This document shows positions 1 to 64,000 of a DNA stretch of 64,000 bases, in pieces. Made by a program: the position numbers and the translations under genes. Under the pieces are notes generated by a model. It was not told the origin of the DNA, did no database searches, and saw nothing but the letters and a program-made list of their open reading frames with translations. Source of the stretch: Myxococcota bacterium (lineage in GTDB: Bacteria > Myxococcota_A > Polyangia > Nannocystales > Nannocystaceae); contig JBCCHT010000038.1 in the NCBI GenBank assembly GCA_039028615.1, positions 1 through 64,000 of the forward strand. Direction: 5' to 3'. Position 1 is the first letter of the stretch. Every line of letters starts with the position of its first letter.

Positions 1-410
1 CGGGGCGGCCGCAGCGGGAGGATGCGGACGAGGTCCCGTTCGTTGCGAGGCAGCTGAGACAGCAGGGTGTCGGCCCGGCCCCCGTCGTTGGGGCGCAGCA
101 CGGTCTGCCGGGTCATGGCCGGCACCGACATCAGGTAGTGCTCGATGTCCGTCTTCAGTGTTTCACTGAGCGAGGTCCCCCGAAGCTCGGCACGGACGAT
201 GGCCTTGGCCCGCTCGGGAGAAAGCGAGGCGAGCTGGTCGTAGCAGGCCTTGCGCGCCTGGGGGTCCTTCCCGCTGAGCCACTTCCACGCGGCCTTGGAA
301 AACGGCTCGGCGAGCTCGCCGAGCAGGTCTGCGATGGGCCCGACCGGGGTCGACTGGATGAATGCCTTCAGCCCGACGCGCAGTAGAGTCTCGCCGAGAG
401 AAGCGCTCAT
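1..410 (-). CDS. 5' part of a gene running off the window; N-terminus resembles the lead-in region of some Ser/Thr kinases
   Basis: Hand-translated from ATG at 410: MSASLGETLLRVGLKAFIQSTPVGPIADLLGELAEPFSKAAWKWLSGKD...HYLMSVPAMTRQTVLRPNDGG...DLVRILPLRPP. The frame stays open to the window edge with GC-rich third positions. It is absent from the ORF track because no stop lies in the window. The kinase link is inference only. Confidence 0.6.
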   Translation of the reverse strand, partial: MSASLGETLLRVGLKAFIQSTPVGPIADLLGELAEPFSKAAWKWLSGKDPQARKACYDQLASLSPERAKAIVRAELRGTSLSETLKTDIEHYLMSVPAMTRQTVLRPNDGGRADTLLSQLPRNERDLVRILPLRPP

Positions 411-447
411 ACCCGGTATACGCCCGGGCACTCGCGGATCTGACAGC

Positions 448-1773
448 CTACTTACATAGACCGACGCGCTGGCCCTGCGCGCTCCGGATCCGTCCTTGGG
501 GATCGAAGCGGTCGCGGACCTCCAGCCACTCGTCGAGTCGCGGGTACATCTTGCGGAACTGCTCGGGGGTGGCGAACGCGTCCTTGGCGAGATAGACGCG
601 GCCGCCGTTGGCGACGACCAGGTCGATCAGGGTGCCCACCAGCTTCTCGGTGCCGCCGTCCTTGCGCATGGGAATGTCGAGCGCCAAGGAGGTGCCGCGC
701 TGCGGGAACGAGAGCATGCCTTCGCCCAGCTCGCCGCAGTCCTTGAACACGGTGACGAAAGAGCAGCCGCCCATGCGCTGGAAGGTCTCGAGCAGCTCGC
801 GAAACAGCGGAGCCGAGGTCGGCAGCACGCACTGAAACTGGGTGAAGCCGCGTCGGCCGAAGCCGCGGTTCCACTCGTGCAGGAAGTCGAGCGGCCAGTA
901 GTACTTCTCGGGGTGCACCACGTGGGTGCGTTTTTTGGACCCGTGCTTGAGGTAGAAGCCCGTATTGAGGATGCGGATGGTGAAGGGGTTCACCAGGCCG
1001 CTGGGAAAATCGAAGGGGACCCGGAAGCCGCGCTGCACCTTGGGCGGCTCGGCCGGAGCCTCCTCGGGGGTGGCCCAGCGCCCGCGCATGACGAGCCCGC
1101 GGCCCATCTTCTTGCCGCGCGCCGAGGTGTCGATCCAGGCCACCGTCATCGGCCAGTTGGCGCTGGCCTCGGACAGCGACTCGATCACCGCCTCGAGGTG
1201 GGGCAGGCGCTCGCTCTCTTCGTAGATCCAGGGGCTGGGCAAGCGCTCGAGCTTCACCTCGACCTCGAGGATGTGCCCCGTCAGGCCCATGCCGCCGATG
1301 GTGGCGTAGAACAGCTCGGGCTCGCGGTCGGGGCCGATCTCGCGAATCTCGCCGTCCCCGGTGCGGATCTTGAGCGAGTGAACGTGGCGCCCGAAGCACC
1401 CCGCGACGTGGTGATTCTTGCCGTGGATGTCGGCGGCGACCATGCCGCCGAGCGTCACGTAGCGAGTGCCGGGAGAGACGGGGGTAAACCAGCCGCGCGC
1501 TAGCAGGACCTCGCGCAGGCTGCCCAGGCTGAGCCCGGCCTCGGCTCGCAGCATGCCCGTCTGCTCGTCGAAGCTCAGGATGCGGTCGGCCAGCGGGGTG
1601 ACGACCAGCGGTTGCTGGCTGTCTTTGGGAGGTAGGGCGGAGTCGGCGTAGGCACGACCGAGCCCCCGGCTGAGCTGGGCCTCCGTGGACAGGCGGCCGA
1701 GATCCTCACCGCGGAGGGTGTGCCCCTCGACGGCGGGATAGCGGGCCCAGCCGGTCAAACGCTCGGGGGCCAT
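448..1773 (-). CDS. FAD-binding oxidoreductase, DprE1 / D-arabinono-1,4-lactone oxidase family
   Basis: C-terminal part of ORF 448..4608, starting at MAPERLTGWARYP. Motifs SRGLGRAYADS, VSPGTRYVTLGGMVAADIHGKNHH, ATIGGMGLTGHI, GFTQFQCV and GRVYLAKD. Confidence 0.88.
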   Translation of the reverse strand: MAPERLTGWARYPAVEGHTLRGEDLGRLSTEAQLSRGLGRAYADSALPPKDSQQPLVVTPLADRILSFDEQTGMLRAEAGLSLGSLREVLLARGWFTPVSPGTRYVTLGGMVAADIHGKNHHVAGCFGRHVHSLKIRTGDGEIREIGPDREPELFYATIGGMGLTGHILEVEVKLERLPSPWIYEESERLPHLEAVIESLSEASANWPMTVAWIDTSARGKKMGRGLVMRGRWATPEEAPAEPPKVQRGFRVPFDFPSGLVNPFTIRILNTGFYLKHGSKKRTHVVHPEKYYWPLDFLHEWNRGFGRRGFTQFQCVLPTSAPLFRELLETFQRMGGCSFVTVFKDCGELGEGMLSFPQRGTSLALDIPMRKDGGTEKLVGTLIDLVVANGGRVYLAKDAFATPEQFRKMYPRLDEWLEVRDRFDPQGRIRSAQGQRVGLCK

Positions 1774-1959
1774 GTCGTTGGACGCACTCACGGCTCGACC
1801 AACCGTGACCTGCTCGGGCCGTGGGGACAAGCGAGCGGCCGGAAGTTTGTCGTCGAGTGTGTCACTTTCGTGCGCGATCACGCTCGATCGAGGCTGGTTG
1901 TAGGGTCGGGTAAAACCTGACAGGCATGGGAGAGGTGCCCGGTATTGGACCCCGACCCG

Positions 1960-4527
1960 ATGCGATCGGCGAGATATGCTGATGCCGTGCCCCTTGCCCC
2001 GGGCGAGCGCGCAGGTGAAACGGACGGTGAGCTCGGATCGGAACGGTCGAGCGAGTCGCGGCTCGACGCGCCCACGCAGGAGATCAAGAGCTTTGCCCGC
2101 ACGCCGCGGCCGCTGATCCTCCAGCGCTACATCTTGTTGGGGCAGCTGGGCAGCGGCGGCACGTCGATGGTCTACAAGGCCTACGACCCCGAGCTCGATC
2201 GCAAGGTCGCGCTCAAGCTGCTCCAGACGCGGAGCGACGACTCCCTCGGTCGCGGTCGCACTCGGTTGCTGCGCGAGGCCCAGGCGATGGCGCGGCTGAC
2301 CCATCCCAACGTGGTGACCGTGCACGACGTCTCCGTCTACGGCGAGCTCGACCTGGGGCTCGAGTCCAACGAGCTGGCCGACGCGCTCGAGATTCCCACG
2401 CACGGGGTGTTCATCGTGATGGAGCTGGTCGAGGGCGGCGACCTCCGCCGCTGGCTCAACCGTCGGCACCGACCGTGGCGATCCGTGCTCGACGTGATGC
2501 TGGCCGCGGGTCGGGGGCTGGCCGCGGCGCACGAGGTCGGGATCGTCCATCGCGACTTCAAGCCAGGCAACTTGCTCATCGGTGACGACTCGCGGGTGTT
2601 GGTCTCCGACTTCGGTCTCGCCCGGGCGGTGACCTCGTCGTCCGCGTCGGCCTCGGCCTCCGCTTCGGTCGCGTCGGCGTCCGAGTCGATGAGCGCCTCG
2701 CTCAGCTGGGACGACGCCGACAGCCACCTGACCCGCGAGGGCACGGTGCTGGGAACGCCGCCCTATATGTCGCCCGAGCAGCACCGCGGGGACGGGTCCG
2801 ATCCTCGCTCCGATCAGTTCGGCTTCGGGGTCACGCTGTACGAGGCATTGTTTGGCGTGCGGCCCTTCGCCGGGTCGACCAAGGAGATGCGGCGGGCCAA
2901 GGATCGCCGCAAGTGGCGATCGATCCCCGCGGGCACCGACGTCCCCACGCGGGTGATCCACGTGCTCGAGCGAACGCTCCAGCCCGATCCCGAAGATCGC
3001 TATCCCGGGATGCTCGAGCTGCTCGAGGCCCTCGATCGAGCGCGGCGCCCTCGGGTCTCGCTTCCCGTGATCGGGAGCGTCGGCGCGGTGGCGGTGGCGG
3101 TGGGCGTGGCCTTCAGCATGCGATCGGGCCCCGAAGAAGATCCGTGCGGGGCGGGAGCGGAACGCCTGGCCGAGGTCTGGAATCCCGATCGGCGCGAGCA
3201 GGTGCAGGCGGCGTTCGCTGCATCGACGGCTCTGTATGCCCGCAGCGCGGCTCGCCGGGTCGAGGTCGAGATCGACGAATGGACGGGAGGCTGGAACCAG
3301 GCCTATCGCGAGGCGTGCGAGGCCACCCACGTGCGGCGCGAGCAATCGATCAAGGCGCTCGACCTGCGGGTGTCGTGCCTCAACCGTCACCTGCGAGAGC
3401 TCGACGCGATGGTCGACCTGATGGTCGAGCGCGACGAGAAGGTCATCGAGAACGCAGTGGTCTCGGCCCAGTCGCTCGGCGAGGTCGAGACCTGCACCGA
3501 CGTCGCGGCTTTGGTCGCGCGCATGGAGCCGCCGGGTTCGACCGAGGCGCGGGCGCGGGTCGACGCGGGCTACGGGCGCCTGGCCGAGAGCCGGGCCCAC
3601 ATCTTGGCCGGTCGCTACGAGCAGGCGGTCGAGCTGTCCCACGAGGTGGCCGACGAAGCCGCCGCGGTGGAGTACCTGCCGCTCGAGGCGGCGGCCGAGC
3701 ACCGCATGGCGCAGGCGCTCCAGTTCATGGGTGACTTTCGGGCGGCGGAAGACCACCTGTTCAGCGCCATCCTGGCCGCCGAGCGCAGCCGCGACGAGAC
3801 CACCGCCGCCGACGCCTGGATCGACTTGGTCTGGGTGGTGGGGGTCGAGCAAGTACGACCCGAGCAAGCGCTGCAGTGGATCCGATTCGCCGAGGCCGCG
3901 CTCGATCGCCTGGGCGCAGACGAGGTGCGCCGCGCCGCGCTCGACCACAACCGCGGCGGCGTCTACTACCGACTCGGGCGCTACGGCGAGGCGCTCATCC
4001 ACTACGAGCGCGCCTACGAGACGCAGCGCGAGCACTACGGGCAGCAGCACCCGCTCGTCGCCCAGACCCTCAATCACATCGGCAACGTGCTGATCATGCA
4101 GGGCCGCTACGACGAGGCGCGGGTCAAGTGCGAGCAGGCGCTGAGCATCCGTCGCGAGACGTTGGGGTCTACACACCCCCGTGTCGCCGCGCCGCTCAAC
4201 AACCTGGCCGAGCTCGTCTCGCGCCAGGGAGATCGCGAGCAGGCGCTGCGCTACGCCGAACAAGCGCTGGCCATCACTCGCGGCAGCGGGCGCCCCGAAG
4301 AGCTCTTTGCGTGGATCTTGGTCGCGCGACAGCACGAGAACCTCGGTCACTCCACCGAGGAACTCGCCGCGCGCCGTCGATTGCTGGAGCTCCTGGCCGC
4401 GCATCCCGGCTTCGATCAATCGAGCCGAGAGGAGCACGAGGAGCGCATCAACGCGCTCGAGCAGCAGGGTTCGGCGCCTGCGCGTGCTGCGCGTGCTGCG
4501 CCTGAAGACTCGAGCCACCGACCGTGA
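1960..4527 (+). CDS. Membrane Ser/Thr protein kinase with C-terminal TPR repeats
   Basis: LGSGGTSMVY, VALK, HRDFKPGN, DFG and GTPPYMSPE; TM segment VIGSVGAVAVAVGVAF; TPR repeats (HPLVAQTLNHIGNV, HPRVAAPLNNLAEL). Start is ATG 1960 or TTG 1945. Confidence 0.92.
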   Translation: MRSARYADAVPLAPGERAGETDGELGSERSSESRLDAPTQEIKSFARTPRPLILQRYILLGQLGSGGTSMVYKAYDPELDRKVALKLLQTRSDDSLGRGRTRLLREAQAMARLTHPNVVTVHDVSVYGELDLGLESNELADALEIPTHGVFIVMELVEGGDLRRWLNRRHRPWRSVLDVMLAAGRGLAAAHEVGIVHRDFKPGNLLIGDDSRVLVSDFGLARAVTSSSASASASASVASASESMSASLSWDDADSHLTREGTVLGTPPYMSPEQHRGDGSDPRSDQFGFGVTLYEALFGVRPFAGSTKEMRRAKDRRKWRSIPAGTDVPTRVIHVLERTLQPDPEDRYPGMLELLEALDRARRPRVSLPVIGSVGAVAVAVGVAFSMRSGPEEDPCGAGAERLAEVWNPDRREQVQAAFAASTALYARSAARRVEVEIDEWTGGWNQAYREACEATHVRREQSIKALDLRVSCLNRHLRELDAMVDLMVERDEKVIENAVVSAQSLGEVETCTDVAALVARMEPPGSTEARARVDAGYGRLAESRAHILAGRYEQAVELSHEVADEAAAVEYLPLEAAAEHRMAQALQFMGDFRAAEDHLFSAILAAERSRDETTAADAWIDLVWVVGVEQVRPEQALQWIRFAEAALDRLGADEVRRAALDHNRGGVYYRLGRYGEALIHYERAYETQREHYGQQHPLVAQTLNHIGNVLIMQGRYDEARVKCEQALSIRRETLGSTHPRVAAPLNNLAELVSRQGDREQALRYAEQALAITRGSGRPEELFAWILVARQHENLGHSTEELAARRRLLELLAAHPGFDQSSREEHEERINALEQQGSAPARAARAAPEDSSHRP

Positions 4528-4764
4528 AGTGGCCACTGTTCTGGGCGCCTTCGACCGAGGGCGCTCGATCCGGGCATAGGGGCGTCGTATCCCACCATCT
4601 ACTGGCAACGGTTACAGCCACCTACCCAATGCGGCGTAGCGCCCCTGCGGACGCTGCTAAACTTCGGCTCGGAAAACTGTTGGTCTGCGAGTCCTCGTTG
4701 GTTGGACCGCGACCGGGATAGCCCCCGGCGACGTGGGCATGGAGATCGAGGACGGAAACGTAAA

Positions 4765-7032
4765 ATGGCACACGACGGCGGGAGCGGAGGGGAAAGCCCC
4801 ATCGAACGAGTCGCGTATGACTTCGTCTGTGACGAAGGCCCCCCGGACGCGGATTTTCGCGTCTATCGCATACGCTTGATGGAAGAGATCAATGGTTGCT
4901 TCGACCTCGATCTCGACTTGGTGACCGACAACCTCACGGCAGACACCGATCTGTTCATGGGGGCGAGCATCCAGCTCGACATTGCTCGAGGCGAGCACCT
5001 GCGCACGGTCTACGGGGTCGTGATCTCCGTCGATTTCATCGGCCGCTCGGAGGATCGCCTGTTCGTCAACGTTCGGGTCGTGCCCGCGTTCCACCTGCTC
5101 GGGCAGCAGACCCACTCGCGCATCTTCCAGGAGATGAGCGTCCAGGACATCCTCGACGAGGTCCTGGGGACCGAGCTGGGGGCCTATAGCCGCACCCATG
5201 ATCCGGGCAGCGCAGCCCGGGGCACGTCGCCGCGCGACTACTGCGTCCAGTACCGCGAGTCGGACTTCGACTTCTGCGTGCGCCTGATGGAGGAGGAAGG
5301 CATCTCCTACCACTTCGTGCACGACGAGGACGTGGGCCACGAGGTCCTCACGCTCACCTACGAGAACGAGGACTTCACCGACGTCAGGAACGTCGACGAC
5401 AGCTGCGTCATCCCCATCGTGGTGGCGCATGCCGGCCAGGCCGAGCTCGAGTCCATCCGCAACCTCGACTACATGCAGACGCTCACGACCACGTCGAACA
5501 TGCGTCTGGACTACGACTTCATCGCGCCGCTCGAGCCGCTCGAGGACAGCATCGAGGGCACCGATTCGAAGGGCTTCAACCGCCGCGTCTACGACCACAC
5601 GCTGCGGCGCTACATCGAAGACGACGTCGCCGATCGCAACAAGGATCACCTCGAGGCCGCGCAGGTCCGGGGCAAGATCGGCCGCGGAGCGGGCAACGTC
5701 ATCGACTTCAGCGCGGGCAAGGTCTTCGAACTCGAGCGTCACATTCGCGACGATCTCGAGACCAAGTTCCTCATCACTCGTGTGGTGCATACCGGCGAGT
5801 GCCCCGACGAGCTCATGAACGGGGGCATGGGCGGCGACCAGCCGCGCTACGGCAACTCGTTCCAGTGCATCCCGCTCGAGGTGCCCATGCGGCCGCGGCA
5901 GATCACGCCCAAGCCGCGGGTCTACGGCCCCGAGACGGCCATCGTCTCCGGTCCCGAGGAGATCCACGTCGACGAGCACGGGCGCATCAAGGTCCAGTTC
6001 CACTGGGAAGAGGAGCCGACCTACGACGACACCTCGTCGTGCTGGGTTCGCGTGCGCCAGAGCTGGTCGGGGCCCGGCTGGGGCTTCCAGTTCATTCCTC
6101 GCGTGGGGCAGGAGGTCATCGTCGACTTCCTAGGCGGCAATCCGGATCGACCCATCGTCACCGGCACCGTCTACAACGGCGACAACTCCTATCCCTACAC
6201 GATGCCCGACAACAAGACCCAGAGCGGCATCAAGACCGACTCGGTCTCGGGCGACGGCAGCAACGAGCTGCGCTTCGAGGACATGTCGGGCAGCGAGGAA
6301 GTCTACATCCACTGCCAAAAAGACTTCACGATCGCGACCGAGAACGACAAGAACCAGACCACCGGTCACGACGAGACGCTGGCCATCGGCAACGACCGCA
6401 CCAAGACGGTCGGCAACGATCAAAAAGAGACGGTCCAGAACGACAAGACGATCGACGTGCTCGGCAACCACACCGAGTCGATCACCAAGGACATGAAGCT
6501 CACGGTGACGGGCAACCGCAACGTCACCATCGTCAAGAACCACGACGAGACGATCACCGGGGCCTTCACGCAGACGGTCGCCAAGACCAGCAAGGTCACC
6601 GTGGCGCTCAAGTCCGACGAGATCGTCGGGGCCATGAAGTCGGTCAAGGTCGGCGGCCTCTACAGCAACCAGGTGGGCGCGTCCTATAGCGTCACCGCCG
6701 TCGGTGCGCTGTCGATGACCGCGGGTCTCAGCGCCAAGTTCCAGTCCGCCAAGGCGAGCACCGTCCACGCGCAGACCGACCTGACGCTCAAGAGCGACAA
6801 GGACGCCAAGATGACGTCCGGCAAGAAGATGAACATCGAAGCCGGCGACAACATGGTGATCGTTTGCAAGAAGAAGGCGACGGTCAACGCCGCCGATCAG
6901 CTCACCGTGCAGGTCGGCAAGGCCAAGATGGTCCTCAAGAAGAACGGCGACATCACCGTCGAGGGCAAGAAGGTCAACATCAAGGGCTCGGGCCCGGTGA
7001 CGATCAAGGGCTCCAAGGTCTCGATCAACTGA
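4765..7032 (+). CDS. vgrG: Type VI secretion tip protein VgrG (TssI)
   Basis: YCVQYRESDFDFCVRLMEEEGI, IHVDEHGRIKVQFHW, SSCWVRVRQSWSGPGWGFQFIPRVGQEVIVDFLGGNPDRP and NELRFED..EEVYIHCQKD; gp5-like beta-helix repeats; ends at IKGSKVSIN with no toxin extension. Confidence 0.95.
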   Translation: MAHDGGSGGESPIERVAYDFVCDEGPPDADFRVYRIRLMEEINGCFDLDLDLVTDNLTADTDLFMGASIQLDIARGEHLRTVYGVVISVDFIGRSEDRLFVNVRVVPAFHLLGQQTHSRIFQEMSVQDILDEVLGTELGAYSRTHDPGSAARGTSPRDYCVQYRESDFDFCVRLMEEEGISYHFVHDEDVGHEVLTLTYENEDFTDVRNVDDSCVIPIVVAHAGQAELESIRNLDYMQTLTTTSNMRLDYDFIAPLEPLEDSIEGTDSKGFNRRVYDHTLRRYIEDDVADRNKDHLEAAQVRGKIGRGAGNVIDFSAGKVFELERHIRDDLETKFLITRVVHTGECPDELMNGGMGGDQPRYGNSFQCIPLEVPMRPRQITPKPRVYGPETAIVSGPEEIHVDEHGRIKVQFHWEEEPTYDDTSSCWVRVRQSWSGPGWGFQFIPRVGQEVIVDFLGGNPDRPIVTGTVYNGDNSYPYTMPDNKTQSGIKTDSVSGDGSNELRFEDMSGSEEVYIHCQKDFTIATENDKNQTTGHDETLAIGNDRTKTVGNDQKETVQNDKTIDVLGNHTESITKDMKLTVTGNRNVTIVKNHDETITGAFTQTVAKTSKVTVALKSDEIVGAMKSVKVGGLYSNQVGASYSVTAVGALSMTAGLSAKFQSAKASTVHAQTDLTLKSDKDAKMTSGKKMNIEAGDNMVIVCKKKATVNAADQLTVQVGKAKMVLKKNGDITVEGKKVNIKGSGPVTIKGSKVSIN

Positions 7033-7083
7033 GAGCCGGGGCGAACGCCCGGTGCAAACTCGACGCTCGATGAGCGATCGTGC

Positions 7084-7121
7084 CAGCGAAGGCGGGGACT
7101 CCACCCCGCCTTCGTTGCTTC
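7084..7121 (+). terminator. Intrinsic terminator-like hairpin after vgrG
   Basis: Perfect 11-bp stem CGAAGGCGGGG (7087-7097) / CCCCGCCTTCG (7104-7114), 6-nt loop, followed by TTGCTTC. Confidence 0.65.
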
Positions 7122-7370
7122 GAATTGCCGCTCCACGGTGGATCGTTGCCCCAGAAGGGGAATCCCGACCGCGTCGTATTGCCGCATTGGTGTGAGGCAA
7201 GCAGAGGTCGTGCACGGCACTGGTGCAACCTACGCCGCAAGAGGGTGCCAAAACGGCCACGAGCGGCTGAATTCAGCATCTTCGCGGACCCTGCGCTCCG
7301 CTGTGTGTGGGTTGCTGTGGGGTGCATACCGACGCGAAGGGCCTGGTAGCCTTCGGCCATAGAACCCCAG

Positions 7371-9362
7371 ATGGATCATCCCATGCGCGCGTGCTCGGCT
7401 TCATCCCTTCGAACCTTCTGTCTATTGCTTGGACCCGCCGCCGTCGTTGCGTTGGCCTCCTCGCCAGCCCACGCGCTCGATCCGTTCGCGGACGCCAGTG
7501 CTCTGCTGAACAACCCGAACTTGTCCAGCGGTGTCGCCATTGGTGTCACCGACATGAACAACGACGGGCTGGACGACATCGTACGACTGGATCAAGCCCA
7601 CGTACTGGAGGTCGAGTACCAACAAGCGGACGGGACCTTCACGCACTACGTGTTTGGTGAGCTGCCGGGCGGTCAGTGGGGATTGGCCATCGGCGACGTC
7701 GATCGCAACGGCTTCAACGACATCTTCACCAGCGGGGCCTACAACGGGCTGAAGCTCCTCACCGCGAACGAGGACGGCACCGAGTTCGATCTCGAGGTGT
7801 TCAACAGCCCCAGCGTGTTCACCCAGTGCGTGAACTTTGCCGACATCGACAACAACGGCACGCTCGACCTGTTCATCTGCCACGACGACGGGATCTCGGC
7901 GCCGATGAACAACGATGGCATGGGTAACTTCACCTATGACCTGGGCCTCATCAACGCCGCCTCGACCCTGCCCTCCGACAACTCGGGGAACTACGGCTCG
8001 GTCTGGACCGACTACGACAGCGACGGGGACCTCGACCTGTACATCGCCAAGTGCCGACTCTTCGTCTCCGAGCCGATGGACGGCCGGCGCTTGAACCTGC
8101 TGTTCGAGAACGACGGCAACGGCAACTTTACCGACGTCGCCGAAGAGGTCGGCCTGCGACCGGGCGCGCAGTCGTGGGCGATGGACTTCGGTGACATCGA
8201 CAACGACGGGGACATGGACGCGTTCCCGCTCAACCACGACATGATCAGCCAGCTGTACGAGAACCTGGGGCCGGGTGACGACCAGGGCATGTACATGGAC
8301 ATCACCGCGGGCTCGGGGATGACCGAAGACCTCCAGAGCGTGGGCCTGGGCATCCAGACCCACATGGAGGACTTCGACAACGACACGTTCCTCGACATCC
8401 TCTTCACGGGGCGCGACGGCGAGCACCGCCTGTTCATCAACAACGGCGACATGACCTTCACCGCCGAGGAAGAGCCCTTCCCCACCGGGGGCCCGGGCAT
8501 CCAGAGCGCGGTGGTCGGTGACCTCAACGCCGACGGCTTCCCGGACATCCTGGCCGGCTTCGCCACGGGCTTCAACAACCCCAGCGACTCGAACCCCGAC
8601 CGCCTGTTCCTCAACCCGGGCAACGACAACAACTGGCTCGACGTGCGCCTGACCGGCGTCGAGAGCAACATCAGCGCGGTGGGTGCTCGCGTCGAGCTGC
8701 ACGGTGCCTGGGGCGTGATGATTCGCGAGGTCCGGGCCGGCGAGGCCTACGGCATCACGAACTCCTTCATCCGCCACTTCGGCCTGGGTGAGAACGAGAC
8801 CATCGATCAGGTCGTCGTTCGCTGGCCCTCGGGACACGTCGACACCGCCGACAACCCGGCCGTGCTCAACGAGCAGGTCCACATCATCGAGGGGTGTGGG
8901 GCCGAGTGGTACCCGGATACCGACGGCGACGGCTTCGGTGATCCCGATGCCGCCATCACCGGCTGCTTGCCGCCCCAGGGCCACGTGCAGGACGCCACCG
9001 ACTGCGACGACACCGACGCGACGGTGTCACCCGACGGCGTCGAGGTCTGCGACGGCATCGACAACGACTGCAACGGTGCGATCGACGACGGCCTCGACGT
9101 TCCCTGCGATCCGGGCGGCACCGATGCGGGCGCCGACACCACCGCGGGCGACGACGTGAACCCCGGCGACTCGGGCCCCATCGACACCGACGGTGGTACC
9201 GCCGGCACGGGTGATGACGCTGGCGCGGCCGATGACGGCTCCGGTGGCGGCTGTGCGTGCGATACTTCGAGTGGCAACGGTGGCGCTGGCTTCACCTTGC
9301 TGACTCTCGGCATGCTCTTCGGTCTGCGACGTCGCCGTCTCAGCCTTCTCGCTCGCCGCTAA
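7371..9362 (+). CDS. Secreted FG-GAP repeat / ASPIC-UnbV (CRTAC1-like) protein with putative metal-binding repeat and MYXO-CTERM anchor
   Basis: Signal peptide ending AHA; repeated DxDxDGxxD motifs; GARVEL...HFGLG...VRWPSG (ASPIC/UnbV); WYPDTDGDGFGD...DCDD...EVCDGIDNDCNG; C-terminal GGGCAC-x-TM-RRRR. Confidence 0.88.
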   Translation: MDHPMRACSASSLRTFCLLLGPAAVVALASSPAHALDPFADASALLNNPNLSSGVAIGVTDMNNDGLDDIVRLDQAHVLEVEYQQADGTFTHYVFGELPGGQWGLAIGDVDRNGFNDIFTSGAYNGLKLLTANEDGTEFDLEVFNSPSVFTQCVNFADIDNNGTLDLFICHDDGISAPMNNDGMGNFTYDLGLINAASTLPSDNSGNYGSVWTDYDSDGDLDLYIAKCRLFVSEPMDGRRLNLLFENDGNGNFTDVAEEVGLRPGAQSWAMDFGDIDNDGDMDAFPLNHDMISQLYENLGPGDDQGMYMDITAGSGMTEDLQSVGLGIQTHMEDFDNDTFLDILFTGRDGEHRLFINNGDMTFTAEEEPFPTGGPGIQSAVVGDLNADGFPDILAGFATGFNNPSDSNPDRLFLNPGNDNNWLDVRLTGVESNISAVGARVELHGAWGVMIREVRAGEAYGITNSFIRHFGLGENETIDQVVVRWPSGHVDTADNPAVLNEQVHIIEGCGAEWYPDTDGDGFGDPDAAITGCLPPQGHVQDATDCDDTDATVSPDGVEVCDGIDNDCNGAIDDGLDVPCDPGGTDAGADTTAGDDVNPGDSGPIDTDGGTAGTGDDAGAADDGSGGGCACDTSSGNGGAGFTLLTLGMLFGLRRRRLSLLARR

Positions 9363-9377
9363 CTAAAGGAAGAGGCT

Positions 9378-11315
9378 TTGGCGCGCACATCCTTCGTTTC
9401 TTCATTGCGTCGGGGGATCGGGCCGGTTGCCGTCATGGCGGCCGGCCTCGCGTGCCCAGCCGCGGTGCTCGCAGCACCAACCCAGCCCGAAGAGCTGGTC
9501 AATCCCCTGTCCCCGCCCGTGACCTGCGAGCTGTGCCACGGCTACGAGAACGCGGTGAAGGACTTCGGGGAGCCGGACTATTCGCCCTTCCGTACCTGGC
9601 AGGGGACGCTCATGGCCAACTCCGCCCGGGACCCCGTGTTCTGGGCCGGGGTGGCGGTGGCGGCCGAGGATGCGCCCGGGGAGACGGAGCTGTGCATTCG
9701 CTGCCACTCGCCGCGGGCCTTTCTCAACGGCAACGCGCCCGCGGTCACGAGCTTCGATCAGCTCGAGCCCGAGGAGCGCGAGGGGGTCGAGTGCGAGCTG
9801 TGCCATCGGGCGATGGAGGATCCGGTGGTGCCGCCCGGCAACGCGGCCTACACCATCGACGACACGATCGTCGGGGTGAACGTGCCGCGACGAGGCCCGT
9901 GGGACTACAGCGATGGCATCCCCGAGCCGCCCCATAGCTGGATCGCCGATCCCTATATTGGCAGCTCGCGGCTATGCGGCACCTGCCACGACGTCACCAC
10001 CAATACCGAGCGGGTCGACGCGGCCGGCATCGGTATGGGCATGAACTTCAACGAGCAGCGGACCTATAGCGAGTGGGCCAACAGCGCCTACGCCGTGCCG
10101 GGGGTCGACTTCCAGGGCTGCCAGAGCTGCCATATGCCCGCGGTGCCCGACATGGCGGGCTGCACGGCGCATCTCAATCAGCACACGCACCCGACCGGGG
10201 GTCGCCGCCACGACCTGGTGGGCGCCAACCGCTTCATGGTCGGCCTGCTGCGCGACGAGTACGGCTCGGCCGGCGCCAACCTGATCGCGGATTTCTACTT
10301 CGACAACGCCATCGCGGCGATGGACGAGTTCCTGCCGACCGCGGCGTCGGTGGACTTCGTGGCGCCGACCAACATCGACCTCGAGGAGGGTCTCGAGGAG
10401 ACCTTCGTCACCATCACGAACAACACGGGCCACAAGCTGCCGTCGGGATACTCCGAGGGGCGGGTCATGTGGCTCGAGTTCACCGCGTCGTACGGCGGCG
10501 AGGTCATCTACAGCTCGGGCGAGTGGAACCAGGTCTCGGGAGAGATCCACGAGGATTCGCAGCTGCGGACCTACGAAGCGATCGGCATGCGCTGGTCCGA
10601 CGGCACCACGCTGCACCTGCTGCTCAACGACTACTGGCTCGAGGACAACCGCATCCCGCCCCTGGGGCTGACGCCAGACATCGAGACCGATCCGGTCGGT
10701 GATCGCTACACGCTGCTGCCGGGCGGGACCTGGCCCAACTTCGATCGCCACTCGTACGACTTCCCGGCCGCGCCCGAGATCTACGACGTCACGCCCGCGG
10801 ACCCCGACGACGACTTCCTCGAGGTCACGGTCCGCGTCCGCTACATCATCAACAACGCCGAGTACATGGACTTCCTCGAGGCCGAGGCCGGCGAGGCGGG
10901 CATGCACGTGGCGACGCTCTTCGACTTGGCCGGTGGCGCGACCCCGGTGACCTTGGGCGAGGGCACGGTCGAGATCCCCATCGTGAACTTCGGGGCCGAG
11001 AACCCGGGGGGCAACGAGACCACGGCGGGCGGCGAGAGCACCTCGAACACGACGACCGGGGGCGGCCCCACCAGCGCGACCGACGGCCCGCCCAACACCA
11101 CCGGTCCCGGACAGAACGACACCACCGCGGCGTCGTTGCCCGGGGGCACGATGAGCGTCTCGAGCGGCACCACGGGCGACACGGAGCCGGGAGCGGCCGA
11201 CGACGACGGTGGGGGCTGTGACTGCCGCAGCGGGGGCGGATCGGGCATGCCCGGGGCCGCGCTGCTGTCGATGATGCTGCTGGGCCTGCGCCGGCGCCGA
11301 CGCACGGGGACGTGA
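9378..11315 (+). CDS. Multiheme (5 CxxCH) c-type cytochrome with MYXO-CTERM anchor
   Basis: CELCH, CIRCH, CELCH, CGTCH and CQSCH; GHKLPSG motif; signal peptide; Thr/Gly linker; GGGCDC-x-TM-RRRRR tail. Confidence 0.88.
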   Translation: MARTSFVSSLRRGIGPVAVMAAGLACPAAVLAAPTQPEELVNPLSPPVTCELCHGYENAVKDFGEPDYSPFRTWQGTLMANSARDPVFWAGVAVAAEDAPGETELCIRCHSPRAFLNGNAPAVTSFDQLEPEEREGVECELCHRAMEDPVVPPGNAAYTIDDTIVGVNVPRRGPWDYSDGIPEPPHSWIADPYIGSSRLCGTCHDVTTNTERVDAAGIGMGMNFNEQRTYSEWANSAYAVPGVDFQGCQSCHMPAVPDMAGCTAHLNQHTHPTGGRRHDLVGANRFMVGLLRDEYGSAGANLIADFYFDNAIAAMDEFLPTAASVDFVAPTNIDLEEGLEETFVTITNNTGHKLPSGYSEGRVMWLEFTASYGGEVIYSSGEWNQVSGEIHEDSQLRTYEAIGMRWSDGTTLHLLLNDYWLEDNRIPPLGLTPDIETDPVGDRYTLLPGGTWPNFDRHSYDFPAAPEIYDVTPADPDDDFLEVTVRVRYIINNAEYMDFLEAEAGEAGMHVATLFDLAGGATPVTLGEGTVEIPIVNFGAENPGGNETTAGGESTSNTTTGGGPTSATDGPPNTTGPGQNDTTAASLPGGTMSVSSGTTGDTEPGAADDDGGGCDCRSGGGSGMPGAALLSMMLLGLRRRRRTGT

Positions 11316-11353
11316 GCAGGCTCCGATTTCGCGCGGATCCGGGCTGAAGCCCC

Positions 11354-11407
11354 ACGAAGGGCCTCAGGAGCCGCATTTGAAGGCGGCCTGAGGCCCTCGT
11401 CGCTTTG
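11354..11407 (+). terminator. Long intergenic hairpin, probable terminator of the FG-GAP/cytochrome operon
   Basis: AGGGCCTCAGG (11358-11368) / CCTGAGGCCCT (11387-11397) with an inner GCCGC/GCGGC stem; only a weak T tail (CGCTTT). Confidence 0.5.
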
Positions 11408-11469
11408 CCGGCGTCCCACCGTGGTGCGTCGAGGCCGTTTGGCCCAAGATCCACGGGCTGGCGACCGCC

Positions 11470-14145
11470 ATGTCCTCGTCCTCTGCACCGTCTTCTACTT
11501 CGTCTGGGTCCGGCTTCGTCGCCGTCGACGGGCGCGCGCTGTCGCTGCGTTCCATTCGTGTCGACGTCGAGTGCCGGGCCGGGACCAGCCGCGTCGAGCT
11601 TCGGCAGGTCTTCGTCAATCCCCATGCCGACGGTGTTCGCGGTCGCTACAAGCTGCCTCTGCCCGCGCGGGCTTCACTGAGCGGACTGCAGTTCCGCGTC
11701 GACGGCCGGCAGCTCGGTCGCACCAAGCCCAAGCCCAAGGGCGGCGCGCTGGTGCACAAGGTCGGGCCGGTGCCGGCCGGGGCAGAGCTCGAAGTGGCCG
11801 TGACCCTCGAGCATCGCCTGGCGCGAGCCAAGGGTGACGAGCCCGGGACCTGGGAGTGGCGCATGCCGGGCCTGGTGAGCAAGCCGGCCGAGGGCGCGCC
11901 GCGACCCGAGCAGTCGCTGGTGCTGACCATCGGCGACGGTGAGCTCGACGGCGAGCCTCGCTCGCCCTCGCATGGGCTCGTGGCTCAGGCCGTGGACGAA
12001 GGCCATCGCGTCGGGTTGGCGGGTGAAGGCCCCGGGCTCGAGCGCGAGGTGGTGGTCCGCTGGACGGCGCGTACCGCCGCCGAGGAATCGAAGCCCGCCC
12101 GCGGCGACGGCCCCCGGGTGCGCCGCAACAAAGAGGGCGTGATCGTCGGAACGGGCGCGCCCGCGTCGGGGCCGAAGGTGGTGGGCTTCATCTCGCTGCC
12201 CACGGACAAGCGCAAGGGGCCGGCCAAGAAGGTCGTGGTCACCAACAAGGCCACCGAGGCCCCCGCCAAGGGGGCGGGCGACGGCCGGGCCTCGCAGCGC
12301 AAGCGTCGAGAAGAGCGACGCATGAAAAAAGACCTTCGCCACCGCGCGCGTGGCCGCAGGGGTCGCGAGGACAAGGCACCTCCGGGGTCGAACACCGCGG
12401 AGATGAGCGAGAAGAAGAAGAAGGTGCGGGTCGACGGCCAGATCCGCGTCTCCGACCTCGCCCGGGGCCTGAGCCAGGGCGCGGCGCAAGTACTGCGCGT
12501 GCTGTGGAGCGCGGGGCACCGCGGGGTGACCCTCAACGATGCGATCGACGTCGAAGCGGCCGAGCTGGTCGCGGCCGAGTTCGGCTACACCGTCGAGAAC
12601 GTCGCGTTCCAGGAAGAAGAGCTCATCGGCGGGCCGGTGGCGGAGGGCGAGCTGCGCCCGCCCGTGGTCGCGGTCATGGGCCACGTCGACCACGGCAAGA
12701 CCACGCTGCTCGATCGCATTCGCAACACCAAGGTGGCGGCGGGCGAGGCCGGGGGCATCACCCAGCACATGGGCGCCCAGCGGGTCTCCACCGAGCACGG
12801 CGACGTCGTGTTCCTCGACACTCCGGGCCACGAGGCGTTCAGCGCCATGCGGGAGCGCGGGGCCGAGGTCACCGACATCGTGCTGCTCGTGGTGGCGGCC
12901 GACGACGGGGTCATGCCCACGACCATCGAGGCGATCAAGCAAGCCCGGCAGGCCAAGGTGCCGATGGTGGTGGCGCTGAACAAGATCGACAAGCCGCAGG
13001 CCGATCCGCAGCGTGTCTCCCAGTCGCTGATGGAGTGGGAGATCGTCGGCGAGGCCTACGGCGGCGACGTGCCCATCCTGCCCGTGTCGGCCAAGACCGG
13101 GGAGGGGCTCGAGGGCATGCTCGAGACCCTGGCGCTGCAGGCCGAGGTGCTCGAGCTGCGGGCGCCCGTCGAAGGGCGCGCCCGCGGTGCGGTGCTCGAG
13201 GCTCGGGTCGACAAGGGGCGCGGGGCGATCGCGACGGTGCTGGTGCAGTCGGGTACGCTGTCGCGGGGAGACCTGCTCGTGGTCGGCGAGCTGCACGGCA
13301 AGGTCCGCGGCCTCATCGGCGCCGACGGCAAGACCCTACGCTCGGTCGGCCCGTCGACGCCCGTCGACGTGCTGGGGCTGTCGGGCTTGCCCGCGGTGGG
13401 CGAGACCTTCGACGCCGTGGACAAAGAGCGCGACGCACGAGCGCTGGTGAGCCACCGTCGGGAGAAGCGCCTGGGGCAGAGCAAGGGCCGCGCCGGTCCC
13501 TCGATCGAGGAGCGCCTGAACCGAGGCAAGCGGAAGATCATTCGCATCGTGCTCAAGGCCGACGTCGGCGGCTCGGCCCAGGCGCTGAGCAAGGCGCTCG
13601 AGGAGCTCGGCGACGACGAGATCGAGATCCAGGTGCTGCAGGCCGAGGTCGGAGGCATCACCGAGGCCGACATCAAGTACGCGGAGGCCAGCGACGCCAT
13701 GGTCATGGGCTTCGGCGTCAAGGCGATGGCCCGGGCGATGTCGGTGGCCGAGGCCGACGGGGTGAAGGTCCAGACCTTCAAGATCATCTACGAAGCCCTC
13801 GAGGCCCTGCAGGAATCCATGCAGGCCCTGCGCGAGCCCGAGTTCCGCGAGCGGGACCAAGGCGAGGCCGAGATCCGCGCGCTCTTCCCCATTCCCAGCA
13901 AGGGCGTGGTGGCCGGGTGCCGCGTGGTCAAGGGCGTCATCGAGCGCAGCAGCCGGGTGCGGGTCGTCCGCGACGGCGAGATCATCCACGACGGCACCAT
14001 CGCCTCGTTGCGGATCTTCGAGGACGACGTTCGCGAGGTGAAGGACGGCTTCGAGTGCGGGATCATGATCGATGGCTTCTCCGAGGTGCAGGAGGGCGAC
14101 ACGATCAAGGCCTACGCTCTCGAGCAGGTCCCGCCCGGCCGCTGA
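11470..14145 (+). CDS. infB: Translation initiation factor IF-2 homologue with N-terminal VIT-like domain (probable paralogue/fusion)
   Basis: IF2_N-like segment ([11 protein letters not shown]...[10 protein letters not shown]); G1 [41 protein letters not shown]2 domain with GFECGI. The N-terminal ~200 aa resemble VIT proteins ([21 protein letters not shown]). Confidence 0.9.
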
Positions 14146-14258
14146 GCGCGGCGCCCACCCGCCGGAGCACGGGATCACCGCCCCAATTCGGGGCGGGGCG
14201 AGAAAAACTGTTAACCAGGCTTGTAATGATCGAAGCCGAGCGGGAATGGTGACAAGCG

Positions 14259-14897
14259 ATGGGTGCTCGCTCCGAACCGCAGCTTCGCGTCATCGAAGGT
14301 GACGCCGAAGCCCCCGCCGAAGGCCGTGCGCGGCTGCTGGAGCGGGCGCGAGCGGGTGATTCGAGCGCCTGGTCACAGCTGTATCAGGAGAGCTTCGCCG
14401 GCCTACTGCGGCACGTCACCTTCATGGTGCTCGATGTCGAGGTGGCCGAGGACCTGTGCCAAGAGGCCTTTGCGGTCGCCTTCGCCAATATCGAGCGCAG
14501 CTTCGATCCCTCGGGGTCGTTCGAGGCGTGGGTGCGAGGCATCGCCCACAACCTGGTGCGCAAGCACTGGCGCAAGCGCCAACGCCGCGATCGGGCCCAC
14601 GCCAAGCTCGAGGTCGTGGCCGACCGGGAAAGCGAGGGAAGGGTGAACGAGCAAGTCGATCGGCTCGAGCGGGAGCGGCGGGCGGATGCCCTGTCGGCGG
14701 CGCTCGAGCTGATCCCGGCCAACCTCCGCGAGGCCTTCGTGCTCAGCGACATCCGCGAGCTGTCGGCGGCGGAGGGGGCCGACATTCTGGGAATTTCTCC
14801 CGGCAACTTTCGCGTCCGCGTCTCGCGAGCCCGCACGCGGCTCCGGGCGTTGCTGACCGATGCCGGGATCATCAGCCGGACCGTGGTGTCGTCATGA
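14259..14897 (+). CDS. ECF sigma-70 family RNA polymerase sigma factor
   Basis: ARAGDSSAWSQLY, AEDLCQEAF and SFEAWVRGIAHN (region 2); LREAFVL...LSAAEGADILGISPGNFRVRVSRAR (region 4). Confidence 0.92.
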   Translation: MGARSEPQLRVIEGDAEAPAEGRARLLERARAGDSSAWSQLYQESFAGLLRHVTFMVLDVEVAEDLCQEAFAVAFANIERSFDPSGSFEAWVRGIAHNLVRKHWRKRQRRDRAHAKLEVVADRESEGRVNEQVDRLERERRADALSAALELIPANLREAFVLSDIRELSAAEGADILGISPGNFRVRVSRARTRLRALLTDAGIISRTVVSS

Positions 14898-15844
14898 GCG
14901 AGCTGCCCGGCGTCGACGAGCTGCGGAGCAAGCTCGAGCGAGATGCTCGAGACGTGCCGACGGACTTTGCCGACGTCATGGCGCGCATGCGAGCGAACGC
15001 GGACGACGACGAGGACGTGGTCGGGGCCGATGCGGTCGCTGGCTCGGGTGCCGAGTCGCTCGATCCCGCGGAGCTCGAGTCCGAGGCGGACCGGGTGGCG
15101 CTGGCCCCCGCGTGCGAGGCCCTGCGCGAGCGCATCGAGGCATCGCTCGCCGAGGCCGACATGCCGCCGCTGGCGGTGGTGGAGAAGCGACGTCCCGTCG
15201 TGGGCTGGGTGATCGGAGCGGTGGTGCTGGCCGCCGCCGCGGTCGTGCTGACCTGGCAGGTGCCCCAGCTGTTGTCGCAGCAGCCGCGCGAGCGGGTCGA
15301 CAACCTCGCGTCCGACGAGCGTCGGCTCGACGGTGACAACGGAGGGCAGGCGGTCCAAGGGGTCGAGTCGGAGACGGTCACGCCGCGGCGCACGGTGAAG
15401 GCACCCGAGCCCGCGCCGCAGCCCGCCGTGGAAGTCGAGCCGGAGCCGGAACCCGAGCCCGCCGTCGAAGCGGAGCCGGAGCCGGAGCCCGAGGCCAAGA
15501 CGAACCGTCGCTCTCGGGCCGAACGCCTGCGGATCCTCGACGAGCGGGCCCAGTCCCGCTGGAAAGCCGGCGACGTGCAAGGGGCCCAGAAGATCTACCG
15601 TGCGCTCGTGCGCGTGGGCGGTCGTCATCCTCGGGTGGAGCTGGCCTACGCCGAGCTGTTTGCCCTCGGACGACAGCGAGGAGAAGACCTCGCGCCGCTG
15701 TGGCGGGCCTACCTGCGCCGCTTCCCCAATGGGCGTTACACTCGTGAGGCCAAGGCGGGACTGTGCCGGCAAGCGAGCGGGAGCAAACGGAAGCAGTGTT
15801 GGGCCGAGTACGCCGAGCGGTTCCCCGAGTCTGGACACGAATGA
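14894..15844 (+). CDS. Single-pass membrane protein with EP-rich linker and C-terminal TPR-like helices; putative anti-sigma factor
   Basis: ATG 14894 overlaps the sigma stop (ATGA); TM VVGWVIGAVVLAAAAVVLTW; EPEPEP linker; WRAYLRRFPNGRY motif. The anti-sigma role is inferred from position. Confidence 0.75.
   Translation: MSELPGVDELRSKLERDARDVPTDFADVMARMRANADDDEDVVGADAVAGSGAESLDPAELESEADRVALAPACEALRERIEASLAEADMPPLAVVEKRRPVVGWVIGAVVLAAAAVVLTWQVPQLLSQQPRERVDNLASDERRLDGDNGGQAVQGVESETVTPRRTVKAPEPAPQPAVEVEPEPEPEPAVEAEPEPEPEAKTNRRSRAERLRILDERAQSRWKAGDVQGAQKIYRALVRVGGRHPRVELAYAELFALGRQRGEDLAPLWRAYLRRFPNGRYTREAKAGLCRQASGSKRKQCWAEYAERFPESGHE
15405..15493 (+). repeat. (GAGCCG/GAGCCC)n coding repeat for an EPEPEP linker
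   Basis: Tandem hexamers are visible in the DNA; a similar tract lies at about 17007-17061. Confidence 0.7.
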
Positions 15845-16512
15845 TCCCACCCGGGGCCCGCATCTCGCTCGTCTGTACGCTGGCCTTCGTGGCGGCGTGC
15901 CTGGTCGAGTACCAGATCCCCGAGCCGGAGGAGGTCGTCGACCCCGAGGACTGCGCGGCTCCGCTGCTCGTCTGCGACAACGCGTGTATCGACCCGGCCG
16001 TGGACGAGCGGCACTGTGGCGTCTGCGGCAGCGAGTGCGAGCTGGGAGACCAGTGCGTCGAGGGCGAGTGCGTCGCGACCTGTGATGACTGCGATCCCTT
16101 CCTCGAGATCTGTGACGCCGGCCAGTGCATCTGCCGGGGCGGCCTGGAGCTGTGCGACGGCGAGTGCGTGCCGCTGTACAGCGACGGCGACAACTGTGGG
16201 GCCTGCGGCGAGCCCTGCATCGTCGGCGAGGTCTGCATCGACGGCGAGTGCCTCGCCGAAGCCTGCCCCGCCGACGAGTGCGATGGGGAGTGCACCGACT
16301 TCGGGCTCGATCCGCTCAACTGTGGCGCGTGCGGCCGGGCGTGCGTCGGCGAGGAGCTGTGTGTCGACGCGACCTGTCGAGCCTTCGAGGTGATCGAAGG
16401 GTGTGGCGAGTGCCCTTGCCTCGAGCAGTGTGATCCCGAGATCGGTGAGACCTGCTGCTTCTCGGAGCTGCTCGACGTCGAGGTCTGCTTCCAGGGGGGC
16501 GAGTGTCTGTGA
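15841..16512 (+). CDS. Cysteine-rich repeat lipoprotein (myxobacterial NCG.CG..C type)
   Basis: ATG 15841 overlaps the previous stop (ATGA); lipobox-like VAAC; repeats HCGVCGSEC, NCGACGEPC and NCGACGRAC. Confidence 0.8.
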   Translation: MIPPGARISLVCTLAFVAACLVEYQIPEPEEVVDPEDCAAPLLVCDNACIDPAVDERHCGVCGSECELGDQCVEGECVATCDDCDPFLEICDAGQCICRGGLELCDGECVPLYSDGDNCGACGEPCIVGEVCIDGECLAEACPADECDGECTDFGLDPLNCGACGRACVGEELCVDATCRAFEVIEGCGECPCLEQCDPEIGETCCFSELLDVEVCFQGGECL

Positions 16513-17672
16513 ACCTCGGGGCGGCTGCCCTGGCCTGGCTCGTGTTCGGGACGGCGCCCGCCGGGTCGCCCGGCGGCGAAGACCCTGCGAGCGTGGCCGG
16601 AGCGAAGCAACCCCAGGACGCTCGCTTCGAGTCGGTCCTGCTCGCCAGCGAAGGACTCGACGCCGCGGGGCTCGATGCCGAGCTGAGCCTACGGCTGCCC
16701 GACTTGGCGCTCCACCGTCAGTGGGACCTGGCCCAGGACGCCGACAACCTCGGTCACTACGTGTTCGTGCACATGGCCCGCGACGAGCGTGGCGGCGTGG
16801 CCTTGGAGCTCATTACCGACGACGCCGAGGCCTTCGTCCGCGAGATCGAAGGCGGCGACGAGACGGAGCGCGTAGCGGCCAGCTTCGTGGTGGCGATCTT
16901 GTCGTCGATCGAAGCTCAGGAAGTCAGGGCCGATCGCAGTGATGTCGCGGCCCCGGTCAGCGCCGAGACGGAAGAAGTCACGCGAGCCGTCGAGGTCGCC
17001 AAGGGCGAGGCCGAGCCCGAGCCGGAACCCGAGCCCGCCCCGGAACCCGAGCCCGAGCCCGCGCCGGTCGAGAGCGCCGAGCCAGCCGCGGCCCCGCGCA
17101 AGGTGGTGTGGGAGCTGGGCACGTGGGTCGGCGGTGGGGTGGTGGTCGCGATGCCGCCCGCGAGCTTCGGCTCTGCATTGGCGGGCGGCGGCGGCTCGAT
17201 GGCGATGCTCGCCCGCGGCCCGCACGGCATGCTCGTGGGCGCCTCGCTGCGGGTCATCGGGCGGATCGTCGATGGCCACTCGCTGACGCGAGTGCGTACG
17301 ACCGCCCACGTGGGCTGGGCCTGGCGTCGCGGCCCGGTGGAGCTGCCCCTGGCCGGCTACGCGGGCATGGAGCCCTGGTCTCTGCGCGATGCCGGGACCG
17401 CGGTCTCGGCCACCGACCTCGGAGCCCAGGCGGCGCTGCTCAACGCGGGCGGATGGTTCGCCCCCGGGGGGTTGGTGCAGCTCGATCGCAGCAAGATGTT
17501 CTCCGCCCTGCGCGTGGGCGGGCGGCTCGACCTCGGCACGGCCTTCGTGCTCGACGGCGGCCCTCGGGTGGCGGGCATCCGCGACGTGGACGGCAACCCC
17601 CTGTTCCGCATGGGGGGCTTCGAGCTGGGTATCGGGCTCGACCTGTGCCTCTATATGGGCATCGAGCGCTGA
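16509..17672 (+). CDS. Exported hypothetical protein with possible C-terminal outer-membrane beta-barrel
   Basis: GTG overlaps the previous stop (GTGA); signal-like N-terminus; EPEP linker; alternating Gly/hydrophobic strands ending GGFELGIGLDLCLY. Confidence 0.65.
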   Translation: MNLGAAALAWLVFGTAPAGSPGGEDPASVAGAKQPQDARFESVLLASEGLDAAGLDAELSLRLPDLALHRQWDLAQDADNLGHYVFVHMARDERGGVALELITDDAEAFVREIEGGDETERVAASFVVAILSSIEAQEVRADRSDVAAPVSAETEEVTRAVEVAKGEAEPEPEPEPAPEPEPEPAPVESAEPAAAPRKVVWELGTWVGGGVVVAMPPASFGSALAGGGGSMAMLARGPHGMLVGASLRVIGRIVDGHSLTRVRTTAHVGWAWRRGPVELPLAGYAGMEPWSLRDAGTAVSATDLGAQAALLNAGGWFAPGGLVQLDRSKMFSALRVGGRLDLGTAFVLDGGPRVAGIRDVDGNPLFRMGGFELGIGLDLCLYMGIER

Positions 17673-17688
17673 GTTCCACGCTCGGGGC

Positions 17689-19704
17689 TCAGCCCTCGTA
17701 GGCCTCGACCTCGGCCAGCCAGCTACGCACGCGGGCATCCGAGGGCATGCGCCAGTCTCCGCGGGGCGACAGGGCGACCTGCCCGACCTTGGGGGCGTCG
17801 GCGGTGCACGAGCGCTTGAACTGCTGCGAGAAGAAGCGCCACAAGAACTTCTTGAACCAGCGCTCGAGCTCGGCCAGCGAGTAGTCGTCGCCGAAGGCCA
17901 CCCGGGCCAGATCGAGGATCCGCGTGGGCCGAGCCCCGTCGCGCACCAGGTGGTAGAGGAAGAAGTCGTGCAGCTCGTAGGGGCCCAGCGTCTCCTCGGT
18001 GAGCTGCGCGATGGTGCCGTCTTCGTCGGCGGGCAGCAGCTCGGGGGAGATTGGGGTGTCGAGGATCGCGAAGAGCGTCTCGCGGAGCGCGTCGGGGTTG
18101 CCCACCGACCAGGTGCTCACGCGCTCGTTGGCGACCCAGCGGATCACCGACTGAATCAGCGTCTTGGGCACGCCCGCGTTCACGTCGTACATGGCGATGT
18201 GGTCGCCCGCGTAGGTCGACCAGCCCAGCGCTTTTTCGCTGAGGTCGCCCGTGCCCACGACCAGCCCTCCCTGGGCGTTGGCCTGGCTCATCAACACCAG
18301 GGTCCGAAGCCGGGCCTGCACGTTCTCGAGGGTGACGTCTCCCAGCTCGGGGTGCTGGCGCAGGCGCTGCACCAGGGCCCGCGCGTCGTCGTCGGCCTGC
18401 ACCGCGGGGTGCTCGAGCAACTGCAAGACCAGGCGGCTGGCCTCGGAGATCTGGATCTCTTGGAACTGCGCCCCGAGGGAGGTGGCCAGGTCCTGGGCGT
18501 TGCTGCGGGTGCCCGCGGTGGTGCCCAGCCCGGGCATGGTGATGCAGCGCAGCTCGGAGCGGTCGCGCCCGCACAGGTCGAGCGCCGTGGCAGCCACCAG
18601 CGCGGCATGGGTCGAGTCGAGCCCGCCCGAGACGCCCAGGATGAGCGAGGGCGTGCCGATCGCCTGCATGCGAGTGGCCAGGGCGTTGGTCTGGATCTCG
18701 AAGACCTCCCAGCAGCGCGTGCCCAGGCTCTCGGCGTGCTGCGGCACGAAGGGGTGCCGAGCCACCGAGCGTCGCAGCGGCGCGACGATGCCATCGGTGG
18801 CCGAGAACTCGATGCGCCGATATTCCCGGCGGTGGTGGTGGGCACAGTCACCAAACGTGTTGGTGGACAGCCGCTCTCGCACCAGGCGCTCGAGGTCGAC
18901 GTCGACGCTCACGAGCTGCTCGGTGCGAGCGAAGCGGGTGGAGCTGGCGAGCAGGCGCCCGTTTTCGGTGACGAAGGCGTCGGCGTCGAAGGCCAGATCG
19001 GTCGACGACTCCCCCGGACCAGCCGCGACGTACAGATAGGCACACTTGCCACGATCGGACGAAGCCTGGGCGAGCATGCGGCGGAGTTCGGCCTTGCCCA
19101 CCACGAAATTCGACGCGGAGAGGTTCGCGACCACCGTGGCTCCGGCCAGGGTCTGGTGGGCCGAGGGCGGCACGGGGACCCAGAAGTCCTCACACAGCTC
19201 GAGCCCCAGGACCAACGAAGCGGCGCGGTCGGCCTGTAGCAGCAGGTCGGTGCCGAAGGGCACCTCGTGGTCGCCGATGACGACGGTGGAGTCGGGCGCG
19301 ACCTCGGTGCCCGGCCGAAACCACCGCCGCTCTTCGAACTCGCGGTAGTTGGGCAGGTGCGACTTGGGCACCACCGCGAGCACGCGACCGCCTTGGATGG
19401 CGGCGGCCACGTTGTACACGGCACCACCCACCCGCAGCGGCAGTCCCACGATCGCCAGCGGCGACAGCTCGGCGCCGTGCTCGGTCAGCCAGCGCAGGCC
19501 GGCCAGCGCCTCGTCGAGCAGGTGGTGGTCGAGGAACAGGTCGCGCGCCGTGTACCCGGTCAGGCCCAGCTCGGGGAACACCACCAGGGCGTGGTGCTCG
19601 TCGTGGGCCCGTTGCCACAGTCGCCGAATGCTCTCGCAGTTGGCCGAGACGTTCGCGACCTTGCAGTTCGGCACGGCGGCCGCGACCCGGGCAAACCCAC
19701 GCAT
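17689..19704 (-). CDS. nadE: Glutamine-dependent NAD(+) synthase
   Basis: Nitrilase domain (FPELGLTGY, PKSHLPNYREF, ELCEDFW) plus GVSGGLDST, ENVQARLRT, GTGDLSE and SQQFKRS. Confidence 0.96.
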   Translation of the reverse strand: MRGFARVAAAVPNCKVANVSANCESIRRLWQRAHDEHHALVVFPELGLTGYTARDLFLDHHLLDEALAGLRWLTEHGAELSPLAIVGLPLRVGGAVYNVAAAIQGGRVLAVVPKSHLPNYREFEERRWFRPGTEVAPDSTVVIGDHEVPFGTDLLLQADRAASLVLGLELCEDFWVPVPPSAHQTLAGATVVANLSASNFVVGKAELRRMLAQASSDRGKCAYLYVAAGPGESSTDLAFDADAFVTENGRLLASSTRFARTEQLVSVDVDLERLVRERLSTNTFGDCAHHHRREYRRIEFSATDGIVAPLRRSVARHPFVPQHAESLGTRCWEVFEIQTNALATRMQAIGTPSLILGVSGGLDSTHAALVAATALDLCGRDRSELRCITMPGLGTTAGTRSNAQDLATSLGAQFQEIQISEASRLVLQLLEHPAVQADDDARALVQRLRQHPELGDVTLENVQARLRTLVLMSQANAQGGLVVGTGDLSEKALGWSTYAGDHIAMYDVNAGVPKTLIQSVIRWVANERVSTWSVGNPDALRETLFAILDTPISPELLPADEDGTIAQLTEETLGPYELHDFFLYHLVRDGARPTRILDLARVAFGDDYSLAELERWFKKFLWRFFSQQFKRSCTADAPKVGQVALSPRGDWRMPSDARVRSWLAEVEAYEG

Positions 19705-19741
19705 GGGCTCAGCATGCCCCCTTTTGGCGGCCCGGGGAAAC

Positions 19742-20683
19742 TCAGTTGCTGAGCGCGTCGTAGCGGATGCCGGTCTGCCGCTGCGAAATGGCCCACAGCT
19801 TGGCGGCAGCGTCGGTATCGTTGGCTCGCGCGGACGCTTCCACCCGAGTCGGGAAACCCCGAGTCTCCATGGGGCCCGAGGGCCCGAAGTACTCGCCGCC
19901 GCGCACGTCGTCGGCGGTCAGGGCATACAGCGAGGGCAGGGCGCCCTGAGCCGGACTCTGGGCCGCGATGCGGTTGAAGCCGGCGAGCACTCGCATGCTC
20001 AGGCTGTCGCGGCGACGCCCCGACCAGGCGAGCTGGAGATTGGTCGCCGCGTAGCCGGGGTGGCTGGCCACCGCGATCGTCTCCGCCTTGGCCGCCTCGA
20101 GCCGACGATGCAGCTCGAAGGTGAACAGCAGGTTGGCCAGCTTGCTCTGGCCATACGCGTCCCAGCGTCGGTAGCGACGCTCGCCGTGCAGGTCGTCCCA
20201 GCGCATGCGGGCGACTCGGTGCATCAGGCTGCTGACGGTGACCACCCGCGATCCGTCGGTCGCCATGAGCACCGACAAGAGCCGGCCGACCAGGGCGTAG
20301 TGGCCGAGGTGGTTGGTGCCCAGCTGGCGCTCGAAGCCATCGACCGTCTTGCCGTAGGGCAGGGCCATGACCCCCGCGTTGTTGCACAGCCCGTGCAAGT
20401 GATCGTGCTCGCTTTCGAAGCGCTCGGCGAAGGCTTCGATGGAGCCGAGGTCCGCCAGGTCGAGCGCCCATGCTTCGACCTGCCCCGTAATGTTCTCCCC
20501 CTCCAGGCGATGCGCCGCGTCCCGGGCCTTGTCGAGGCTGCGGCACGCCATGATCACGTGGGCGCCGCGGTGGGCGAGAGCGCGGCAGGTCTCGTACCCG
20601 AGGCCGCTGTTGGCTCCGGTGACGACCATCACGCGCTCGGACTGGTCGGGGATGTCGTCGTCGGTCCAGCGGGGAAGGGCCAT
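19742..20683 (-). CDS. Short-chain dehydrogenase/reductase (retinol dehydrogenase/WWOX-like)
   Basis: VTGANSGLG, NNAGVM, TNHLGH, YGQSK and HPG; ATG at 20683 chosen as start. Confidence 0.92.
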   Translation of the reverse strand: MALPRWTDDDIPDQSERVMVVTGANSGLGYETCRALAHRGAHVIMACRSLDKARDAAHRLEGENITGQVEAWALDLADLGSIEAFAERFESEHDHLHGLCNNAGVMALPYGKTVDGFERQLGTNHLGHYALVGRLLSVLMATDGSRVVTVSSLMHRVARMRWDDLHGERRYRRWDAYGQSKLANLLFTFELHRRLEAAKAETIAVASHPGYAATNLQLAWSGRRRDSLSMRVLAGFNRIAAQSPAQGALPSLYALTADDVRGGEYFGPSGPMETRGFPTRVEASARANDTDAAAKLWAISQRQTGIRYDALSN

Positions 20684-20794
20684 GGGTAAGGCTGCGAAGC
20701 GTCGCATAGCACGGATCCCCAAACCACGCTCAGAGGACCGCTACGACCCCCAATGCTCGACAGGCGCCCCGGCATCGACCACCCTAGGAGCGAG

Positions 20795-21286
20795 ATGGCC
20801 GACGAAGACGCACTCGAGCGGCATTCAGGTCCCCGACACCCTGGACCCGCGCGCAGCTCGCCATACCCGGTGAGCCGACTCGCTCCCACCCACGACCTGG
20901 TCGACATCGCGCGCCAGATCGCCGAGGCCGATCAGATCATCGGCACGGTGACGCACGGCAAGCTCGAGGTCATTGCCGAGCAGATTCGCGGGCTCCAGAA
21001 CCAGGCTCGCCGGATCATGGACGAGGCCCGGGCCAACGCTTCGTTGCATCGAGCTCGATGCAACTTCCAAAAGCGAGTGGGGCACACGTATCACCTGTAC
21101 GAAAAGTCCGACGGGAGCAGCTACTTGTCGATGCTCGGACCGCAGGACTGGGGCGACCGCTGCCCCGATGGGTTCGCGGGGAGCTACCGCCTCGAAGCGG
21201 ACATGAGCTGGACCCCGGCCGGCAACGCAGGGCCGCAGTCGGTGGACGAGCTTCGGGCGCTGACCGGCGTCGACGCTCCCCGCTGA
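20795..21286 (+). CDS. DUF2452-family protein
   Basis: AGGAG RBS before ATG 20795; KLEVIAEQIRGLQ...LHRARCNFQKRVGHTYHLY...SMLGPQDW...GSYRLEADMSW. Confidence 0.75.
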   Translation: MADEDALERHSGPRHPGPARSSPYPVSRLAPTHDLVDIARQIAEADQIIGTVTHGKLEVIAEQIRGLQNQARRIMDEARANASLHRARCNFQKRVGHTYHLYEKSDGSSYLSMLGPQDWGDRCPDGFAGSYRLEADMSWTPAGNAGPQSVDELRALTGVDAPR

Positions 21287-21315
21287 CGTCACGAGCGAAG
21301 CCCGGTCGCGGCCGT

Positions 21316-22209
21316 TCACGGAGCGGGGGCGGTGGCGGCCGGAAGTGGTGCGTGGCGAATTGCCTCGATGTCCTCGAGCATGCCCGCCACCATGGCTTCG
21401 ACGATGCGCTCGCCTTTGGCTGCAGTGGCCAGGGTCGGATCGCCCCAGATTCCAGTCTTCGAATAGTGACCGGGGCCTTTTGGGTCGCGAGAAAACCCGG
21501 GCTTGGTCTTGGGCGCCCAGTCGCGCACCGCCTTGCTCATGTCGACCGTCTCGGGGGCGATGTACAGCATCATCGAGGTCTCGATCTCGTCGGCGTGCGT
21601 GCCTCCGGGCTGCTCGCGGAGCTCGTCTTCGATCGGCGCGGCAATCTCCAAGATGTTGGTGAATCGCATCAAGATGCCTTCGGCGGCCAGCTGCTTCGCG
21701 GAGGCCTTCAGCGGGCGAATGGTGGAGACCCCGGTGTTCAGCACGTAGAAGCGCCGCGGCCCGAATCGGGAGAGGCCACGGCATAGTTCGATCACGGTGT
21801 CGCGTGCCGTGGACTCGGTGAGGGTCGTCGACCCCGGATACTCCACGAAGGCCGGGTAGTAGTGGTAGCCGAGGGTCGGGGCGATGACGACCTCGGCGTC
21901 TCGTTGCACCCGCTCCTTGTAGTACTCGGCCAACAGCCAGTCGTTCTTCAGCAGCAGGTGCGGTCCGTGTTCCTTGGATGCGGCACCCAGGGGAAGCACC
22001 ACCACCGCGTCGGGGGTGAGAACCGCTTCCGCCTCGTTCCACGTCAGATCCCACAGTAGAGTGCCTTTGGCGGCCGTTTCGGGAGTGGGGGCGCTGGGCT
22101 CGGCGGGGGTGGGCTTCATCGTCTCATGCTGACGCTGGGTCGGAGATTGCGAGTCATTACAGGCGCCGATCGAAACCAGGGCCACGAGCGACCAGCGACG
22201 CCACGACAT
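21316..22209 (-). CDS. Creatininase-family protein with lipoprotein-type signal
   Basis: LTWNEA, LPLGA..KEHGPHL, YPGS, HADEIETS and GIWGDPTLATAAKGE; N-terminus MSWRRWSLVALVSIGAC. Confidence 0.85.
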   Translation of the reverse strand: MSWRRWSLVALVSIGACNDSQSPTQRQHETMKPTPAEPSAPTPETAAKGTLLWDLTWNEAEAVLTPDAVVVLPLGAASKEHGPHLLLKNDWLLAEYYKERVQRDAEVVIAPTLGYHYYPAFVEYPGSTTLTESTARDTVIELCRGLSRFGPRRFYVLNTGVSTIRPLKASAKQLAAEGILMRFTNILEIAAPIEDELREQPGGTHADEIETSMMLYIAPETVDMSKAVRDWAPKTKPGFSRDPKGPGHYSKTGIWGDPTLATAAKGERIVEAMVAGMLEDIEAIRHAPLPAATAPAP

Positions 22210-22292
22210 GGGTCGACGATACCTCCTGTAAGAGAACCGAGGGGTCCCGATGCGGTAGGCTTGGCGTATCGTCTCGGCGGTCACGACCTGCG

Positions 22293-24314
22293 ATGCCGAT
22301 CAAGATCCTATTCGTGGATGACGAACCGGACCTCGAGGTCTTGATTCGTCAGAAGCTCCGTCGGGAGATTCGCAAGGGCGAGGTGGACCTCGAGTTTGCG
22401 GGCGACGGAATCGAGGCCATGGCCAAGATCGAGGCCCGCGAACAGGACTTCGACCTGGTCATCACCGACATCAACATGCCGCGCATGAACGGGCTCGAGC
22501 TGCTCGCCGCGCTGCAAGAGATCGAGATGTCGACGCTGGTGATCGTGCTGTCGGCCTACGGGGACATGGCGAACATCCGCACCGCGATGAACAGCGGTGC
22601 CTTCGATTTCCTCACCAAACCGCTGGATTTCATCGACCTGCAGGTCACCCGCGACAAGGCGATGCGCCACCTCGGCTCCCTGCGCGAGCGGGCCCGGCTC
22701 CAGCAGGAAAAAGAGCGCCTCGAGCAGCGCGGTCGCTTCGTTCGCGAGACCTTCGGGCGCTACCTCAACGACAGCGTGGTCCAGACCCTGCTCGATGCGC
22801 CCGATGGGCTGCGCATGGGGGGCGAGAAGCGGGAGATCTCGATCTTGATGTCGGATCTGCGCAGCTTCACCTCGATGTGCGAGCGGCTCGACCCCGAAGA
22901 GGTCGTGTCGACGCTCAACCTCTACTTCGGGGCGATGACGGACATCGTCTTCGAGCACGGGGGCACCATCGACGAACTCATCGGCGATGCGATGCTGGTG
23001 ATCTTCGGCGCGCCGCTCGATCAAGACGATCATGCCGAGCGGGCGGTACGCTGCGCGGTGGCGATGCAGCAGGCGATGGACGAGGTCAACCGCCAAAACG
23101 CCGAGCGTGGCCTGCCCGCGCTGCAGATGGGCATCGGCATCGATACGGGCGAGGCGGTGGTGGGAAACATCGGCTCGCTCAAGCGCTCGAAGTACGGCGT
23201 GGTGGGCAGCCACGTGAACCTGGCCGCGCGCATCGAGGCGCTCACCGTGGGCGGGCAGGTCTTGGTCTCGGCCGACACGCGGCGGGCGTGCGCGGCCGAG
23301 CTCGACATCGCTCAGTCGCTTCAGGTCGAAGCCAAGGGGTTCGGCGAGCCGGTCACGGTGCACGACCTGCGCGGGCTGATCGGGGGGCCGACGCTGCCGC
23401 CCCGCGGGGCTCAGCCGCCGCGGGCGCCCACCCAGGCTCCGCTGGCCGAGGCGGTGGTCGATGCCGTCGCGTCGGACCCCGAGGTCGCGTCGAGCCCCGC
23501 CGCGTCCGCCGATACCACGCCTCCGGCCGAGGACACCCAAAATCACCTCGCCACCATCGGCTTGATGATCGCGGGCGTCGCCCACGACATCCGCAACCCG
23601 CTCGGCTTCATCGTCAACTTCGCGGACATGTCGTCCGAGCTCGCCGACGAGGTCGTGGCCGAAGTGAAGGGCCGGCTCGAGGGCGAGGTGGCCGAGGACG
23701 TCGAGGCCTCGCTCGCCGATATCCAGGGCAACCTGGGCAAGATTCGCGAGCACGGCACGCGGGCCACCGACTTGGTGCGCACCATGGTCGAGACCCTCCG
23801 CGGGACCCGAGGGCGACCGCAGGACATCGACCTCAACGCCAACATCGCTCGCCACCTCGACCTGTTCGAGACCAGCATGCGGGCGGCTCGGTCCAACGTC
23901 GAGCTGGTGGTCGAGCGCGAGCTCGACGATGCCGCAGGGAAGCTTCGCATCGCCCCGCAGGACCTCAGCCGGATCTTGGTCAACCTGGTCCAGAACGCGT
24001 GCGATGCCGCCGAGGCCAAGGGGGGACGCGCGTCGCAGCAGCCGCCCACGGTGCGGGTGAGCACGCGCGATGCGGGCAACCAGGTGCAGCTGCGCGTGCG
24101 CGACGACGGCACGGGCATCAGCGACGAGGTCCGCGACTCGGTCTTCGAGCCCTTCTTCACCACCAAGGGCAAGGCGGGCGGCATGGGCCTGGGCCTGGCC
24201 TTCATCCGCCAGCTCGTGGGAAGCCTCGGCGGCACCATCGATTTCACCACCGAGGTCGGCTCCTTCACCGAGTTCGTCGTGACTCTGCCTAGAGGCTGGT
24301 CGTTCGAGGTATAG
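22293..24314 (+). CDS. Response-regulator receiver + class III nucleotidyl (likely guanylyl) cyclase + histidine kinase fusion
   Basis: REC: FVDDE, TDINMPRMNG, KP. Cyclase: MSDLRSFT, IDELIGDA, GNIGS..RSKYGVVGSHVNLAARIE. Kinase: AHDIRNPL, NLVQNA, DDGTGI, FEPFFTTK, GMGLGL. Confidence 0.9.
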   Translation: MPIKILFVDDEPDLEVLIRQKLRREIRKGEVDLEFAGDGIEAMAKIEAREQDFDLVITDINMPRMNGLELLAALQEIEMSTLVIVLSAYGDMANIRTAMNSGAFDFLTKPLDFIDLQVTRDKAMRHLGSLRERARLQQEKERLEQRGRFVRETFGRYLNDSVVQTLLDAPDGLRMGGEKREISILMSDLRSFTSMCERLDPEEVVSTLNLYFGAMTDIVFEHGGTIDELIGDAMLVIFGAPLDQDDHAERAVRCAVAMQQAMDEVNRQNAERGLPALQMGIGIDTGEAVVGNIGSLKRSKYGVVGSHVNLAARIEALTVGGQVLVSADTRRACAAELDIAQSLQVEAKGFGEPVTVHDLRGLIGGPTLPPRGAQPPRAPTQAPLAEAVVDAVASDPEVASSPAASADTTPPAEDTQNHLATIGLMIAGVAHDIRNPLGFIVNFADMSSELADEVVAEVKGRLEGEVAEDVEASLADIQGNLGKIREHGTRATDLVRTMVETLRGTRGRPQDIDLNANIARHLDLFETSMRAARSNVELVVERELDDAAGKLRIAPQDLSRILVNLVQNACDAAEAKGGRASQQPPTVRVSTRDAGNQVQLRVRDDGTGISDEVRDSVFEPFFTTKGKAGGMGLGLAFIRQLVGSLGGTIDFTTEVGSFTEFVVTLPRGWSFEV

Positions 24315-24322
24315 AACCCTCG

Positions 24323-25342
24323 ATGCAGATCGGCGTGCTCGGAGCGGGAGCGATCGGGGGCTATCTCGGGCTGTGCCTGTCCGCGGCGGAAGGCGCGGTG
24401 ACGCTGGTCGGGCGGCGGTCGTTGGTCGAACAACGTGAGCGCCTGCACGCGGTGACGCTCGAGGGGCGAGAGCATCGACCGGGGGAGCCCCTCGTGGTCA
24501 CCGAGGACCCGAGCGTGCTGTCGGACATGGACGTGGTGCTCGTTACCGTCAAGTCGCAGGCGACGACCGAGGCGGCGCAGACCATCGCGAAGCATGCGAA
24601 GCCGGGGGCGACGGTGGTGTCGTTTCAAAATGGCCTGGGCAATGCGGTGACGCTGCGCGAGACGCTGGGCGATCGAGTGGTCGCGGGCATGGTCGCCTTC
24701 AACGTGTTCCGCGAGGACGAGGGGGCGAGGTTCCGTCAGGCCACCCGGGGCGCATTGGTGGCGGGCCTGGGCACGGGTCCCCACGTTCAGACCATGAAGT
24801 CTCTGGCGGCTTCGTTCGCGCCGCTCGGGCCGGCCTTGTCCCTGCGCGAGGACATCGACGATGTGCTCGCGGGCAAGCTGCTGCTGAACCTCAACAACGG
24901 GATCTGTGCGGTGACCGGGCTGCCGATTGCGCAGTCGTTGATGTCCCCCGACGCGCGCTGGTGCCTGTCGCGGTGCATGCTCGAGGGGCTCGCGGCCGTG
25001 CGTGCAGCGGGCTACAAGCCGCGCAGTGTGCTGGGGTTGCCGCCCTGGATCATCGCTCGGCTCGTGCGCTTGCCCAACGCCATCTTGCTACGAATTGCCA
25101 AGCGCATGGTCTCTGCCGATCCGAGCGCACGTTCGAGCACCCTTCAGGATTTGGACGCAGGAAAACCCACCGAGATCGATGAACTCAACGGGGCGATCGT
25201 AGCGCTGTCGAGATCACATCAATTGCCGTGTCCGGCGAACTCTACGGTGGTGGAAATCGTGCGACAGCTCGAAGCGAGCACGCCGCCTCTGCCCTTCGTC
25301 GAGCCGGCGCAATTGCGGGCGCGCATCGCCGCTCGATCCTAG
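24323..25342 (+). CDS. panE: 2-dehydropantoate 2-reductase (ApbA/PanE family)
   Basis: GAGAIG, VTVKS, SFQNG, KLLLNLNN and SSTLQDL..GKPTEIDELNGAIV. Confidence 0.88.
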   Translation: MQIGVLGAGAIGGYLGLCLSAAEGAVTLVGRRSLVEQRERLHAVTLEGREHRPGEPLVVTEDPSVLSDMDVVLVTVKSQATTEAAQTIAKHAKPGATVVSFQNGLGNAVTLRETLGDRVVAGMVAFNVFREDEGARFRQATRGALVAGLGTGPHVQTMKSLAASFAPLGPALSLREDIDDVLAGKLLLNLNNGICAVTGLPIAQSLMSPDARWCLSRCMLEGLAAVRAAGYKPRSVLGLPPWIIARLVRLPNAILLRIAKRMVSADPSARSSTLQDLDAGKPTEIDELNGAIVALSRSHQLPCPANSTVVEIVRQLEASTPPLPFVEPAQLRARIAARS

Positions 25343-25408
25343 AGCGATCGACCGAGACGTGAGCTGACCCCGAAGGGAGCGCGCGCCTCGTCATGTACCC
25401 TCCGGGGC

Positions 25409-27187
<1,779 letters not shown>

Positions 27188-27236
27188 TCGAGCCGGGGCT
27201 CCATGCGGGGCCCCGCGCTGGCTGCTAAGGTGAGCC

Positions 27237-28184
27237 GTGGCCCACGGCGTGCTGCACCTCCGCGATCGACGAGTCCTCCGGGTGAGCCTGGAGGCTCGCG
27301 AGCTTTTGCGTGTCCAGGCGTCGGACTGCGAGTTCCACGGGCTCCAGCTCGTCGGCGTCACGGTCAGGGCCGGGGTGCTGGAGCGCTGCACCTTTCGCCA
27401 CTGCGTCATCGATCGTTCGAAGCTGACGGTGGAGTTTCGACGCTGCCGGTTCGAGGGCTGCCACTTCCGCGGGATCACGGGGGCGAAGTTCCTCGACTGT
27501 CGGGGCCGTAGCACGCGGCTGCTCGAGATGACCGACTGCACCTTCGAAGGCGGCTGGCTGCATCGCTGCGTCTACGGCGACGAGCTCGACCTCAGCGGCG
27601 TGCGCAAGGACTACTGCGAGAGCTTTGCGTCGGCGCAGCTCATCGAAGACTCGGCGCGAGTTCGCAAGCAGGAGCCCTACGCAGAGACGGATACGCAGCC
27701 CCGGCGTCGTCGCGAGGGCGCGATCATTCGCCAGGGGCAAGGGCGGTCGAAAGGGCGGGTCGGCGGGTCCTTCGGGTCCCGCCCGGGGGCCGTGAAGGCT
27801 GCCCTCCGCGAGCTTCGGGCCACACGAGAGCGGCTTCCTCCCTATCCCTACGAAGTGCGGGCGGCGTTGCGCCGATGCCTGCGGAGACCCAAGGTCTTCG
27901 GGTTGTCCGAGCCTGCGCGCAAGGTGCTCGACCTGCTGGTCTCCGTCGATCAAACGGTGACCGGCTTGGTGTGGCCCACGGTCTCCTGGCTCTCGCAGCG
28001 CAGCGGCCTGCCTCCGGGCGACATCGTGGGGGCGATGCGGGAACTCGGTGATCGGGGCTGGCTGTCGAGGTGGCTGCACACCACCGACGCGACCGCGGCC
28101 TGGGTCGACTACGAGTTCGTGCAGCGCCACATCGGCGCGCGCAGTCCGATGTCCGCGGCTGAACGTCCGCGGAGGCGCTCGTGA
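27237..28184 (+). CDS. Hypothetical protein: pentapeptide-like N-terminus, winged-helix-like C-terminus
   Basis: CTFRHCVI, CRFEGCHF and DCTFEG five-residue periodicity; LVWPTVSWLSQRSGLPPGDIVGAMRELGDRGWL resembles a wHTH; stop overlaps the next start (GTGA). Confidence 0.6.
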   Translation: MAHGVLHLRDRRVLRVSLEARELLRVQASDCEFHGLQLVGVTVRAGVLERCTFRHCVIDRSKLTVEFRRCRFEGCHFRGITGAKFLDCRGRSTRLLEMTDCTFEGGWLHRCVYGDELDLSGVRKDYCESFASAQLIEDSARVRKQEPYAETDTQPRRRREGAIIRQGQGRSKGRVGGSFGSRPGAVKAALRELRATRERLPPYPYEVRAALRRCLRRPKVFGLSEPARKVLDLLVSVDQTVTGLVWPTVSWLSQRSGLPPGDIVGAMRELGDRGWLSRWLHTTDATAAWVDYEFVQRHIGARSPMSAAERPRRRS

Positions 28185-29479
28185 CCGACTCGGTCGCGGC
28201 GTTCGATCGTCGCGTGGAGCCAGCACGAATCGAGGCCACGGTGGCCCAGCTGCGGGCGCAGGGGTGGCTCGACGATGACGACCCGGCGGTGCTGGTGCAC
28301 GACCTGAGCCTGCTGCGAGCGCGGGCCGAGCAGCTGCAGCAGAGCTTTCCCGCGGCCTCCCTGCACGCGGCCGCGATCAAGGCCAACCCGGCGGTGTCGA
28401 TCCTCTCCGTGCTCGTCGAGGCGGGCATGGGCATGGAAGCGGCGTCCTGGGAGGAGGTCGAGCTCGCACTGGCGGCCGGGTGCACGCCGGACCGGATCGT
28501 GCTCGATTCGCCCGCCAAGACCCGCGCCGATCTGCGACGGGCGTTGGATCGCGGGGTACGGCTCAACCTCGACAACCTCGATGAACTGGACCGCGTCGCC
28601 GCGCTCGAGCCCGGCTCCGACGCGCATGTCGGCCTGCGGGTAAATCCCGCGGTCGGGGCGGGGACGATCCGCAGCACCAGCGTGGCCGATCGCGGCTCAC
28701 GGTTCGGGGTGCCCTGGCCACAGACCATCGAGCCTCTGGTCGATTGCTTCGTACGACACGCGTGGCTCGACGGGCTGCACGTGCACGTCGGCTCCCAGGG
28801 CTGCTCGCTGCAGCAACTCGTGTCGGCGGTGCGGAAGGTCCTCGAGCTTCGCGCGGCCATCGAGGCGCGGGTCGGTCAGGGCCGCATTCGGTGGGTCGAC
28901 ATCGGCGGGGGCCTGCCCGCCGACTACGGTCGGGGGCATGACTTGCCTTCGCTCGACGGCTATGTCGCCGCCCTGCGTCGCGAGACGCCCGAACTCTTCA
29001 GCGGTGAGTTCCAGGTGGTGACCGAGTTCGGCCGGGCGCTCCAGGTGGGCTGCGGCTTCGCGGTGAGCCGGGTCGAGTACGCGGGACCCAAGGGCGAGCG
29101 CCGCATGGCCACCATTCATGTGGGCGCCGACCTGCTGCCGCGGACGGCCTACGCCCCCAACGACTGGCCGCACGAGCTGCTCGTGCTCGACGAGCAGGGG
29201 CGACAGCGCACGGGGCAGGCCGAGCCGTGGACCGTGCTGGGGCCGCTGTGTTTCGCGGGCGACGTGGTCGCGCGGGACCGCCCCTTGCCGCCGATTGTCG
29301 AAGGTGACCACCTGGTCATTCGCGATGTCGGTGGCTACACGATGGGCATGTGGTCCCGTCACTGCAGTCGCGGCATGCCCCCGGTCCTCGGCCTGACCGA
29401 GCCCGACGAGCCCCTGGTCGTGCTGCGGCCCCGAGAGACCTACGAAGACATCGTTCGGTTCTGGGGCGGCCGTCCCTAG
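28181..29479 (+). CDS. lysA: PLP-dependent Orn/DAP/Arg decarboxylase family protein (diaminopimelate decarboxylase-like)
   Basis: AIKANP (PLP Lys), EAAS..E, LRVNP, HVHVGSQ, DIGGG, EFGR, GPLCFAGD and DVGGY. Substrate not certain. Confidence 0.8.
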   Translation: MTDSVAAFDRRVEPARIEATVAQLRAQGWLDDDDPAVLVHDLSLLRARAEQLQQSFPAASLHAAAIKANPAVSILSVLVEAGMGMEAASWEEVELALAAGCTPDRIVLDSPAKTRADLRRALDRGVRLNLDNLDELDRVAALEPGSDAHVGLRVNPAVGAGTIRSTSVADRGSRFGVPWPQTIEPLVDCFVRHAWLDGLHVHVGSQGCSLQQLVSAVRKVLELRAAIEARVGQGRIRWVDIGGGLPADYGRGHDLPSLDGYVAALRRETPELFSGEFQVVTEFGRALQVGCGFAVSRVEYAGPKGERRMATIHVGADLLPRTAYAPNDWPHELLVLDEQGRQRTGQAEPWTVLGPLCFAGDVVARDRPLPPIVEGDHLVIRDVGGYTMGMWSRHCSRGMPPVLGLTEPDEPLVVLRPRETYEDIVRFWGGRP

Positions 29480-29518
29480 CATTGCCGGCCGACTCGCGCC
29501 GTGTCACCGTGCGCAGGT

Positions 29519-32500
29519 ATGGCTCGACGTGCGCAGCAGTTGATTCTCGGTCTGGGGCTGTCTTTCGCGTGGGCCGGGCTTTCCTGCAAAGGTGATCCTG
29601 GCGCGAGCGAAGCCAAGCCGGAGACACCCGCCGATGAATCCACGCCCGCGGCAGAGTCCAAGGGCGGGGGCGACGAGACGAAGCCGGCCGCGGCCCTTCC
29701 CGACGAAGGCCCACTGCCCACGCTGCGTACGGGCGCGGTCGAGCCGGAGGTCTTGCCCGCCGTCGAGGCCGAGATCCTCACCCAAGCCCTCGAAAAAGGC
29801 GTCGAGTTCTACGAACTCCGCCTGCCGCGATCGTGGCAAGACGCCGACGCGGTCGCGCGGATCCACATCGAGCGCCCCAAAGGCGCAGTGGCGGTCCTCG
29901 AGGAGGTCGGCGGCGACACCAACCTGTTGCTGCGGGTCCCGGCCAGCGCCGGACCGGTACTCGACTTCGTGGGCACCGCCTTCATTACCGCCGATCGGGA
30001 GGACGGTCGCCGTTGGCTGAGCCTGCCCTTTTCCGCCAAGGGCTCGGCCAAAGATCGCGGCACGACCGGCCTGGCCCCGCGCTGGGCCTCGGCCCTGGCG
30101 GCGAGCCTCCGAGGGGAGGGGGGACCGTGGTGGGTCCGCACGCCCAGCCACCCCTGGCGGGAGTTCGCGGCGGGTCGGGTCGCGGCGATGGCCGGGGGCG
30201 CGACCGCGGCGGGGTCCTTCGATCTCGGTGGTCGTCGACCGCGTCGCACCGAGCTGTCCGAGCTGATGCACACGACCACCGCGGCGACCTCCATGCAGGA
30301 GGCGCTGCAGCACGATCGCGGTCTGAGGCTGCGCGGCAAGCCAGGCCCGGCCACGGTGCCCTTGGCCGAGCTGTCCGGCCCCGGATTGGTCGAGCACCCC
30401 TGGCCGGAGATGATCGCCGCGCTGCCCGATCACAAAGCGGGGACGCCCGAGCCATTGGCCGCCTCGACCCCGGCCGACTTCTGGTACGTGCGCTTCGACG
30501 ACATCCGCGTGCTGCTGAAGGTGCTCGACGAAGCGGACACCTGGATTACCCCCGTGGCCCACGCCATGGAAGAGCGGGCCGAGGTGCGCGACCTGAGCGG
30601 GCGCTACCAAAAACAGCTGGGCCTGCGGCGCACGGGGCTGGCGAAGGCGCTGGGGCACACGGTGGTCAAACGCCTCGCCATCGTGGGCAGTGATCCGTAT
30701 CTGCGCGAGGGCAGCGACGTTACCTTCATCTTCGAGCTGCACAACGCCGCCATCTTCGAGTCCGAGCTGAAGCGTCATCTCGATGGCTACCGAGGCGAAA
30801 TCCCGGGCATCGTCGACTCGACCCTCGAGCACGGCGCCCACGAGATCGCCGTCCATCGCGACCCGGCGGGCATCGTGCGGCAGCACCGAGCGACCGTCGG
30901 CGACCTGGCCATCGTGTCCAACAGCCCCGGGGCGATCCGAGCCGTCCTCGATGCCATCGACGGCACGGCGCCGCGCCTGTCCGAGGACCAGGACCTGGCG
31001 TACATGCTCGCCCGCGATCCCGGGGCCCACGAAGGCTTCGTGTTCCTCGGCGATCGCTTCATCGCGCAGGTCGTGGGCCCCCGGCAGAAGGTGCTGGCCG
31101 CCCGTCGTCAGCAGGCCCTCGCGGCGTTGCTCACCCCCGGCTACGCGGCGCTGCTCTACGGCTGGCTCGAGGGCAAGGCGCCCGCCGACGCCGAGGCGCT
31201 CATCGCCTCCGGCCTGCTCGATCGCGACGAGCTGCGCCACGACGACGGCGAGGCTATCGCGTTCGAGCCGGGCGGTACGGCGCGTTCGTCGTGGGGCAGC
31301 CCGGCCGCCCTCACTCCGCTCATCGATCTTCCGGCTCCGACCACGGTCACCGAGGCCGAGCGAGACGCCTACGCCACCTTTGCCCGCGGCTACCAGAACT
31401 ACTGGCGTCAGTTCATCGATCCGGTCGCGATTCGCCTCGACCTGAACGAAGACGGCGACGAAGCGGAGGCCGTGGTCGACGTTCGGGTGCTGCCGCTCAT
31501 TACCGGGACCGACTACGGCGACCTCGAGGAGATCGTGGGCACCCAACGCATCGAGGCCCCCGCCATCGACGACGGCCTGCAGATGGTCTGGGCGGTGGGG
31601 GCCGACTCCAAGCTCCGACGCGAGCTCGACCAGGCCGCGAGCGTCTTCGGTGGTAACCGCGACATCGGCCTCGGCTGGCTGGGCGAGTGGGTGATGCTCG
31701 GCACGCTCGATCGACTCCCGGTCATCGAGGTCATGGCGATGCTCGACGAGGACATCCAACGCCCGGCCCCGGACCAGGATCGCAAGCAGCGAGACCTCGC
31801 CCTGGCCAAGCCGCTCGGGCGGCTGCCGGTTTACGCCGCGGCGAACGTCTGCAACCCCACCGCGCTCATCGCCACCTTGGCGGCGGTACGAAAGTCTCTC
31901 AACGAGATTGCCCCGGGCATGATCCAGTGGGGAGAGCACACCAAGCACGGCGACTACTCCATCGTGCGGGTGGGGGTCGATCCGGCGTTCGCGGGCGAGT
32001 TCCGGGAGTTCGCGGAGTCGATTGCGCTGCACTACGTGGTGGCGGGAGACGTCGTCGTCCTGGGTCTCGATCCGACGGTGCTCGAGGTGATGATCGACCG
32101 TACCTCCGCCGGCCAGCGTCCAAAGCCCGGGGCCGCCGATGGTCCGCAGTTCGTCATGGAGGCGCGGCTGGCTCGCGAGCGGGCTAGCTACACCGCGCTG
32201 TCCTGGGCCATGCAGGGGCAGGCCAACCGCAGCCAGGCGGCGGCGCGCTCGGTCGCCGAGATCCTGCTGCGCGGGGAGCCGGGCATCACCACCGAAGCCG
32301 AGCTGAAGGCCCGCGGCCTCGCTCTGTTCGGGGCCTATCCGGTCAGCGCCTCGGGCCGGGCCGACTTCAGCCTCGGCCCGCAAGGCGCGGGCGATGGCGT
32401 GCACGGCACCTCGATCGCGCCCGTGTTCCCCGAGCTCCCCGTCGAGGGCAGCCCCATCGCCGCGCTCATGTCTCGCTTGGTCGGCGTGAACGCGTCCGTC

Positions 32501-32584
32501 GCCTTCGATCGCGAGCCCGCGCCGATGGAGCCCCCCGCCCGGAGCCTGCACACCCGCCTGCGCGTGCGGCTCGGAAGCGAATAG
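29519..32584 (+). CDS. Large hypothetical lipoprotein (~1020 aa)
   Basis: ATG 29519; lipobox GLSC; long ORF with typical codon bias; no recognisable catalytic motif. Confidence 0.8.
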   Translation: MARRAQQLILGLGLSFAWAGLSCKGDPGASEAKPETPADESTPAAESKGGGDETKPAAALPDEGPLPTLRTGAVEPEVLPAVEAEILTQALEKGVEFYELRLPRSWQDADAVARIHIERPKGAVAVLEEVGGDTNLLLRVPASAGPVLDFVGTAFITADREDGRRWLSLPFSAKGSAKDRGTTGLAPRWASALAASLRGEGGPWWVRTPSHPWREFAAGRVAAMAGGATAAGSFDLGGRRPRRTELSELMHTTTAATSMQEALQHDRGLRLRGKPGPATVPLAELSGPGLVEHPWPEMIAALPDHKAGTPEPLAASTPADFWYVRFDDIRVLLKVLDEADTWITPVAHAMEERAEVRDLSGRYQKQLGLRRTGLAKALGHTVVKRLAIVGSDPYLREGSDVTFIFELHNAAIFESELKRHLDGYRGEIPGIVDSTLEHGAHEIAVHRDPAGIVRQHRATVGDLAIVSNSPGAIRAVLDAIDGTAPRLSEDQDLAYMLARDPGAHEGFVFLGDRFIAQVVGPRQKVLAARRQQALAALLTPGYAALLYGWLEGKAPADAEALIASGLLDRDELRHDDGEAIAFEPGGTARSSWGSPAALTPLIDLPAPTTVTEAERDAYATFARGYQNYWRQFIDPVAIRLDLNEDGDEAEAVVDVRVLPLITGTDYGDLEEIVGTQRIEAPAIDDGLQMVWAVGADSKLRRELDQAASVFGGNRDIGLGWLGEWVMLGTLDRLPVIEVMAMLDEDIQRPAPDQDRKQRDLALAKPLGRLPVYAAANVCNPTALIATLAAVRKSLNEIAPGMIQWGEHTKHGDYSIVRVGVDPAFAGEFREFAESIALHYVVAGDVVVLGLDPTVLEVMIDRTSAGQRPKPGAADGPQFVMEARLARERASYTALSWAMQGQANRSQAAARSVAEILLRGEPGITTEAELKARGLALFGAYPVSASGRADFSLGPQGAGDGVHGTSIAPVFPELPVEGSPIAALMSRLVGVNASVAFDREPAPMEPPARSLHTRLRVRLGSE

Positions 32585-32587
32585 CCC

Positions 32588-33202
32588 ATGCCCGCGGCCG
32601 ACCATCGCGAGCGGCACAAGCTGCGCATGGCCTGGATGCCGTGGCTGTATCAGCGTGCGAAGCCGGAGATCTTGGCGTGGGCGCAGCCGTGGCAGCAGCA
32701 GCTCCAGGCCGAGCTGTGTGCCCACGAGCGGATCCGGCTCGGCGAGGGGTGCTTCATCGCGCCCGATGCCCAGCTCTTCGCCGAGCCGCACCGCGAGATC
32801 GTGTTGGGTGACGGCGTTTCGATCGCGGCGGGCTGCTTCGTGCACGGTCCGGTGCGGTTGCACGACGGGGTGAGCCTCAACCCGCGTGTGGTGATGGATG
32901 GGGGCGCCGCGGGCATCGTGGTGGGGGCCGGCACCCGCATCGCGGCCGATGTGCACGTGTATGCGTTCGACCACGGGATGGCGGCTGACCGACCGATACG
33001 GGAGCAGCCGGTTCGCTCGCGCGGTATCGAAATCGGCGAAGACGTCTGGATCGGGGCCGGAGCGGGCATTACCGACGGAGTGACCATCGGTGACCATGCG
33101 GTGGTGGGCATGCACGCGGTGGTGACCAAGCCCGTCGAGCCCTGGGCGGTGGTGGCTGGCGTTCCCGCGCGGGTGGTCGGTGATCGTCGCACGTCGGGCT
33201 GA
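32588..33202 (+). CDS. Hexapeptide-repeat (left-handed beta-helix) acyltransferase
   Basis: FDHG; IEIGEDVWIGAGAGITDGVTIGDHAVVGMHAVVTK; VAGVPARVV. Confidence 0.9.
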   Translation: MPAADHRERHKLRMAWMPWLYQRAKPEILAWAQPWQQQLQAELCAHERIRLGEGCFIAPDAQLFAEPHREIVLGDGVSIAAGCFVHGPVRLHDGVSLNPRVVMDGGAAGIVVGAGTRIAADVHVYAFDHGMAADRPIREQPVRSRGIEIGEDVWIGAGAGITDGVTIGDHAVVGMHAVVTKPVEPWAVVAGVPARVVGDRRTSG

Positions 33203-33292
33203 AATTCGACGGTCGCGAGCCGCGCAGGCGCTCACGGGGCTTGGCGGACGACCCCGCTTGATTCATCATGAAATCGTTGCGGAAGGCTGACG

Positions 33293-33874
33293 TTGGGCAA
33301 CATCGTACGAGATGAAAACGGTGGCACCTTCACCCTCGAAGCGAGGGGCGGAGGGTCGTGGCACGCCCCCTTCGGTGGGCAGTCGCTGCGCTCGGCCTTG
33401 GGCCGCGCCGCGAGTGTGCGCAGTGTCTTCGACTATCCCGAAAATCGCCACGCGATGGCCGAGGCGCTGGTCGAAGCCAGCGTGCTGACCCGCACCGAGG
33501 GTCAGTCCATGAGCTTCGAAGAGATTCGCCAGCACGCGCACGGAGCCTTCGGCGCGGGGCGGCTGAGCTTGGTGCCCTACCGCCCGAGCCTGCGGCCGAT
33601 CTGCATCATCGAAGACGTCGAGCCGCCCGAGTCGCTCACCGAAGGCCTCGTCGAAGAAGAGGTCAAGCCCACGCATACCCTCGAGATCGAGCTGGTCGAC
33701 GAGGACGAGGAGCCCGTGCCCGGCGAGCCCTACCGCGTCGAGCTGCCCAGCGGCGACATCATGGAGGGCCGTCTCAACAACCTCGGTCGCGCGATGCTCA
33801 CGGGCATCGTCGACTCGGGCAACTGCAAGGTCACCTTTCCGCGGCTCGACGAGGCCGTGTGGGGTCCGGGGTAG
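33293..33874 (+). CDS. Hypothetical protein with C-terminal transthyretin-like domain of the type seen on VgrG/PAAR-associated proteins
   Basis: LEIELVDEDEEPVPGEPYRVELPSGDIMEGRLNNLGRA...CKVTFPRLD; TTG start with upstream GGAAGG. Confidence 0.65.
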   Translation: MGNIVRDENGGTFTLEARGGGSWHAPFGGQSLRSALGRAASVRSVFDYPENRHAMAEALVEASVLTRTEGQSMSFEEIRQHAHGAFGAGRLSLVPYRPSLRPICIIEDVEPPESLTEGLVEEEVKPTHTLEIELVDEDEEPVPGEPYRVELPSGDIMEGRLNNLGRAMLTGIVDSGNCKVTFPRLDEAVWGPG

Positions 33875-33880
33875 GTCGCG

Positions 33881-34522
33881 ATGCCGGTCAACCACAAGGT
33901 CGTTCAGGGCGATTGCATCTCGAGCATCGCGGCCAAGCACCGCATGCTCCCCGAGACCATCTGGGATGCCCCGGAAAACGAGGCGCTCCGCAACGAGCGT
34001 CCGCACTGGAACGCGCTCGCGCCCGGGGATGTCGTGGTCGTGCCCGACGTCACCGAGCGAGTCGAGGACGCCGCCGTCGACAAGGCGCATCGCTTCGTCC
34101 GCAAGGCGGTGTTCGAGAAGGTCAAGCTCGTGCTGCACGACGAGGACGGCGAGCCCCGGGCCCAGCTGGCCTACCAGATCGAGTTCTCGGATGGCTCCGA
34201 CATGATCGAAGGCGAGACCGGTGACGACGGCGTCATCGAGTTCAAGCACCCGCCCAAGATCGACAAGGCCACGCTGCGCGTCGAAGCGCCGGACTTCAAA
34301 GAGGTCCACGAGCTCGAGTTCGGCGGCGTCGACCCGATCACCACCGTCAAGGGCATGCAGGATCGTCTTCGCAACCTCGGCTATGCGGTCGAGGCCAACG
34401 GCGAGCTCGACGGCGCCACCAAGATCGCGATTCAGTCGTTCCAGAGCGACGCCGAGATCGACGTGACCGGCGAGTTCTGCGACGCGACCCAGGCCAAGCT
34501 CGAAGAGCGCTACGGCAGCTGA
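33881..34522 (+). CDS. LysM + transthyretin-like + peptidoglycan-binding domain protein
   Basis: HKVVQGDCISSIA...LAPGDVVVVP (LysM); LHDEDGEPRAQLAYQIE...EGETGDDG; MQDRLRNLGY...ATKIAIQSFQ...TGE (PG_binding_1). Confidence 0.8.
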   Translation: MPVNHKVVQGDCISSIAAKHRMLPETIWDAPENEALRNERPHWNALAPGDVVVVPDVTERVEDAAVDKAHRFVRKAVFEKVKLVLHDEDGEPRAQLAYQIEFSDGSDMIEGETGDDGVIEFKHPPKIDKATLRVEAPDFKEVHELEFGGVDPITTVKGMQDRLRNLGYAVEANGELDGATKIAIQSFQSDAEIDVTGEFCDATQAKLEERYGS

Positions 34523-34646
34523 GCGCCGGTTCGCAGCCGGGAGCTCATTTCGGGTCGGGTCCTTCGGGCCGGCCGGCACGGTCTGATTCGCCGACAAACG
34601 TCGGCGTCGAGTACCGGTTCACGACACGCGAGCTATCATCGCGCCC

Positions 34647-34997
34647 GTGGCCGAGGTCGATCCTCCACGGGATGGCGATCCTGCATCGCTGTCCCACATC
34701 GCACGGTGGTTCGCGTTTGCGGTCGCCCTGCTGACGGCGGGGAGCTGGATGTCCTGCGGGCTGATCCCGCGCAGCGAGAACGGGCCGAGCGTCTTTACCG
34801 GCATCACCGTGTTCGCCGTGGTGGCCTGGTTGACCACCTCGGTCTTGATCATCGTCGCGTCCCGGCGGCTCGACGGAGGGCCCGAGTCGTCGGGTGTCCA
34901 CCGACTCTCGGACGCGTCGCGAATGCTCCGCGTCAGCGGCGTGACCCTCCTGATTCTCGTCGTGCCCTGGCTCGCATGCCTGGCGTCGACCCGGTAG
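34647..34997 (+). CDS. Small 3-TM membrane protein
   Basis: Three hydrophobic segments; stop lies 3 nt before the radical SAM ATG. Confidence 0.55.
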   Translation: MAEVDPPRDGDPASLSHIARWFAFAVALLTAGSWMSCGLIPRSENGPSVFTGITVFAVVAWLTTSVLIIVASRRLDGGPESSGVHRLSDASRMLRVSGVTLLILVVPWLACLASTR

Positions 34998-35000
34998 CCC

Positions 35001-36455
35001 ATGGAACGACGACAACGGCCCTATCTGTTCTACGGCGCCACGCGAGCGCTGTGCTCCAAGTGCCTGATGGTCTGCGACGCCAAGGAGCTGATCGAAGGCA
35101 ACCGGGTGTACCTGTGGAAGCGGTGCATGGAGCACGGGGTCGAGCGCGTGCTCATCTCCGACGACGCCGACTACTTCCGGCTGTGCCGAGAGACCTTCCT
35201 CAAGGAGCCCGAGCAGGTCGAGAAACACAACACGGGCGTGCTCTACGGCTGCCCCTACGACTGTGGCATCTGCCCCGATCACGAGCAGCACGGGTGCGTC
35301 TGCGTCCTCGAGGTCACCGACCACTGCAACCTGTCGTGCCCGACCTGCTTCGCCGACAGCGGGCCTCATCGACAGACCCACCGCTCGATGGAGCAGATCC
35401 GGCGCATGCTCGATCTGATCGTGGCCAACGAGCGCGAGCCGGACGTCGTGCAGGTCTCGGGCGGCGAGCCCACCGTGCACCCGCAGTTCTTCGAGATCCT
35501 CGACGAGTGTCGCCGACGTCCGATCCGGCACCTCATGGTCAACACCAACGGCCTCCGCATCGCCAACGAGGACGGCTTCGCCGAGCGCCTGGCCGAGTAT
35601 GCGCCGTCCTTCGAGCTGTACCTGCAGTTCGATGGCCTCAACGACTCCGCCACCCGCACGCTCCGCGGTGCCGACCTGTCGCGGATCAAGAAGCGGGCCT
35701 TGGCGCGGCTCAACGAGCTCAACCTGGCGACGACGCTGGTGGTCACCGTGCGCCGTGGCGTCAACGAAAACGACCTGGGGGAGATCCTTCGCTTCGCGGC
35801 GGAGCAGCGCTGCGTTCGCGGGGTCACCCTGCAGCCGGTCCACGATACCGGCCGCAACGAGGGCTTCGACGTCGACGACAACCGCATGACGCTGTCCGAG
35901 GTGCGGCGACGGGTGATCGAGGACTTCGACACCTTCACCGCCGAAGACGTCATCCCCGTGCCCTGCCATCCCGATTGCGTCGCCATGGCCTACGCGGTGC
36001 GAGGCAAGGGCGACGACTACCGTCAACTCTCGCCGCTCACGCGTTATGTGCCGCCCGACGTGCTCATCGACGCGGGGCGCAACACCATCATCTACGAGGG
36101 CGACGACGAGCTCATGACCGCGGTGGGCAAGCGGATCTTCTCCGCGTTCTCCACCGGCCACGGCCCCAAGGGGGCGAGCAAGGCGCTGGGCGAGCTGATG
36201 TGCTGCCTGCCCCAGGTCGACGCCCCCGATCTCGGCTACGATCGCGTCTTTCGCCTGATCATCATGCAGTTCCTCGATCGGCACACGATGGACCTGCGCT
36301 CGGTTCGAAAGAGCTGTGTCCACATCGCGGCGCCCGACGGCAAGCGGATGATCCCCTTCGATACCTACAACGTATTCTATCGCGATGCCCTCGAGCAGAC
36401 CGTGCTCGAGCCTTTGCGCGAGCGCGTGCGCCTCCCCGTGCAGGTCGGGTCTTGA
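35001..36455 (+). CDS. Radical SAM enzyme, tetraether lipid synthase (Tes/MJ0619)-like family
   Basis: N-terminal CSKC...KRCMEHG; GCPYDCGICPDHEQHGC; SAM cluster motif CNLSCPTC; SGGEPT; NTNG; YLQFDG; PCHPDC; C-terminal SCVH...IPFDTYN. Confidence 0.85.
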   Translation: MERRQRPYLFYGATRALCSKCLMVCDAKELIEGNRVYLWKRCMEHGVERVLISDDADYFRLCRETFLKEPEQVEKHNTGVLYGCPYDCGICPDHEQHGCVCVLEVTDHCNLSCPTCFADSGPHRQTHRSMEQIRRMLDLIVANEREPDVVQVSGGEPTVHPQFFEILDECRRRPIRHLMVNTNGLRIANEDGFAERLAEYAPSFELYLQFDGLNDSATRTLRGADLSRIKKRALARLNELNLATTLVVTVRRGVNENDLGEILRFAAEQRCVRGVTLQPVHDTGRNEGFDVDDNRMTLSEVRRRVIEDFDTFTAEDVIPVPCHPDCVAMAYAVRGKGDDYRQLSPLTRYVPPDVLIDAGRNTIIYEGDDELMTAVGKRIFSAFSTGHGPKGASKALGELMCCLPQVDAPDLGYDRVFRLIIMQFLDRHTMDLRSVRKSCVHIAAPDGKRMIPFDTYNVFYRDALEQTVLEPLRERVRLPVQVGS

Positions 36456-37261
36456 GCCCCGAGCTGGTCTACGGGGTGATGGTGGGGCTGGCGACCTGCG
36501 TCGCCTTTGCCATCCGTCGCTCCGAGGGCCGGCGCCTGGGCTACGAGAGCCAGCCTGGCTATCGCTGGGTGGGGCTTTGGTGTGTCGCGGGAGCCGTGCT
36601 CGGTGCCCGGCTCGGGATGTTCTTCTACACCGCGCCCCACGAAGGCGGAGAACTCCAGCGTGCCGTGTACACCCTGGGCTTCGACGGCAAGACGGTGCTC
36701 GGGGCTCTGACCGGCGGCTACGTCTTCGGCGAGATCGGCAAGAAGGTCGTGGGCGTGCGCTTTTCGACCGGCGACGCGCTCGCCTTGGCCTTACCCGTGG
36801 GGCAGGCCTTGGGGCGCCTTGGCTGTTTCTTCGCCGGGTGTTGCTACGGCGCCCCGACGGACGTGCCGTGGGCGATTGCTCAGCACGACGCCCTGCGTCA
36901 TCCCGTGCAGCTGTACGAAGCCGGGGCGTGCCTGCTGTTGGCGGGCCTGCTGTTCGTCATTCGCGATCGCCCTCGCCCGCCCGGCCACCTGTTTCGTTAC
37001 TACCTCATTGGCTACGCGACCATTCGCTTCTCGAGCGAGATGGTGCGCGGCGAGCCGCAGCTCATGCTCGGGCCTTTGACGTACGCGCAGCTGTACTGCC
37101 TGGTGATGGGGGTTGGTTTCGCCTGGACGCTCCGCGGATCAAGCTCCACAGCGGTCCGAACTGAATCGACAGCAGGTTCCCCAGGCGGCGATCCGGCAGG
37201 CCACACTCCACCTGCGCCCGACCCGGCAGATAAGTCCCGAACAGCTGATCCCACAGCATGA
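36452..37261 (+). CDS. lgt: Prolipoprotein diacylglyceryl transferase (Lgt) family protein
   Basis: C-terminal part of ORF 34706..37261, starting at a TTG that overlaps the radical SAM stop (TTGA); GARL, GQALGRLGCFFAGCCYG, HPVQLYE and RFSSEMVR; multiple TMs. Confidence 0.85.
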   Translation: MSPELVYGVMVGLATCVAFAIRRSEGRRLGYESQPGYRWVGLWCVAGAVLGARLGMFFYTAPHEGGELQRAVYTLGFDGKTVLGALTGGYVFGEIGKKVVGVRFSTGDALALALPVGQALGRLGCFFAGCCYGAPTDVPWAIAQHDALRHPVQLYEAGACLLLAGLLFVIRDRPRPPGHLFRYYLIGYATIRFSSEMVRGEPQLMLGPLTYAQLYCLVMGVGFAWTLRGSSSTAVRTESTAGSPGGDPAGHTPPAPDPADKSRTADPTA

Positions 37262-37901
37262 GCGTGGAGCCGTAGTTGCGGTCGTGGAGGGCAGTGTCGC
37301 GGGCGTGGTGGACTCGGTGGTTGTTCGGCGTGTTGAACCATCGATCGAGCCAGCGGCTGGGGCTCGGCAGCTCGGTGTGGCACACCATCTGCCAGCCGTC
37401 GTTGATCTCGATCAGCATCAGCAGCAGCCAGGGGTCGAAGCCCAATAGCGCCAGTGGAGCGAAGAACAGGTAGCTCAGGGCCGCCTCGATCCAGTTGAGG
37501 CGAAACGTGGCCAGGAAGTTGAGCGACTCGCTGCTGTGGTGGGTGGAGTGCAGCGCCCAGCCCAGCCGGGTCTGGTGGAAGAGTCGGTGCTTCCAGTAGT
37601 AGATGAAGTCGATCAGCACATAGGCCGCCGCCGCACTTCCGATGCCGACCTCCCATCGCACGGGCGCGAAGCGGGCGAGCCACGCGAACAGCCCGAAGCG
37701 CAGGGCCACCGTCGCTCCGCGCTCGGCGAGGTTGACGGCAAAGATGACGCTGTCGTTGGCCGTCTGCGCGATCGATGGCGATCGGCCTCTGGCCCACGCC
37801 ATATAGGCCATCTCGGCCATGATCAGCCCGCCGACGATCGCCGCCAGCAGCTCGCGGTGGACCCACAGCGGGTCCAGCTGCAGCGCCGCGCCTACGAGCA
37901 C
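37062..37901 (-). CDS. Sterol desaturase / fatty-acid hydroxylase family (alkylglycerol monooxygenase-like)
   Basis: His boxes YYWKHRLFH, HSTHHS and HRVHH; RNYGSTLMLWDQLFGT. Confidence 0.88.
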   Translation of the reverse strand: MLVGAALQLDPLWVHRELLAAIVGGLIMAEMAYMAWARGRSPSIAQTANDSVIFAVNLAERGATVALRFGLFAWLARFAPVRWEVGIGSAAAAYVLIDFIYYWKHRLFHQTRLGWALHSTHHSSESLNFLATFRLNWIEAALSYLFFAPLALLGFDPWLLLMLIEINDGWQMVCHTELPSPSRWLDRWFNTPNNHRVHHARDTALHDRNYGSTLMLWDQLFGTYLPGRAQVECGLPDRRLGNLLSIQFGPLWSLIRGASRRNQPPSPGSTAARTSKARA

Positions 37902-38074
37902 AGCCCCGTCACGAAGTACAGCATCCCCACCACGATGCCCACGTTGATGATCACCGCGGCCGTCGTCGGCAGGCTCGTCCCTTGCTTGGCGAGCATGCGA
38001 TCCCCGGGCATCGGCGCGGGCACATTGCTCCTCGCCTTCGGCCGCTCGCCGTCATCCTGGTCGGTGTCGCCCAC
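37892..38074 (-). CDS. Small protein with C-terminal TM helix
   Basis: 60 aa with GC3-biased codons and TM AAVIINVGIVVGMLYFV; overlaps the desaturase start. Confidence 0.45.
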   Translation of the reverse strand: MGDTDQDDGERPKARSNVPAPMPGDRMLAKQGTSLPTTAAVIINVGIVVGMLYFVTGLCS

Positions 38075-38164
38075 GCACCGACCACACTAACAGCTCCACC
38101 CCCGACCCCGCGACCGGGCCCCGGGCCGTACCAGGACCGGAGCTGCGGTGAGTGTGGCGGACGA

Positions 38165-40558
38165 TTACTTGCCCTTGCCCTTGCTCGTGCGCGGAGCGGG
38201 ACGGCGGGTCGACGTCGAGGTCTTCTTCTTGCCGGAGGGCTTGGCGGTGGGCTTCTTGCTAGAAGACGTCTTCTTCTTGGCCGAGGGCTTTTTGGCCGAA
38301 GGCCGGGCGGAGGACTTCTTCTTGCCACCGAGCTTCTTGCCGGCGCCGATCTTGCGACCCTTGCCTTTGCGGAAGCCGGGGCGACTGACTTTGGTCAGGG
38401 TGGTCCAGTCGCCGTTGTAGCGGCTGTGCTCGATGAACGAAGCGGGGCTGGGCGCGGGGCAGGTGCCGGGCTTGCACTGGGTGCGCAGGGGCGGCGGCTC
38501 GCAGCCGAGCTGATCGTCTTCGACGCGCTTGCGGCCGACGGCGGCGGACTTGCCCGCGCCCTGGTCGGCCTTGATGCGGTCCTCCATCTCGCGGGTCCGC
38601 TTGGCGCCGCGCACGGCCCAACGGGGCTTGGGCGGGACCTTGCACGCCTTGGTCTTCTTGCTCAGCACGCGGACGGTGTTGGCGATGGAGGCGACCTTGC
38701 CGGGCGCGACGTCGAGCTTGAACAAGGCGTGGCTCTTGGGGTCGACCTCTTGGACGCCGTGGATGAAGTGCTCCCAGCCGAGCGCGGGCATGCCCTCGTG
38801 CTCGACGTAGTAGCCGTAGGCGGAGAAGGGATCGAGGACGAGGGTCTGCGAGGCGCCGGGCAGGTTGACGCGGTGGCCGCTGTCGACCATGCCGTGCACT
38901 GCGTAAAAGGGCAGGTCCTCGGCCCTACGACCCTTGCGGCCCTTGCGGTTGACCATGGCGTCGAACTCGGCCTTGGTCATCTTGTAGTCGCCGCGGTTGA
39001 AGGCCTTGCGCATGGCCTTCTTCTGGCGCTTGTTGAACGACTTGCGGCCGGCGACCAGTGCTCCGCCCTTGGCACAGCCGTAGCGCTTGTTCTTGCTGCG
39101 GCGGCAGGCGGCCTTGCTGGGCATGTTCTCGGAGCGCACGAGCAGGTAGACCTCGTGCTTCTTCTTGCCCTTGGGGAGCTTGCGGCCCTGGAGGTTGATC
39201 TCGCTGGGACGCTGCACCACCGAGGCGCCCACCATGTCCATGTTGCGGTAGACGCTGTCGATGCCGAAGTCGATGGAGGAGTTGGAGCGCAGGCGAACGT
39301 GCAGGCACTGGTGCATGTTCTCGAGCGACAGCGACGAGTCGGCGGGGACCCACAGGTCGCTGACGAGGCTGCCCTGGCCGATCTGCCCCGCCCACTGCCC
39401 GGGCGCGACGGGGCCGCTGAGGGTGGCCGTCTCCACGAGGTTCCAGGTGGCGGTCTGCCAGGTGCTCCACTGCAGGCCCCAGTTGGCGACGCGGAACTCG
39501 GCCTGCACCTGACCGGCCTCGACGGTCTCGTCGGTGCGGTTGATGAACCCGGCCCGGAAGTGAGCGCCGTCCTCGTAGGGGATCTGGTTGGAGGGATACG
39601 AGTAGGGGATGTTGGTGTCCGGGATGGTCCCGTTGGTCATGTTGTAGTCGGTCCCGACGAGGGGCCGATACAAGTTCACGCCGCCGCAGCCGGCCGGGTC
39701 GGCGGTGTCGAGCAGGGGCCAAAGGTCGAGGTCGTTGCCGAGCGGCAGGTCCTCGGGCAGCGTGCTCGATGCGTTCGCGCTGGTGATGATGCAGTCGTCG
39801 GAGGTCTGCGAGCTGTTGTTGCACAGCAGCGGAAACTGCACCGCGGTGCCCGAGGTCGGGCCCTGCATGAACATCAGCGAGTTGCCGTAGATGTGGAGGT
39901 TGGGCCGGATGTCGCCGGAGCCCGACGTGACGGGGACCTCGAGCGCAAAGCGAAGGGTCCAGTCGTAGGTGGTGCTGGTCGCCGACTCGTTGACTCGCAC
40001 CTGCACCCACGGCTCGTGCACGGTGAACGTGGAGCTGGGGTTGGTGGTGGACAGAGGTGTCCAGTTGACCGAGGTGCCCCCACCGATCGCCGCCGCGTAG
40101 TTGATCGAGGAGGGGCCCAATGCGGAACCGTTGTCGTCGCAGTTGCTGACGGGGCTGCACCCGCGCAGGGGCTGGAACTGAATGAACAGCTCGGGGGCGT
40201 CGCCGGCGGTGTTCGACAGCGCGAAGACCACCACGTCCTGCGTGGAGTCGATGGAGGTATCGGCGTTCACCTCCATTTCAACGAAGACCCGCTGCGAGGC
40301 CTCGTCCCAGATCATGCGCGAGCGGGCGAGCTCGGGGACGGCGGAGTCTCCTTCCGTTCGAGAGGTGGCCTTGGTCCACCGCACCTCTCGCTGAGACTCG
40401 CTCAGCGAAGGGTTCCACCACTCGGGGTGGTGGGCGGTCGCTCCGGGCACCGCCTCGGCCTGCCGGAGGCAGAGATCCCCGGGATCGGAGGCTTGGGCGG
40501 TTTGGGAGAGGAGGGCGACGACGGCGGAGGCGAGCAGGGGTGACAGCAGACGCGACAT
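38165..40558 (-). CDS. Secreted hypothetical protein with highly basic Lys/Arg-rich C-terminal part
   Basis: Signal peptide MSRLLSPLLASAVVALLSQTAQA; tail KKPSAKKKTSSSKKPTAKPSGKKKTS... Confidence 0.8.
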   Translation of the reverse strand: MSRLLSPLLASAVVALLSQTAQASDPGDLCLRQAEAVPGATAHHPEWWNPSLSESQREVRWTKATSRTEGDSAVPELARSRMIWDEASQRVFVEMEVNADTSIDSTQDVVVFALSNTAGDAPELFIQFQPLRGCSPVSNCDDNGSALGPSSINYAAAIGGGTSVNWTPLSTTNPSSTFTVHEPWVQVRVNESATSTTYDWTLRFALEVPVTSGSGDIRPNLHIYGNSLMFMQGPTSGTAVQFPLLCNNSSQTSDDCIITSANASSTLPEDLPLGNDLDLWPLLDTADPAGCGGVNLYRPLVGTDYNMTNGTIPDTNIPYSYPSNQIPYEDGAHFRAGFINRTDETVEAGQVQAEFRVANWGLQWSTWQTATWNLVETATLSGPVAPGQWAGQIGQGSLVSDLWVPADSSLSLENMHQCLHVRLRSNSSIDFGIDSVYRNMDMVGASVVQRPSEINLQGRKLPKGKKKHEVYLLVRSENMPSKAACRRSKNKRYGCAKGGALVAGRKSFNKRQKKAMRKAFNRGDYKMTKAEFDAMVNRKGRKGRRAEDLPFYAVHGMVDSGHRVNLPGASQTLVLDPFSAYGYYVEHEGMPALGWEHFIHGVQEVDPKSHALFKLDVAPGKVASIANTVRVLSKKTKACKVPPKPRWAVRGAKRTREMEDRIKADQGAGKSAAVGRKRVEDDQLGCEPPPLRTQCKPGTCPAPSPASFIEHSRYNGDWTTLTKVSRPGFRKGKGRKIGAGKKLGGKKKSSARPSAKKPSAKKKTSSSKKPTAKPSGKKKTSTSTRRPAPRTSKGKGK

Positions 40559-40618
40559 CAGCACGATGAGGACGCTCCGAGTAGGGCGAATGTTCTGAAG
40601 TCTAGACAAAGCTCACGC

Positions 40619-41584
<966 letters not shown>

Positions 41585-41642
41585 GGCGGGGAGGGTAACG
41601 CCAAACGTCGGGGTGGGGTTGGGGCGTGGTACTACCGTGGCC

Positions 41643-42743
41643 ATGCCTCATACGCATGAGCCCAACAAGGCGGTCTGCCTCGTGGTCGGCGGGATGGCAT
41701 GGCTCGGTGTCGCCGTCCCGGCCCAGGCCGACTGCGCCGACGGGCGCCCGGTGACGATGGGGCATCGGGGCACGGGAACCTCCGGGGGCAATGCGTATCC
41801 CGAGAACACGATTCCTTCGGTGCTGCAGGCGGCCAAAGAAGGCGCGACCGCGGTGGAGATCGACGTGCAGCTGTCGGCCGACGGCGTTCCCGTGCTGATG
41901 CACGACGCCCACGTCGACGGCACGACGGACGGCATGGGCTGCGTGACGGAGCTGACGGTCGCCGAGCTGCAGATGCTCGATGCGGGAGCGGGGACGCCGA
42001 TGGCCGGAGCTGGTGTCACCGTGCCCACGCTGGCCGAGGTGTTGGCCGCGTCGCCGCTGGACGTGAACGTGGAGATCAAGGCGGGGGGCGAGGGCTGTCC
42101 CGTGTTCTCCGACGAAGAGGTCGCCAGTGCGATCGTCGAGGTGCTCGCCGACGACCCGATGACGCGGCATCAGGCGGTGAGCTCGTTCGAGCTGGGCATT
42201 CTCGAGGCGGTGCGCGACCTCGATCCCGATCTTTATGTCGGCATGCTAACGGTGGGCTCGCTGACGGCCCGCGTTGCGGTGAAGGCCGGCTTCAATGCGC
42301 TGAACATCATCGACGGCGGGGTGGACGAGACCTCGGTGGCGGAGACGCGGCGGGCGGGGCTCGAGGTCAACGCGTGGACCATCGACGACCCCGGGCGCAT
42401 GCACGAGCTGTTCGAGCTGGATGTCGACGCCATCATGACGGACGAGCCGGACGTGATGGAGATGGTTCGGGCCGAACGCTGCGACGTGGGTGGCGACAGC
42501 GGGAGCACGGGAGGCTCGACCGGTGGCGCCGACGAGACGGGGGCGCCCGGTGGCACGGCCTCCGACGGAGAGTCCTCGACGAGCGAGGCGGGCAGCAGCG
42601 GTGAAGCCTCGACGACCGGGGCCGCGATGAACGACGAGGGCACCGACACCGGCTGCGGCTGCCGAGCGCAGGGCTTTGGGGGATGGGGCTCGTTCGGGTG
42701 GGCGGCGTGGAGCGTGCTGCTCATCGGTCGCCGCCGACGTTGA
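41643..42743 (+). CDS. Glycerophosphodiester phosphodiesterase with MYXO-CTERM anchor
   Basis: GHRG, PENT, EIDVQLSADGVPVLMHD, NVEIK, SSF, WTID and IMTDEP; GCGC-x-W-rich TM-RRRR tail. Confidence 0.88.
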   Translation: MPHTHEPNKAVCLVVGGMAWLGVAVPAQADCADGRPVTMGHRGTGTSGGNAYPENTIPSVLQAAKEGATAVEIDVQLSADGVPVLMHDAHVDGTTDGMGCVTELTVAELQMLDAGAGTPMAGAGVTVPTLAEVLAASPLDVNVEIKAGGEGCPVFSDEEVASAIVEVLADDPMTRHQAVSSFELGILEAVRDLDPDLYVGMLTVGSLTARVAVKAGFNALNIIDGGVDETSVAETRRAGLEVNAWTIDDPGRMHELFELDVDAIMTDEPDVMEMVRAERCDVGGDSGSTGGSTGGADETGAPGGTASDGESSTSEAGSSGEASTTGAAMNDEGTDTGCGCRAQGFGGWGSFGWAAWSVLLIGRRRR

Positions 42744-42761
42744 AGTACGGAGGGCCTGGTC

Positions 42762-43538
42762 ATGGCGCGTCTGCACCTGTTCCACTGGAAGCCGGAAGAA
42801 GCGACCCCGCGCATCGAGCAGTTGCAGCGGCTGGGGCACGAGGTCGAGTACGTGGCGACGGTGCCGACCTCGTTCAAGGCGCTGGCGAGTGCGATGCCCG
42901 ATGCGGTGGTGATCGATCTGTCGCGCTTGCCTTCGCATGGCCGCGAGGTGGCGCTGGCGATTCGCGAGCGCAAGGGGACGCGGGGGATTCCGCTGGTGTT
43001 CGTCGGCGGTGACCCGGCCAAGGTCGAGCGCCTGCGGGCGCAGCTGCCCGATGCCACCTACGCGAGCTGGCGGGGGATCAAGGGCGCGGTGAGCCGAGCG
43101 ATGAAACGCAAAGTGGCCTCGCCCGTCGTGCCCAGCGCGCGAGCCGGGGGCTACTCGGGCACTCCGTTGCCGCGCAAGCTGGGCATCAAGGCCAACATGA
43201 AGGTCGCGATCCTCGGGGCGCCCGACGGCATCGAGCAGACCCTGGGCGAGCTGCCGCCGGGGGTGGTGCTGCGAAGAGACGCTCGGGGCACGCGGGCGCT
43301 GACGCTGTGGTTCACGACCTCGGTGGGCGAGCTGCGACGGCGCATCGACAAGCTCGCCGCGCAGGTCGGCGATGGCGGGCTGTGGATCGCGTGGCCCAAG
43401 AAGACCTCGGCGCTGGCGACCGAGCTGACGCAGGCCGACGTGCGAGGGGCGGGGCTCGATGCGGGACTGGTCGACTACAAGATCTGCGCGATCGATGCCG
43501 ACTGGTCTGCACTCAAGTTCGGCAATCGAAGGGCCTAG
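42762..43538 (+). CDS. Receiver-like domain fused to DUF3052-family domain
   Basis: PDAVVIDLSRLPSHGREVA...IPLVFV (CheY-like); GYSGTPLPRKLGIK...LWIAWPKK...GLVDYKICAIDADWSALKF. Confidence 0.75.
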   Translation: MARLHLFHWKPEEATPRIEQLQRLGHEVEYVATVPTSFKALASAMPDAVVIDLSRLPSHGREVALAIRERKGTRGIPLVFVGGDPAKVERLRAQLPDATYASWRGIKGAVSRAMKRKVASPVVPSARAGGYSGTPLPRKLGIKANMKVAILGAPDGIEQTLGELPPGVVLRRDARGTRALTLWFTTSVGELRRRIDKLAAQVGDGGLWIAWPKKTSALATELTQADVRGAGLDAGLVDYKICAIDADWSALKFGNRRA

Positions 43539-44155
43539 CGCTGCCCGGGTCGCGGTCCGACGCCGAGGTGTCCGTCGGGCAGCGGCTTGCCCAGCAGCTT
43601 GCCCCACGAGATGAGCACCTTGTAGGTCAGGCCCCAGATCAAGTGCTCGCGAAAACGGATGCCCGGGAAGGCGTGCATTTGCCCCTTCCACTCCCACTCG
43701 ATGGTGCCCATGCGCGACTCGTCCCAGAGGTCGGCGATGGGGATCCAGTAGGCGGCATCGACCTCGCCATCGTTGGGGCGTAGGGGTGGTCGCTCGGTGC
43801 CTACGTAGAATGCGAAGGGCATCAGGATGCCCAGCGCTCCGCTCGGTCTCAGCGGCACCGGGGGCAGGGCGCCGAGGGGCCGGGCCTGGTCGAGGTGGAG
43901 GTCGACTTCCTCGCGGGCCTCGCGAATGGCGACCGCTTGCGGGGTCGCGTCTTCAGGGTCCGCCTTGCCGCCGGGGAACGCCATCTGACCCGACCAGCGA
44001 TCGCCGGCTCGGCTCGCTCGCAAGATGAAGCACAGGTCCAGGGCGTCGGGCGGTCCGGCGAAGGCCAGCGCGACCGCGGCAATGGAGGCGCCCGGAGGCT
44101 CGGTGTCGACGGGTACGTCGGCGAGTGCGGATTGGATCTGGGCGAGGGACGGCAT
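43535..44155 (-). CDS. Nudix hydrolase, CoA pyrophosphatase type
   Basis: SGQMAFPGGKADPED...AIREAREEV Nudix box; IWGLT. Confidence 0.9.
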   Translation of the reverse strand: MPSLAQIQSALADVPVDTEPPGASIAAVALAFAGPPDALDLCFILRASRAGDRWSGQMAFPGGKADPEDATPQAVAIREAREEVDLHLDQARPLGALPPVPLRPSGALGILMPFAFYVGTERPPLRPNDGEVDAAYWIPIADLWDESRMGTIEWEWKGQMHAFPGIRFREHLIWGLTYKVLISWGKLLGKPLPDGHLGVGPRPGQR

Positions 44156-44207
44156 ACGTCAGCGACGACGACGGGCGGGCCCGAGCATATCCGGTTATCG
44201 TGCGCGC

Positions 44208-44537
44208 ATGTCGGTACGCACCGAGCACGTGGTCGTCCAGGTCACCGCCGGCTCGCGATCGGAGGCGGAGCGCATTGCTGCGGCCGCGGTCGAGCAGCGC
44301 CTGGCTGCTTCCGCGCAGGTTTCTGCGCTCCGCACGTGGTATCGCTGGAAGGGCGCGGTGCACGAAGCCGACGAGCACCGGGTGGACCTGTTCACCCGAG
44401 CGGCGCGCTTCGACGCGCTGGCCGAGCTGGTGAAGGGCATGCACTCGTACGAGCTGCCGCAGGTGGTGGCGGTGCCGCTGCGCGACGGGACCCCCGAGTT
44501 CCTCGCGTGGATCGAGGACGGCAGCACGGAGGGCTGA
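44208..44537 (+). CDS. cutA: Divalent-cation tolerance protein CutA
   Basis: ATG 44208; AERIAAAAVEQRLAA, YRWKGAV and HSYELPQVV. Confidence 0.9.
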   Translation: MSVRTEHVVVQVTAGSRSEAERIAAAAVEQRLAASAQVSALRTWYRWKGAVHEADEHRVDLFTRAARFDALAELVKGMHSYELPQVVAVPLRDGTPEFLAWIEDGSTEG

Positions 44538-44549
44538 GATCGGCGGCGC

Positions 44550-45194
44550 CTACGAGGCCGGGGGGGAGACCACGGTGGCTTCGGCTCGCTCGAGCAGCTC
44601 GACGTACCACTGCCGCGCCCGCTCGGTCGCGCCCGCCAGCGCGTTCGTGCCCCAGAGGATCGACAGCGTGTTCGTGGTGCCGTCGTGGGTCTTGGTGCGG
44701 TGGCTGTCTTTGACCGCGTTGGCGCAGGGGCCTTCGGCGTCGTGCAGGCACAGCAACCCGGTCAGGCGAATCTCCTGCCCGGAGGCGTTGAATACGTAGC
44801 TCGAGTCCGGCGCGGGGATGCCGATGCGCAATGGATCGCGCAGTCGGTCGACGTCCACCACGCTGATGGGGAGTCCGCTGTGCAACGAGACGACGTTACA
44901 AAGGTCTACGGCGAGATTGATGGGACCGAGCTTGCCGTCGTTGGCGGCGCGGCGAAGAAATTCCGAAGCTGGTTTGCCGCGACCCGATGGCTTGTAGCCC
45001 CCATGTCGCAGCAGGTCTCGAACCGCGGTGCGAACCTCGTCCGTGGCGGACAGCGGGGTCTCGGCCGTCGGCGATAACAACTCGACCAGCCACGAAGGAG
45101 AAGGCCTCGCTGACAATGAGTCAGTGAAGCTCGCCGACAGCCGCCCGGCATCGAGCAGCGGATGAGCGTCGATGGTCAGCGAAGGTGTGTCCAT
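44550..45194 (-). CDS. Stand-alone B3/B4 (PheRS beta-like) domain protein
   Basis: ATG 45194; GYKPSGRGKPASEFL, INLAVDLCNVVSLHSGLPISVVD and DAEGPCANAVKDS. Confidence 0.8.
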   Translation of the reverse strand: MDTPSLTIDAHPLLDAGRLSASFTDSLSARPSPSWLVELLSPTAETPLSATDEVRTAVRDLLRHGGYKPSGRGKPASEFLRRAANDGKLGPINLAVDLCNVVSLHSGLPISVVDVDRLRDPLRIGIPAPDSSYVFNASGQEIRLTGLLCLHDAEGPCANAVKDSHRTKTHDGTTNTLSILWGTNALAGATERARQWYVELLERAEATVVSPPAS

Positions 45195-45318
45195 CAGCCC
45201 CCACCCTAACGTAATTCGGACCCCTGCTTTGAACACCCGCGCGCTGAGTAGGTACTTTCGCGGTTTACCTCGCCGGTTGATTCGCGCGACCATTGACGTC
45301 GGAAGTAGGGGATTCGAT

Positions 45319-46716
45319 ATGAAGATGCGATGGCTGTTGGCGTGCGCTCCATTGGCGATGTCTTGTGGTGGATCCGATCCGGTGACGGCGGATGGAGACG
45401 GAGACTCGGCGGGCTCGTTGACCACCCCGACGCCGTCGACCGCCGACGACTCGGCGACCAGCCAGGGCGAAGGCTCGGGGCAGGCCGAGGGCACGGGCGC
45501 GAGCAGCGGAGCGCAGACCACCAACGACGGTGAGGACGAGACCAGCCGGGGCAGTGCCGATGGCCCGATCTTCGACGTGGGCACGATCCCCGACGGTGGC
45601 AATACCGGGTGCGGCGGTCAGGCCTGCGGCGAGTCGGAGTGGAGCTACATCTGGATCGCCAACAGCAGCGAGTCCACCATCTCCAAGATCAACACCCGCA
45701 CCCTCGATGAAGAGGGGCGCTACTACACGCGGCCGGACCAGAGCGGCAACCCATCGCGGACGAGCGTGAGCGTCGACGGTCGGGCCGTCGCGGTCGCCAA
45801 CCGCATGGGCGGCGTGACCAAGGTGTGGTCGCTTCCAGAGGACTGCACCGACCTCAACGGCAACGGGATGATCGACACCTCGGCCGGCGGCGCAGCCAGC
45901 ATGCTGCCCTTCAACCAAGAGGAGTGCGTCGCCTGGTACACCGAGTTCCCGGGCGCGACCACGCAGCGCCCCGTCGCTTGGACCACGGGCACCTACAACC
46001 CGGCCACCTGCCGCTACGACGATCAGATGGTCTGGAGCTCGGCGGCGTTCGGTGGCGGTGGTACCTGGCCTTGCGACGGTGCGGACGGCATCTTCGTCTA
46101 CCGTCTCGAGGGCGAGACTGGCGTCGTGCTCGACGAGGTGCACATGCCCGACGTCACCTGCGGCAGCACGCTCGGTCCCTACGGGGCGGCCGTCGACTTC
46201 AACAACGACCTGTGGATGTACATCTGGTCGGCGGCGACGATCTTGCACGTCGAGTACGACACGCTGGACTACGAGACCTTCTCCGGCGGGTCGTACGGCA
46301 TCACCGTCGACACCAACGGTCGGGTCTGGACTGACTCGGGCAACCGCTACGACCCGGCCACGGGCACCTGGGACTCCAAGATCGGCAACCTGCCCGGCTC
46401 GGGAGGCAGCGGCGTGGCCCAAGACCAGCTGGGGCGGATCTGGACCGCGACCACCAACGGCGTCGGCTGGATCGACATGGAGACGATGGTCGTCGGCGAC
46501 ACGGTGCTGCTGCCGGAGGGCGGCCTGTACCGTGGCATCGGCGTCGACTTCGACGGCTACATCTGGGCCGTGTTGTTGGGCGGCACGACCGCCCACAAGA
46601 TCGATCCGATGACCTATGGGGTCGAGACCTTCACTGGTCTCAACAACCCATATACCTACTCCGATATGGCGGGTGGGCAGCTTAGCAGTGTCAACTGCAA
46701 CCCCCCGGCGGGCTGA
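45319..46716 (+). CDS. Lipoprotein with beta-propeller (Vgb/lyase-like) domain
   Basis: Lipobox AMSC; YIWIANS...SKINT, NPSRTSV, YGITVD and PYTYSDM. Confidence 0.8.
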   Translation: MKMRWLLACAPLAMSCGGSDPVTADGDGDSAGSLTTPTPSTADDSATSQGEGSGQAEGTGASSGAQTTNDGEDETSRGSADGPIFDVGTIPDGGNTGCGGQACGESEWSYIWIANSSESTISKINTRTLDEEGRYYTRPDQSGNPSRTSVSVDGRAVAVANRMGGVTKVWSLPEDCTDLNGNGMIDTSAGGAASMLPFNQEECVAWYTEFPGATTQRPVAWTTGTYNPATCRYDDQMVWSSAAFGGGGTWPCDGADGIFVYRLEGETGVVLDEVHMPDVTCGSTLGPYGAAVDFNNDLWMYIWSAATILHVEYDTLDYETFSGGSYGITVDTNGRVWTDSGNRYDPATGTWDSKIGNLPGSGGSGVAQDQLGRIWTATTNGVGWIDMETMVVGDTVLLPEGGLYRGIGVDFDGYIWAVLLGGTTAHKIDPMTYGVETFTGLNNPYTYSDMAGGQLSSVNCNPPAG

Positions 46717-46918
46717 GCTGCGCGTTCTCGAACCGATCGTTCATCGGGGCGCCCGACGCCGAGGCGACGGCAGCGCTAGGACCGACGGTTTTGCTGTGGG
46801 TTCACGTCGCAATTGTCGTGCGAGGAATTCTGCCCCGGGAGCACCCGCAGGATTCGCGGGCAAATTAATTCTGTGAAGTCGCTGTAGTGGATACCATCGC
46901 TTTGGTGACGCCGCGGTC

Positions 46919-48724
46919 ATGATCAATCTCGTCCGGCGATACCTCGAAGGGCGATTGGGCTCGGACCTGCCGCTCGAGCTCGGGTGGAAGGTCCGGGTCT
47001 TCGGGCTCGCCTGCCTCGTGCTGGGCATCGCCGTGCTGGTGATCGCGATCAACCAGGGCAACCAGGGGCAGGTCACCGTGGCGGCGGGGATGAGCGCATT
47101 GACGCTCGTCATCTGGTCGTTGCCGCGCTTTGCCCACGACGCTCAGTCGTTGATGCGGGTCAGCCACGCGCTGATCGGCATGTGTGTCTGTGTCGTCGTC
47201 GGCCTGTCGATCATTCGCGGTGGCCTGAGCTCGCCGCTGCCGATGGCGCTGGCGCTGGTGCCCGTGCTGTCCGGCATCTTGCTCGGCGCGCGCATGATGA
47301 TGCCGTGGTCGATGGTGGCCTTGGTCTCGTTGCTGGCGCTGGGCCTGGTGCCGCAGTGGATGGGCATCTCGCTATCCGACCACTTCTCGGTCGAGGGCCA
47401 GGCGTTCTCCGGCTACTTCTCCCCGATCGTGATGCTCCTGATCATGGTGGGGCTGATTCGCATGATGCTCCAGCTCCAGGGCGTCGCGCTCGATGCCGCC
47501 CGCGTGGCCGAGCGCGAGCGCGTGGTGGCCGAGCGCTCGGCCGAGCAGCGCCGAACCGAGCACATGGCGATGGTGGGGCAGCTGGCGGTGGGCGTGGCCC
47601 ACGAGGTCAACAATCCGCTGGCCTACGTCGTCGGCAATGTCTCCTTCGTCATCGACGCCCTGCGCTCGAACGAGTCCGAGGAGTGGGGCGAGGCCATCGA
47701 CGCCCTGCAGGACGCGGCCGACGGGGCGGAGCGAATCGCTCGCATCGTCACCCGGCTCAATGCCCACGGTCGCGACGACGAAGACCAGGCAGTGCCGATC
47801 TCGCTGCGGGACAGCGTCGAGGCAGCGCTGCACATCGCGTCCAATCAGCTCCGCCACCGGGCGCGAATCGTGCGGAACTTCGACGCCGACCCCATCGTCG
47901 AGGCCGACGCGCATCGGCTGACGCAGGTCTTCCTCAACATGCTCATCAACTCGGCCCACGCCATTCCCACCGGGGAGCGCGAGGCCAACGAGATCTCCGT
48001 CAGCGTGCAGCAGCGCGACGACGAAGCCACCGTGGAAATCGTGGACACGGGCGAGGGCATCGACCCCAAGGTCCTGCCCCGCATCACCGAGCCCTTCTTC
48101 ACCACCAAGGAGGTCGGTCGGGGCACGGGCTTGGGGCTGAGCATCAGTCGGTCGATCATCGAGCGCTACGAGGGCAACCTCGAGATCAGCAGCGAGCTCG
48201 GCGTGGGCACCTGTATTCGTGTTCGCTTCCCGCTGTGTCGCAAGCTGCAGCTCGAAGCGGTCGAGGACTCCGAGCGGGTCAGCGACCCCGACGAGGGCAT
48301 GGTGCTGGTCATCGACGACGACCCGCTGGTCCGCAAGACGCTCGGGCGCATGCTGCCCGGGCGCGTGGTCGAGGCCGGCGACGTGCGGCAGGCGATCGGC
48401 AAGCTCGAGCGCGGCGAGGTCTTCCACGCCATCTTGTGCGACGTGATGATGCCCGACCAGACGGGCGTGGACTTCTACCACCAGCTCGAGCGCTCGTACC
48501 CGGCGTCGCTGTCTCGGCTGCTGTTCTTCAGCGGCGGAGTGTTCGAGGCCGAAGCCCAGAAGTTCTTCGCGACCTGCTCGATCCCGGTGCTGCAAAAGCC
48601 GCTCGATCGCAAGCGACTGCTCCAGGCCCTCGACGAGCTGCCTCCGCTGTCGCGACCCCAGGAGCTGCTCGTCGCCAATCGCGGCGAGATGCTGCACGCG
48701 GCCGGGGCCGAGTCGAGCCGCTGA
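46919..48724 (+). CDS. Membrane hybrid sensor histidine kinase / response regulator
   Basis: About 6 TMs; AHEVNNPL, NMLINS, DTGEGI, PFFTTK and GTGLGL; REC VIDDD, CDVMMP, KP. Confidence 0.92.
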   Translation: MINLVRRYLEGRLGSDLPLELGWKVRVFGLACLVLGIAVLVIAINQGNQGQVTVAAGMSALTLVIWSLPRFAHDAQSLMRVSHALIGMCVCVVVGLSIIRGGLSSPLPMALALVPVLSGILLGARMMMPWSMVALVSLLALGLVPQWMGISLSDHFSVEGQAFSGYFSPIVMLLIMVGLIRMMLQLQGVALDAARVAERERVVAERSAEQRRTEHMAMVGQLAVGVAHEVNNPLAYVVGNVSFVIDALRSNESEEWGEAIDALQDAADGAERIARIVTRLNAHGRDDEDQAVPISLRDSVEAALHIASNQLRHRARIVRNFDADPIVEADAHRLTQVFLNMLINSAHAIPTGEREANEISVSVQQRDDEATVEIVDTGEGIDPKVLPRITEPFFTTKEVGRGTGLGLSISRSIIERYEGNLEISSELGVGTCIRVRFPLCRKLQLEAVEDSERVSDPDEGMVLVIDDDPLVRKTLGRMLPGRVVEAGDVRQAIGKLERGEVFHAILCDVMMPDQTGVDFYHQLERSYPASLSRLLFFSGGVFEAEAQKFFATCSIPVLQKPLDRKRLLQALDELPPLSRPQELLVANRGEMLHAAGAESSR

Positions 48725-48875
48725 GTCGCGCGTGACGATGCGGGGCTCGGGTGGTGCACCGCAGCGCCTCGTGCGCTGAGCGGGGCCCGGGTCGCAGGAA
48801 ACCGCGTCGAGGCCGGTGACTGGGTGTTCGCGAGCGGCCGTCGTGCGGCGGGGCGAGATCGGTATGCTGGCGCCG

Positions 48876-50165
48876 ATGAGCCACCTCGCTCCCGTTCCGC
48901 CCCCGGCCGACGACGACGAACGGCACGATGCCTCGACGCCGAAGTCGACCCGGAGCTGGACGCAGGATCTGCGAGCGGGCGTGCGTCGTCCCGAGGATCT
49001 GCGCCGCCTACCCGTGGTGCCGCCCGCGGACGTGGCCGAGGCCTTCAAGGTCCGCGTGCCCGCGTCGTACCTCGAGCGCATCGACTGGAGCGACCCCGAA
49101 GACCCGCTGAGGCGACAGGCGATTCCGGCGGCCGAGGAGCTCGAGTTCTTGCCGGGGGAGCGCACCGACCCGATCGGCGACGCTGCCCACAGCCCGGTCC
49201 CGCACCTGACCCATCGCTATCCCGACCGGGTACTGCTGTACCCCACGTACATCTGCTCGATGTACTGCCGGCATTGCTTCCGCAAGGAGTCGCTCAACGA
49301 GGACGACAAGGGGGTCTCGCTGCGGGCGTTGGAGCCGGCCTTGGCCTATGTCGCGGCGCGGCCGGAGATCTGCGAGGTCATCCTGACCGGGGGCGATCCG
49401 CTGACGCTGAGCGACGCCCAGCTGGCCAAGCTGCGCGGGCGGATCGAAGCGATCGAGCATATCCGCCTGCTGCGGATCCATACCCGCGTCCCGGTGACCC
49501 TGCCGACGCGGGTGACGCCCGGGCTCGTCGATGCGCTGCGGGGTCGGTTGATGACCGCGGTGGTGACCCACTTCAACCACCCGCGGGAGATCGGAGACGA
49601 TGCGGTCGTGGCCTGTCGTCGCCTTCGCGAGGCGGGCTTCATGCTGCTCAACCAGGCGGTCTTGCTGAAGGGGGTCAACGACGACCCCGAGACCATGGCG
49701 ACCTTGCTGCGGGAGCTGGTCTATACCCTGGGGGCCAAGCCGTACTACTTGCATCACTGCGATCTGACCCGGGGGGTCTCGCACTTTCGTACGAGCATCG
49801 ATCAGGGGCTGGAGATCATGCGCTCGCTTCGAGGCGAAGTCTCCGGGCTCTGCGTGCCGCACTACATGCTCGACCTGCCCGGCGGGCACGGCAAGGTGCC
49901 GCTGAGTCCCGAGGTCGTGCGGCACCGCGAGGGCGAGCGGTGGCGCTTCGAGGCGTGGGACGGGCGCGTGCACGACTACGAGGAACAGCTGCGCTCCGAG
50001 CCCGAGTCGGCGCAGCCGCCCAGCGAGTTCGACCAGGCCGTCGCGGCCGCGCGACAGATGGTCGAGCACGGCGCGCGGGCGCTGAGCGAAGCGACGGCGC
50101 GCCGCGGGGCCGGCCTATGGGCACAGGCCCGTCGCCGCCTGGCGGGGCTGCGCGGCAAGGCTTGA
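48876..50165 (+). CDS. KamA/EpmB-family radical SAM aminomutase
   Basis: HRYPDRVL, CSMYCRHCFR, LTGGDPL, RIHTRVP, HFNHP, NQAVLLKGVND and DLPGGHGK (PLP Lys). Start is 48864 or 48876. Confidence 0.9.
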   Translation: MSHLAPVPPPADDDERHDASTPKSTRSWTQDLRAGVRRPEDLRRLPVVPPADVAEAFKVRVPASYLERIDWSDPEDPLRRQAIPAAEELEFLPGERTDPIGDAAHSPVPHLTHRYPDRVLLYPTYICSMYCRHCFRKESLNEDDKGVSLRALEPALAYVAARPEICEVILTGGDPLTLSDAQLAKLRGRIEAIEHIRLLRIHTRVPVTLPTRVTPGLVDALRGRLMTAVVTHFNHPREIGDDAVVACRRLREAGFMLLNQAVLLKGVNDDPETMATLLRELVYTLGAKPYYLHHCDLTRGVSHFRTSIDQGLEIMRSLRGEVSGLCVPHYMLDLPGGHGKVPLSPEVVRHREGERWRFEAWDGRVHDYEEQLRSEPESAQPPSEFDQAVAAARQMVEHGARALSEATARRGAGLWAQARRRLAGLRGKA

Positions 50166-50210
50166 GGCTTGCAGTTCAGTCGCCGCACGTAAATTCGATA
50201 GGGGGCGCCC

Positions 50211-50789
50211 GTGCGCTCCGCCTTGCTCGTATTCGCGTCGTTGCTCGCGTGCCGCCCTCCTGCGGGGACGGACGCAAATCCCGAGCCGGCCCCGGTCGTG
50301 GAGTCGGCCACCGTCGCGTTCGAGCACGTGCCCACCGAAGGGCGCACCCTGCTGCCCGGGCTCATCGACGCGCATACCCATGTCCAGATGCCGAAGCAGC
50401 TCGAGCGAGCGCTGGCCTTCGGGGTCACCACCGAGATCGACATGTTCACCACCGACGAGGTGGCGGCGGGCCTCCGGGGACCGGCCACGAACCGGGCAGA
50501 GCTGGTGTCGGCGAGCGTGCTCGCCACCGCGCCGGGTGGGCACGGCACGGAGTACGGCATCACCATCCCCACCGTTTCGAAGGGGTCGATGCAGGGGCTG
50601 ATCCATGCCCGGCAGCTGGGCTTCATGCCGGCCATGACCTCGGTCCGGCTCGAGGGCGCGTGGACCGAGCACGCACTCGACATCCGGGACCTGGTGGCCG
50701 AGCCTTAGGACGTGGTGGCCATCTTCTTTGGCGGTCCGCCGCAGGCGGGGCCCTTCGCGTTTCAGCTCGACGACGTGCGCCTTCGGTGA
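50211..50789 (+). pseudogene. Remnant of an amidohydrolase-CIA30-like fusion with internal deletions and an in-frame TAG
   Basis: GRTLLPGLIDAHTH, FGVTT and GGHG present, but the rest of the TIM barrel is missing; after TAG 50706-50708 the frame continues DVVAIFFGGPPQAGPFAFQLDDVRLR to TGA at 50789. Confidence 0.7.
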
Positions 50790-50799
50790 CCGGGACTTC

Positions 50800-50837
50800 G
50801 AAAACACGAAGGCCGGGCCCTTGCGGGACCGGCCTTC
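50800..50837 (-). terminator. Intrinsic terminator (possibly bidirectional)
   Basis: GAAGGCCGG(G)CCC-TTGC-GGG(A)CCGGCCTTC hairpin at 50808-50837; the minus strand continues GTGTTTTC; lies between convergent genes. Confidence 0.7.
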
Positions 50838-50937
50838 AACGGGAGCGGTGACAAAGTGTGATCGGACGAAGGTCCCCGGGGCTCGACCACGTGAGTCGAT
50901 CCCTCGTGCCGCGGGAAAGCGGCGACGACTGAGCGGG

Positions 50938-51153
50938 CTACGCGGCGGCGTCGACCCGGCGACCGAGCTTGTCCAAACCGGCTTGGATCAAGCTGGACCA
51001 CAGCTGGGCCTGCTCGAAGGTCGCGCTGGCGTCGACTCCGGGCTGGCGAGCGAGCGCAGCAAGCGCCTGCTCGAGGCGAACGGTGGCATCGAAGAGGCTG
51101 CGCTCGGCGGCGTGCAACAGCGCATCGGCTTGTTCGTCGTACATGGGGTCCAT
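50938..51153 (-). CDS. Small helical hypothetical protein (71 aa)
   Basis: GC3-biased codons, purine-rich GGGAAGA upstream and a downstream terminator. Confidence 0.6.
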   Translation of the reverse strand: MDPMYDEQADALLHAAERSLFDATVRLEQALAALARQPGVDASATFEQAQLWSSLIQAGLDKLGRRVDAAA

Positions 51154-51175
51154 GACAGTGTCTTCCCGTTTGCAA

Positions 51176-51322
51176 GGCGATCGTGAGTGATCGCCATGTA
51201 TTCAGCATGACCTCCCAATAAAGCCGTGCGAGGTCGAAGACGTTACAAATCGACGAAAATTTGACTTTTACGGCCAAATTTCTCATGTCGAAGGGTTGCA
51301 ATTAAGAGATCCCGGGATCTCT
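51176..51322. promoter_or_regulatory. AT-rich regulatory region with three inverted repeats
   Basis: GGCGATC-N6-GATCGCC (51176-51195), AAATTTG-N11-CAAATTT (51257-51281) and the perfect palindrome AGAGATCCCGGGATCTCT (51305-51322). Confidence 0.5.
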
Positions 51323-51418
51323 CCGCCTCGCGCGCCGGTTCAGGAGCCGAAATTGCCCGGCGTAGTGCGTGGTGTGCCGATCAGCGAGCGAATGCCACAG
51401 GTGTGTGTCGAACCACCA

Positions 51419-51949
51419 TCACAATTGGGCATTGTCGGGGTCGATGCGTCGGGCGGTGATCAACAACGCGGCAATGAGAGTGCCGAGCCATATGCTGATC
51501 ACCACCGAGTATGCCGAATGCGGAATGGTGACTTCACCCGCACGCATCGCTCCATAAAGTGACGCGACACCGACGAGTGTGCCCACGATGAGACCGACCA
51601 GGGGTCGCGCGCGCAACGGGTGCAACGCATATGCGGTGGTGGTGCCAATCAGCGCCCACGACGACGGCAGCCACGCCGGAAAGGGCAGGGGCGACAGGGG
51701 GTGCACGAAGGGCATGAGCCCCGCGAGGGCCAAGACCGTTTCGCCGACCGTGCCGATGGCGGCGCCCGCGAGCAGCAGTCGGAGGTCGCGACTGCGTCGG
51801 CGCGACACGGCGATGGCCAACAGCACCGCGATCCACGAAAGCCCAATGCCGAGCGCGTGTCGATCGAAGGCCGCGGCGAGCAGCGGACCCGCTGCGCCGA
51901 GCTGGAGCAGACCGAGGTTGATGCGATTGGCGCGACGATCGACGGGCAT
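51419..51949 (-). CDS. DUF2878-like integral membrane protein
   Basis: Multiple TMs; NLGLLQLG...IGTVGETVL...PAWL..W...Y pattern. Confidence 0.65.
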   Translation of the reverse strand: MPVDRRANRINLGLLQLGAAGPLLAAAFDRHALGIGLSWIAVLLAIAVSRRRSRDLRLLLAGAAIGTVGETVLALAGLMPFVHPLSPLPFPAWLPSSWALIGTTTAYALHPLRARPLVGLIVGTLVGVASLYGAMRAGEVTIPHSAYSVVISIWLGTLIAALLITARRIDPDNAQL

Positions 51950-52200
51950 CGGACGAGACGAGCATCACGGTAGCGCCCGGCAGCGGGCCTCGCGAGCGCC
52001 CGCGCCCTCGCGGTGCGCATGGAGCCGAATGGCCGCCCCTGGCCTTCGTAGCCGGTGCAAAACCACCGTCGGTCCTGCCCGGGCGGTGGTCGCTCGGTCG
52101 TGAACGCGGAGGCGCGGCGTCGTAGCGGCCCGAGCGCTCGCACCGCGGCCTTCGTCTTGACGCTCGGCGAGGGTCGATGCTGCGATGATGTCGACAGGTG

Positions 52201-53931
52201 ATGTCGTCGATGAATCGTCTCGGGCTGCGGACCCGCTTCATGACCGCGGTGGCCCTCGGGTTGGGGCTCGGACTCGCGGCCTCGTGCGGCCCGCCCGAGC
52301 TCCCCGAGCCGGTCGAACCGGTGGAGCCGGCCATCAATAGCGACGAGCTGTACTCCCTCGATCGCCTGCCCCGCTTCGACATCACGCTGGACGCCGCCGC
52401 CTGGGCTGCGCTCGAGGCCGAGCCCAAGGAGTGGGTGCGGGGGCGCTTCCAGTACGAGGATTCCGTCTACGAGAACGTGGGGGTGCGGCTCAAGGGCAAC
52501 CACTCGTTTCGCTCGCTCGACGAGAAGGCCTCGTTCAAGATCAAGTTCAACGAGTACATCAGCGGCACGCGGTTTCTGGGGCTCGAGGGGCTGACCCTCA
52601 ACAGCATGGTGGTCGATGGCTCGATGTTGCGAGAGTGGATCTCGTATCGAGTCTTCCGCCAGCTCGGTGTGCCCGCACCGCGAGTCGGCTATGCCGAGGT
52701 CTTCGTCAACGACGAACCCTACGGTCTGTACCTCAACCTCGAGCCCTACGATGACTCGTTCTTGCAGCGGGTCTATGCCGATCCCACGGGCAATTTGTAC
52801 GAGTCCGAGTCGAGTGCCGACATCCACGGTGACATCGAGAAGTGGGATCAAGACGAAGGCTCGGACCATAGTCGGCAGGACATCGCGGCGTTCTCCGAGC
52901 TGGCGCAGCGCGAGGGCAACGAGGTGTTCTACGGCCCCGAGTCGGTCGTCGACATGCCGCGCTTCCTCGCGTTCTTGGCCGGGGAAGCGATCGTGGGCCA
53001 CTTCGACGGCCACATGGCGGGCCACAACTTCTTCATCTACCACGAGCCCGCGGCGGGAACGTGGACGTACCTGCCTTGGGGGCTCGACCAGGCGCTGGCC
53101 CGACGCCCCGACCCCTACGCCCAAAACGGCTTCTTGGGCGACAAGTGCCTGCACGACGAGCGCTGCCTGGTCGACTACGTGAACGCCTCGAATGTGGCGC
53201 TCACCCAGCTGGCCAAGATCGACTTCGAGGCCGAGGTGGCGCAGGCCATCGAGCTGACCGACGACGCGATGCGCGAGGATCCGCGTCGCCCCTACTCGGT
53301 GGACACGGTGCTCTCCGGACGCGAGCGCTCGTTGGGCTACATCACCACGCGCGCCGACGACTTGGCTCCCCCGCTCGATTGCCTGGTGGACGGCGAGCAG
53401 CCCGACGCCGACGGCGATGGCTTCGGTCCTTGCTTTCAGGATTGCGACGAGAGCAATCCCGACATCCACCCCGAGGCCGAAGAACTCTGCGACGGGATCG
53501 ACAACGATTGCTCCGGGTTCATCGACGACGTCCCGAGCTGCGAGTGCCCTTCGGTCACGGTGGAGGGGCGCACGTTCTATCTGTGCCTCAATCGGCTGAC
53601 CTGGCTGCAGTCGCGTGAATACTGTGCGGAGCAGGGGCGGGTCCTGGCCCAGTTCGACAGCCCGGAGCAGATGGCCGAGGTCTGGGCGGCGGCGGACGAG
53701 ATCGCGTCGGGGCGCTGGGCCATCGGCCTGAACGATCGCGAGGTCGAAGAGGACTACCGCTGGCCCGACGGCAGCGCGCCCACCTTCTCGGGCTGGGCCG
53801 AGGGCGAGCCGGCGCACGTGCTCGACTGGTTCGACTGCGTGTTCCTGCACGGCGACGGGCTGTGGCACGAGTGCAACTGCATCGAGAAGGGCTCGTTCAT
53901 CTGCACCGACGACGAGTCGGCCGGCGAGTGA
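52201..53931 (+). CDS. CotH kinase-family lipoprotein with putative metal-binding repeat and C-type lectin domain
   Basis: Lipobox AASC; VGVRLKG..S, KASFKIKFN, PAPR, YGLYLNLE, HFDG..HNFF and PWGLD; DADGDG..DCD..ELCDGIDNDC; WAIGLND...WPDG...WAEGEP...DCV...W...C...FIC. Confidence 0.88.
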   Translation: MSSMNRLGLRTRFMTAVALGLGLGLAASCGPPELPEPVEPVEPAINSDELYSLDRLPRFDITLDAAAWAALEAEPKEWVRGRFQYEDSVYENVGVRLKGNHSFRSLDEKASFKIKFNEYISGTRFLGLEGLTLNSMVVDGSMLREWISYRVFRQLGVPAPRVGYAEVFVNDEPYGLYLNLEPYDDSFLQRVYADPTGNLYESESSADIHGDIEKWDQDEGSDHSRQDIAAFSELAQREGNEVFYGPESVVDMPRFLAFLAGEAIVGHFDGHMAGHNFFIYHEPAAGTWTYLPWGLDQALARRPDPYAQNGFLGDKCLHDERCLVDYVNASNVALTQLAKIDFEAEVAQAIELTDDAMREDPRRPYSVDTVLSGRERSLGYITTRADDLAPPLDCLVDGEQPDADGDGFGPCFQDCDESNPDIHPEAEELCDGIDNDCSGFIDDVPSCECPSVTVEGRTFYLCLNRLTWLQSREYCAEQGRVLAQFDSPEQMAEVWAAADEIASGRWAIGLNDREVEEDYRWPDGSAPTFSGWAEGEPAHVLDWFDCVFLHGDGLWHECNCIEKGSFICTDDESAGE

Positions 53932-54179
53932 AGCCCGACCCGGGTGAACCGTCGTTTCGGGTCAGCACGGCACGAACACGACGAAACGGGCGGGCCTATG
54001 GCAGGCGATCCCGGGCCGCTGCGTTCGCGGCTACGTACTCGATCTGGGCCACGCGAACGCTGTGAGGGCCATCGTGACGAGCCCCGTGCCCATGCTCGTG
54101 AGCCGAGGCGGCCACCCTGGGTCAGGCTCGTCCCGAGAGGGGACCGACACGAATTGTCGCATTCGTCTACGATGAGGCA

Positions 54180-54671
54180 GTGGGAGCCGTCGAGCACCAC
54201 GACTCGGGCGACGGCTCATTGATCCTCGATGACCGGTTGTTTCCCGTGGTCCTCGGCACGTGGATCGGTGAGATCGACGTGTCCATGGTGGAGCTGTACT
54301 ACGGCTGGCTCGACGGCATGATCGAGCGGGCGGAATCCGAGCACACGCGAATCGTGACGGTGACCGATGGCCTCGATGCTCGGCGACCCCGAGGCGAGGT
54401 GCGACGCGCGTTTGCGGAGCACACCGATGCACGGCAGGCGAGCATGGACCGAGCGGTGATCGGCACGGTGGTGGCGACGCGCGGCCCCGTGCTGCTGGGC
54501 GCGGTGGCGGCCGTCTTCTGGATGATGCGAGGCGGTCCGCGCTTGCTGACCACGAGCGACATGCCCAAGGCGCTCGAGCGTACGCGCAAGATCTTGGTGG
54601 CCAACGGCGTGCGGCCGCCCCGTGACTTCGACCCGTCGCGCTACGAGCGACCGCCGCGGCCGAGCGGTTAG
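54180..54671 (+). CDS. Hypothetical protein, STAS/SEC14-like myxobacterial family
   Basis: FPVVLGTW.G...TVTD...P..EVRRAFAE...GAVAAVFW pattern. Confidence 0.55.
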   Translation: MGAVEHHDSGDGSLILDDRLFPVVLGTWIGEIDVSMVELYYGWLDGMIERAESEHTRIVTVTDGLDARRPRGEVRRAFAEHTDARQASMDRAVIGTVVATRGPVLLGAVAAVFWMMRGGPRLLTTSDMPKALERTRKILVANGVRPPRDFDPSRYERPPRPSG

Positions 54672-55033
54672 CGATACGGGCGGTAGGGCGGCGCTTGGCC
54701 GCGCCGCCGGGCACGAGCCCGGCTGTTTTGTTCGCGCACCGAGACCGCCCCGGCCACGATCATCGCGAGCTGAGCCGCGACCGCCACCGCGGTGTACATG
54801 CCTCGGGCCCGCGGCGAACTCTGCACGCGCGCGAGGTCGGTGGGCGGCGGCGGGAGCCGAGGGATGAGCGCCAGGTTGGGCGGAGGCTCGGGTTCGGCCT
54901 CGGGCTCGGTCGCATGCCGCAGATCGAGCGACGCCGTGTAGCCGATGCCGTCGTAAAACGGAGCCTCACCCCCAGCGGGCGGAGCCACGAGCACCACGGC
55001 CAATGCCACGCTCGTTCCAATTGCACCGACCAT
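54668..55033 (-). CDS. Small exported/membrane hypothetical protein
   Basis: Signal-like N-terminus and a C-terminal TM followed by basic residues; follows the sigma54 activator gene. Confidence 0.5.
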   Translation of the reverse strand: MVGAIGTSVALAVVLVAPPAGGEAPFYDGIGYTASLDLRHATEPEAEPEPPPNLALIPRLPPPPTDLARVQSSPRARGMYTAVAVAAQLAMIVAGAVSVREQNSRARARRRGQAPPYRPYR

Positions 55034-55069
55034 GGTCTCACCATAGCAGTCGGGCTCCAGCGGCGCGGG

Positions 55070-56436
<1,367 letters not shown>

Positions 56437-56437
<1 letters not shown>

Positions 56438-57957
56438 CACCAGCTCTTGATCGTATGGAGGGCGCCCGAGCGCAGCTCGACCCATTGGGTGGTGCGCCCC
56501 AGCTGTGGGTTTTCCAGCTCCACCTCGTAGCGACCGGGCGGGAGCTCGACTTCGATGGGGACGCGGCCCTGCGGTTCGCCGTCGATGCGGACCTCGGCCC
56601 AGGGCAGGACGTTGATCTTGAGTCGGCCCGGCTCGACGTCGGCCGGGGGCGGCGTGGGCTTGCGTGGTTGAGTGGACGGCGGGCGAGCCTTGGGCTGAGG
56701 CTCGGGCTCGGCCGTCGGGGTGACGGGGGCAGCGGCGGGGGGCGCCAGTGATGGTTCCTCGGCCGTGGGCGCGGGCTCTGGTTCGGGAGGCGTTTGCGGC
56801 GTTGGCTCAGGCTGCCGGGCGCGGTCGCTCGTCGGCGTTGCTGCGGCGGTCGGTGGTTCGTCCGGGCGCGCCGCGAGGGACGGAGAGTCGTCCTCTTTCA
56901 TGCCCCACTGCATCCACGCGACGAGTCCGAGCCCAAGGCCGAGCACGACGACCATCGGTATCCATCGCCCGCGCTCGGGGGCAGCGGGGGCCGGTGCTGC
57001 AACGGGAGCGGTCGCTTGGCGGTCTCCGTCGTCCTCGCCCAGCAGCGCCGAGTCCAGCGCGATGGCCTCGGCGACCGGAGCCTGCTTGCGCGCCCGTCGA
57101 ACCCAAGACGAAAGCCGGCCCGGTCCAGCATCGACGTCTCGTGCGGCCCGCCAGCGCTGCAGCGCTCGCAGCAGCCTGTCGATGTCCGCGTACCGATCGG
57201 CGGGAGCCTCGGCCGTCGCCCGCTCGACGATCGCTCGCAGGTCTCCATCGATGCGGGGATCGAGGCTGAGTTCCTCGCGCTCGCCCTGCTCCAGCACGAG
57301 CTGCCCGAGCACCAAGCCCAGCGCATATTGATCGGCACGTCCGTCGACCCCTCGGCCCTGCGCTTGCTCGGGCGCGAGATAGGCGGGCGTACCCTTGACC
57401 ACGCCGGGCAGGGTGTCGTCGCGCTCGTCGGCCACCTTGGCGATGCCGAAGTCGGCCAGCTTCACCACGCCATCGCGCGACAGCAGCACGTTCTTGGGTT
57501 TGATGTCGCGGTGCACGATCGCCAGCGGGGTGCCGTCCTCGTCGCTGAGCCCATGGGCGTAGCGCAGGGCGGCGGCGAGCTCCTCGACCACGAACAGCGC
57601 CTCGGACAGCCCCATGCGCTCGCGGTGCCGGGCCAGATCGCGGTGGAGGTCGAAGAGCGAGCAGCCGTCGACGTGCTCCATCACCACGTAGGGCTGCCCC
57701 GACTGCACGCCGAAGTCGAAGACCTGCACGATGTTGCCGTGCTGGAGCCGTTGGGCCAGTCGAGCTTCGCGGGCGAGGCCTTCGACCAGCTCGGGCTCGT
57801 CGGCGACATGAGGCCGCAGGCACTTGACGACGAGGCTCTTGGCAAAGCCCGCGGCGCCCTCGGCCGAGGCCCGGTAGACGTCGGCGACCCCTCCCGTTCC
57901 GATGCGCTCCCCGATGCGGTAGCGCCCCAACCGTCTGGCGACGCTCATCGGCCACAT
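56437..57957 (-). CDS. Membrane Ser/Thr protein kinase with C-terminal PEGA-like domain
   Basis: [21 protein letters not shown] and [28 protein letters not shown]; stop overlaps the activator start (TGATG). Start is 57957 or 57948. Confidence 0.92.
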
Positions 57958-57977
57958 GGTACCGTCCGAATTCGCCG

Positions 57978-59186
57978 ATGCCGGGCACGCGATCGACTGC
58001 GCTCGTAACCGCGTTGAGCCTGGGGTTGGCGGCGACGCCCGCGTGGGCGGGACCCACCGTGATGGTGTGGCCGGGCGAGGCGCAGGCGCCGGTTGCTCGC
58101 GCGGAGGCGTCGTTGCGCGGGTCCGGGCACGAGGTTCGAGCGCGGGCCGATGTCGACGCGGAGATCGGTGACCGTCGCGGAGCGCTGGCGCTGCAGACCC
58201 GCGAGCGTAGCGACGGCATCGAGCGTGCGCTGACCACCGCCGAGGGCCGCTACCTGAGCCAAGAGTTCGACGCGATGCTCGAGGGGCTTTCGGGGGCCGA
58301 GGCCGACGCGCTCGCCCTGGCTCGACCCGGGCACTGCGAGGGGCTGTGGGCGCTGCAGTTTCAGCGGGGTCTCGGTCGAGGCGCACGCGGGCTGCCAGGC
58401 GACGCCGAGGCGTCGGAGGATCGCTATGGCCTCGCGCTCGAGCTCGATGGACAGCGTCGCCCGCTGCACGAGGTGTACGGCCCGGACGTGAGCGCGGCGT
58501 TCTTGCGTGCCGTCCAGCGGCAGAGCCTGCGGGTGCCGACGTCGGTCCCCGTGCAGGTGGAGCCGGCCGACGCCACGGTGGAGATCGATTGCCAGCCGGT
58601 GGATTCGCGGAGCCCCTCGTTGCGACCGGGGCTGCATGCGGTCCGGGTGAGCGCGCCCGGCTTCGCGCCGCATGTCGCCGTCGTGGACCTGCGGTCGAGC
58701 TCCACCGTCGATGTTCAGCTCGTGGCTCTGCCCGCCAGTGAGCGCGCGTCTCATCGCTGGGCCGACAGCACGGACTCCGAAGGGGTCGACGATGGATCCG
58801 AGTCGGCGCATGCCGCCGTGCTGTCCGTGGCCGAGTCGGAGGGGGCGGTCGCGGTCTTGGTGCTCAGCCCGGTCGAGGGGGGCTGGCGCGTGCGCCCCTG
58901 GGGCCGCGATGGCATCGGGTCCGCGGTGGAGCGTGCCGATCTGGACGTCGCCCTCGATGCGGCGATGAAGCTGCTCGACGACGAAGGGCACCTGCACACC
59001 CCGGCGCCCGTGGTGGCCGAGCTTCCGCTGCAGGACCCACCGACGGGGCGCCGCTCGGTGTTTCGCACGTGGTGGTTTTGGACCGCGGCCGCGACGGTCG
59101 TCGCCACCGGGGTCGCCGTCGGCCTGGGCGTGGGACTCGGTCGTCGTAGCTCCTCGCCCGAACAGCTGGTCATCGTGGCCCGCTGA
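57978..59186 (+). CDS. Exported PEGA-domain protein with C-terminal TM
   Basis: Signal peptide ending AWA; VEPADATVEID...LRPGLHAVRVSAPGF; RTWWFWT-TM tail. Confidence 0.75.
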   Translation: MPGTRSTALVTALSLGLAATPAWAGPTVMVWPGEAQAPVARAEASLRGSGHEVRARADVDAEIGDRRGALALQTRERSDGIERALTTAEGRYLSQEFDAMLEGLSGAEADALALARPGHCEGLWALQFQRGLGRGARGLPGDAEASEDRYGLALELDGQRRPLHEVYGPDVSAAFLRAVQRQSLRVPTSVPVQVEPADATVEIDCQPVDSRSPSLRPGLHAVRVSAPGFAPHVAVVDLRSSSTVDVQLVALPASERASHRWADSTDSEGVDDGSESAHAAVLSVAESEGAVAVLVLSPVEGGWRVRPWGRDGIGSAVERADLDVALDAAMKLLDDEGHLHTPAPVVAELPLQDPPTGRRSVFRTWWFWTAAATVVATGVAVGLGVGLGRRSSSPEQLVIVAR

Positions 59187-59203
59187 CGAGGCGCATCGCG
59201 AGC

Positions 59204-60121
59204 TCACTCGTCTGCGGGCTCCTCGTCCATGGCCGCGCAGGACAGCGTGACCTCGAGCGTCTTGCCCAGGGGACCGGTGACCTGCACCGTGTCCTCGCCC
59301 GTGTAGATCCACCGCAGCAGGCTGCCGGATCGGAAGCTCACCTCCACCTCCCCCGCCTGCGGGCACGACAGCGGGCAGCGTCGGACGCCGCGGCTGCTGA
59401 TCACGATGTCGCCCAGCGTCCCGTCGAGGGGCTCGTCGGTCTGCTCGATCTGGAGGCGGCTGCCGACCTCCATGTCCACGCAGCCGCTGTCATCGGTGCG
59501 CCAGCGGGCGGTGGAGAGCATGTCGAAGCGCGGGCCGATGCGGGTCTCGAGCGTGTAGCCGGGGCTGGTCTGCCACTGCATGGGCTCGGCCGGATCGACG
59601 GGGGCGCGCAGCCGAGCCGGCCCGGAGAAGCGGTTGCGCCGACCCTGGCGGGGCCCGAGGGCGAGCTCGGCGATGTCGAGCTCCCACGCGACGGCGGTCG
59701 GGCAGAAATCATCGGCACACGCGCTGGCGTCGGCTTGCTCGAGCTGCGCCACCGCCTCGACCTCGGCATCGAAGGTCCACGCCAGGACCGGACACTCGCG
59801 GAGGACTGCGGACAAGGCGGTGCCGTCGGCCTCGATTTGCAGCGTCTCGCACCCGAAGCGAGAGAATTCGTCGACCAGGGACTGGCGGGTGTCATCGACG
59901 GCCAGGTCGAGGAACGTCTCCGCGTCGTCCGCTTGCAGCGCGGGGTCGACCGCGAAGTGCAGGCCGAAGAACACCAGCCGAGGAATGCCCTCGAGGCTGC
60001 TCGCGGCCAGGCCCACCGCGCGGGTGTCCGAGACGTCGGGCGCGGACGACGACGCGGGCGCGGGGTCGCAGCCCAGCCCGAGCAGCAGCCCGATTGCCAT
60101 GCGTGTCGCCCCGGTCCTCAT
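59204..60121 (-). CDS. Hypothetical lipoprotein
   Basis: MRTGATRMAIGLLLGLGC lipobox; typical codon bias. Confidence 0.65.
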   Translation of the reverse strand: MRTGATRMAIGLLLGLGCDPAPASSSAPDVSDTRAVGLAASSLEGIPRLVFFGLHFAVDPALQADDAETFLDLAVDDTRQSLVDEFSRFGCETLQIEADGTALSAVLRECPVLAWTFDAEVEAVAQLEQADASACADDFCPTAVAWELDIAELALGPRQGRRNRFSGPARLRAPVDPAEPMQWQTSPGYTLETRIGPRFDMLSTARWRTDDSGCVDMEVGSRLQIEQTDEPLDGTLGDIVISSRGVRRCPLSCPQAGEVEVSFRSGSLLRWIYTGEDTVQVTGPLGKTLEVTLSCAAMDEEPADE

Positions 60122-60238
60122 CGATCGATCCTCACCGTGTTCATGGTGTGCACGCGCCGTACCGGATCGCGAGGCAATGATCTCGCAGGGTCGCACGGGG
60201 GACGGGCGCTGACCTCGACAGTTGTCCATGGTCGCTCG

Positions 60239-60706
60239 TCAGGGTTCGGGGCAGAACTCGGGCAGGGTGGTGGGGCACTCGTTGTCGGTGAGCGCCACGG
60301 TGAGGTCGGCCGTGCTCGTGGTGCCGATATCGGCGAAGCCACAGACGAGGAACGGACCGTGGGCGTCGCACAGCCCGCCCGATCGTCCGATGACGGCCAC
60401 CTGGTGCGCGGCGTCATGGTCGACCTCGACCAAGGGCTCGACCTGTCTCAGCGCGTCTTGCAGATCGTCGCTGGTCTGTGGGGAGCCCAGATCGAGGGGG
60501 TAGAGGCAGCGCCGGGCCAGGGTGCACAGCTCGGTGGTCTGCTGGACGCCGTAGACCTCCACCGACAGCACGCCCAGCTCGCCCAGCCTCGGCTCGACCG
60601 CGCTGGCGTCGACGGTCAGGTGCAACTCGCGCACGCTCGCCGGGGGCGTGCACGCGGTCGCCGCACAAGCCGCCAAACCGAGCTGGATCGCCCACCGTCC
60701 GGCCAC
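60239..60706 (-). CDS. Small hypothetical lipoprotein
   Basis: C-terminal part of ORF 60239..61210, from GTG at about 60706: hydrophobic stretch then ATAC lipobox and paired Cys. Start uncertain. Confidence 0.55.
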   Translation of the reverse strand: MAGRWAIQLGLAACAATACTPPASVRELHLTVDASAVEPRLGELGVLSVEVYGVQQTTELCTLARRCLYPLDLGSPQTSDDLQDALRQVEPLVEVDHDAAHQVAVIGRSGGLCDAHGPFLVCGFADIGTTSTADLTVALTDNECPTTLPEFCPEP

Positions 60707-60803
60707 GAGCCGCAGGATAGCGTTCGATGGCTCTCCCGCACCGAAACCCTCAACCAACGGAAAAATCTTGAATGTGGTGTTTGTTAGCTTTAGCTTGAGA
60801 GCA

Positions 60804-61754
60804 GTGCAATGGAGGGGCGGTGGACTCTGGGCCCTGGCGGCAGCGGCCGTCAGCTGCGCTCCTGGCGGCGAAGAGCCCTCGGGGTCGGCGAGTTCCAGTG
60901 GGTCCCTCGGCAGCACGAGCAGCGAAACATCGTCGTCGTCCTCGGGTCTAGGGAGCACCACCGGATTCGGGATGGAAGGCCCGGCCGACGACGAGTCGGG
61001 CGTGGGTTTCGTGGCGCCGCTGGATGTGGCGTGTGGCGATGCCTCGGCTGCGACGTCTCCCCACTGCGCTCTGTGCAGCGTCCGAGAGCAGAATTGCATC
61101 GACGATTTCAAGTGCGTGCCCTGGGCCGAAGACGGCGGCGACGCGTGGAACGGCACCCGCTGCATCGAGCCCCCACGCAGCCCGGTACAGCTCGGCGATC
61201 CGTGCACCATCGACGGCGGCCTCGCCTCCGGTCAGGACGACTGCCCCAAGGGCTCGATGTGTTGGGACGCCGACCCGCGTACGGGGGCCGGTCGATGCGT
61301 CGCCTTTTGTGCGCCCGCAGACGACGACCCGGTGTGCCCCGCGGACACCGGTTGCATGATCGATGGCTTCGGTGTCTTGGCCCTGTGCCTGCCGCCCTGC
61401 GATCCGCTCGAGCCCACCTGCGAGGCGGGGCACAGCTGTCGCTACTTCCCCGCGAGCCAGGCCGCGTACTGCATCCCCGACGAGGGCGGCGAGGTGTTGG
61501 TGCCCACCGTGCAGTGTGGCGACGACACGGTGTGCGACGAGGCGCAGGTCTGCATCTCGGCCGGGACCTTCGGCGGCTGCGGAACGCCGAGTTGCTGCAC
61601 CCTGTGGTGCGACGTCGACGATCCCGAGGCGGACGCCCAGTGTGCGGCGACCCGCGAAAACCACGTCTGCGTGCCGCTGTTCGATCGCGAGCCCATTGCC
61701 CCCGAAACTGCGCATCTCGGCTTCTGTGCGCTGCCTCCCGACGAGCCGGAGTGA
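60804..61754 (+). CDS. Cys-rich lipoprotein (myxobacterial KC.PWA.DGG..WN.T.C family), copy 1
   Basis: GTG 60804, lipobox AVSC, Ser-rich linker, KCVPWAEDGGDAWNGTRC, SGQDDC..GSMCW and CCTLWCD. Confidence 0.78.
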   Translation: MQWRGGGLWALAAAAVSCAPGGEEPSGSASSSGSLGSTSSETSSSSSGLGSTTGFGMEGPADDESGVGFVAPLDVACGDASAATSPHCALCSVREQNCIDDFKCVPWAEDGGDAWNGTRCIEPPRSPVQLGDPCTIDGGLASGQDDCPKGSMCWDADPRTGAGRCVAFCAPADDDPVCPADTGCMIDGFGVLALCLPPCDPLEPTCEAGHSCRYFPASQAAYCIPDEGGEVLVPTVQCGDDTVCDEAQVCISAGTFGGCGTPSCCTLWCDVDDPEADAQCAATRENHVCVPLFDREPIAPETAHLGFCALPPDEPE

Positions 61755-61758
61755 GACC

Positions 61759-62700
61759 TTGACCCTGCGCATTCGTCATTCGTCGTTGGTGGTGCTCGCC
61801 TCGTTCTTGCTCGCATGCAGAACGGAACAGAGCGCCGCGGGTGACTCGACGGCGGCCGAAAGCTCGGGTCAGCCCTTGCCCGGGCCGGGCACGAGCGGTG
61901 GCCCGAGCTCGACGCCGGCCGGCACTTCGGGCGAAGACACCGGGCTCGGCCCCGAGGACAGCGGCGACTCGTCGGGCGGCGCTGCGTTTCTCAGCGAGCC
62001 CGACGGCGGCGGCACCTGTGTCGTCTCCGACGACGGCACCTGGCACTGCAGCGCCTGCGACGTGGTGTTGCAGGACTGCCCGGCCGGTGAAAAATGCATG
62101 CCGTGGGCCAACGACGGCGGCGGGGTCTGGAACGCCACCCGCTGCTCGCCGATCGCTCCCGATCCGGTCGGCCCCGGAGAGTCGTGCACGGTCGAAGGCA
62201 GCGCGACCTCGGGCTTCGACGACTGCGACCTCGACTCGATGTGCTGGGGGGTCGACCCCGACACGCTCATCGGCACGTGCGCTCCGTTCTGTGACCCGAT
62301 GCAGCCGCAAGAGCACTGCTCCGAGGCGGAGACCTGCGTCGAGGCCAACGACGGCGTGATCTCGCTGTGTCTGTCGCGCTGCGATCCGCTCCAGCCCGAC
62401 ACCTGCACCGAGGGGGAGACCTGCACCATTGTCGGGGGAGACCCGGTCTGCGTACCGTCGTTCAACGGCGGGGGTCAGACCTGCGGGGAGACCCGATGTG
62501 ACCCGGGGCAGCTGTGTGCTCCGGCCGACGTGGTGGCCGAGTGCGACGACACCTACTGCTGCACGCCCTGGTGCGATCTGGATGCTGCCGAACCGGACCT
62601 CGCATGCCCGGTCAGAGGAGAATTGTGTCAGCCCTATTACCCCGATGGGGACGCCCCAGCGGGCTTTGAGCACGTCGGATACTGCGGTGTCCCGATGTGA
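61759..62700 (+). CDS. Cys-rich lipoprotein, tandem paralogue, copy 2
   Basis: TTG 61759, lipobox LLAC, KCMPWANDGGGVWNATRC, SGFDDC...SMCW and CCTPWCD. Confidence 0.78.
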   Translation: MTLRIRHSSLVVLASFLLACRTEQSAAGDSTAAESSGQPLPGPGTSGGPSSTPAGTSGEDTGLGPEDSGDSSGGAAFLSEPDGGGTCVVSDDGTWHCSACDVVLQDCPAGEKCMPWANDGGGVWNATRCSPIAPDPVGPGESCTVEGSATSGFDDCDLDSMCWGVDPDTLIGTCAPFCDPMQPQEHCSEAETCVEANDGVISLCLSRCDPLQPDTCTEGETCTIVGGDPVCVPSFNGGGQTCGETRCDPGQLCAPADVVAECDDTYCCTPWCDLDAAEPDLACPVRGELCQPYYPDGDAPAGFEHVGYCGVPM

Positions 62701-62877
62701 TCTCACATGATGCCGCATCCGACGCGGTGAGCGGGTGAGCCGTTCTCGTCGGTCGCGCAACGGCGCATTCGAGCCAACCCGCCCGCATGGGGAGGGGAGT
62801 GTGTCGACGGTACGGCCCGTTCCGGCCGGCGATTGCTATGATGGTGATTCGTGGCCTTCGGGCCACCGGTTCCGAGC

Positions 62878-64000
<1,123 letters not shown>

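Follow-up and report, generated by a model that had tools for sequence, protein, structure and literature searches.

A single gene in the window (the whole stretch of Myxococcota DNA that was analysed, 64,000 nucleotides) encodes a VIT-type β-sandwich of 198 residues fused to a translation initiation factor IF2 that lacks the N1 repeat alone. The fusion is real and conserved, and represents a variant of IF2 and no new kind of system. As far as sequence comparison can show, infB was duplicated in one sub-lineage of the family, and the copy was grafted in frame onto the 5' portion of a VIT-vWA gene.

Architecture of the fusion gene

The gene occupies positions 11470..14145 of the forward strand as a single open frame of 891 codons, with a GC3 of 0.78-0.98 along its length, just as the sequence-only reading had described it. 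It is defined by its ORF, by TIGR00487 and Pfam matches, and by two homologues, P0002 and P0165. The IF-2 equivalog model TIGR00487 gives 664.5 bits (cut-off 424.4), and Pfam places GTP_EFTU at residues 400-555, EF-G_D2 at 571-648, IF-2 at 678-780 and GTP_EFTU_D2 at 812-879. The match to IF2_N (residues 325-373) reaches 25.2 bits, 0.1 below the cut-off of 25.3, and the same repeat scores 37 bits in P0165. At the N-terminus, VIT (PF08487) matches residues 26-82 with 35.5 bits (cut-off 26.5), covering only positions 1-57 of the 111 in the model. VIT, GTP_EFTU and IF-2 were thus all matched, as had been anticipated.

The β-sandwich, an all-β double sandwich derived from the 5'-terminal part of a VIT-vWA gene (residues 1-198, ending in ..VVRW; 11470..12063, +), is defined by the Pfam VIT match, alignment to 125 VIT-vWA proteins, an AlphaFold2 model and a match to the structure 6fpy. 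Two sites at which donor sequence is missing lie at 11713..11739 (deletion 1) and 11881..11905 (deletion 2), both on the forward strand. The sandwich is followed by a low-complexity junction spacer (residues 199-213; 12064..12108, +), which is spanned by one Logan contig. IF2-derived sequence runs from approximately residue 214 and retains the linker, N2 and all core domains, N1 being absent. Its parts, all on the forward strand, are a basic linker (residues 214-311; 12109..12402), which aligns with canonical and second-copy IF2s and carries the hairpin-like motif conserved in the family; the N2 repeat (12442..12588; Pfam and alignment), without the N1 repeat of the canonical copy; the G domain (12667..13134; Pfam and motif reading), in which G1-G5 and the catalytic His of DTPGH are all intact; domains II and III (13180..13809; Pfam); and the fMet-tRNA-binding domain IV/C2 (13903..14106; Pfam and alignment to E. 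coli IF2). Within C2, Glu851 (14020..14022, +) is the equivalent of E. coli Lys849 in the fMet pocket. The earlier claim that the C-terminal ~580 residues form a complete IF-2 therefore holds for the core domains, but the IF2 origin begins at about residue 214 and not at 311, the linker having been kept.

Two further fusions share the junction

Two other proteins of the same architecture were found in public data: P0002 (ENA, 889 aa), which is 90% identical to the window fusion (P0001), and P0165 (NCBI, 928 aa), which is 59% identical to it. In all three, the switch from VIT to IF2 follows the same tryptophan, and the breakpoint is thus common to all. Their IF2 cores form one clade (SH-aLRT 100), nested (100) among the canonical IF2s of the genera g1, g9, g10, g13 and g27, with a long stem branch leading to the fusions. 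The tree that includes P0165 was a quick one of 43 rows with eight of the 11 outgroups left out; a careful 50-row tree without P0165 places the fusions identically. The proposal of the sequence-only reading that a duplicated IF-2 had been placed on a VIT scaffold is supported by the domain scans, the predicted fold, the three sequences and the tree.

A Logan contig covers the window from 9047 to 12700, across the junction, at a depth of 19.7 and with zero differences, although it stems from the probable source run and is therefore no independent sample. Misassembly is rejected because the three fusions share a breakpoint and form one clade; P0002 and P0165, together with the contig, rule it out. 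An artefact or decaying pseudogene, created by misassembly or a chance in-frame join, has next to no probability: all three sequences do come from assemblies of probably metagenomic data, and P0007, which clusters with P0002, ends in a C-terminal tail that is not IF2, but three distinct sequences from different sources have a common junction, an independently assembled contig spans it, and both the reading frame and the hydrophobic core are conserved at depth. Two database proteins look chimeric, namely P0007, whose tail begins after domain III, and P0157, which has a tandem repeat of IF2 domains.

A search of proteins clustered at 50% with residues 1-300 returned P0002 as the sole fusion, with IF2 in none of the 149 other matches listed. 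This search missed P0165, probably because the latter is clustered under P0002, and further fusions may therefore be hidden. The ESM Atlas returned IF2 clusters only, all below 0.9. For the source DNA of P0002 and P0165, metagenome scans gave nothing or ordinary IF2 only and a genome-contig scan gave one unrelated VIT match; neither protein is found among the 73 genomes of the order. The fusion was not found in any of the five congeneric genomes examined (72-95% complete), nor in any other genome among the 73 of the family; it is therefore rare, and repeated loss is probable.

Origin and fold of the N-terminal module

The relatives of the module constitute a myxobacterial VIT-vWA subfamily, with the vWA MIDAS motif present in 125 of the 149 other matches listed, and its identity to the bacterial donor proteins is 35-43%. 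AlphaFold2, supplied with a donor-rich alignment, predicts a 13-strand all-β fold with a pLDDT of 91.6, a confidence that partly reflects the donors. The top Foldseek matches of this model are to ITIH1, while VIA-align gives what amounts to a tie between lpg2210 (Z 13.4), ITIH1 6fpy (Z 12.9) and a trypanosome protein (Z 12.6); 169 residues align with 6fpy at an rmsd of 2.9, across ITIH1 residues 48-267. According to the available text of PMC7170535, ITIH1 residues 45-265 form HC-Hybrid2 together with C-terminal helices and strands, and Hybrid1 starts at residue 266. Hence, the graft break corresponds to the Hybrid2/Hybrid1 domain border.

As modelled, the module is the N-terminal part of an ITIH1-like Hybrid2 sandwich whose C-terminal complement is missing. 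The vWA domain with its MIDAS, Hybrid1, and the C-terminal helices and strand that complete Hybrid2, all contained in the donor model, are absent from the fusion, the sequence of which is IF2 after residue 198. The first ~200 residues had been likened to a VIT-vWA protein up to the start of vWA; the VIT assignment stands, but the VIT-vWA-derived part ends at the domain border, ~50 residues before the MIDAS motif, and has suffered two internal deletions. Relative to the donor alignment and donor model, the window module lacks a helix (donor residues 88-100) and part of the next strand (~23 aa, deletion 1), and, by the donor alignment, a loop of ~18 aa (deletion 2). The loop is gone from all three fusions, and P0165 is intermediate in that its deletion 1 helix segment has kept its length, with a degenerate sequence. 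The deleted segments probably touched the C-terminal parts of the donor that have been lost.

The hydrophobic donor columns are still hydrophobic at 44 of 51 positions in each fusion, 31 highly conserved donor residues are kept in all three, and the VIT parts share derived residues (e.g., P25S, A35C, D114E and W119R). The two fusion lineages retain 68% identity in their IF2 cores and 40% in their modules, the latter below the donor-donor median of 51%. Conservation amounts to 40 of 101 strand positions and 33 of 80 loop positions, with no excess in strands. Since strands are no better conserved than loops at 40% identity, no strongly conserved new surface is visible; selection for the fold of the module is clear, and selection for a particular surface is not. 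Between P0001 and P0002, 174 of the 198 VIT residues are identical, without an indel. In IF2 pairs of the family that are comparably distant at the protein level, 19-38% of synonymous sites differ, and a neutral simulation at 15% change yields at most 78% identity, which serves only as a proxy for constraint on the P0001/P0002 VIT part. The module carries a net charge of +3 to +5, versus -5.3 ± 3.9 for the donors, of which two in 125 reach +3; on the query's columns alone the shift is modest, with 21 of 125 donors reaching the lowest fusion value.

These data bear on the main rival reading, a somewhat unlikely one, according to which the module would be a passenger on a second factor of the IF2-β/γ kind, comparable to the unfused second copies of the family: a VIT fragment would have supplied the start codon at duplication and been kept since a misfolded N-terminus is harmful. 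The homology of the fusion N-terminus to the start region of the donors would agree with this, as would the progressive deletion of module segments, a divergence faster than that of the donors among themselves, and the fact that 14 of the 16 unfused second IF2 copies of the family appear, by eye, to begin shortly before the linker motif without N1. The module is also less codon-adapted (0.62-0.66) than the IF2 core (0.73-0.87), but this is weak evidence because the N-terminus of canonical IF2 lies lower still (0.57). Moreover, the in-frame deletions struck segments seemingly tied to the lost C-terminal half, and both lineages kept the sandwich entire as their cores drifted apart, which speaks against a mere passenger.

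The putative donors occur in a conserved two-gene unit (L039:5710-8818, L044 and L068-L084), in which a cytoplasmic VIT-vWA gene precedes a sigma70-r2-like gene (Pfam E 2e-4, below the cut-off). Of 15 upstream regions, 10 and 11 contain the respective halves of a promoter-like motif, TGTCAC-N16-CGTTGG, and the unit could be an ECF system that regulates itself and includes a VIT-vWA partner. The donor operon of G003 lies after a gene whose orthologue in G000, the source genome of the window, sits on contig C18, which is without the operon. The best intact paralogue in G000 is only 32% identical to the donors; nine VIT-domain matches were found in that genome, eight of them in other long ORFs.

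Canonical infB and repeated IF2 duplication

Housekeeping infB is normally a single-copy gene in nusA-infB-rbfA whose product carries N1. In G000 (12.3 Mb, 68% GC), a marine myxobacterium for which the names on close IF2 relatives suggest Nannocystaceae, the canonical gene, with N1, lies in a nusA-infB-rbfA-truB-pnp operon on contig C48, which rules out the fusion as the sole infB, and no nusA or rbfA is located near the fusion gene. The two IF2s are 64% identical over the C-terminal 580 residues. IF1, IF3 and fmt are each represented once over cut-off in G000, IF2 alone being doubled. Loss of formylation as the driver was discarded, fmt being present.

Unfused, stand-alone second IF2 genes were found in 16 of the 72 other genomes of the family (L037, L038 and L047-L060; genomes G013, G018, G031, G035, G044, G045 and G065-G074), that is, in all 11 genomes of genus g14 and in G013, G031, G035, G044 and G045. 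One g14 copy has a broken frame and was left out of the trees. None of the second-copy stretches fetched, some of them on short contigs, contains nusA or rbfA, and N1 is kept in two of the copies. The dN/dS ratios of seven second-copy pairs (0.07-0.35) indicate purifying selection. The g14-type copy has an insertion in domain II and is without a K849 equivalent. Two long open frames (1675 and 1789 aa) that surround the second copies in G069 and G072 were dismissed as fusions, as by eye they look like shadow frames of neighbours. Outside the family, two IF2 matches were obtained in six of 208 sampled genomes of the class, four of them with low best scores that suggest split genes.

With P0165 included, AU tests rejected a common origin for the fusions and the g14 copies (p=0.009). 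Without P0165, they did not reject it (p=0.06) but did reject a common origin for the second copies as a whole (p=0.025). Before P0165 was added, a count of sites slightly favoured a link between the fusions and g14 (8 vs 5). Since second IF2 genes that lack VIT are frequent in the family, the fusion is one branch of a wider, repeated IF2 duplication. By the same comparisons, the unfused copies derive from duplications separate from that of the fusion, one of which has also lost K849.

GTPase motifs and the fMet pocket

G1-G5 and the catalytic His are intact in the fusions, with the exception of a K to V change in G5 of P0002, and 14 of 148 columns that are near-invariant in 33 canonical IF2s differ in P0001 and/or P0002. 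The most telling of these differences is at E851: the corresponding site of E. coli K849 is occupied by E, E and N in the three fusions. It is K in each of the 33 canonical IF2s of the class sample and in all 67 metagenome IF2s with a readable motif (80 loci examined); among second copies, it is non-K (D, E, N or V) in 10 of 10 aligned g14 sequences and K in the other five. The R847 site is I in the fusion and V in most canonical IF2s of the family. The housekeeping IF2s of the family (L001:7900-10686 and others) have mostly Val and sometimes Ile, Ser or Arg at this site, with Arg in 11 class outgroups. The rest of the C2 pocket is intact in the fusion (equivalents of F804, A813, G814, C815, R846, E860, C861 and G862).

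In E. coli IF2, K849 is reported to contact the formyl group (Table 1, a review table, in PMC9601768), and R847G lowers the affinity for fMet-tRNA with GTPase activity kept and ~70% translation (available text of PMC8709274). The same text describes R847G as a suppressor of the dominant-lethal H448E. N1 of E. coli IF2 binds NusA (PMC12297416, as far as its available text goes).

An altered fMet pocket beside intact GTPase motifs, in a genome where IF2 alone is doubled, would also fit a factor that moonlights outside initiation, performing a side job of IF2 such as cold-shock ribosome maturation, chaperone activity or replication restart; the sandwich would then be the domain that binds the client or site. 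Such side roles of IF2 have been published (accessible portions of PMC12297416, PMC3334882 and PMC6511841). We nevertheless hold this to be distinctly unlikely, since the gene context points to neither cold shock nor DNA repair and the intact remainder of the C2 pocket fits continued contact with tRNA.

Neighbourhood and regulation

Upstream of the fusion, window positions 7371-11315 encode an FG-GAP/ASPIC protein and a multiheme cytochrome c, a pair whose synteny extends to four congeners; in each of the four examined, a different gene comes next after the cytochrome. The Cys-Gly/hydrophobic/Arg-rich tails of both proteins resemble a myxobacterial sorting signal. Further upstream (4702-7032), a gene for a VgrG-like protein (by eye) lies beside a Ser/Thr kinase-TPR gene. 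Downstream, positions 14259-17672 hold a four-gene cassette of an ECF sigma factor, a TPR-bearing putative anti-sigma factor, a Cys-rich STIG1-like protein and a membrane protein, parts of which recur together in G065, G032 and G038. No conserved neighbourhood of the fusion was found in the congeners and relatives examined, and the neighbours, not being conserved with it, are therefore uninformative on its function.

Between the cytochrome gene and the fusion (11316-11470) lies a long stable hairpin (z -2.8), single-copy in the genome, which is possibly a terminator or leader structure. A sigma-70 scan gave no forward promoter for the fusion. On the minus strand, a promoter-like site (14226-14255, TTGTCA...) that resembles an ECF -35 element is aimed into the 3' end of the fusion and may be due to chance.

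The gene had been proposed to encode a specialised or stress/conflict-related GTPase. Specialisation is plausible, given the missing N1 and the changed lysine of the fMet pocket. The other half of the proposal, an inducible IF2 mimic that would block or redirect translation under stress or phage attack, might be argued from the patchy distribution, the long stem branch and the adjacent ECF cassette, but is unsupported and quite improbable: the cassette occurs without IF2 in relatives, the ECF-type promoter motif of the donors is absent upstream of the fusion in the window, no mobile context was seen around the gene, and a plasmid search with the N-terminal 300 residues gave no match. Furthermore, an intact catalytic His combined with a seemingly weakened pocket is the opposite of the dominant-lethal H448E mutant.

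A proposed role for the fusion

The explanation that we favour, at a little under an even chance, is an accessory subunit-joining IF2 with low affinity for fMet-tRNA, in which N1 has been replaced by a new docking domain. An infB copy was fused in frame to the initial ~200 codons of a cytoplasmic VIT-vWA gene, whose N-terminus it took over, and lost N1. To judge from sequence and prediction, the graft then shed the helix and loop segments of the donor and kept its hydrophobic core, leaving a compact β-sandwich on IF2's own linker. The IF2 core would still bind 30S, promote 50S joining and hydrolyse GTP, while the change of K849 to E or N, on top of the V or I that replaces R847 in most canonical IF2s of the family, would leave it with a weak grip on fMet-tRNA. 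Such a factor would therefore suit fMet-independent or low-stringency jobs, e.g., late 70S maturation or the re-joining of idle subunits, and would not displace the housekeeping factor. The sandwich would replace N1, the NusA tether in E. coli, as a docking domain at a different partner, which is the weakest step of the proposal; the partner could be RNA or the ribosome, given the basic charge that the module has acquired. The available text of PMC10539598 portrays VIT modules as hubs of interaction.

Several observations tell against the accessory, docking-domain reading: no partner gene travels with the window fusion, the module is less conserved between the fusion lineages than the donors are at their median, and the fusion was not found in any of the five congeners. 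An extra domain is, moreover, evidently not needed, because most other second copies carry none. A bolder version, which we consider unlikely, is that the family repeatedly escaped a ban on IF2 duplication, with two independent duplicates converging on K849 loss to form a class of fMet-independent joining factors, and that one lineage swapped the NusA-binding N1 for a trimmed VIT sandwich, giving a natural "re-addressed" IF2 that is docked on a new partner and initiates translation or builds ribosomes for a chosen place or set of mRNAs.

Comparison with known systems

IF2 was found in one copy in 191 genomes (available text of PMC1780047), and PMC4342817, in its available part, counts zero bacterial IF2 duplications, the reason being unclear. 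At least three separate, retained IF2 duplications in one family make this open question testable, and they suggest as an answer that an IF2 duplicate is tolerated once N1 has been lost and the grip on fMet weakened. The repeated duplication with parallel loss of K849 is thus of as much interest as the graft itself. The fusion, for its part, would amount to a natural domain swap at the position that couples IF2 to NusA in E. coli, and a VIT sandwich that persists without vWA could show a role of the module's own. In the literature searched, with most subscription papers and bioRxiv supplements outside its scope, no description of an IF2 paralogue or of a VIT-IF2 fusion was found, in keeping with the earlier impression that the architecture was undescribed.

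Among bacterial IF2s (TIGR00487), the nearest counterparts are the short E. coli isoforms IF2-β/γ, which resemble the fusion in having N2, G, II, III and IV with intact GTPase motifs and no N1. The fusion differs in that it has a gene of its own away from the nusA operon, carries a foreign domain of 198 residues in the place of domain I, and has K849 replaced. With VIT-vWA proteins (ITIH1 6FPY, Dictyostelium Vwa1 and the myxobacterial L039 type) it has the N-terminal β-sandwich in common. Unlike these, it is without Hybrid1, vWA/MIDAS, the three-helix bundle and the C-terminal strand(s) (VITpt2), and it has two internal deletions; the promoter motif and sigma-like partner gene of the VIT-vWA donors are also missing. 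EF-GII and the actinomycete EF-Tu2, specialised paralogues of other translational GTPases, are likewise diverged duplicates kept beside a housekeeping factor, whereas for IF2 no bacterial duplication is counted in the available part of PMC4342817. A second myxobacterial IF2 is nonetheless already on record in the supplement of that paper, where Haliangium ochraceum is given two IF2s, the second of 876 aa, although this is undiscussed in the available text. It is, like the fusion, a stand-alone extra IF2 gene in a myxobacterium, given there as a table row. Finally, the 16 unfused second IF2s of the family are stand-alone genes as well, but have no VIT domain and arose separately.

Follow-up and report, generated by a model that had tools for sequence, protein, structure and literature searches.

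The locus described here joins a radical SAM enzyme with the fold of tetraether synthase (Tes) to a dedicated paralog of the lipoprotein transferase Lgt and to very small membrane proteins with a cysteine next to a hydrophobic helix. We propose that the radical enzyme alters a phospholipid acyl chain and that the Lgt copy moves the diacylglyceryl group onto the mini-protein's cysteine, which would amount to a second protein-lipidation pathway; we give this sequence-derived reading a probability of roughly 45%. The observations behind it are the linkage of the genes, their one-to-one co-occurrence, a shared helix-G-x-C motif in the mini-proteins, the retention of both the head-group residues of Lgt and the SAM-binding residues of Tes, and the loss of the C-terminal cysteines of Tes.

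The window is a 64,000-nucleotide stretch of a Myxococcota contig (JBCCHT010000038.1). The original prediction had described a three-gene operon, and its three plus-strand ORFs were all found in place: 34647-34997 (GTG start, 116 aa), 35001-36455 (ATG, 484 aa) and 36452-37261 (TTG, 269 aa), with a 3-nt gap (TAG CCC ATG) between the first two and a TTGA overlap (36452-36455) between the second and third. Two further genes of the unit had been missed. They lie on the minus strand, encode a fatty-acid hydroxylase (37062-37901) and a 60-aa single-helix protein (37892-38074), and overlap by 10 nt at the hydroxylase start, so that the unit consists of five genes, three on the plus strand facing two on the minus strand. 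GC3 was 0.85-0.93 across all five ORFs (0.93 for the 60-aa gene), as expected of coding DNA in the host genome. The features are as follows.

34647..34997, plus strand: 116-aa membrane protein, probably with three helices, carrying Cys37 and Cys111; secondary acceptor candidate.
35001..36455, plus strand: Tes-fold radical SAM enzyme, 484 aa (PF23545 and PF04055), with a rebuilt C-terminal metal site.
36201..36206, plus strand: Cys401-Cys402 pair, the mark of the Lgt-linked type by residue conservation.
36360..36362, plus strand: Asp454, aligned with the Tes PFC cysteine; the residue is acidic throughout the family.
36452..37261, plus strand: dedicated Lgt paralog of the G-K-T-V-L-G type (PF01790), a fold of about 230 aa with a low-complexity tail.
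37062..37901, minus strand: gene of the fatty-acid hydroxylase/desaturase family with three His boxes (PF04116), an accessory part of the myxobacterial subtype.
37892..38074, minus strand: 60-aa single-helix protein ending in G-L-C-S, with Cys59 at 37898-37900; prime acceptor candidate.

An 851-aa ORF in the Lgt frame (34706-37261) and several antisense ORFs were dismissed as high-GC shadows. A LysM/peptidoglycan-binding gene (33881-34522) and the other flanking genes were set apart, being absent from the recurring neighbours of family loci. A promoter and terminator scan of the locus returned no sigma-70 site and two terminator-like matches, at chance level, and a look-up of RNA runs covering 34500-38200 listed none.

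The radical SAM enzyme contains the Pfam domains PF23545 and PF04055, and its top-scoring NCBIfam model was TrsS (NF045646, 304.7, cut-off 490), with Tes (NF045702) at 253.8 (cut-off 450), both scores lying under the cut-offs. The predicted model (pLDDT 88.8) has the four-domain Tes fold and matched 7TOM with a Z score of 44.9 (rmsd 2.9 over 413 residues, 32% identity), the next family reaching 18.9; residues 384-407, including the vicinal cysteine (CC) pair, were modelled with low confidence, and a single-sequence fold with pLDDT 39 was set aside. MoaA, PqqE and SPASM maturases reached no more than 61 bits and Z 18.9, where the Tes group stood at 254-305 bits and Z 44.9, which bears out the expected Tes-like rather than MoaA/PqqE-like nature of the enzyme. 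The motifs read from the letters alone are likewise all present. The CxxC..C..H site is rubredoxin-like (C18xxC21-x20-C42xxH45) and has the spacing of C9/C12/C33/H36 in the Tes paper; the N-terminal cluster motif CPxDCGxCxxH is intact (C84PYDCGIC91PDH94, with C84/C88/C91/H94); and the SAM cluster motif (C109/C113/C116), SCVH and IPFDTYN follow. Residues F/Y117, R222, Q278 and R285 correspond to the SAM-binding residues F106, R210, Q268 and R275 of Tes.

The C-terminal half departs from this pattern. Three cysteines invariant in 21/21 bacterial Tes, which are probably the ligands of the Tes C-terminal cluster, correspond to C326, S438 and D454 in the enzyme studied. In Tes this cluster, held by three cysteines and Met439, captures the first lipid radical (PMC9433317). 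The missing cysteine of IPFDTYN had been noticed before: D454 of IPFD aligns with the cysteine of Tes IPFC, which is Cys in 21/21 bacterial Tes. The loss extends beyond this one residue, since across the family the three positions are mostly S,A / S,T / D,E, with Cys at position 326 in only 22/103 enzymes and an acidic residue at position 454 in every one (D in 65, E in 38). A different set is invariant in the Lgt-adjacent enzymes, namely C99, C322, C401, C402, C439 and D/E454; the Cys401-Cys402 pair occurs in 103/103 of them and is missing from a clade linked to methyltransferases. Because it scores under the NCBIfam cut-off and carries this set in place of the Tes-invariant C-terminal cysteines, the enzyme has the Tes fold but is not Tes. 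The family also formed a clade of its own (support 0.998) in a tree with 21 bacterial and no archaeal Tes sequences, where a branch of 1.38 (support 1.0) divides the family and the methyltransferase-linked outgroup from Tes.

These data bear on the idea, favoured by the original prediction, that the enzyme couples lipid tails end to end through C-C bonds as Tes does, yielding macrocyclic or membrane-spanning bacterial lipids and making it a candidate for brGDGT synthesis. The fold and the N-terminal metal sites are shared with Tes, Met422 (Tes Met439) and Cys326 match it, and C322, C439 and the CC pair could rebuild an equivalent cluster; moreover, Tes itself tolerated M439A and Y459F/L (PMC9433317), the Tyr459 position being Ile in the enzyme studied. 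However, S438 and D454 replace two of the three Tes-invariant cysteines, the third is kept in the minority of family members given above, Met is kept in only 61/103, and the long branch separates the family from Tes. True Tes orthologs also occur separately, in 21/101 genomes of an acidobacterial sample that holds the Lgt-linked family in 7/101, and no Lgt match was found within 1.5 kb of them. Lacking the Tes-invariant cysteines and standing in a separate clade, the enzyme is highly improbable as a tail cross-linker, and this part of the prediction has lost ground.

The methyltransferase-linked clade (21 sequences) nests in the family as sister to the myxobacterial branch that contains the enzyme studied (supports 0.999 and 0.962). 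Since the nearest sister clade is paired with a methyltransferase instead of an Lgt, the fold alone does not imply a lipoprotein product. Neither the locus studied nor any of the CC-type loci in the set L016-L175 showed a DVU_1556-like methyltransferase, and the locus studied has no DUF547 gene. It might be supposed that the CC pair holds arsenic (or Se/S), that the enzyme joins arsenic to the lipid chain and that the Lgt copy then moves this lipid to the mini-protein. The vicinal pair is always available in the Lgt-linked enzymes; where the enzyme lacks it, a CC appears at the N-terminus of the partner methyltransferase (18/18 and 5/5), whose next-best matches are ArsM models; and a precedent exists in ArsL, which, according to its report (bioRxiv 10.1101/2024.02.01.577332), holds As(III) by a C-terminal RCCLKC. 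Yet the methyltransferases stay under every ArsM cut-off, a reading by eye of the clusters of recurring Lgt-linked neighbours brought up no gene for arsenic resistance or for a methyltransferase, and capture of a heteroatom fits the sister clade better than the locus studied, for which we regard it as very unlikely.

Linkage was counted for CC-type enzymes flanked by 1.5 kb or more on each side, scoring an Lgt paralog within 3.5 kb. The paralog lay beside the enzyme in 47/52 GTDB loci, from which its profile had been built, and in 34/37 held-out metagenome loci; the five full-flank GTDB exceptions carry it elsewhere in the genome (5/5, 213-242 bits). Among 67 kin genomes, 9/9 paralog copies (216-301 bits, the next match at 100) adjoin an enzyme of the close type. 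These copies occur in 7/67 genomes, and in 0/5 of the same genus. In 101 genomes of another phylum, 7/9 copies adjoin a family enzyme, one of the other two lying by a divergent enzyme and two cysteine-bearing mini-proteins and the other at a contig end. The pairing of enzyme and Lgt is thus far above chance, and its predicted conservation held. Fusions of the two proteins did not turn up among 20 of the longer Lgt-like matches, a weak test, and none was flagged in 160 loci. The host genome contains five Lgt-family genes, any of which could fall anywhere, and the neighbours might have met by accident or the gene might be the housekeeping lgt beside an unrelated enzyme. The linkage counts in GTDB and metagenome loci and the 67 kin genomes refute accidental neighbourhood, and the one-to-one co-occurrence, the separate clade of the paralog (split support 0.971) and the position of the housekeeping candidate, which was looked for and found between two lspA genes on another contig (C59), leave the whole alternative next to no likelihood. 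The gene set is widespread and apparently described nowhere in the literature found; targeted searches returned no paper on the combination of radical enzyme, Lgt and mini-protein.

The paralog matched PF01790 with 128.6 bits (gathering threshold 24.9) and TIGR00544 with 71 bits, under the cut-off of 118.9, as did the lspA-flanked copy with 71.7 bits. R122, Y188, R192 and K97 are present in 103/103 paralogs and E94 in 102/103. According to a study of E. coli Lgt (PMC8689077), R143, Y235, R239, G154 and E202 bind the PG head group; they correspond to R122, Y188, R192, G133 and E156, and their equivalents are retained in 103/103 paralogs for the first three and in 96 each for G154 and E202. The position of the catalytic His103 is V/L/I in 98/103 paralogs (Leu83 in the copy studied) and that of Asn146 is Cys125. 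We considered this double change as a sign of altered chemistry and rejected it, because other Lgt copies share both: among 17 further copies in the same genomes, including the lspA-flanked one, His103 is kept in only one and Cys stands for Asn146 in 16. Loss of His103 therefore does not separate the paralog from working Lgt. A complex predicted from the radical SAM enzyme and the paralog with three clusters scored 0.09, control complexes not having been folded.

Candidate acceptors were sought with a helix-G-x-C profile trained on 36 ORFs picked by eye. Its top match in the whole 12.27-Mb genome was the 60-aa protein (score 23.5), which reads T-G-L-C with one residue after the cysteine; a similar peptide heads the hydroxylase gene in six other loci (L019, L030, L031, L032, L039 and L041). 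At a threshold of 8, mini-proteins were found beside 23/36 held-out full-flank metagenome loci and were absent at 13/36, against a background of 29/3022 four-kb tiles of the own genome and 0/19 GTDB methyltransferase-type loci; they were also absent at 21/30 GTDB loci outside training, a set biased to negatives. Lys and Arg made up 0.153 of residues before the helix and 0.051 after the cysteine (n=106), oriented as in a lipoprotein signal. The lipobox [LVI][ASTVI][GAS]C (PMC12462473) fitted only 9/109 matches, and the canonical layout of N-terminal signal, lipobox and soluble domain was not seen in the candidates. Pfam on ten mini-proteins and NCBIfam on four gave nothing above cut-off, and an atlas look-up of the 60-aa protein stayed under 0.9. 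A small membrane protein as acceptor, as originally suggested, fits this family-wide pattern; the upstream 116-aa protein proposed for that role fits the profile poorly (-8). A hydrophobic stretch stands before its Cys37 and another before its Cys111, and a single homolog, encoded at the corresponding place in L030, shares 33% identity with it over 75 aa and has both cysteines aligned. No further relatives were found by word search and no family in Pfam or NCBIfam, while the atlas linked it (0.91) to clusters without names only. On sequence grounds, the 60-aa protein appears the better acceptor candidate.

The shape of the mini-proteins leaves room for two other readings. The radical enzyme might modify the mini-protein itself at or near G-x-C before insertion, in the manner of a RiPP, with the Lgt copy adding an ordinary diacylglyceryl and the lipopeptide perhaps being freed. 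Precursors without domains do adjoin the enzymes in multiple copies (2-4 at 26/77 positive loci, and five in tandem at L051), the tail after the cysteine is at most 20 residues long in 73/112 matches, with His in the last two positions in 19 of these, and the Tes cysteine has given way to an invariant acidic residue. On the other hand, no conserved leader or core is visible beyond the hydrophobic helix and G-x-C, no protease or exporter is among the recurring neighbours, the fold belongs to a lipid-binding enzyme, and in 39/112 matches the cysteine follows the first helix of a hairpin and has no free tail. We consider this route unlikely. The notion that the acceptor's C-terminal His replaces His103 was also dropped, as 19/73 is not general.

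Alternatively, the mini-protein could serve as a membrane adaptor or as a carrier that is used again, and the pathway would end in a free lipid of the membrane (ringed, unsaturated, thioether or membrane-spanning). A soluble domain for which a lipid anchor would be of use is absent from the mini-proteins, and a second lipid-tailoring enzyme belongs to the unit at 15 loci. But Lgt forms a thioether that is not easily undone, a release enzyme is absent from the recurring neighbours, and the mini-protein cysteine faces away from the radical enzyme, which makes a carrier quite unlikely.

Under the preferred reading, lipidation of the mini-protein with an altered lipid, SAM would be cleaved to a 5'-deoxyadenosyl radical that takes a hydrogen off the lipid chain, a step suggested by the match of the four SAM-binding residues to those of Tes. 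The lipid radical would not be parked on an open cluster of Tes type; it may instead be quenched at the new site formed by C99, C322, C439, C401-C402 and the acidic residue 454, giving an oxidised product (a double bond, a ring or a C-S bond) rather than two welded tails. The radical enzyme, which is cytoplasmic, would act before the Lgt copy, because it has no export signal, while both the cysteine of the acceptor and the active site of Lgt lie on the outer side. The G-x-C box, in which a bulky residue mostly precedes the cysteine, could steer the mini-proteins to the paralog and away from housekeeping Lgt and LspA. In the myxobacterial subtype the hydroxylase (PF04116, 105.6 bits; OlsE 72.8, under the cut-off of 475; His boxes at 105, 118 and 195), which adjoins the paralog in 15 other loci, may add a further chain modification. 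Its recurrence, taken with the Tes fold, speaks for a lipid theme of the unit.

In its broadest form, which we put forward tentatively and regard as somewhat less likely than not, the gene set would define a new class of protein lipidation: a lipid of unusual kind (cyclised, S- or As-bearing, or cross-linked) would be produced by the radical SAM enzyme and attached by its dedicated Lgt to membrane peptides without domains, and the resulting family of lipopeptides would have been carried by gene transfer across many bacterial phyla and into two genomes labelled DPANN. With the CC pair switching between cis and trans, the methyltransferase-linked sister clade would likewise become a candidate for the enzyme that attaches methylated arsenic to the ends of lipid chains. 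Published work has put forward bacterial Tes homologs as producers of branched GDGTs (PMC8941075). In one large group of these homologs the Tes cysteines are gone and the genes are linked instead to a putative protein-lipidation module, so that taking its members for Tes in genomes or metagenomes would lead proxy studies astray. Should the mechanism prove right, this would be the first coupling found of radical lipid chemistry to Lgt-type lipidation, and it is testable, as the enzyme pair, the acceptor residue (Cys59 of the 60-aa protein) and cultured carriers (the Gottfriedia/Bacillus records L025-L029 and Leeia oryzae L061) can be named.

Compared with known systems, the enzyme shares with Tes/GDGT-MAS (MJ0619, PDB 7TOL/7TOM, NF045702) the fold, the rubredoxin-like site, the N-terminal motif, the SAM cluster and the SAM-binding residues; it differs in having C/S/D at the Tes-invariant C-terminal cysteines, in the new invariant C99, C401, C402 and C439, and in forming a clade apart from Tes that goes with an Lgt paralog and mini-proteins. 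Close by top model is TrsS (NF045646), and by nested clade the relatives linked to methyltransferases (DVU_1556-like NF045667, DUF547), which have neither the CC pair nor an Lgt neighbour. ArsL (bioRxiv 10.1101/2024.02.01.577332) offers an analogy to C401-C402 in the vicinal cysteine pair at the C-terminus of a radical SAM enzyme; the motif, its place and the gene context are different, and ArsL was not among the best 25 NCBIfam matches of the enzyme, the sole sequence comparison made. With E. coli Lgt (PDB 5AZB; PF01790, TIGR00544) the paralog has in common the Pfam family and the head-group residues, and its candidate acceptors likewise carry a cysteine where an in-to-out helix reaches the outer side. 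Unlike E. coli Lgt, it belongs to a clade with K/R/Q80, E94 and K97, is accessory and patchy in occurrence, and has candidate acceptors that are mostly off the lipobox and without a soluble domain. Finally, MYXO-CTERM/myxosortase and JDVT-CTERM/MrtJ, as described in PMC11980579, also combine an invariant cysteine by a membrane helix, a proposed Lgt-like lipidation and small dedicated pairs of enzyme and target genes. There the cysteine precedes the helix, which an Arg tail follows, the targets are large surface proteins and the enzyme is a CPBP protease; in the mini-protein system, in contrast, the helix comes before the cysteine, the proteins are very small, proteases are absent from the recurring neighbours and the fixed partner is a radical enzyme.

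Comparison with related loci showed that the system is real and conserved, and that the locus in the window is its five-gene myxobacterial form:

34647-34997, + strand, 116-aa membrane protein
35001-36455, + strand, radical SAM enzyme
36452-37261, + strand, Lgt paralog
37062-37901, - strand, fatty-acid hydroxylase
37892-38074, - strand, 60-aa single-helix protein ending G-L-C-S (Cys59)

The sequence bears out the three forward ORFs, their spacing (a 3-nt gap, then a TTGA overlap) and every motif named in the original prediction. The genome (12.27 Mb, 96.7% complete) carries one gene of this radical SAM type. Among named records the enzyme has its closest relatives in myxobacteria, which makes a myxobacterial host probable. 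Locus L030 has the complete five-gene layout, and L019, L031 and L032 have all of it but the 116-aa gene. In 15 loci the paralog has a fatty-acid hydroxylase gene next to it, headed in 6 by a one-helix Cys peptide. The window hydroxylase retains all three His boxes and scored far below the OlsE cut-off in an NCBIfam scan. The paralog and hydroxylase genes are convergent and share 200 nt (37062-37261), where the low-complexity tail of the former runs into the 3′ end of the latter; similar overlaps of 60-230 nt occur in L016, L018, L019 and L030-L032. In L036, L037, L039-L042, L142 and L180, the paralog and one or two hydroxylase genes are accompanied by a 129-aa partner and an extra membrane protein of ~285 aa with no Pfam or NCBIfam match, which we take to be HTTM-like. 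Upstream of the unit, and outside it, lie a LysM/peptidoglycan-binding protein and its 193-aa partner, assigned to no family (33293-34522), and a lipoprotein-like ORF of 1027 aa that matched nothing in Pfam (29501-32584).

The enzyme (PF23545 and PF04055) proved Tes-like rather than MoaA/SPASM-like, as had been predicted: its best NCBIfam models were TrsS (304.7 bits, cut-off 490) and tetraether synthase (Tes, or GDGT-MAS; 253.8 bits, cut-off 450), both below cut-off, while MoaA/SPASM models gave at most 61 bits. The structure predicted from a 92-row alignment (pLDDT 88.8) resembled GDGT-MAS 7TOM with Z 44.9 and rmsd 2.9 over 413 residues, the next family reaching Z 18.9. For Tes, the accessible parts of PMC9433317 give the rubredoxin and N-terminal ligands, the SAM-binding residues F106/R210/Q268/R275, Met439 and Tyr459, and those of the review PMC13459092 give three Cys and one Met as C-terminal cluster ligands; the Cys numbers appear in neither, and we found no numbers for these ligands in the accessible part of PMC11186832. 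As reference we therefore used 21 loci over the Tes cut-off among 101 genomes of the phylum of locus L075 (labelled Blastocatellia). The columns at query positions 326, 438 and 454, which are M. jannaschii C338, C455 and C470 in our own numbering from the 7TOL alignment, were Cys in 21/21 bacterial Tes. The window enzyme has C326, S438 and D454, which bears out the earlier observation that its IPFDTYN terminus lacks the Tes Cys. Of 103 Lgt-adjacent relatives, 22 have Cys at position 326, and every one has S, T or A at 438 and D or E at 454; C99, C322, C401, C402, C439, R222, Q278 and R285 are invariant (103/103). In a tree of 117 sequences, none of them archaeal (the window enzyme, 60 random of 135 enzymes with the Cys401-Cys402 pair, hereafter CC-type, 22 called as lacking it, 5 outgroup, 21 Tes and 8 of a further group), the family formed a single clade (support 0.998), and a branch of 1.38 (support 1.0) split it and its outgroup from Tes. 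A third Tes-like group, common in the acidobacterial sample (L232-L239 and about 40 further matches at 290-346 bits), has the three Tes C-terminal cysteines and Met, not the N-terminal Cys columns. In another locus, L247 (G169:C274), two divergent Tes-like enzymes stand in tandem, and neither an Lgt nor a methyltransferase match lies nearby.

The predicted enzyme-Lgt pairing is conserved. An Lgt-like neighbour was found in 51/80 GTDB loci by tblastn and 52/80 by profile (best 80 of 256 loci), and by profile in 63/80 metagenome loci (best 80 of at least 589), which were held out from building the profile. Among CC-type enzymes flanked on each side by at least 1.5 kb, the neighbour was present in 47/52 GTDB and 34/37 metagenome loci, counts that include kin and are not independent, hence no P value is given; in the five GTDB exceptions the paralog lies elsewhere. 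Of the 21 enzymes called as lacking the pair, 19 adjoined a methyltransferase and none an Lgt gene; L149, counted among them, has the pair in variant spelling, and one other stops at a contig end. Of 67 genomes of the same order, 7 carry the paralog, in 9 copies that all adjoin a close-type enzyme; the tenth such enzyme is linked to a methyltransferase. The paralog was absent from 5/5 same-genus genomes (72-95% complete). It occurs in 9 genomes of the 101-genome sample, in 7 beside the enzyme, in one at a contig end and in one adjoining a divergent enzyme and two Cys mini-proteins. Within the phylum (121 genomes), the enzyme occurs in 7, and among the 6 other than the window's the paralog lies within 1.5 kb in 5. 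The unit is accessory and patchy, with named records from Myxococcota, Bacillus/Gottfriedia, Bacteroidota, Betaproteobacteria, Acidobacteriota and two DPANN-labelled genomes. These two, L055 (labelled Woesearchaeota) and L068 (labelled Pacearchaeota), carry enzyme, paralog and Cys mini-proteins, and their labels may reflect binning error; the accessible text of PMC12462473 reports no Lgt homolog identified in archaea.

The paralog (PF01790, 128.6 bits) keeps R143, Y235 and R239 (E. coli numbering) in 103/103 cases and G154 and E202 in 96, residues listed as binding the PG head group in the portion of the review PMC8689077 available to us. His103 is replaced by V, L or I and Asn146 by Cys. These changes were rejected as signs of new chemistry because, of 17 further Lgt copies taken from this genome and five more, 16 likewise lack the His and 16 have the Cys. 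The paralog clade (split support 0.971) is instead marked by K/R/Q80, E94 and K97. This genome has five Lgt-family genes. A separate housekeeping lgt, whose presence was to be checked, is likely the copy on contig C59, flanked by two lspA genes much as lspA1, lspA2 and lgt share one operon in M. xanthus (PMC8689077, same portion). Three further divergent copies lie at C3:476477-477232, C37:77675-78427 and C2:504914-505663 of the same assembly (G000), the HGG-motif His being retained only in the C3 copy; one of them could be the enzyme lipidating MYXO-CTERM proteins.

Small hydrophobic ORFs with a terminal helix and G-x-C repeatedly adjoin the two enzymes. We scored such mini-proteins with a matrix trained on 36 GTDB ORFs chosen by eye, one with the wrong Cys selected and two being L030 homologs of window genes. 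The 60-aa ORF had the top score in the whole genome (23.5; runners-up 15.2 with C-terminal Cys, 18.9 with any Cys). At a threshold of 8, 23/36 full-flank and 15/35 short CC-type metagenome loci were positive, as were 9/30 GTDB loci outside the training set, against 0/19 GTDB loci without the pair, 7/81 distal flanks and 29/3022 genome tiles. The Cys lay near the C-terminus in 73 of 112 matches and after the first helix of a hairpin in 39. After removal of three matches (two judged spurious, one an ordinary lipoprotein; training ORFs stay in the counts), the density of basic residues was three times higher ahead of the helix than behind the Cys, and 9/109 matches fitted the lipobox. Several copies were present in 26/77 loci; in L051 (4738-5989), five mini-protein paralogs in tandem, ending G-x-G-A-C, lie immediately upstream of the enzyme. 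The 116-aa protein, originally proposed as acceptor, fitted the matrix poorly (-8), although its single homolog conserves both cysteines and gene position. The radical enzyme might modify the mini-protein itself, which we regard as unlikely; a mini-protein serving as carrier for a free-lipid product seems less likely again.

The acceptor Cys points to the outside, as does the Lgt cavity (accessible part of PMC8048626). Because the enzyme needs SAM and has no export signal, the radical step should take place inside, before transfer outside. In the simplest order, to which we give a probability of roughly 45%, the enzyme would alter a phospholipid chain inside the cell and the paralog would then transfer the altered lipid outside; we infer this chemistry, as we do that of the whole system. 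Since the Tes cysteines are missing, the radical would have to be quenched in another way, candidates being the C99/C322/C439 set, the CC pair and the acidic residue at 454. Tes-type welding of tails, which the shared fold might evoke, is highly improbable.

The distribution of the CC pair follows a cis/trans pattern, in that methyltransferases partnering an enzyme without it start with CC themselves (18/18; outgroup 5/5). ArsL holds As(III) by a C-terminal CC motif (bioRxiv 10.1101/2024.02.01.577332, in the part available). By analogy the pair might hold a heteroatom such as arsenic, a reading that pattern and motif favour and that we still consider very unlikely compared with alteration and transfer of a lipid. 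The methyltransferase-linked sister clade (L024, L070-L072, L074, L077, L078, L080, L081, L086-L094 and L129; outgroup L205-L209) is labelled largely marine Gammaproteobacteria. DUF547 often sits between its enzyme and methyltransferase, and the next-best models for the latter are ArsM. If a Tes-fold enzyme had a methyl-arsenic donor it would, speculatively, be a candidate for chain-end arsenolipid synthesis, an idea for which our literature search found no published account.

A targeted full-text search, with most subscription papers outside its reach, found no description of the set of enzyme, paralog and mini-protein, which is apparently undescribed in print. Zeng et al. (PMC8941075) reported 456 bacterial Tes homologs and proposed a brGDGT role, with no neighbourhood analysis in the parts covered, and Sahonero-Canavesi et al. 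(PMC13159169, in part) found Tes homologs in only 3/14 acidobacteria making iso-diabolic acid. We file the system as a variant form of cysteine lipidation; that it is a new class appears rather doubtful. Its enzyme is built like Tes yet is not Tes, because the fold matches 7TOM while the Tes Cys columns are changed and the family forms a separate clade.
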